This document shows, in pieces, positions 1-19,786 of a stretch of DNA of 19,786 nucleotides (positions within the stretch are counted from its first letter, which is position 1; the number at the start of each line of letters is the position of its first letter). The position numbers and the translations under genes were made by a program. Below the pieces are notes generated by a model, which was not told the origin of the DNA, searched no databases, and saw only the letters and a program-made list of their open reading frames with translations. Source of the DNA: Deferribacterales bacterium (lineage in GTDB: Bacteria; Chrysiogenota; Deferribacteres; Deferribacterales; Geovibrionaceae); NCBI GenBank assembly GCA_050251945.1, contig JBFWLW010000021.1, positions 1 to 19,786 on the forward strand, written 5' to 3'.

Positions 1-29
1 TCTTCGGGGGTAAACTCACGTTCGAGCAT
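1..29 (-). CDS. 5' end of a gene running off the left edge (MLEREFTPE...), product unknown
   Basis: ATG at 29-27 (cat on +), preceded by the SD-like AAGGAGAG (ctctcctt at 35-42). The frame stays open to the window edge. Too short to assign. Confidence 0.6.
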
Positions 30-59
30 GAACTCTCTCCTTTAAATTTAGTGTATACG

Positions 60-96
60 AAAAAAAGCCCTTTAGCTATTCGCTAAGGGGCTTTTT
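60..96 (-). terminator. Intrinsic terminator downstream of the XRE gene, probably bidirectional
   Basis: aaaaaaagccctttagc-tattc-gctaaggggcttttt is a GC-containing stem with one mismatch, flanked by A and T runs, about 45 bp after the stop at 143. Confidence 0.85.
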
Positions 97-142
97 ATTA
101 GTGTCCTAATTTAAGGATACAGTTCATAACGGGGCTATTTTT

Positions 143-976
143 CTAGTATTTGACTGCGTGCCAGTGTATCTTATACACTCTGCAGTCTGCGAGGAGTTCG
201 GAACCTTTTTGATGAACAACAGGTTCTCCTGCTCCGACTTCCGGTGCGAAAAGCACTTTGTCGGCGGAAACGAACGCCCGCATATATTTGAGCGATGAGC
301 CGTCAAAATAGAGAACAGGTTCTCTATCGCCCAGATCGCCAAGGGCTAATTTTTCAACGTACAGAATGTCTGACTCGTTGACCTTTGGAGCGAATCTTCC
401 GTCATTAACGGAAACCCACACCGCGCCTTTTTCCTTCTCGCATCTGCCGTCTTCGACATCGCTCAGGTTAAATCTGATAACGGGCGCTTCCGGTTCATAC
501 AGAACAGATTCTGCTTCCGCGGCGGAGGATGCTCCGAAATCCATCGAATACCCCTCTTCTTCCCCGATCAGATCCGAAACTTTGCATGTCAGACAGCTTG
601 CAAGGTTTTCGATTAAATCTCTTTCAAACTCGCCGTACCCCAGTTCCAGTCTCGAAATAAACTGAACGTCGAGCTTCGCAACAACAGCCAGATCGCTTTT
701 GGAAAAACCTCTCTTTTCCCTCATCTTTTTAATGTTTTCCCCGATCTCTTTGGTGTTTTTGATGTTATCGCCATAGGCGAAATAATCGAGTTTCACTTCC
801 AGAAATCTGGCTACTCTGGAAAGTGTTTCAAGATCGGGTTCTCTGCTGCCGCTCAGGTAGTTTGAAAGCCTGGAAGGTGAAAGCCCGACAGCACGGCAAA
901 CGTCTATCTGCTTAATTCCCTTCCTTTTGATTAATTTACGAATCTTATCTCCCAACATAAATGAATCATACCTCAT
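143..976 (-). CDS. XRE-family transcriptional regulator with two tandem HTH domains and a degenerate peptidase S24-like C-terminal domain
   Basis: HTH1: LGDKIRKLIKRKGIKQIDVCRAVGLSPSRLSNYLSGSREPDLETL. HTH2: IGENIKKMREKRGFSKSDLAVVAKLDVQFISRLELG. The C-terminal WVSVNDGRFAPKVNESDILYV resembles the S24 V-x-GDSM-x-P...GD-h-h-h pattern. Confidence 0.85.
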   Translation of the reverse strand: MRYDSFMLGDKIRKLIKRKGIKQIDVCRAVGLSPSRLSNYLSGSREPDLETLSRVARFLEVKLDYFAYGDNIKNTKEIGENIKKMREKRGFSKSDLAVVAKLDVQFISRLELGYGEFERDLIENLASCLTCKVSDLIGEEEGYSMDFGASSAAEAESVLYEPEAPVIRFNLSDVEDGRCEKEKGAVWVSVNDGRFAPKVNESDILYVEKLALGDLGDREPVLYFDGSSLKYMRAFVSADKVLFAPEVGAGEPVVHQKGSELLADCRVYKIHWHAVKY

Positions 977-1283
977 TAATTATAACCAGTAAATCAACTA
1001 ATTGCACATAAGCCTGAAATGTACACGAAACGCATACCCATATATGCAAAAATGTCAGAACTGATCAGAATTTTTAAAATTAATCAGAAACTTACCTGAA
1101 AGAAAGTCCCGAAATAATTATTACAAAGCCAGTGTTTCTAAACGTAATAATATTCGTTATACTGAAAGTGACAATAGTTTTTTTGTATAGACATATTCCA
1201 ATCCGTAATCTACACAATTCAGCCACATCGTTTCAGATGATTTTATATGAAGACATTTTCTGAATTTGGTGATATGTAAGCAA

Positions 1284-1724
1284 ATGCTTGAGCGCATGAG
1301 ACACAAGATAAAAAAGATACTGCTGCTTGATTATTCTCCGCGAAGGATAGCGATGTCCTGCGCTGTGGGAATCTTCATAGGCTTTTCGCCTTATGTGGGT
1401 CTTCACACAGGTCTTGCCATGGGCGCTTCGTTTCTTTTCGGTCTGCCGCTTTATCCGCTGATACTGGGCGCATACATCACCAATCCGTTCACGCTTGTTC
1501 CCATATACACTCTATGCTATAAGTTCGGCGCACTGGTCACAGGCAGGCATATCACATCCATGCCGGATTTCAGCAGCTTTGAATATACAGCCATGATACA
1601 CACGGCAAAGACGTTCTTTATACCTTTTTTTGTGGGAACACATCTGCTGGGGTTGATTCTTGCAGTAATAACGTATATCCTATCCTATTATTTAATTAAA
1701 AAATACAAAGGCAGAGTCGCATAA
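1284..1724 (+). CDS. DUF2062-family membrane protein (ORF track starts at TTG 1266; ATG 1284 is more likely)
   Basis: Motifs SPRRIAMSCAVGIFIGFSP...G-H and NPFTLVPIY...YKFG, plus hydrophobic segments. The stop overlaps the next ATG (TAATG). Confidence 0.85.
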   Translation: MLERMRHKIKKILLLDYSPRRIAMSCAVGIFIGFSPYVGLHTGLAMGASFLFGLPLYPLILGAYITNPFTLVPIYTLCYKFGALVTGRHITSMPDFSSFEYTAMIHTAKTFFIPFFVGTHLLGLILAVITYILSYYLIKKYKGRVA

Positions 1725-2608
1725 TGGCTGAAATTATCGCAGTTGCCAGCGGAAAAGGCGGCGTTGGTAAAAGCTTTTTCTCTTCAAACCTGTCCATGTC
1801 CCTCAAAACAGCAGGGAACGAAACGCTTCTGGTCGATGCAGACCTCGGCGGCGCGAACCTGCACGATTTCGTCGGGCTTAAGGTTCCGGGCAAGGGCCTT
1901 TACGAGTTTTTGAAAGAAAAGATAGACATCAATTCGGTAATTACTGAAACCCCCGCAGGGATCGACTTTGTGGGCGGGTCCAGCGATGTTCTGGGTATGG
2001 CGCACATCACAAATTTTGAAAAGCTGAAAGTTCTGAACAGGCTGAAAAAACTCGATTATAAATATATAATACTTGACCTCGGCGCCGGAACAAGCTTCAA
2101 TATGATAGATTTTTTCAACTTTGCCGACAAAAAGATAATGATTATGAACTCAGAGCCCACCAGCCTTGAGAACTCATACGGTTTCCTCAAAGTTGCGCTC
2201 TACAGAAAGATTGAACTGCATCTGCGCAAGGATACGAAATTCAGCGACATATGTAACAAGCTGCGCAGCAAAAGCATGAACTATCCCAATATCAACTCCA
2301 TAACAAAGGCTCTCATTCAGGTGGACAGCACCGGAACTGGAGAAATACGAAAAATGGTCGATGATTACAGGATAGGAACCGTACTGAATATGGTGAGGAC
2401 ACGCAAGGAACTCAACGTTTTTTACGGTTTTGAATCGGTTACTAAAAAATATCTCGGCATAGATATTGAAAAATTAGGTTTTATGCCTTATGATATTAGC
2501 GTCAGCGAAAGTATTAAACTGATGCGGCCTTATTATATAAACAACATGCGAAGTGATGTGGCAAAATGTATCGACGATATCAGAAGCCATATCATAACAA
2601 AGCTTTAG
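1724..2608 (+). CDS. MinD/ParA/FlhG-like P-loop ATPase
   Basis: Deviant Walker A SGKGGVGKS, switch region VDADLGGANLH, Walker B IILDLGAG, and EPTSLENSY. Confidence 0.9.
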   Translation: MAEIIAVASGKGGVGKSFFSSNLSMSLKTAGNETLLVDADLGGANLHDFVGLKVPGKGLYEFLKEKIDINSVITETPAGIDFVGGSSDVLGMAHITNFEKLKVLNRLKKLDYKYIILDLGAGTSFNMIDFFNFADKKIMIMNSEPTSLENSYGFLKVALYRKIELHLRKDTKFSDICNKLRSKSMNYPNINSITKALIQVDSTGTGEIRKMVDDYRIGTVLNMVRTRKELNVFYGFESVTKKYLGIDIEKLGFMPYDISVSESIKLMRPYYINNMRSDVAKCIDDIRSHIITKL

Positions 2609-2618
2609 GGAGATTTTT

Positions 2619-4685
2619 ATGAGTAATCTTCAGCCTGTCAGAGACCTTGAATATGGGGATGTCAGCCACTCTGATGACCTTGAGGTCATTCAGCTTGTAG
2701 GTCTTAAACTGGGGGATGAAGAATATGCCATTGACGTCCTTAAGATACAGGAAATAATCCGCACCGTGGATATAACCTCCGTACCAAGAACGGATACGTT
2801 CGTTCTCGGGGTCATGAACCTCAGAGGAAAGGTTATTCCGGTCATTGACCTGCGTGTACGCTTCTCACTGGATAAAATGGACTTTGATAAAGAAACACGT
2901 ATCATCGTCGTTAAGTTTGAAACGGAAAACATCGGTTTCGTTGTAGATGAAGTCACAGAGGTCATCCGCATAAACAAAAAAATGGTTGAACCCACACCGC
3001 CTTTGGTCGGCGCGGTGGGTCAGGAATATATACTCGGCATATGCAAGTATGCAGACCGCCTTATCATTCTTCTTGATATCGACAGTGTCGTTACAGACGG
3101 CAAACCTACCATCGAAAGCAATCTTAAGAAATCTCTGCTCTTACAGCCCGGTCAATCCGCACAGGCGGCTCTGCCTTCACAGGAGCAGAACTTCACAAAA
3201 ATAGCCGAAGCTGTCGAAAAAGAGTACGACATGAAAGACGCTGAACCCGCAGCCATAGAAACAACCGAAAAACCGGCGGCAGAAGACAGCGCATCCCTTG
3301 ACGACCTCATCGCAATGGAACTGGCAAAACGCGAAGCGGAAACCGACGAGCTTAACCAGAAAAAGAAAGAGGACACCGAGGGAAAAAAAAAGCCTGAATT
3401 AGATCAGGAGGCGATGGACGACATCCTGAACGACGCGCTGAACCAGTCCGAAAGCTCAATGCAGTCCACATCGGGACACGTTGAACAGGACGAGCTTGAT
3501 TTCCTTATCCAGCAGGAACTTTCTAAGCGCGAGGCAGAGACCGAAGAGCTTAATAAAAAAAAAAAAGTAACTGAACCGACAGGGCAGGCATGCAGCGTAG
3601 CGGCGGAACCTGCGGCATCGGTTGAATTTTCAGAAGATGACATAGAAAAGCTTATGGCTGCCGAAATGGCAGCGGAAGAGCTTGCCGCTAAAAAATTACC
3701 CGAAACCGCTCCCGAATCGGAAAAAGAACCTGTTCAGGAATTATCAGCTATATCTGAAGCTGAGAAGGAATCTGAAAATTTCCCCGAAAAAACAGAAGAT
3801 TTTGCCATCCCGGAAGACCTCGCCGCAGAGTTCGGTTTCGACACGTCCGCACTTGAAAAACCAGCTCATGAAGAACAGGAAGATGAAGAATTCACACTTC
3901 CGGAGCCTGTTGAACAGGAAATGGGCGATGAGATAATAGGAAAAGGTCTGCCGGATGAATACACTGAAAGCGACCAGCTTGTCGGCTCCGTGGATTCGCT
4001 TCTGGAAGAACTTAAAGCGGCTCCGGTGGAGCCTATGCAGGCGGAAAGCATACATGAACTGAAAGCCTCTTCATCCATTCCTGTCAGTGAGCAGGAATCA
4101 TTTGAAAAGCTGAAGACACTCTCCAAAAAGATAATAGACGGCGAAAAAGTTGACCTCGGAATATCCATCAAACAGGAAGTTTCCGAACTGCTCCGCCTTA
4201 TCCTTGATACAAAGGGACGCGTGGACGAAATAGAACCCACCCTGATCACGTCCAAAGAACAGCTTCCCAACCTTGTAAGGTCACTTGAAAACGTAACCGA
4301 ATCCACAGAAGAAGCAACTATGGGGCTTATGGAAGCGGCGGACGGACTCACCGGACACTATCAGGAATTTCTCAACGAGATTGAAGACCTCGAAGACCTG
4401 ATGTACAAAAAAGATCAGACCGCCATACTCAAAAAGCTGGAAAAACTTGAAAACAGCGCCGAAATGGCAGACACAATGGGCATGAGCATCCTGCACGCGC
4501 TTGAGTTTCAGGATATCACTGAGCAAAAACTCAACAAGGTGATCAATGCAGTAAGGGAGATTGGCGGCAGACTGGGCGCCATTCTCGGATTTATCAAGCT
4601 CAAACAGGAAGTCGATCCCACAACGGTCGAAGACGCTTCTCAGGACGATATCGACAAACTGCTTGCGGAATTCGGGCTGAACTAA
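2619..4685 (+). CDS. Fusion protein: N-terminal CheW domain, long acidic linker, C-terminal CheZ-like phosphatase domain
   Basis: CheW (aa ~20-158): LGDEEYAIDVLKIQEII...VLGVMNLRGKVIPVIDLRVRF...GFVVDEVTEV. CheZ: LENVTESTEEATMGLM, catalytic D-x-x-x-Q motif in ALEFQDITEQKLNKV, and C-terminal ASQDDIDKLLAEFG. SD GGGAG at 2608-2612. Confidence 0.9.
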   Translation: MSNLQPVRDLEYGDVSHSDDLEVIQLVGLKLGDEEYAIDVLKIQEIIRTVDITSVPRTDTFVLGVMNLRGKVIPVIDLRVRFSLDKMDFDKETRIIVVKFETENIGFVVDEVTEVIRINKKMVEPTPPLVGAVGQEYILGICKYADRLIILLDIDSVVTDGKPTIESNLKKSLLLQPGQSAQAALPSQEQNFTKIAEAVEKEYDMKDAEPAAIETTEKPAAEDSASLDDLIAMELAKREAETDELNQKKKEDTEGKKKPELDQEAMDDILNDALNQSESSMQSTSGHVEQDELDFLIQQELSKREAETEELNKKKKVTEPTGQACSVAAEPAASVEFSEDDIEKLMAAEMAAEELAAKKLPETAPESEKEPVQELSAISEAEKESENFPEKTEDFAIPEDLAAEFGFDTSALEKPAHEEQEDEEFTLPEPVEQEMGDEIIGKGLPDEYTESDQLVGSVDSLLEELKAAPVEPMQAESIHELKASSSIPVSEQESFEKLKTLSKKIIDGEKVDLGISIKQEVSELLRLILDTKGRVDEIEPTLITSKEQLPNLVRSLENVTESTEEATMGLMEAADGLTGHYQEFLNEIEDLEDLMYKKDQTAILKKLEKLENSAEMADTMGMSILHALEFQDITEQKLNKVINAVREIGGRLGAILGFIKLKQEVDPTTVEDASQDDIDKLLAEFGLN

Positions 4686-4697
4686 CACTACCCAAGA

Positions 4698-4774
4698 CGT
4701 CTTCGCAAGTGAAGCAACGGGAATTGTCTGCAGAGAGACTGCCTCGTCAATCTGAAGACTCCCCGCAGAGGCGG
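4698..4774. repeat. Degenerate inverted pair of REP-like palindromic repeats
   Basis: cgtcttcgcaagtgaagcaac (4698-4718) and gagactgcctcgtc...ccccgcagaggcgg (4735-4774) resemble the copies at 15060-15093 and 15018-15054. Confidence 0.6.
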
Positions 4775-4926
4775 TTATCATCTAATTCTGCAGAACGTTT
4801 GTTTAAAAACAGGGCTTCCACATTCCAAGCTTTAAAAGTGTACGGAGAATATTTGTCGTCTGCTCACTTTTTGCTGTTAAATTCATGACAAATTCCGAAT
4901 ACAGGTATACGGTTTTTTGATAGCAA

Positions 4927-5115
4927 TTATCAACACTTCGATTGTTGATAACTTGTGGAAAATAATCCGTGTATTTTCAACAGTCTTAACCAACCTTAAT
5001 CTCCCTTAAACATAATTCCCTATTTTTCAAATACTTATCTCAAACGCTTGACAAGCAAGGGTTACGACTGTCAAGCATTTTTTTATCCACAAAATTGTTG
5101 AGAATTTGTGTAAAG
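4927..5115. promoter_or_regulatory. DnaA-box cluster (candidate oriC or datA/DARS-like locus)
   Basis: Perfect TTATCCACA at 5083-5091. TTTTCCACA on the minus strand at 4954-4962. One-mismatch boxes at 4927-4935, 4943-4951 (-), 4974-4982 and 5107-5115 (-). IHF-like TTTCAAATACTTA at 5025-5037. Strongly AT-rich tract at ~5116-5290. Confidence 0.65.
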
Positions 5116-5297
5116 AAAAATAAACGGTCTAAAAAAACAATTAAAAACAAATCAGTTAACCGTTTTGAGTATTTTTTGTGCAGGCACCTTTACATAAAAT
5201 TTTTTTTATGTATCTTTTTTAATACACTTCTATTAATAAAATATTGCATAGTCATATGGTTTGAACTAAAATATTGTTTTTAAAACGGAACAATTTG

Positions 5298-7205
5298 ATG
5301 GCAAATATAAATACAAGATCTGTCTTCCGCATGTTCATTGAAGCCTGCGGAAAGTACAAAGGCAACACAGCTTTTATATACCGGGTGGGCGGTCAGGAGT
5401 TTTCTGTAACTTTCAAAAAACTTCTTGAGGACGTCTTCATTCTGTCGCGCAGTCTCAGCGCTAAGGGTATATCCAAAGGGGACAAGGTTCTTTTTATATC
5501 CGACAACAGATATGCGTGGATAGTCACGGATATGGCACTGGCATCACTTGGCGCCGTCAGCATCCCCAGAGGAAGCGACACGCCTCCCCACGAAATGAAG
5601 TACATCACAGGTCATTCGGAAGCAGGATTTGCCATTTTTGAAACCGAAGCGGTTTACGAATCTGCAAAAAAAGAGCTTCTGGACGAATATTTCAAAAAGA
5701 TATTCCTCATCGAAGGGGACATAGTAGGGCATCCGGAAGGTCAGGTACACACCTATAACGAAATTCTTGCCGACCGGATTTTCACAGAAGCCGAAATGCA
5801 GGCTTTCCTCGAACTCGACCCCACAAACGAATCTGACATCTTCACCTTAATATACACATCAGGAACAACGGGCTACCCGAAAGGCGTACCGCTGTCCAAC
5901 ATGAACGTCATACATAACCTTTTGGTAATGCCCGAAATAGTCGCCCTTACAGAAAAGGACAGCTTCCTGTCCATTCTTCCCACATGGCACATTTTTGAGC
6001 GTGCTGCGGAGCTTATCGCCGTTATGAACGGCTGCTGTACGGTCTATTCAGGAGTAAAAACGTTCGCTCAGGATCTGGAACAATACAAACCCACTATAGT
6101 CGCATCTGTGCCGCGGGTGTGGGAATCGCTCTATTCTAAGGTACAGGTAGCGCTTGAAAAGCAGTCGAAATTCAAACTTTTTATGTTCCAGTTCCTATCA
6201 AAAGCATCGGCATCATTTAACCGCAACTCACGCTATCTCCTCGGTGTTCTTCCTGAATTTGAAAAAACACCCATGAAACAGCGAATAAAAGAGACCCTTA
6301 CCGCTATAGCCAAAGTTATCCTTCTCCTGCCGCTTAAGATGTTAGCAATGAACAAGTTCAAGGCGGTTCAGGCAAAGTTCGGCGGACGGCTCAGGCTTGC
6401 AGTCAGCGGCGGCGGAAGCCTTCCCGGATACCTTGAAGACTGGCTCGACGCTATCGGTCTGCGCATCGTAAATGCATACGGCATGACGGAATGCGCTCCC
6501 GCCATAGCAGGCAGAGGGCTTGACTGTCAGATATTCGGCACCCTCGGCAAACCCGTAAAAGGAACAACCCTCAGGATAATAGACGAAAACGGCAAAGCAC
6601 TGCCCGAAGGTCAGGAAGGTGAAATAATCGTTAAAGGACCGCAGGTATTCGCAGGGTATTACAATTCGCCGGAAGAGAACGCAAAATCCTTCACTGCAGA
6701 CGGCTTTTTCCGTACCGGCGACCTCGGCAAACTGACTTTCTCAGGTGAACTGAAAATAACAGGACGCATTAAAGATATAATCGTTCTGGCAAACGGTGAA
6801 AACATAGACCCTTCACGCATAGAATCAGCCATTACAATGCTTCCGTTCATTAAGGATGCTGTGCTGGTCGGGCAGGATCAGAAGAGCCTTGCGGCACTGA
6901 TCATCCCCGATATGGAAAAACTTAAAGACTATATGACGTCCAGACTGGAACATATCCGTTCTGATTTCGATATGAACTCCAAACCGGTCGTCGATCACGT
7001 TAAAAGAGAGATAAACAAATTGCTTTCAAACAAAAAAGGCTTCAAAAACCACGAGAAACTACATAACCTCTCCTTTCTGGAGCAGGAATTCAAACAGGGC
7101 GAAGAACTGACAAATACCCTGAAAAAACGCAGACATTTCATTGAAAAGCGCTACAAAGAACTTATATCCGGTCTTTTCAAACAGAATAACAATGACAGTC
7201 AATAA
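5298..7205 (+). CDS. Long-chain fatty-acid--CoA ligase, AMP-forming, FAA1/ACSL type (ORF track starts at TTG 5274; ATG 5298 is more likely)
   Basis: AMP-binding signature IYTSGTTGYPKGV, plus YGMTE, GFFRTGDLG, GRIKDIIVLANGENIDP and ELTNTLKKRR. Confidence 0.92.
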   Translation: MANINTRSVFRMFIEACGKYKGNTAFIYRVGGQEFSVTFKKLLEDVFILSRSLSAKGISKGDKVLFISDNRYAWIVTDMALASLGAVSIPRGSDTPPHEMKYITGHSEAGFAIFETEAVYESAKKELLDEYFKKIFLIEGDIVGHPEGQVHTYNEILADRIFTEAEMQAFLELDPTNESDIFTLIYTSGTTGYPKGVPLSNMNVIHNLLVMPEIVALTEKDSFLSILPTWHIFERAAELIAVMNGCCTVYSGVKTFAQDLEQYKPTIVASVPRVWESLYSKVQVALEKQSKFKLFMFQFLSKASASFNRNSRYLLGVLPEFEKTPMKQRIKETLTAIAKVILLLPLKMLAMNKFKAVQAKFGGRLRLAVSGGGSLPGYLEDWLDAIGLRIVNAYGMTECAPAIAGRGLDCQIFGTLGKPVKGTTLRIIDENGKALPEGQEGEIIVKGPQVFAGYYNSPEENAKSFTADGFFRTGDLGKLTFSGELKITGRIKDIIVLANGENIDPSRIESAITMLPFIKDAVLVGQDQKSLAALIIPDMEKLKDYMTSRLEHIRSDFDMNSKPVVDHVKREINKLLSNKKGFKNHEKLHNLSFLEQEFKQGEELTNTLKKRRHFIEKRYKELISGLFKQNNNDSQ

Positions 7206-8937
7206 TACTTTCCTGCCTGTAACACAGGAAGAAATCTCTCAGCTCGGCTGGGACAGACCGGACGTAATACTTGTCTCCGGTGATACATATCTCGACAGCC
7301 CGTACAACGGAACAGCAATAATAGGCAGACTGCTGACAGAGGCAGGATACCGCACAGCCATAATCGCACAGCCTGACATGGATACAAATGATATAGCGCG
7401 TCTGGGCGAACCGAGGCTCTTCTGGGGTGTGTCCTCGGGGTGTGTCGATTCGATGGTGGCAAACTACACGGCATCCATGAAAAAACGCCGGACTGACGAC
7501 TTTACCCCCGGCGGCGAAAACACCAAACGCCCTGACAGAGCCGTCTTAGCATATACAAACCTTATCCGCAGACATTTCAAAAATACCGTTCCCATCGTTA
7601 TCGGCGGCATAGAGGCGAGCCTGCGCAGAGTGACCCATTACGATTTCTGGTCGGATAACCTGCGTAAATCAATCCTTTTCGACGCAAAAGCGGACTATCT
7701 TGTCTACGGAATGGGCGAAAAATCAATTTTTGAGCTTGCGGAAGCACTTAAAAACGGACAGGAAACCAAAGGCATCAGAGGACTTTGCTACATTGCCAAA
7801 GAGATACCCAGGGGCTACATAGAACTGCCGTCCCACGAAGACTGCGCGGCGAACAAAGATATGTTCACGCGAATGTTCCACACATTCTATAAGAATAACG
7901 ACCCTATAACCGCAAAAGGGCTTGCGCAAAAGATCGACAGCAGATATCTGGTGCAGAACCCGCCGTCTGCCACACCTTCGCGCACTGAGATGAACAGCTA
8001 TTACGAGCTGCCCTACACCTATAAAGTGCACCCATTCTATGCCAAACAAGGACTGGTGAGAGCGCTTGATACTATTAAAAACTCTATCACCACCCACAGA
8101 GGCTGTTACGGCGAGTGCAACTTCTGCGCAATTGCCGTGCATCAGGGAACGACTATAGCTGAACGTACGGAAGCTTCCATGATTAAGGAAGTAAAAAGAT
8201 TTAAAGACGCAGGCGGCTTCAACGGAATAATAAATGATTTGGGCGGTCCCACTGCGAATATGTATGGCATGGAATGCCGTAAAAAGAAGGATCACGGCAG
8301 ATGCGATAACAAACGCTGCCTCTATCCGCAAAAATGTCCCCAGATGCCCGCGGATCACAGGAAAATAAGCAGCCTGATGAACACGCTGCGCAATATGACT
8401 GGCGTGAAACGTGTGTTCGTTGCGTCCGGTATCCGTTACGATATCATCATGGAAGATAAACAGTTCGGCGGTCAATACCTTGACAACCTTGTGGATTTTC
8501 ATGTGAGCGGACAAATGAAGATAGCTCCCGAACACACTCAGGACAATGTGCTTGGTCTCATGGGCAAGCCGTCCGCCGAGGTACTGAAAAAATTTGTCGC
8601 GGAGTTCCAGAAACGGAATAAAGGCAAAAAACAATTCCTCACCTATTATCTGATAGCGGCTCACCCCGGCTGTACAATAAAGGATATGGGAGACCTTAAA
8701 AGGTTCACCTCAAAACAGCTTCGCATAAACCCCGAACAGGTGCAGATATTTACACCTTTACCGTCAACATATTCCGCGTTGATGTATTACACCGAAAAAG
8801 ACCCGTTCACAGGAAAAGAAATTTTTGTGGAAAAGAACCAGCAGAAGCGGAAAGATCAGAAAGACGCCATAATACCAGCTGAAAAACAGTTCGTACAAAA
8901 AAAGATACAGCAGGTCAAAAAAAGAAAGGGGCGTTAG
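7192..8937 (+). CDS. ygiQ: YgiQ-family (UPF0313) radical SAM protein (ORF track starts at TTG 7141; ATG 7192 is more likely)
   Basis: N-terminal FLP...GWDRPDVILVSGDTYLDSP, GGIEASLRR, radical SAM motif RGCYGECNFC, DLGGPTANMY, APEH, AHPGC, and EQVQIFTP. Confidence 0.9.
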   Translation: MTVNNTFLPVTQEEISQLGWDRPDVILVSGDTYLDSPYNGTAIIGRLLTEAGYRTAIIAQPDMDTNDIARLGEPRLFWGVSSGCVDSMVANYTASMKKRRTDDFTPGGENTKRPDRAVLAYTNLIRRHFKNTVPIVIGGIEASLRRVTHYDFWSDNLRKSILFDAKADYLVYGMGEKSIFELAEALKNGQETKGIRGLCYIAKEIPRGYIELPSHEDCAANKDMFTRMFHTFYKNNDPITAKGLAQKIDSRYLVQNPPSATPSRTEMNSYYELPYTYKVHPFYAKQGLVRALDTIKNSITTHRGCYGECNFCAIAVHQGTTIAERTEASMIKEVKRFKDAGGFNGIINDLGGPTANMYGMECRKKKDHGRCDNKRCLYPQKCPQMPADHRKISSLMNTLRNMTGVKRVFVASGIRYDIIMEDKQFGGQYLDNLVDFHVSGQMKIAPEHTQDNVLGLMGKPSAEVLKKFVAEFQKRNKGKKQFLTYYLIAAHPGCTIKDMGDLKRFTSKQLRINPEQVQIFTPLPSTYSALMYYTEKDPFTGKEIFVEKNQQKRKDQKDAIIPAEKQFVQKKIQQVKKRKGR

Positions 8938-8942
8938 CCCCC

Positions 8943-9082
8943 CAGACTGATGACAAAGAGGAGAAAAGACTAGATTGCTTCGCTTCGCTCGCAAAGACGG
9001 AAAGAAAAACCTGTCTCTGCGAGGGCTTTAGCCCGAAGCAGTCTAATGGTTTTGTATGAATCTGTAGTTTGTCAACAACCTG
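8943..9082. mobile_element. MITE-like element (140 bp) with imperfect 15-bp terminal inverted repeats, a 16-bp flanking direct repeat and an internal REP-like doublet
   Basis: Ends cagactgatgacaaa (8943-8957) and tttgtcaacaacctg (9068-9082) match 12/15 as an inverted pair. Flanks aggggcgttagccccc (8927-8942) and aggggcgataaccccc (9083-9098) match 14/16. Internal inverted REP-like units at 8971-9000 and 9011-9045. Confidence 0.75.
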
Positions 9083-9103
9083 AGGGGCGATAACCCCCTC
9101 CTG

Positions 9104-11833
9104 TCAGAATTTTATCTTTAAATTCTCCGTCTTTTCTCCGCGGAGAACCTTCATATCGTATTCTCTGCCCTTATCCGCGTAAAGAAGCTCCAGCTTCAGC
9201 GTTGCAAGGTCTTTTAAATCTACACCGTTAAATGATGTCAGAATGTCGTCTTTCAACACACCGCCCGACTTTGCGGCAGATTTATCCGCAACCTCGACAA
9301 CCTTGAGTTTTCCGTCCTTGTCGTCAAGCCCAACGCCAAGCATGGGCGAAGCGTCGTATTCGCTCTCTGCCGGATAAAGAACGTAATCCGCTATCCCCGG
9401 TCTGTTCTCCTCATCCTGACACACAGCTACGTAGTTCAGCAGGTTCCTGCGGAACAGCCTTTCCGGTATGGACGATCTATAGCGGACATGCCCGTTTCCG
9501 GCTATTATGACCATCAGCCTGTCGGGATTCGCTTTTATATATTTGTCGGCTGAATCCGCCATGGTCTCATCCCACAGAAGCTGAGCCTCGTAAAAGTTTT
9601 CAAAGTCTTTGCCCATCGGGTGCATCGAAAATATGGTTGTAAGGTTCTCCCTGTATGCCCCGTCGGTGTATTCTATGCTGTCCGGTATCTGCTTAAGATC
9701 CTCCGCATCAAGGGATTTTATGCCGCCTGCCGACACTTTTTTGGTTATCTCCTGCGGTGTGTTGAGCGCCACAAGGGGGATACCGTTCTCTCTTGCATAG
9801 CGGAAAATGGGCATATACATGCGGAAGTCGAACTTCCATCGGCTGTAGTATTCAGTGCGGGCAAGCATCTCTTTTTCGGTTATTTTACTTGCGACATAAT
9901 CGTCAAGCGCCTGCTGAAAGGGCTTTTGAACCATCTCAAGTCCAACGGCAACCTTTTTTCCTGCTTCGTTCAGCCTGCGGATGAACTCAAGCTGGTTCTC
10001 GTGATGAGCGTAGCTCGTATGTGATTCGCCCACATAGAATATTTTCGCATATGGATTTTCTTCTATAATGGTTTTGATGCTTATTGCGGACTGCACGCGT
10101 TCCCCCTGTCTGTCGTCGTAAAGGATGAATCTGTTGCCCTGCCATGCCTCTGTCAGTTTAGGGGTCATTCTGCCGTTTTCAAGAGACAGAGAGCTGTATT
10201 TGCCGTAATGACTTGCCCTTGCGATATTCTTTGCCGCTGTTTCAGCGTCTGACGCGTGTATGACATACGTCATTCTGTCTGTATAAAGCGGATGGAGTGA
10301 AGATATCATCTCAAAATCAGACCTGATAACGGGAGCGTTTACGCCGTAATATTTCTTATATGCGGCGTTGTCCCTGTCAAGAAAGATAAGTATTTTATCG
10401 TTATATTGATAAGGATTTACATCGTCACTGTAAACCTCGGCATTACTTATCATCTTCAAAACGCTTTCGTATTTTGTTTTATTCTTTGCGCTCACAAATA
10501 CCGCTTTGGGGTATTTGCCCCAAAGTCCGTAAAATACCGGATAAACCTCTGTCCGGTCAAGCATCCGCGCTGTTTTATACTGCGGGTCGATAACCAGTTC
10601 GTCGGGTCTCTCCTTGGTTTTGATAACTATTTCCTTGTCCTTCGTGTCGATATACTGCGTGCTAAGCGTATCGCCTTTATCTGTTCTGACAACAACTTCC
10701 AAAGGATAGTTAAGGTTTTCATAGCGGTTCTTTATTGTGAACGATGTTTCGTAACCATCCATAACCGCCTTATAGCCCGCCTTGTCAACGTCAAACTCGG
10801 CTATATAATTCTCAGCAAGCCAGCCGTCGAAAAATTTATCAAGTTTTCTGCCGGAAGCGTCCTCAAAACACTTCTGGAGTTCATCCCAGCCTGCCTGTTC
10901 ATATTTGTATCTGCTGTAGATAAGTTTCAGCCCTTTTCCAAAAGCATCGGAACCTATAACATCCTCCAGCATCGAGAAGAACATCATCCCTTTGGAATAA
11001 CCCACCGCCTGTGCGGCTTTCCCGCTGTTATAGCTGAATCCTATCAGGCAATTGCCATCCTCTTTCTGTCTGGCGTTCTGCATGATGTCGATTATCGCCG
11101 ACTTGCGGTACTGCACATCCTTTCCTTCCTGCTTTTCATAAAGTCTGTCTGCAAGGTATGTTGTCAGCCCTTCCGCCCAGTTTCCGTTGCGGTCTGTTTC
11201 AACTGAAACCCCTGCCCACTGGTGCAGAAGTTCGTGACCCAATGAAGTCTTTGTCATGAAAGGCATTGCTACTATCCTGTCTGAAACAAACGTGAGAGAA
11301 ACATGCGCATGACCAACGGGATACGGCACGTCCGCCACGGCAAACCTGCCATAGGGGTATTTCCCGAACATACCTGAATACATGTTCATAAGTTCCTTTA
11401 TCCTGTCGAAATAGGTGTCCGCATACTGCATATTCTCTTTTGAGAAGTAGACAGCAAGCTCAACCCCGTTGAATTTCTCGGTGCGCACCTGCCATTTGTC
11501 GGATATTCCGAGCATCATGCCGTACCTGGCATGTTTCAGAGTGAATTTATAGCCGTATTTTGTTTTTTCGGCTCTGTCGCTCTCGGCGATCGCTGTGTAG
11601 CTTTCGGGAAGGGTCAGTTCAAGGACGTAGCTTGTGTCCTTCGGCTCTCCGAACCAGTCACCGTCAAGGATAAAGGTGCCGTTCATATCCGTAATGGCAC
11701 TTTGGAAGGGTTTTCCGTCCACAGTGCCGGAAATGACCTTTGCCGTCATGTCCGCTTTCGCTTTCACCAGCGTTGCGGCGTTTACAGAAAATACTGATGT
11801 GATTAAAAGAAACATGGATAACAGTCTTTTCAT
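9104..11833 (-). CDS. Exported protein: M1/gluzincin-type metallopeptidase + ChaN-like (EreA/ChaN/TIKI fold) domain + C-terminal PDZ
   Basis: Signal peptide ending in VNA. HELLHQW...NWAEGLTTY zinc motif and YSKG. ChaN-like YVGESHTSYAHHENQL, GLEM, AQLLWDETMA and AGNGH. PDZ: LGVGL...SAAKSGGVLKDDILTSFNG. Confidence 0.8.
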   Translation of the reverse strand: MKRLLSMFLLITSVFSVNAATLVKAKADMTAKVISGTVDGKPFQSAITDMNGTFILDGDWFGEPKDTSYVLELTLPESYTAIAESDRAEKTKYGYKFTLKHARYGMMLGISDKWQVRTEKFNGVELAVYFSKENMQYADTYFDRIKELMNMYSGMFGKYPYGRFAVADVPYPVGHAHVSLTFVSDRIVAMPFMTKTSLGHELLHQWAGVSVETDRNGNWAEGLTTYLADRLYEKQEGKDVQYRKSAIIDIMQNARQKEDGNCLIGFSYNSGKAAQAVGYSKGMMFFSMLEDVIGSDAFGKGLKLIYSRYKYEQAGWDELQKCFEDASGRKLDKFFDGWLAENYIAEFDVDKAGYKAVMDGYETSFTIKNRYENLNYPLEVVVRTDKGDTLSTQYIDTKDKEIVIKTKERPDELVIDPQYKTARMLDRTEVYPVFYGLWGKYPKAVFVSAKNKTKYESVLKMISNAEVYSDDVNPYQYNDKILIFLDRDNAAYKKYYGVNAPVIRSDFEMISSLHPLYTDRMTYVIHASDAETAAKNIARASHYGKYSSLSLENGRMTPKLTEAWQGNRFILYDDRQGERVQSAISIKTIIEENPYAKIFYVGESHTSYAHHENQLEFIRRLNEAGKKVAVGLEMVQKPFQQALDDYVASKITEKEMLARTEYYSRWKFDFRMYMPIFRYARENGIPLVALNTPQEITKKVSAGGIKSLDAEDLKQIPDSIEYTDGAYRENLTTIFSMHPMGKDFENFYEAQLLWDETMADSADKYIKANPDRLMVIIAGNGHVRYRSSIPERLFRRNLLNYVAVCQDEENRPGIADYVLYPAESEYDASPMLGVGLDDKDGKLKVVEVADKSAAKSGGVLKDDILTSFNGVDLKDLATLKLELLYADKGREYDMKVLRGEKTENLKIKF

Positions 11834-11880
11834 CTGCGCCTCGCAATTATATTGGGAATTTGTTGAAAATATGACTTATT

Positions 11881-12849
11881 TTAACCTTTTTGGTTCAGAA
11901 AAAGGAAGCGGTAAAAGTGTACGTCGGAAAGTTTAGCGCTGATGCGTACAGCAAGTGCGATGAAAAGAATTGAAAAAACAGTTCTGAGCAGAAGTATACC
12001 CGAAAGATGCCCGCCGATGGAGACCATAAGTAATGTATCCTCTATCATCGAGTGACAGATGCCCATGAAGGCGAGGCTGAAAAACACGTCCCTGTGGCTG
12101 ATTGTCCCCGAACGTGCCTCGTTTATGATGAGTCCGCCGCCGTATGTAAGCCCCAGCGTAAAGCCGACCATAGTGAGATAAGCCGCCTCTTTGCCGATTC
12201 CCATAAGTTTCATGAGCGGTTCACAGGCGGAGTTTATCAGGTTTATCACGCCGATAACTTTCAGCACCTTCATTATGAATACCAGAAGGGTCACGATGCA
12301 GGCAATATATGCGAGGTTCTGCACCTCACCGAGCGCCCAGCCGGCGACGGATGCGTCAACAGGCGAAGGTTTCAGCAGAATTTTTGCGGGTTGATCAAGC
12401 CACCCGCCATAACTGTATATAAGATTAAGAATTATGCCGAAAATGAGCGCCGAACCGATGCGAAATGCCGCCATCGCCGCGAAACGCGTTCCGGCTTTTT
12501 TCGCTATCTGCACTTCCACAGGAATTGCGTGTGCCATGAGCATCATAGATGCAAGCACTGTCGCCTGCGCAGCCGTCAGCTCCATCTTGCCTGCCAGCGA
12601 AGCGAACACGATGATACCGCCGTATATGTTGGTAAGCAGTGCGGATGCCCATGCAAGCCCCATCTCGCCCGGCAGTCCTGTCAGCACCATGAGGGGCGAC
12701 AAAATCTTTCCCAGCAGGGTCACAAGCCCCAGCATATCCAGTATCTTTATAAGGATCATCATAGGCACAAGTATCCTGAACAATGTTACAAGGATGAAGA
12801 ACGACTCCCTGAAAGTGGATACGAATATGTGCCTTATGCTGTAGATCAT
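11881..12849 (-). CDS. Nucleoside-recognition (Gate) domain integral membrane protein, putative transporter
   Basis: Multiple TM segments with two repeats of the Gate-like pattern (LSPLMVLTGLPGE; CEPLMKLMGIGKE), plus GLTYGGGLI and CHSMIEDT. The start overlaps the ilvA stop (ATGA). Confidence 0.75.
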   Translation of the reverse strand: MIYSIRHIFVSTFRESFFILVTLFRILVPMMILIKILDMLGLVTLLGKILSPLMVLTGLPGEMGLAWASALLTNIYGGIIVFASLAGKMELTAAQATVLASMMLMAHAIPVEVQIAKKAGTRFAAMAAFRIGSALIFGIILNLIYSYGGWLDQPAKILLKPSPVDASVAGWALGEVQNLAYIACIVTLLVFIMKVLKVIGVINLINSACEPLMKLMGIGKEAAYLTMVGFTLGLTYGGGLIINEARSGTISHRDVFFSLAFMGICHSMIEDTLLMVSIGGHLSGILLLRTVFSILFIALAVRISAKLSDVHFYRFLFLNQKG

Positions 12850-14042
12850 ACGATGCGCTCTATCTCATAAAGTGAGCTTAAACGCTTCATTATTCTGTCT
12901 ATGTGATCCTGACCTCTGGTTTCAAGAGAGACGTTCACGCGACTCTGGTTCAGAGGCACGCGCTGGTCGTTGCGTATGTGGGCTATCTGATGGATATTCG
13001 CCTGCAGATTGCTTATCTCCTGTGAAAGAGACGTGAGCGCGCCCGGCACATCCCGAAGGATGATGGATACGGTCATAAACCTGCCCGTTGCCGTCATGCC
13101 GCGGCTGATTATGCGGCTGATGGTGGTGACGTCTATGTTGCCTCCGGAGACCACAAGCACTGTCGTTTTGTCTTTCACATCCACCTTTCCGGCAAGAACA
13201 GCGGCAAGGGGTGCGGCTCCCGCGCCCTCGACAACGAGTTTTGCGCGTTCGATATATTCAAGCACGGCAAGTGCTATCTCGCTTTCGGAGACTGTAACAA
13301 GCTGATCCACACAGTTTTTGCAGGATGCGAAAGTAAGCTCGCCCACCTTTTTCACAGCTATGCCCTCGGCAAAAGTTGCCGAAGTTGAAAGGCTCACCAC
13401 CCTGTCCTCTGACAGACTGCTCACCATTCCCGCCGCCTCTTCCGCCTGCACACCGATAACCTTTATTTTCGGATTGAATTCTTTGACATATTCCGCGATA
13501 CCCGAAATCAGACCGCCGCCGCCCACAGGCACAACTATCTGGTCTATGTCCGGTTTTTCCGCCAGAATCTCATATGCTATCGTACCCTGTCCGGCTATCA
13601 CGTCGCGATCGTCGAACGGATGGATGAAATGCAGTCCGCGTTCTTTGCCTATCTGCACTGCATATTTGTATGCGTCTTCAAAGGACTGCCCGTAGAGTAT
13701 AACTTCAGCTCCGTGGCTCTGAGTGTTTGCCACTTTTACCATCGGAGTGAATTCCGGCATAACTATCACAGCCTTAATACCCAGTGTCTTCGCGCTGAAC
13801 GCCACGCCCTGTGCGTGATTTCCGGCGGATGCGGCGATTATGCCGTCCCTGCACATCTCCTGATTTTTCAGGATGCAGTTGAGCGCACCGCGTATCTTGA
13901 ACGAGCCTGTGCGCTGGAGGTTTTCCAGTTTGAAATAGATATTTGCGCCTGTTATCTCGGAAAAATTGTTGGAGTAGTACAGAGGCAGATATTTGATGTA
14001 GTCTTTTATCCTTTCACGGGATTGCGTAACTTCGTTTAACAT
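12846..14042 (-). CDS. ilvA: Threonine ammonia-lyase (dehydratase), PLP-dependent, with a single C-terminal ACT domain
   Basis: KLENLQRTGSFKIRGA (PLP lysine), ASAGNHAQG, PVGGGGLISG, VVEGAGA, SGGNID, and ACT segment LRDVPGAL. Confidence 0.93.
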   Translation of the reverse strand: MLNEVTQSRERIKDYIKYLPLYYSNNFSEITGANIYFKLENLQRTGSFKIRGALNCILKNQEMCRDGIIAASAGNHAQGVAFSAKTLGIKAVIVMPEFTPMVKVANTQSHGAEVILYGQSFEDAYKYAVQIGKERGLHFIHPFDDRDVIAGQGTIAYEILAEKPDIDQIVVPVGGGGLISGIAEYVKEFNPKIKVIGVQAEEAAGMVSSLSEDRVVSLSTSATFAEGIAVKKVGELTFASCKNCVDQLVTVSESEIALAVLEYIERAKLVVEGAGAAPLAAVLAGKVDVKDKTTVLVVSGGNIDVTTISRIISRGMTATGRFMTVSIILRDVPGALTSLSQEISNLQANIHQIAHIRNDQRVPLNQSRVNVSLETRGQDHIDRIMKRLSSLYEIERIV

Positions 14043-14174
14043 ACAGATATATTAGCCGTTATTGTTACAATTGCAACCACAACTATTGCAACTTTGAAGG
14101 ACATAATAAATCATATGCACTTCTATACAATTTGGTGTAAGATTCCAAGTATATCATAAGAAGGAGTGATCCAT

Positions 14175-14966
14175 ATGAGCGATATATTACCTGATCTGAC
14201 CACATACGCATGGCAGATTGCTTTTGCAATATTAATTCTTGTCATAGGACGTTATGCGGCAAGGTATCTTTCAAAATTTTCCGTCAGGCTGATGGAAAAA
14301 GGAAAAATGGATAAAACACTGTCCAAGTTTCTCTCAGGTATAATCTACTATGTCAGTATGGCTGTTGTTATCATTGCTTCGCTGAATCAGCTGGGCATCG
14401 AAACTACGTCTATCGTAGCCGTACTCGCCACGGCAGGCTTGGCTGTGGGTCTTGCACTTAAGGATTCACTGTCAAACTTTGCGGCGGGCGTTATGATCAT
14501 AACCTTCCGCCCCTTCGTAATAGACAACTTCATCGAGGCGGGCGGCACAACAGGGGTTGTCGAGCAGATAGGTATTTTCACCACGCAGCTTAAAACTCTC
14601 GACAACAAGACAATAATAGTTCCCAACGCATCCATAATCAGCAACACTATAACAAACTACTCCGCCAAGGACACCAGAAGGGTCGACCTCACCATCGGCG
14701 TCAGCTACGGAAGCGATATCAAACTGGTGAAAGCAATACTGAAAGAGATCGTTGAGGCAGACGAACGCGTAATGAAGGATCCCGAACCAACTATCGCCGT
14801 TGCGGAACTCGCGGACAACAGCGTTAATTTCGCGTACAGGCTCTGGGTTAAATCGGACGATTACTGGAATGTATATTTCGATACACTGGAAAACGTTAAG
14901 CTTAAATTCGACGAAAACAGGATATCCATCCCCTTCCCGCAGATGGACGTACATATCACAAAATAA
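14175..14966 (+). CDS. mscS: Small-conductance mechanosensitive channel (ATG 14175 after SD AAGGAG at 14161-14166)
   Basis: AGLAVGLALKDSLSNFAAGVMIITFRPF, IIVPNA, RRVDLTIGVSY, ISIPFPQMDVH. Confidence 0.93.
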   Translation: MSDILPDLTTYAWQIAFAILILVIGRYAARYLSKFSVRLMEKGKMDKTLSKFLSGIIYYVSMAVVIIASLNQLGIETTSIVAVLATAGLAVGLALKDSLSNFAAGVMIITFRPFVIDNFIEAGGTTGVVEQIGIFTTQLKTLDNKTIIVPNASIISNTITNYSAKDTRRVDLTIGVSYGSDIKLVKAILKEIVEADERVMKDPEPTIAVAELADNSVNFAYRLWVKSDDYWNVYFDTLENVKLKFDENRISIPFPQMDVHITK

Positions 14967-14989
14967 CAACGGGGGCTTTCGCCCCCTCA

Positions 14990-15121
14990 CGGATTCTTGT
15001 CAAACTATTAAAACAATGAGACTGCTTCGTCGCTAATGCTCCTCGCAGAGACGGGTTTTGTCTTCGCGAGGAATGAAATGACGAAGCGATCTCGTATTTA
15101 TATGCCTTTGTCATCAGTCTG
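14990..15121. mobile_element. Second MITE-like element of the same family, inserted at a terminator hairpin between the convergent mscS and ccsA genes
   Basis: Right end ctttgtcatcagtctg (15106-15121) is the exact reverse complement of 8943-8958. Degenerate left end cggattcttgtcaaa at 14990-15004. Flanking direct repeat gggctttcgccccct is identical at 14973-14987 and 15125-15139. Internal REP-like doublet at 15018-15054 and 15060-15093. Confidence 0.75.
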
Positions 15122-15122
15122 A

Positions 15123-15150
15123 GCGGGCTTTCGCCCCCTATTCTTTTTTT
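15123..15150 (+). terminator. Intrinsic terminator hairpin; one of the two duplicated copies
   Basis: gcgggc-tttc-gccccc followed by a T-rich tail. A more perfect copy, gggggc-tttc-gccccc, lies at 14971-14986. Confidence 0.6.
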
Positions 15151-16225
15151 ATAAAGCTCCGTATGAGTGGAGTCCGGAAATCAGCAAATTCACACCGATA
15201 TATGTAAATATCGTACATACAAAACCCGCCACAGCAACTGCCGAAGCCTTCGCCCCTGTCCAGTCTTTAACGTATCTGGCGTGGAGGTAAAACGCGTATA
15301 TCAGCCATGTGATGAGCGCCCACGTCTCTTTCGGATCCCATGACCAGTAGCGTCCCCAAGCCTTGTCAGCCCAAACGGCACCGAATATCAGCCCGCCGAC
15401 AGTAAATATGGGGAAGCCCACGGATATCATCTTATATGTGAGTTCCTCCATAACCTTTCCGTTTATGGAGAATCTGTCCATCAGACAGGCAAGTTTTCCG
15501 CCGAAATACCACGAAGCGGCACAGAAAAAGGCATAAACAGCAAATAGAATTGCAAAACCGCCCGCGCCCATATTTTTAAACGTGAAATAAAGCGGTTTGT
15601 ATGCGCCCTCCACAGCCTTCGCTGAGAGAGCGGTCGTAAAATCGCCTATAACGAGCAAAGTGACGAAAACAAACGTGCCCAGCGCCACTGTCCAGAAGAT
15701 ATACACACCGCTTCTGCGCAGAAGTCTCAGCGATGCCAGATGCAGAACCGCCGCCACAAAAGACATTGAAAAAGCCGCATAGGCTATGAAACTCATTGTC
15801 GCGTGCGCCAGAAGCCAGTTGCTTTTAAGAGCGGGAACAAGAGGCTGTATGCCCTTCGCCGCACCGATGGTGTCAACGAAAGCCACCGCCATCCCCGCGA
15901 TAGCCGTGAGGAAAGCGCCCATAAATTTTGTTTTATAACGTCTTTCGATCCAGATATTGCCCGCTATCACACACCATGCGAAAAACAGCAGTGATTCGTA
16001 TAGGTTTGTTATTGGAACCGAGTGGAAAAATCCAAGATGATATGTGTTTGAAAACTCAACCCAGCGCAGAAGAAACGCGGCAGTGTGGCACACAAAACCG
16101 AATATCGCCATCCATGACGCCGTTTTGCCTATCACCTCTTTTTTAAGAATAAGATAAGCAACGTATACCGCCATTGTTACCATGTAGGTAATACTTGCTA
16201 TACCGAATAAAACGGAGCTGTTCAT
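15149..16225 (-). CDS. ccsA: Cytochrome c biogenesis System II heme lyase CcsA/ResC
   Basis: PITNLYESL, LVPALKSNWLLAH, tryptophan-rich WWD domain WADKAWGRYWSWDPKETWALITW, and C-terminal GLHSY. Confidence 0.93.
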   Translation of the reverse strand: MNSSVLFGIASITYMVTMAVYVAYLILKKEVIGKTASWMAIFGFVCHTAAFLLRWVEFSNTYHLGFFHSVPITNLYESLLFFAWCVIAGNIWIERRYKTKFMGAFLTAIAGMAVAFVDTIGAAKGIQPLVPALKSNWLLAHATMSFIAYAAFSMSFVAAVLHLASLRLLRRSGVYIFWTVALGTFVFVTLLVIGDFTTALSAKAVEGAYKPLYFTFKNMGAGGFAILFAVYAFFCAASWYFGGKLACLMDRFSINGKVMEELTYKMISVGFPIFTVGGLIFGAVWADKAWGRYWSWDPKETWALITWLIYAFYLHARYVKDWTGAKASAVAVAGFVCTIFTYIGVNLLISGLHSYGAL

Positions 16226-16226
16226 A

Positions 16227-17588
16227 TTAGCCCTCTTTGGTTACTGATTGTTTAAATTTTTCGAGCAGTTCAGGAATTGCCGACCTGAATTTGCTCCTGT
16301 CCGCATGAACGGAAACCTCTTTTTTGCCGCCGTTCTCTGCGATGCGCACCCAGATGCGTTCGTGGCGAAAATAGAAAGCAATGACAACACCCAGACCAAG
16401 GATGAAGAATCCAACGTACACAAGGTAGTCCGCGGGGTCGTATGTGACCGAGAAGACTGAGTATTGAGCGCCGATTACGTCCACGAACTCTATTTTCATG
16501 CCGCCCGCCTGACCTGATTCGGGATAGTTCTGGAATACCCATTTGTAACCCAGAGACACGTCGTTTTCGTCAAACGCCTCCACCTTCACTGCGGGGTTCA
16601 TCATAAGGGTGTTGAAATTCACCAGTTCGCCTTTACTGTCCTGTCCCAGAGAAGGCGCGAAGTCAGTTACCTCGGCGGAAATATCGGTGCCCGGTACGGT
16701 GAATTTTTTGCCGAACTGAACTGCAAGTTTTTTAACACTGCCCTCTTTACCCGTGTTCATGATGAAAGAAAGGTCTTTATTGGGATAGAAGCCGTGATTT
16801 GTCTGAAAGATACGATAACCTTTATATTCTATTGGCGAGTTGACCATTACCTCTTTGGATATCTCTTTTCCGTTTTCGATTATGGCTATTTCAGAGCGGT
16901 AAAGCTCCGGTTTCACAGAATTTTCATAGTATTTCACATCGAAATTATCCAGACGCACGGAAAACGGCAGTTTCCTTGTGGCATTGTTGGCATTGACTAT
17001 GGTGTTGTCGCTCTGCCCCTCCACAACGCCGAGATTTCCTTTGAAACCGACTGTGATGCCCACAAGCGCCGCAATAAGAATAACCATGATGCCAAGGTGG
17101 GTTATATAGACACCGCTTCTTGCAAAGCGCCCTTTCTCCGCGGCAATGTATAGGGTTTCGCCGTCGTTTTCGTCAACAACTGTGTAGTTTTTGAGAAAAT
17201 TCCGAACTCTTGCTTCGGGGTCCCCTTCCGCTTCAAACGTCAGGGAATTATCGCCGAAAATATTTCTGTTTACCGTGACGGGTGTCCTGAGGTGTCTGTA
17301 CACGTGGGACAGCCTGTAAAACGTGCATACGGTGAGGTTCACGCCGAAAAGCACCAGAAGCATGATGAACCACCACGAAGAATACATATCCGCAAGCCCT
17401 GTTTTGACCAGCCACATGTATATCTGTTCATGTGTCATGCCCAGCTTGTCGGAAAGCCAGAACACCGCTTTTGAGCCGGAATCGTTCTGCTGGATGAAAG
17501 TACCCAGAGAAGAGCTTAACGCTATCATGATAAAGAGAAACATCGCGAGCTTAACTGAAGCCCAGAAATCGAGTATTTTTTTAAGCAC
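16227..17588 (-). CDS. resB: Cytochrome c biogenesis System II protein ResB/Ccs1 (GTG start)
   Basis: SVKLA...LGTFIQQ, DMYSSWWF...NLTVCT, GVYITHLG (conserved His), VNSPIEYKGYRIFQ, and DP followed by a C-terminal TM segment. Confidence 0.9.
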   Translation of the reverse strand: MLKKILDFWASVKLAMFLFIMIALSSSLGTFIQQNDSGSKAVFWLSDKLGMTHEQIYMWLVKTGLADMYSSWWFIMLLVLFGVNLTVCTFYRLSHVYRHLRTPVTVNRNIFGDNSLTFEAEGDPEARVRNFLKNYTVVDENDGETLYIAAEKGRFARSGVYITHLGIMVILIAALVGITVGFKGNLGVVEGQSDNTIVNANNATRKLPFSVRLDNFDVKYYENSVKPELYRSEIAIIENGKEISKEVMVNSPIEYKGYRIFQTNHGFYPNKDLSFIMNTGKEGSVKKLAVQFGKKFTVPGTDISAEVTDFAPSLGQDSKGELVNFNTLMMNPAVKVEAFDENDVSLGYKWVFQNYPESGQAGGMKIEFVDVIGAQYSVFSVTYDPADYLVYVGFFILGLGVVIAFYFRHERIWVRIAENGGKKEVSVHADRSKFRSAIPELLEKFKQSVTKEG

Positions 17589-17624
17589 GGATACACCTCA
17601 AAGTAAGAATAACAAATAATTAAT

Positions 17625-17660
17625 GAGATTGCTTCGTCACTCCGCTCCTCGCAAAGACGG
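17625..17660. repeat. Single REP-like palindromic unit
   Basis: gagattgcttcgtcactccgctcctcgcaaagacgg is closely similar to 15018-15054 and 8971-9000. Confidence 0.8.
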
Positions 17661-17679
17661 CAGACGCGGCAGTCTGTTT

Positions 17680-17708
17680 AAAAAACGGGGGACTTAAAAA
17701 GTCCCCCG
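17680..17708 (-). terminator. Intrinsic terminator of the nitrite reductase gene
   Basis: Perfect 10-bp stem cgggggactt / aagtcccccg (17686-17695 / 17699-17708), followed on the minus strand by a T run, 15 bp after the stop. Confidence 0.85.
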
Positions 17709-17723
17709 CAAGGTTTATGTCTG

Positions 17724-19376
17724 TTACTTCGCTGCGGCAGCGGGTGCTGCTTTTGCTGCGAGAGCATCGTCGATCATCTTGATGCCTTTCATAGACTCGT
17801 CAACAGACTGAGTGAGAGATTCGCGAGCCATTTCGGGGTTGTGGAAACCGTCTGAGTTTTCAGCGGTCCAGTATTCCCAGAGGATGTGCGCTCTGAGGTG
17901 CTGATCCTGAGCCTGTTTGATAACAGCCGCGTCAAGACCTGCTTTTTTACCCTCGACTATCTTGTCGATAAGTCTGTCTATCCAGAACTCTGCTTTTCTC
18001 ATCTTGCCTTTTGTATAGGCTTTTACAGAGTCGATGGCATAAACTGCATCTTTCTCGTTCCAGCCTTTATGGCATCCGCCGGTGAGGCATGAAGATTTGA
18101 TGTGCTCCTTAGGAGTCACAGCATAGTGAGAAGTGAATGTTTTGCCGTTTTTGCCTTTCACTTTTTCCATGTGGCAGGTGTCGCATCCGACGCCCGCTTT
18201 AGCGTGGGCAGAGTTATAATATGACTCAGATTCGGGATGCTGTGCTTTCCACAGAAGTCCGCCTGTCAGAGCATGTTTGAAGTCCAGCATATGTATCTGG
18301 TTCTGATAGTGGTCATAAAGCTGGAACACGTCCTTATAGGGGAAGTGGTTTGTTCTGTCGTCGGCAAAAGTAACTTTTTCGCCTGTTTTTGTGTCTGTGC
18401 CGGGGTTACAGTTGTATTCAACGTGGCACTGACCGCACTGAAGCCTTGAATCGTATTTCTCAAGGATAGCTATCTTTCTTGTATAGCCTCTCATGCCCAT
18501 GTCATACACTTTAAATTTTGTATGGTTAGGGTCTTTCGCCCAGAGAGTGTCCGCTTCGGGTCTTGTAAGAGCCTGAATGAGGGCGTCTCTGACGATTCTG
18601 GGTTTGGCGGAGTGAGGATCGTGGCAATAGAAGCAGTTAAGTCCGTGCTGTATTTTTTTGGACTGTATCATCGCAACAGGTTTGCTTGCTCTGGAGAAAG
18701 GCGCGCCTGCTTTGGGGTCGCCCATGTATGCCCAGTCAAGGATGTGATCCTGAGTTTTACACTGGAGGCAAACGGGGTTTACCGCTGTCGCAGTCTGTCT
18801 CATGAAAACTTTCTGATCGTCTGTGGAGGGTTCTTTGTCAACAATAGTGTCCCAAAGTTTGCCGGGTTTGTCGTTAACATATTCCCAGCCGTCTTTGGGC
18901 TGGAATCTGCCGCCGAAAGCTCTGTCAACAACAATCTGGTCAAGAAGCATGAAGGGGTGGCTTCTGGTAAGTCCGTGTTCTTTTGTGAAACCATGACCCA
19001 TCATAAGTTTATCCCAATAGGGATTGGGCGCTCTGTTTGTAAGCTGAGATTTTTCGTCTCTCGCGGGGCGGTGTTTGCTCACCTGAAGGAAAGTGTCGTG
19101 CTGATTTTTGTGACATTTTCCGCAGGCTTCCCATGATGTGTCAACCATGGGTCTTTTTGAAGAGTCCGCAAGGTGATCTTTAAGACCTGAGTGACAGTTA
19201 ACACAGTTAACGTTCTTGTGCTTGCCGCCGGCATGCAGTTCTTTAACCACATCGTGACATTCATAGCAGGTCTTAGGGTTAACAGGTTTTTCCTGTGCGG
19301 CCATGGCAGACGACGCTAAGAGCATAAAAAGCGCCGACATCGCTATGACCGTAATAAAGTTAGCCATTCGTAACAT
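17724..19376 (-). CDS. Octaheme cytochrome c nitrite reductase, ammonia-forming, NrfA superfamily, ONR/TvNiR type (start ATG 19376 after SD AGGAGG)
   Basis: Signal peptide ending in AMA. Heme motifs CYECH, CVNCH, CGKCH, CLQCK (Lys-ligated active site), CFYCH, CGQCH, CDTCH and CLTGGCH. Also HVEYNC, KAQHPESE and AENSDGFHNP. Confidence 0.9.
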   Translation of the reverse strand: MLRMANFITVIAMSALFMLLASSAMAAQEKPVNPKTCYECHDVVKELHAGGKHKNVNCVNCHSGLKDHLADSSKRPMVDTSWEACGKCHKNQHDTFLQVSKHRPARDEKSQLTNRAPNPYWDKLMMGHGFTKEHGLTRSHPFMLLDQIVVDRAFGGRFQPKDGWEYVNDKPGKLWDTIVDKEPSTDDQKVFMRQTATAVNPVCLQCKTQDHILDWAYMGDPKAGAPFSRASKPVAMIQSKKIQHGLNCFYCHDPHSAKPRIVRDALIQALTRPEADTLWAKDPNHTKFKVYDMGMRGYTRKIAILEKYDSRLQCGQCHVEYNCNPGTDTKTGEKVTFADDRTNHFPYKDVFQLYDHYQNQIHMLDFKHALTGGLLWKAQHPESESYYNSAHAKAGVGCDTCHMEKVKGKNGKTFTSHYAVTPKEHIKSSCLTGGCHKGWNEKDAVYAIDSVKAYTKGKMRKAEFWIDRLIDKIVEGKKAGLDAAVIKQAQDQHLRAHILWEYWTAENSDGFHNPEMARESLTQSVDESMKGIKMIDDALAAKAAPAAAAK

Positions 19377-19504
19377 TGTTCCTCCTTTTAGGATTAAAAA
19401 CGTCAATACCAATATTGCTTAATAAAGTTATAGCTGTAATTTTGTCAGGATGGTGTTAATGATTTAAATCTGAAGTAAAGATTGTAAAGCGGCACTTTTA
19501 AAAC

Positions 19505-19533
19505 AAAAAAAAGGGACACATAACGCGTCCCTT
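19505..19533 (-). terminator. Intrinsic terminator on the minus strand upstream of the nitrite reductase promoter region
   Basis: The minus strand reads AAGGGACGC-GTTAT-GTGTCCC followed by a 9-T run. Confidence 0.7.
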
Positions 19534-19661
19534 AAACTGATGACAAACTGGATTTTACGTTCCTGTCTCCCCCTTTAGAAAAGGGGGATCAAGGGGGATT
19601 TTGATTAAACATCAATCAAATCCACCCCAACCCTCCTTTTCTAAAGGAGGGAGAAAAATGG
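19533..19661. mobile_element. Left part of a third MITE-like element with different palindromic cargo, apparently interrupted by IS481
   Basis: taaactgatgacaaa (19533-19547) matches the family end 13/15 and directly abuts a terminator hairpin. The cargo is a long inverted repeat (19566-19601 / 19618-19654) whose arms each contain a CCCCTTT..AAAGGGG-type hairpin. Confidence 0.55.
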
Positions 19662-19786
19662 TGTACTGACTGCATAGATAGGTAACAGAATAAACCGAGG
19701 ACATAGGTAACATGTTATAGATAACTCTCAGGAGGTGTCTATGCCTTGGCAGGAGCAAAGCCCTATGGACTCACGAATAAGATTCA
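19662..19786 (+). mobile_element. Left end of an IS481-family insertion sequence
   Basis: Begins with 5'-TGT and carries repeated ATAGGTAACA motifs (19678-19687, 19703-19712; degenerate copy at 19717-19725), as seen in IS481-type ends. A transposase-like start follows. Confidence 0.8.
19741..19786 (+). CDS. IS481-family transposase, N-terminal fragment truncated by the window edge
   Basis: SD AGGAGGT at 19730-19736. The translation MPWQEQSPMDSRIRF fits the MPW-x-E-x-x-x-M-x-x-R-x-x-F N-terminus common in IS481 transposases. Confidence 0.8.
   Translation, partial: MPWQEQSPMDSRIRF

Follow-up and report, generated by a model that had tools for sequence, protein, structure and literature searches.

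A phylum-wide adenine run between the CheW and CheZ parts of a Deferribacterota chemotaxis gene is a candidate site of programmed recoding

In the window analyzed here, a 19,786-nucleotide stretch from a Deferribacterales bacterium, a single gene encodes a CheW domain, two helical repeats and a CheZ-type domain, and a run of 12 adenines (A12) lies where the second repeat ends. In 59 out of 61 orthologues, which span the phylum Deferribacterota, a run of 9-14 A separates the CheW-plus-repeat part from the CheZ part; among them are genomes whose CheZ part is frameshifted yet conserved. Judged from these comparisons, the site very probably serves functional recoding of some kind, by polymerase or ribosome, and programmed transcriptional slippage of the Thermus dnaX or Citrobacter tssM type is the form we favor, as a probable reading.

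Gene organization and protein domains

The features of the locus are collected in Table 1. The closest named relatives of the gene product are Seleniivibrio CheW proteins. The stop codon of the upstream MinD/ParA-family ATPase gene overlaps the Shine-Dalgarno (SD) site of the cheW-cheZ gene, and such an ATPase gene is found immediately 5' of cheW-cheZ in 56 of 59 loci as well as in both f10 loci added later (here and below, g denotes a genus, f a family, G a genome, P a protein and L a metagenome locus). Canonical flhG was rejected as its identity, given a separate flhF-flhG on contig C3. The same contig carries a second, canonical cheY-cheZ-cheA cluster. A promoter and terminator scan found no plus-strand terminator 3' of the A run, and an Rfam search of positions 3300-3800 returned a single chance match (E 0.37).

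Table 1. Features of the cheW-cheZ locus (positions in the window)
Feature	Position	Strand	Remarks
MinD/ParA-family ATPase gene	1724..2608	+	Pfam/NCBIfam; directly 5' of the cheW-cheZ gene
Shine-Dalgarno-like site of the cheW-cheZ gene	2607..2612	+	-8.9 kcal/mol against anti-SD 9-mer
cheW-repeats-linker-cheZ gene	2619..4685	+	688 aa long form, ~76 kDa
CheW domain, aa 25-159	2691..3095	+	PF01584, E 1.3e-37; PDB CheW matches
Helical repeat 1, aa 226-250, D-x-LI-x-x-EL-x-KRE-x-ET-x-ELN-KKK	3294..3368	+	alignments; AlphaFold
First candidate slippery run, A9	3383..3391	+	predicted slip products of 259 or 260 aa
Helical repeat 2, aa 292-316, A12 at its end	3492..3566	+	alignments; AlphaFold
Main candidate slippery run, A12	3555..3566	+	codons 313-316
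Acidic, poorly conserved linker, aa 317-488	3567..4082	+	low pLDDT
Possible downstream hairpin	3568..3624	+	weak here, strong in sister genera
TAA after loss of one A	3568..3570	+	predicted 316 aa product, ~35 kDa
TGA after gain of one A or -1 ribosomal shift	3572..3574	+	predicted 318 aa product
Internal ATG (M473)	4035..4037	+	middling SD
Putative CheZ-type phosphatase domain, aa 489-688	4083..4682	+	profile match, Foldseek, motifs

The CheW domain scored above the Pfam cut-off (128.9 bits, profile positions 1-135 of 138). It was poorly modeled by AlphaFold, and in these models (mean pLDDT 46 for the short form and 56 for the long form) the usable parts are the repeat and CheZ helices only; a helix at residues 227-253 covers repeat 1, with pLDDT up to 89. 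No family was found for the repeats by Pfam/NCBIfam domain search, and the ESM Atlas gave no usable match. The C-terminal part contains ALEFQ-DITEQ at 4497-4526 (aa 627-636), combining the motifs named AXXFQ and DXXXQ in PMC7750401, and D632 and Q636 are invariant in 58 of 58 alignment rows. E. coli CheZ (1KMI) was matched by this part in a profile search (E 2.2e-6), only at E 0.49 in a single-sequence PDB search, and Foldseek of the domain placed CheZ at rank 10 (E 0.03); the predicted fold includes a long helical hairpin (helices 542-597 and 600-665). The Pfam CheZ profile (PF04344) matched aa 558-666 with E 8.5e-4 and 19.7 bits, below the curated cut-off of 30.7, and precomputed PF04344 matches are present in many orthologues. 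Taken together we infer a CheZ-type domain, which would act as a CheY-P phosphatase.

The adenine run and its conservation

The sequence-only reading that preceded this analysis had pointed to four consecutive AAA codons at the A12 run and to immediate stops in both shifted frames, and both are borne out. A12 is the longest A/T run of the 3.07-Mb genome and the only one of 12 among its 33 A/T runs of nine or more. Two DNA assemblies, of depth 178 (possibly the source of the window) and 4.6, carry A12 with no indel, so A12 is not an assembly slip and we rejected an assembly error in the window. Coverage from two sequencing runs presumed to be RNA was confined to positions 2687-3025, short of the A12. 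Over 1945 approximate ORFs, eight coding-strand runs of at least nine were seen versus about 88 expected by synonymous resampling, and only five of 206 KKK tripeptides in the same ORFs were all-A versus 63 expected. Runs of at least ten A number only 5-9 per whole genome in all five genomes tested. The lysines of repeat 1 do use mixed codons, as the earlier reading had it, but the A9 run five codons later was overlooked; this run is also followed by stops in both shifted frames (TGA 3395-3397 and TAG 3400-3402). An earlier second run of 9-11 A is common to 25 of 57 genomes; in the 27 listed genomes that lack it, AAG or other codons interrupt the lysine stretches following repeat 1.

The 61 orthologues comprise 57 with the run, two further f10 genes with the run, and G041 (motif intact) and G048 (DxxxQ lost) without it. 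The alignment check called for at the outset found the run conserved. Its length is ten A in 43 of the 59, while the peptides beneath it differ (EKKN, NKKKKV, SKKKI, EKKKL), as does its codon phase (phase 1 in 41, phase 0 in 16). In 56 of 59 genes (54 of 57 plus both f10 genes), each off-frame meets a stop within 21 nt; the median is 8 nt in the 57 genomes versus within-gene null medians of 19-73 nt. Flanking MinD, CheW and CheZ coding DNA holds a single run in 104,265 nt. Protein P0018 is fused with only two lysines, and in G054, G055 and G056 the run is off the orthologous position. With the queries used, the gene was not found in G017 and G024 (99% complete) or in G027, G039 and G050 (64-78% complete); G044 and G045 have a divergent CheW without CheZ or run and were excluded from the 61.

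Frame changes, selection and candidate mechanisms

In 11 genomes, belonging to three families, the run separates a CheW part and a CheZ part that lie in different frames, the arrangement that had been predicted for relatives. All 11 splits are located at the run and recur by genus (4/4 g4, 4/4 g15, 2/2 g8 and 1/1 g12), other genera are uniformly fused (7/7 g1, 13/13 g13 and 6/6 g5), and the state changes at least four times on the tree. The four split g15 genes have the same A10 as fused relatives, and short proteins account for 7/7 of the g15 type and 9/9 of the g12 type. A metagenome scan yielded four loci, two of them informative; L097 is frameshifted once more upstream, and L099 is fragmentary. 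In split relatives the linker spans 22 to 234 codons. The out-of-frame CheZ part is conserved: dN/dS is ~0.15 in g15 (0.14-0.16; 3 pairs), above the 0.04-0.10 of fused g13, and in g4 pN is 0.10-0.20 with pS saturated. These values indicate that it stays under purifying selection, and the two separately annotated genes of split genomes are probably one gene.

With the run conserved, the frames differing and CheZ maintained, the comparison supports the two-product recoding that the sequence-only reading had proposed, and none of its testable refutations was observed. Support goes to the branch in which one gene yields CheW-only and CheW-CheZ products; the on/off branch is the weaker, as entire genera carry CheZ permanently in the shifted frame. 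The run lengths lie at or above 9 nt, from which polymerase slippage is described as efficient (PMC1088944, PMC5009743), and exceed the six A of A_AAA_AAG.

The same two products could instead come from the ribosome, by -1 frameshifting at A_AAA_AAG, A_AAA_AAC or A_AAA_AAT with a hairpin or by sliding on iterated AAA, a reading that we consider unlikely. Sliding on poly(A) has been described (PMC4363877), and E. coli dnaX is reported to use a heptamer plus hairpin (PMC3711429). An A_AAA_AAA heptamer is present inside every run of nine or more, and A_AAA_AAG, AAC or AAT endings occur at many. To restore frame, nine of the 11 split genes need one A more, the -1 direction, and in most the run ends as A_AAA_AAG or A_AAA_AAC before a stop; two need one A less, and against a ribosomal shift G011, G019 and L098 need the direction opposite to -1. 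The hairpin noted earlier in this genome has its arms in place, but as a fold it falls short of significance (z -1.62 and -1.65), and a consensus fold was not shared among five g1 members. Sister genera differ: g3/g4-type sequences have a hairpin z of -2.2 to -5.3 in 9/9, with an 11-bp stem 10 nt 3' of the run in 4/4 g3 and an 8-bp stem in the g4 type, and a hairpin 10-20 nt 3' of the run in g3, g4 and f5, like the bias of nine in 11 towards -1, fits a ribosomal shift better than slippage by the polymerase. Median z right after the run is -1.9 in f1 and -2.7 in f5, and weaker at 11 other offsets (-0.9 to +0.4 and -1.8 to +0.6, respectively). However, the one covarying pair in the g3 stem is not above shuffles (41/500), and the stems of g4 and G033 begin 16-20 nt 3' of the run, past the usual spacer of 5-9 nt between slippery site and stem in ribosomal frameshifting. 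Hairpins with z below -2 occur in 12 of 57 genomes, mostly f1 and f5, and a run of 9-10 or longer is kept everywhere, including the 45 without a hairpin. We rejected a phylum-wide conserved hairpin, which most AT-rich families lack, and likewise an upstream SD stimulator, as none is conserved (median -2.1 kcal/mol, median percentile 0.44, -7 or stronger in 4/57).

An improbable alternative is a contingency locus, in which slipped-strand mispairing in DNA would cause heritable phase variation between CheW-only and CheW-CheZ forms. Consistent with this, the tract differs between some DNA assemblies: P0136, P0219 and P0017, 99% alike and from one species group, end in three frames, two of the three on contigs differing in size by one base, and short variants in either shifted frame occur among g13-, g1-, g3-, g5- and g11-type proteins (short clusters are 10 of 51 g13-type and 2 of 19 g1-type). 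Yet the frame state is mostly fixed by genus (g1, g13 and g5 fused, g15 split), the prevailing run length is ten, and the depth-178 assembly shows no indel, though contigs drop rare variants; were slippage to rescue all frames, DNA variation would be tolerated and should arise as a by-product.

A lysine-rich helix end could leave such a run as a by-product, with splits arising from homopolymer errors, pseudogenes or a separate CheZ start; this is very improbable, and for the run itself already largely refuted. The peptide at the run is Lys-rich, the CheZ part of G013 is interrupted by two more in-frame stops and many records are metagenome assemblies, but we rejected a poly-lysine by-product since such runs are purged genome-wide and adjacent lysine runs are broken, and the run stays while peptide and phase vary and splits fall at it. 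As to a separate start, the view that no strong SD plus start follows A12 stands, yet the internal ATG has a middling SD (-5.1 kcal/mol), and an ATG recurs 1-16 codons before the CheZ domain across g1, g4 and g15 (10-16 codons in g4). In split genes G026 and G049, nevertheless, the stretch from the run to the CheZ domain has no start codon in frame, and an SD of -6 or stronger is found in 1/10 split loci.

Proposed function and comparison with known systems

Under transcriptional slippage, RNA polymerase would stutter on the 9-14 A run, adding A to some mRNAs and leaving A out of others. In this genome, frame-keeping mRNAs would encode the 688 aa CheW-repeats-CheZ protein and shifted mRNAs would stop within one or two codons, giving 316-318 aa of CheW plus two helical repeats, with slips at the first run giving the still shorter product; in split lineages the default would be reversed and slippage would yield the long form. 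CheW would bring either form into chemoreceptor arrays, and the slip rate would therefore set the share of CheW slots with phosphatase. More tentatively, we suggest an ancient phylum-wide device that sets array phosphatase density. The gene would be co-transcribed with a dedicated MinD/ParA ATPase and make two CheW isoforms or three (with one repeat, with both repeats, or as the full CheW-CheZ), the repeats being an undescribed ATPase docking module. The short form would position arrays, ParP-like by convergence, the long form would bring CheZ, and their ratio could be tuned by default-frame flip, longer run, second run or hairpin.

The mechanism is known; the gene family and architecture are new for it. 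We did not find slippage described in this gene or pathway; surveys of disrupted bacterial genes, as reportedly made by Sharma et al. in 2011, could list the gene. To our knowledge, few bacterial chromosomal genes use programmed slippage. Here conservation extends from order level to the most distant family sampled in the phylum, and the default switches between long and short at least four times, a natural control. If recoding is true, it would explain in a new way how arrays hold CheZ and in what dose.

In Vibrio ParC-ParP, as described in PMC5706961, a ParA-type ATPase gene also adjoins one for a CheW-like-domain protein with a flexible tail. The ParP layout there, an N-terminal ParC-binding part, proline-rich linker and C-terminal P5-like AIF domain, is reversed here, with an SH3-like domain that is CheW at the N-terminus and repeats C-terminal to it. 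The short form has a ParP-like outline, with putative ATPase binding.

E. coli CheA-short lacks the N-terminal 97 residues and arises from an internal start. With CheA-long it provides two isoforms of one chemotaxis gene that govern the tie between phosphatase and array (PMC7750401), as proposed here; unlike our case, CheA-short binds a separate CheZ, whereas our gene fuses CheW and CheZ, and a frame change would remove the C-terminal part.

The -1 frameshift of E. coli dnaX resembles our case in the A-rich heptamer, in the early stop that would here too give a short product and, for some genera, in a downstream hairpin; in the account of PMC3711429 it works with no more than A_AAA_AAG plus an upstream SD, in a single direction, whereas here no SD is conserved, runs are nine or longer and both directions are needed across genomes. 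A similar arrangement is described for T. thermophilus dnaX (tau/gamma): one long ORF with nine A and a stop close by in each of the shifted frames, with roughly half of the product short (PMC1088944, PMC5009743). It differs in serving a replication clamp loader and in run length (9 versus 10-12 here), and relatives here include the split arrangement, some with a downstream hairpin. Slippage of this short-product type is said in PMC1088944 to be hard to detect by comparative analysis.

Transcriptional frameshifting is also described for C. rodentium tssM1 and Y. pseudotuberculosis tssM3 (PMC4256274). Those genes belong to type VI secretion in two species, whereas the present case, predicted from sequence, is a phylum-wide chemotaxis gene whose frame has flipped repeatedly and which often bears a pair of stacked runs. 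As in the tssM account, a poly-A run in a structural gene (11 A in tssM1) would give short and full-length proteins whose ratio matters, and there one species has the short and the other the long product as default, like the fused and split genes here.

Adenine runs in the cheW-cheZ gene

The sequence-only reading had proposed that the A12 run between the CheW and CheZ parts of this gene, with stops in both shifted frames, is a recoding switch. Run and stops are borne out at the sequence level (table below), and a second run of nine A, which that reading had overlooked, lies further 5'. The A12 is the only A/T run of length 12 in the 3.07 Mb genome, which its named relatives put near Seleniivibrio, Deferribacterales; three runs have length 10 and 29 have length 9. 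Using 1945 approximate ORFs of at least 200 aa, called by our own method, we found eight coding-strand runs of at least nine versus ~88 expected by synonymous resampling, two of which (A12 and A9) are in the cheW-cheZ gene. In the same ORFs, all-A KKK tripeptides number 5 out of 206 (63 expected), and none of the genome's five EKKN peptides contains a run. An assembly homopolymer error finds no support, as two DNA assemblies cross the A12 with zero indels, at depths of 178 (possibly the source of the window) and 4.6. Six further coding-strand A9-A10 runs occur in this genome, on contigs that include C10, C1, C4 and C13; one A10 is at codon 492 of a 556-codon ORF (C10 71851-73519, minus strand).

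Features of the cheW-cheZ gene in the window
Feature	Position	Strand	Basis or consequence
cheW-cheZ gene, 688 aa	2619-4685	+	ORF and domain search
CheW domain	aa 25-159		domain search
CheZ match, weak	aa 558-666		domain search; scores below Pfam cut-off
A12 main run	3555-3566		codes K313-K316
TAA after one A lost	3568-3570		product of 316 aa
TGA after one A gained	3572-3574		product of 318 aa
A9 earlier run	3383-3391		stops in both shifted frames; products of 259 and 260 aa

Conservation of the run and changes of frame

In a phylum set of 68 genomes we examined the gene in 61 (59 plus two from the distant family f10). A run of at least nine A separates the CheW-plus-repeat part from the CheZ part in 59 of the 61 orthologues, the exceptions being G048, which has lost the CheZ motif, and G041, where the motif is intact. 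As the genomes are related, these counts are non-independent trials; at genus level, 19 of 21 have it. Lengths are A10 (43 genes), A11 (8), A12 (3), A13 (2), A9 (2) and A14 (1). Among the first 57 run-bearing genes, the run comes within ~10-22 codons after the last helical repeat in 54; in G054, G055 and G056 it comes after an earlier or sole repeat. The two f10 genes carry it deep in the linker, immediately before CheZ, so its homology to the other runs is less than certain. Both the underlying peptide (EKKN, NKKKKV, SKKKI, EKKKL) and the codon phase (phase 1 in 41, phase 0 in 16) vary. As a control, 104,265 nt of MinD, CheW and CheZ domain DNA from the same loci hold one run, and in five whole genomes runs of at least ten A number no more than 5-9 apiece, one or two of them in the cheW-cheZ gene. 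The first run after repeat 1 is present in 25 of the 57; the lysine stretch there is interrupted in the 27 listed genomes that lack it. Both off-frames stop within 21 nt in 54 of the 57 (exceptions G021, G054 and G056). The median distance is 8 nt (median percentile 0.07), versus 19-73 nt for the within-gene null medians; the two f10 genes close both frames within 15 nt and 9 nt.

The helical repeat is multiplied to four to five or more copies in genus g18 and f10 (L083/G055, L060/G054, L088/G041, L100, L101). The small-genome family f9 (L103 on G044:C37, L102 on G045:C32) has a divergent CheW with one repeat-like helix and a Thr/Ala/Asp-rich tandem-repeat tail, and neither CheZ nor an A run.

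As had been predicted, CheW and CheZ lie in different frames in some relatives. The first ORF of 11 genomes stops at the run, with CheZ carried on in another frame (genera g4, 4/4; g15, 4/4; g8, 2/2; g12, 1/1). One added A restores the frame in nine of these genes and one removed A in two (G011, G019); G009 and G015 have the context of the window minus one A. Genus g15 shares A10 with its fused relatives and has a stop immediately after it, which locates its frame difference outside the run. On a FastTree tree of the MinD, CheW and CheZ blocks (59 rows, linker excluded), the fused or split state changes four times in three families, and well-supported branches divide the three split clades; branching order within family f5 is tentative. 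By a loose rule, 52 of 59 short repeat-bearing proteins in a protein collection terminate at the run. Sorted by nearest genus, short forms among the matches listed (clusters from two length-limited searches with 120 listed hits apiece, not frequencies) make up 7/7 of g15 type, 9/9 of g12, 23/26 of g4 and 5/8 of g8, versus 2/19 of g1, the genus of the window, 1/16 of g3, 2/32 of g11 and 10/51 of g13.

The out-of-frame CheZ part is under purifying selection: dN/dS is 0.14-0.16 in split g15, a little higher than in fused g13 (0.04-0.10), pN is 0.10-0.20 with saturated pS in split g4, and split CheZ parts retain FQDITEQ or FQDITQQ. The out-of-frame linker of g15 (L079, L080, L032) consists of 7-residue tandem repeats of D-T-A-D-S-L-L type. 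In G013 (L040/L012), two in-frame stops (TAA, TAG) inside an otherwise conserved CheZ domain reflect either decay or base-call errors.

Candidate mechanisms

The conserved run, the differing frames and the selection on split CheZ support the recoding reading, and a functional recoding site of some kind is likely. An independent start for CheZ is in general not supported by sequence: a Shine-Dalgarno (SD) at least as strong as -6 kcal/mol occurs in one of ten split loci, and any in-frame start between run and CheZ domain is lacking in G026 and G049. An ATG does recur 1-16 codons 5' of the CheZ domain in g1, g4 and g15, however, where some internal initiation is possible.

We consider slippage by RNA polymerase the likeliest agent, and a reasonably probable one, given the strict 9-nt floor, the need for either direction, the closure of both off-frames by stops and the absence of a conserved SD stimulator before the run (57 genes). 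Nine A/T is the length of efficient polymerase slippage and of the onset of selection against runs, according to PMC1088944 and PMC5009743. A -1 ribosomal shift, possibly stimulated by a downstream hairpin, seems rather unlikely. Ribosomes also slide along poly-A (PMC4363877), and some lineages do have a genuine hairpin after the run: z is below -2 in 12 of 57 genes, the signal in families f1 and f5 peaks immediately 3' of the run, and g4 has an 8-bp stem 16-18 nt past it, unrelated to an 11-bp stem 10 nt 3' of the run in g3. The one covarying pair of the g3 stem, however, is within shuffle range (41/500 shuffles). Fold z is -2.2 to -5.3 in 11 of 13 stretches, the remaining two being the window's own, where the hairpin is weak; its genus lacks a hairpin consensus. 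The hairpin may instead shield mRNA beyond the early stop. Phase variation by DNA-level switching of tract length is improbable: P0136, P0219 and P0017, proteins 99% alike from DNA assemblies with differing tracts, occupy three frames, but entire genera are fixed in one frame, and we therefore read tract variation as a tolerated by-product.

Predicted products, neighbourhood and known systems

The short form would be CheW followed by helical repeats (modelled as helices 227-253 and 290-315), which matched no known family in domain-family and ESM Atlas searches. In the long form these would be extended by an acidic linker and then a CheZ-type domain bearing ALEFQDITEQ (AXXFQ and DXXXQ are the motif names in PMC7750401). 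A profile search matched this domain to CheZ of E. coli (E 2.2e-6), and a structure comparison gave a weak fold match. As the genome carries a canonical cheY-cheZ-cheA cluster, along with flhG, the product is predicted to be a second, array-tethered phosphatase. A stand-alone 272 aa copy, P0202 (L087, G038:C2, a second replicon; plasmid protein by its source's naming), has CheW and one repeat with no CheZ part downstream.

The gene before cheW-cheZ is of MinD/ParA type in 56 of 59 loci; the two f10 loci added later have it as well. In the window a DUF2062 membrane-protein gene (1266-1724; NCBIfam BspA match below cut-off, 55.9 versus 300 bits) overlaps the start of the MinD-type gene, and the order DUF2062, MinD, cheW-cheZ recurs in many loci, including G043 of f10. 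A gene divergent from this operon (143-976, minus strand) encodes 277 aa with two HTH_3 domains and is possibly a regulator. At 15149-19412 (minus strand), a gene for a multi-haem cytochrome of 562 aa with several CxxCH motifs stands ahead of two genes akin to those for cytochrome c biogenesis, a cluster that presumably resembles an nrfA-type nitrite reductase cluster.

In agreement with the sequence-only reading, a full-text literature search, in which subscription papers are thinly covered, found no paper that describes this CheW-CheZ fusion or a recoded chemotaxis gene. Term searches for chemotaxis or CheW drew no match in the main text and two supplements of PMC3711429, in PMC1088944, in bioRxiv 2025.10.02.679949 or in the first 300,000 characters of PMC5009743. 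The passages covered of PMC11896075 and PMC12887009 go no further than recording that the phylum has CheW and CheZ genes. As far as searched, there is no precedent for the gene family, for its architecture of CheW, repeats and CheZ, for stacked runs or for repeated flips of frame. The gene pair resembles ParC-ParP (PMC5706961) in that a ParA-type ATPase gene adjoins that of a CheW-like protein; the domain order differs in the cheW-cheZ product, whose binding to the ATPase is hypothetical. The slippage mechanism itself is of a known kind with close precedents, the nearest cases being Thermus dnaX and tssM; in the latter a run of 11 A leads to two length variants whose ratio matters and whose defaults are opposite in two species (PMC4256274).
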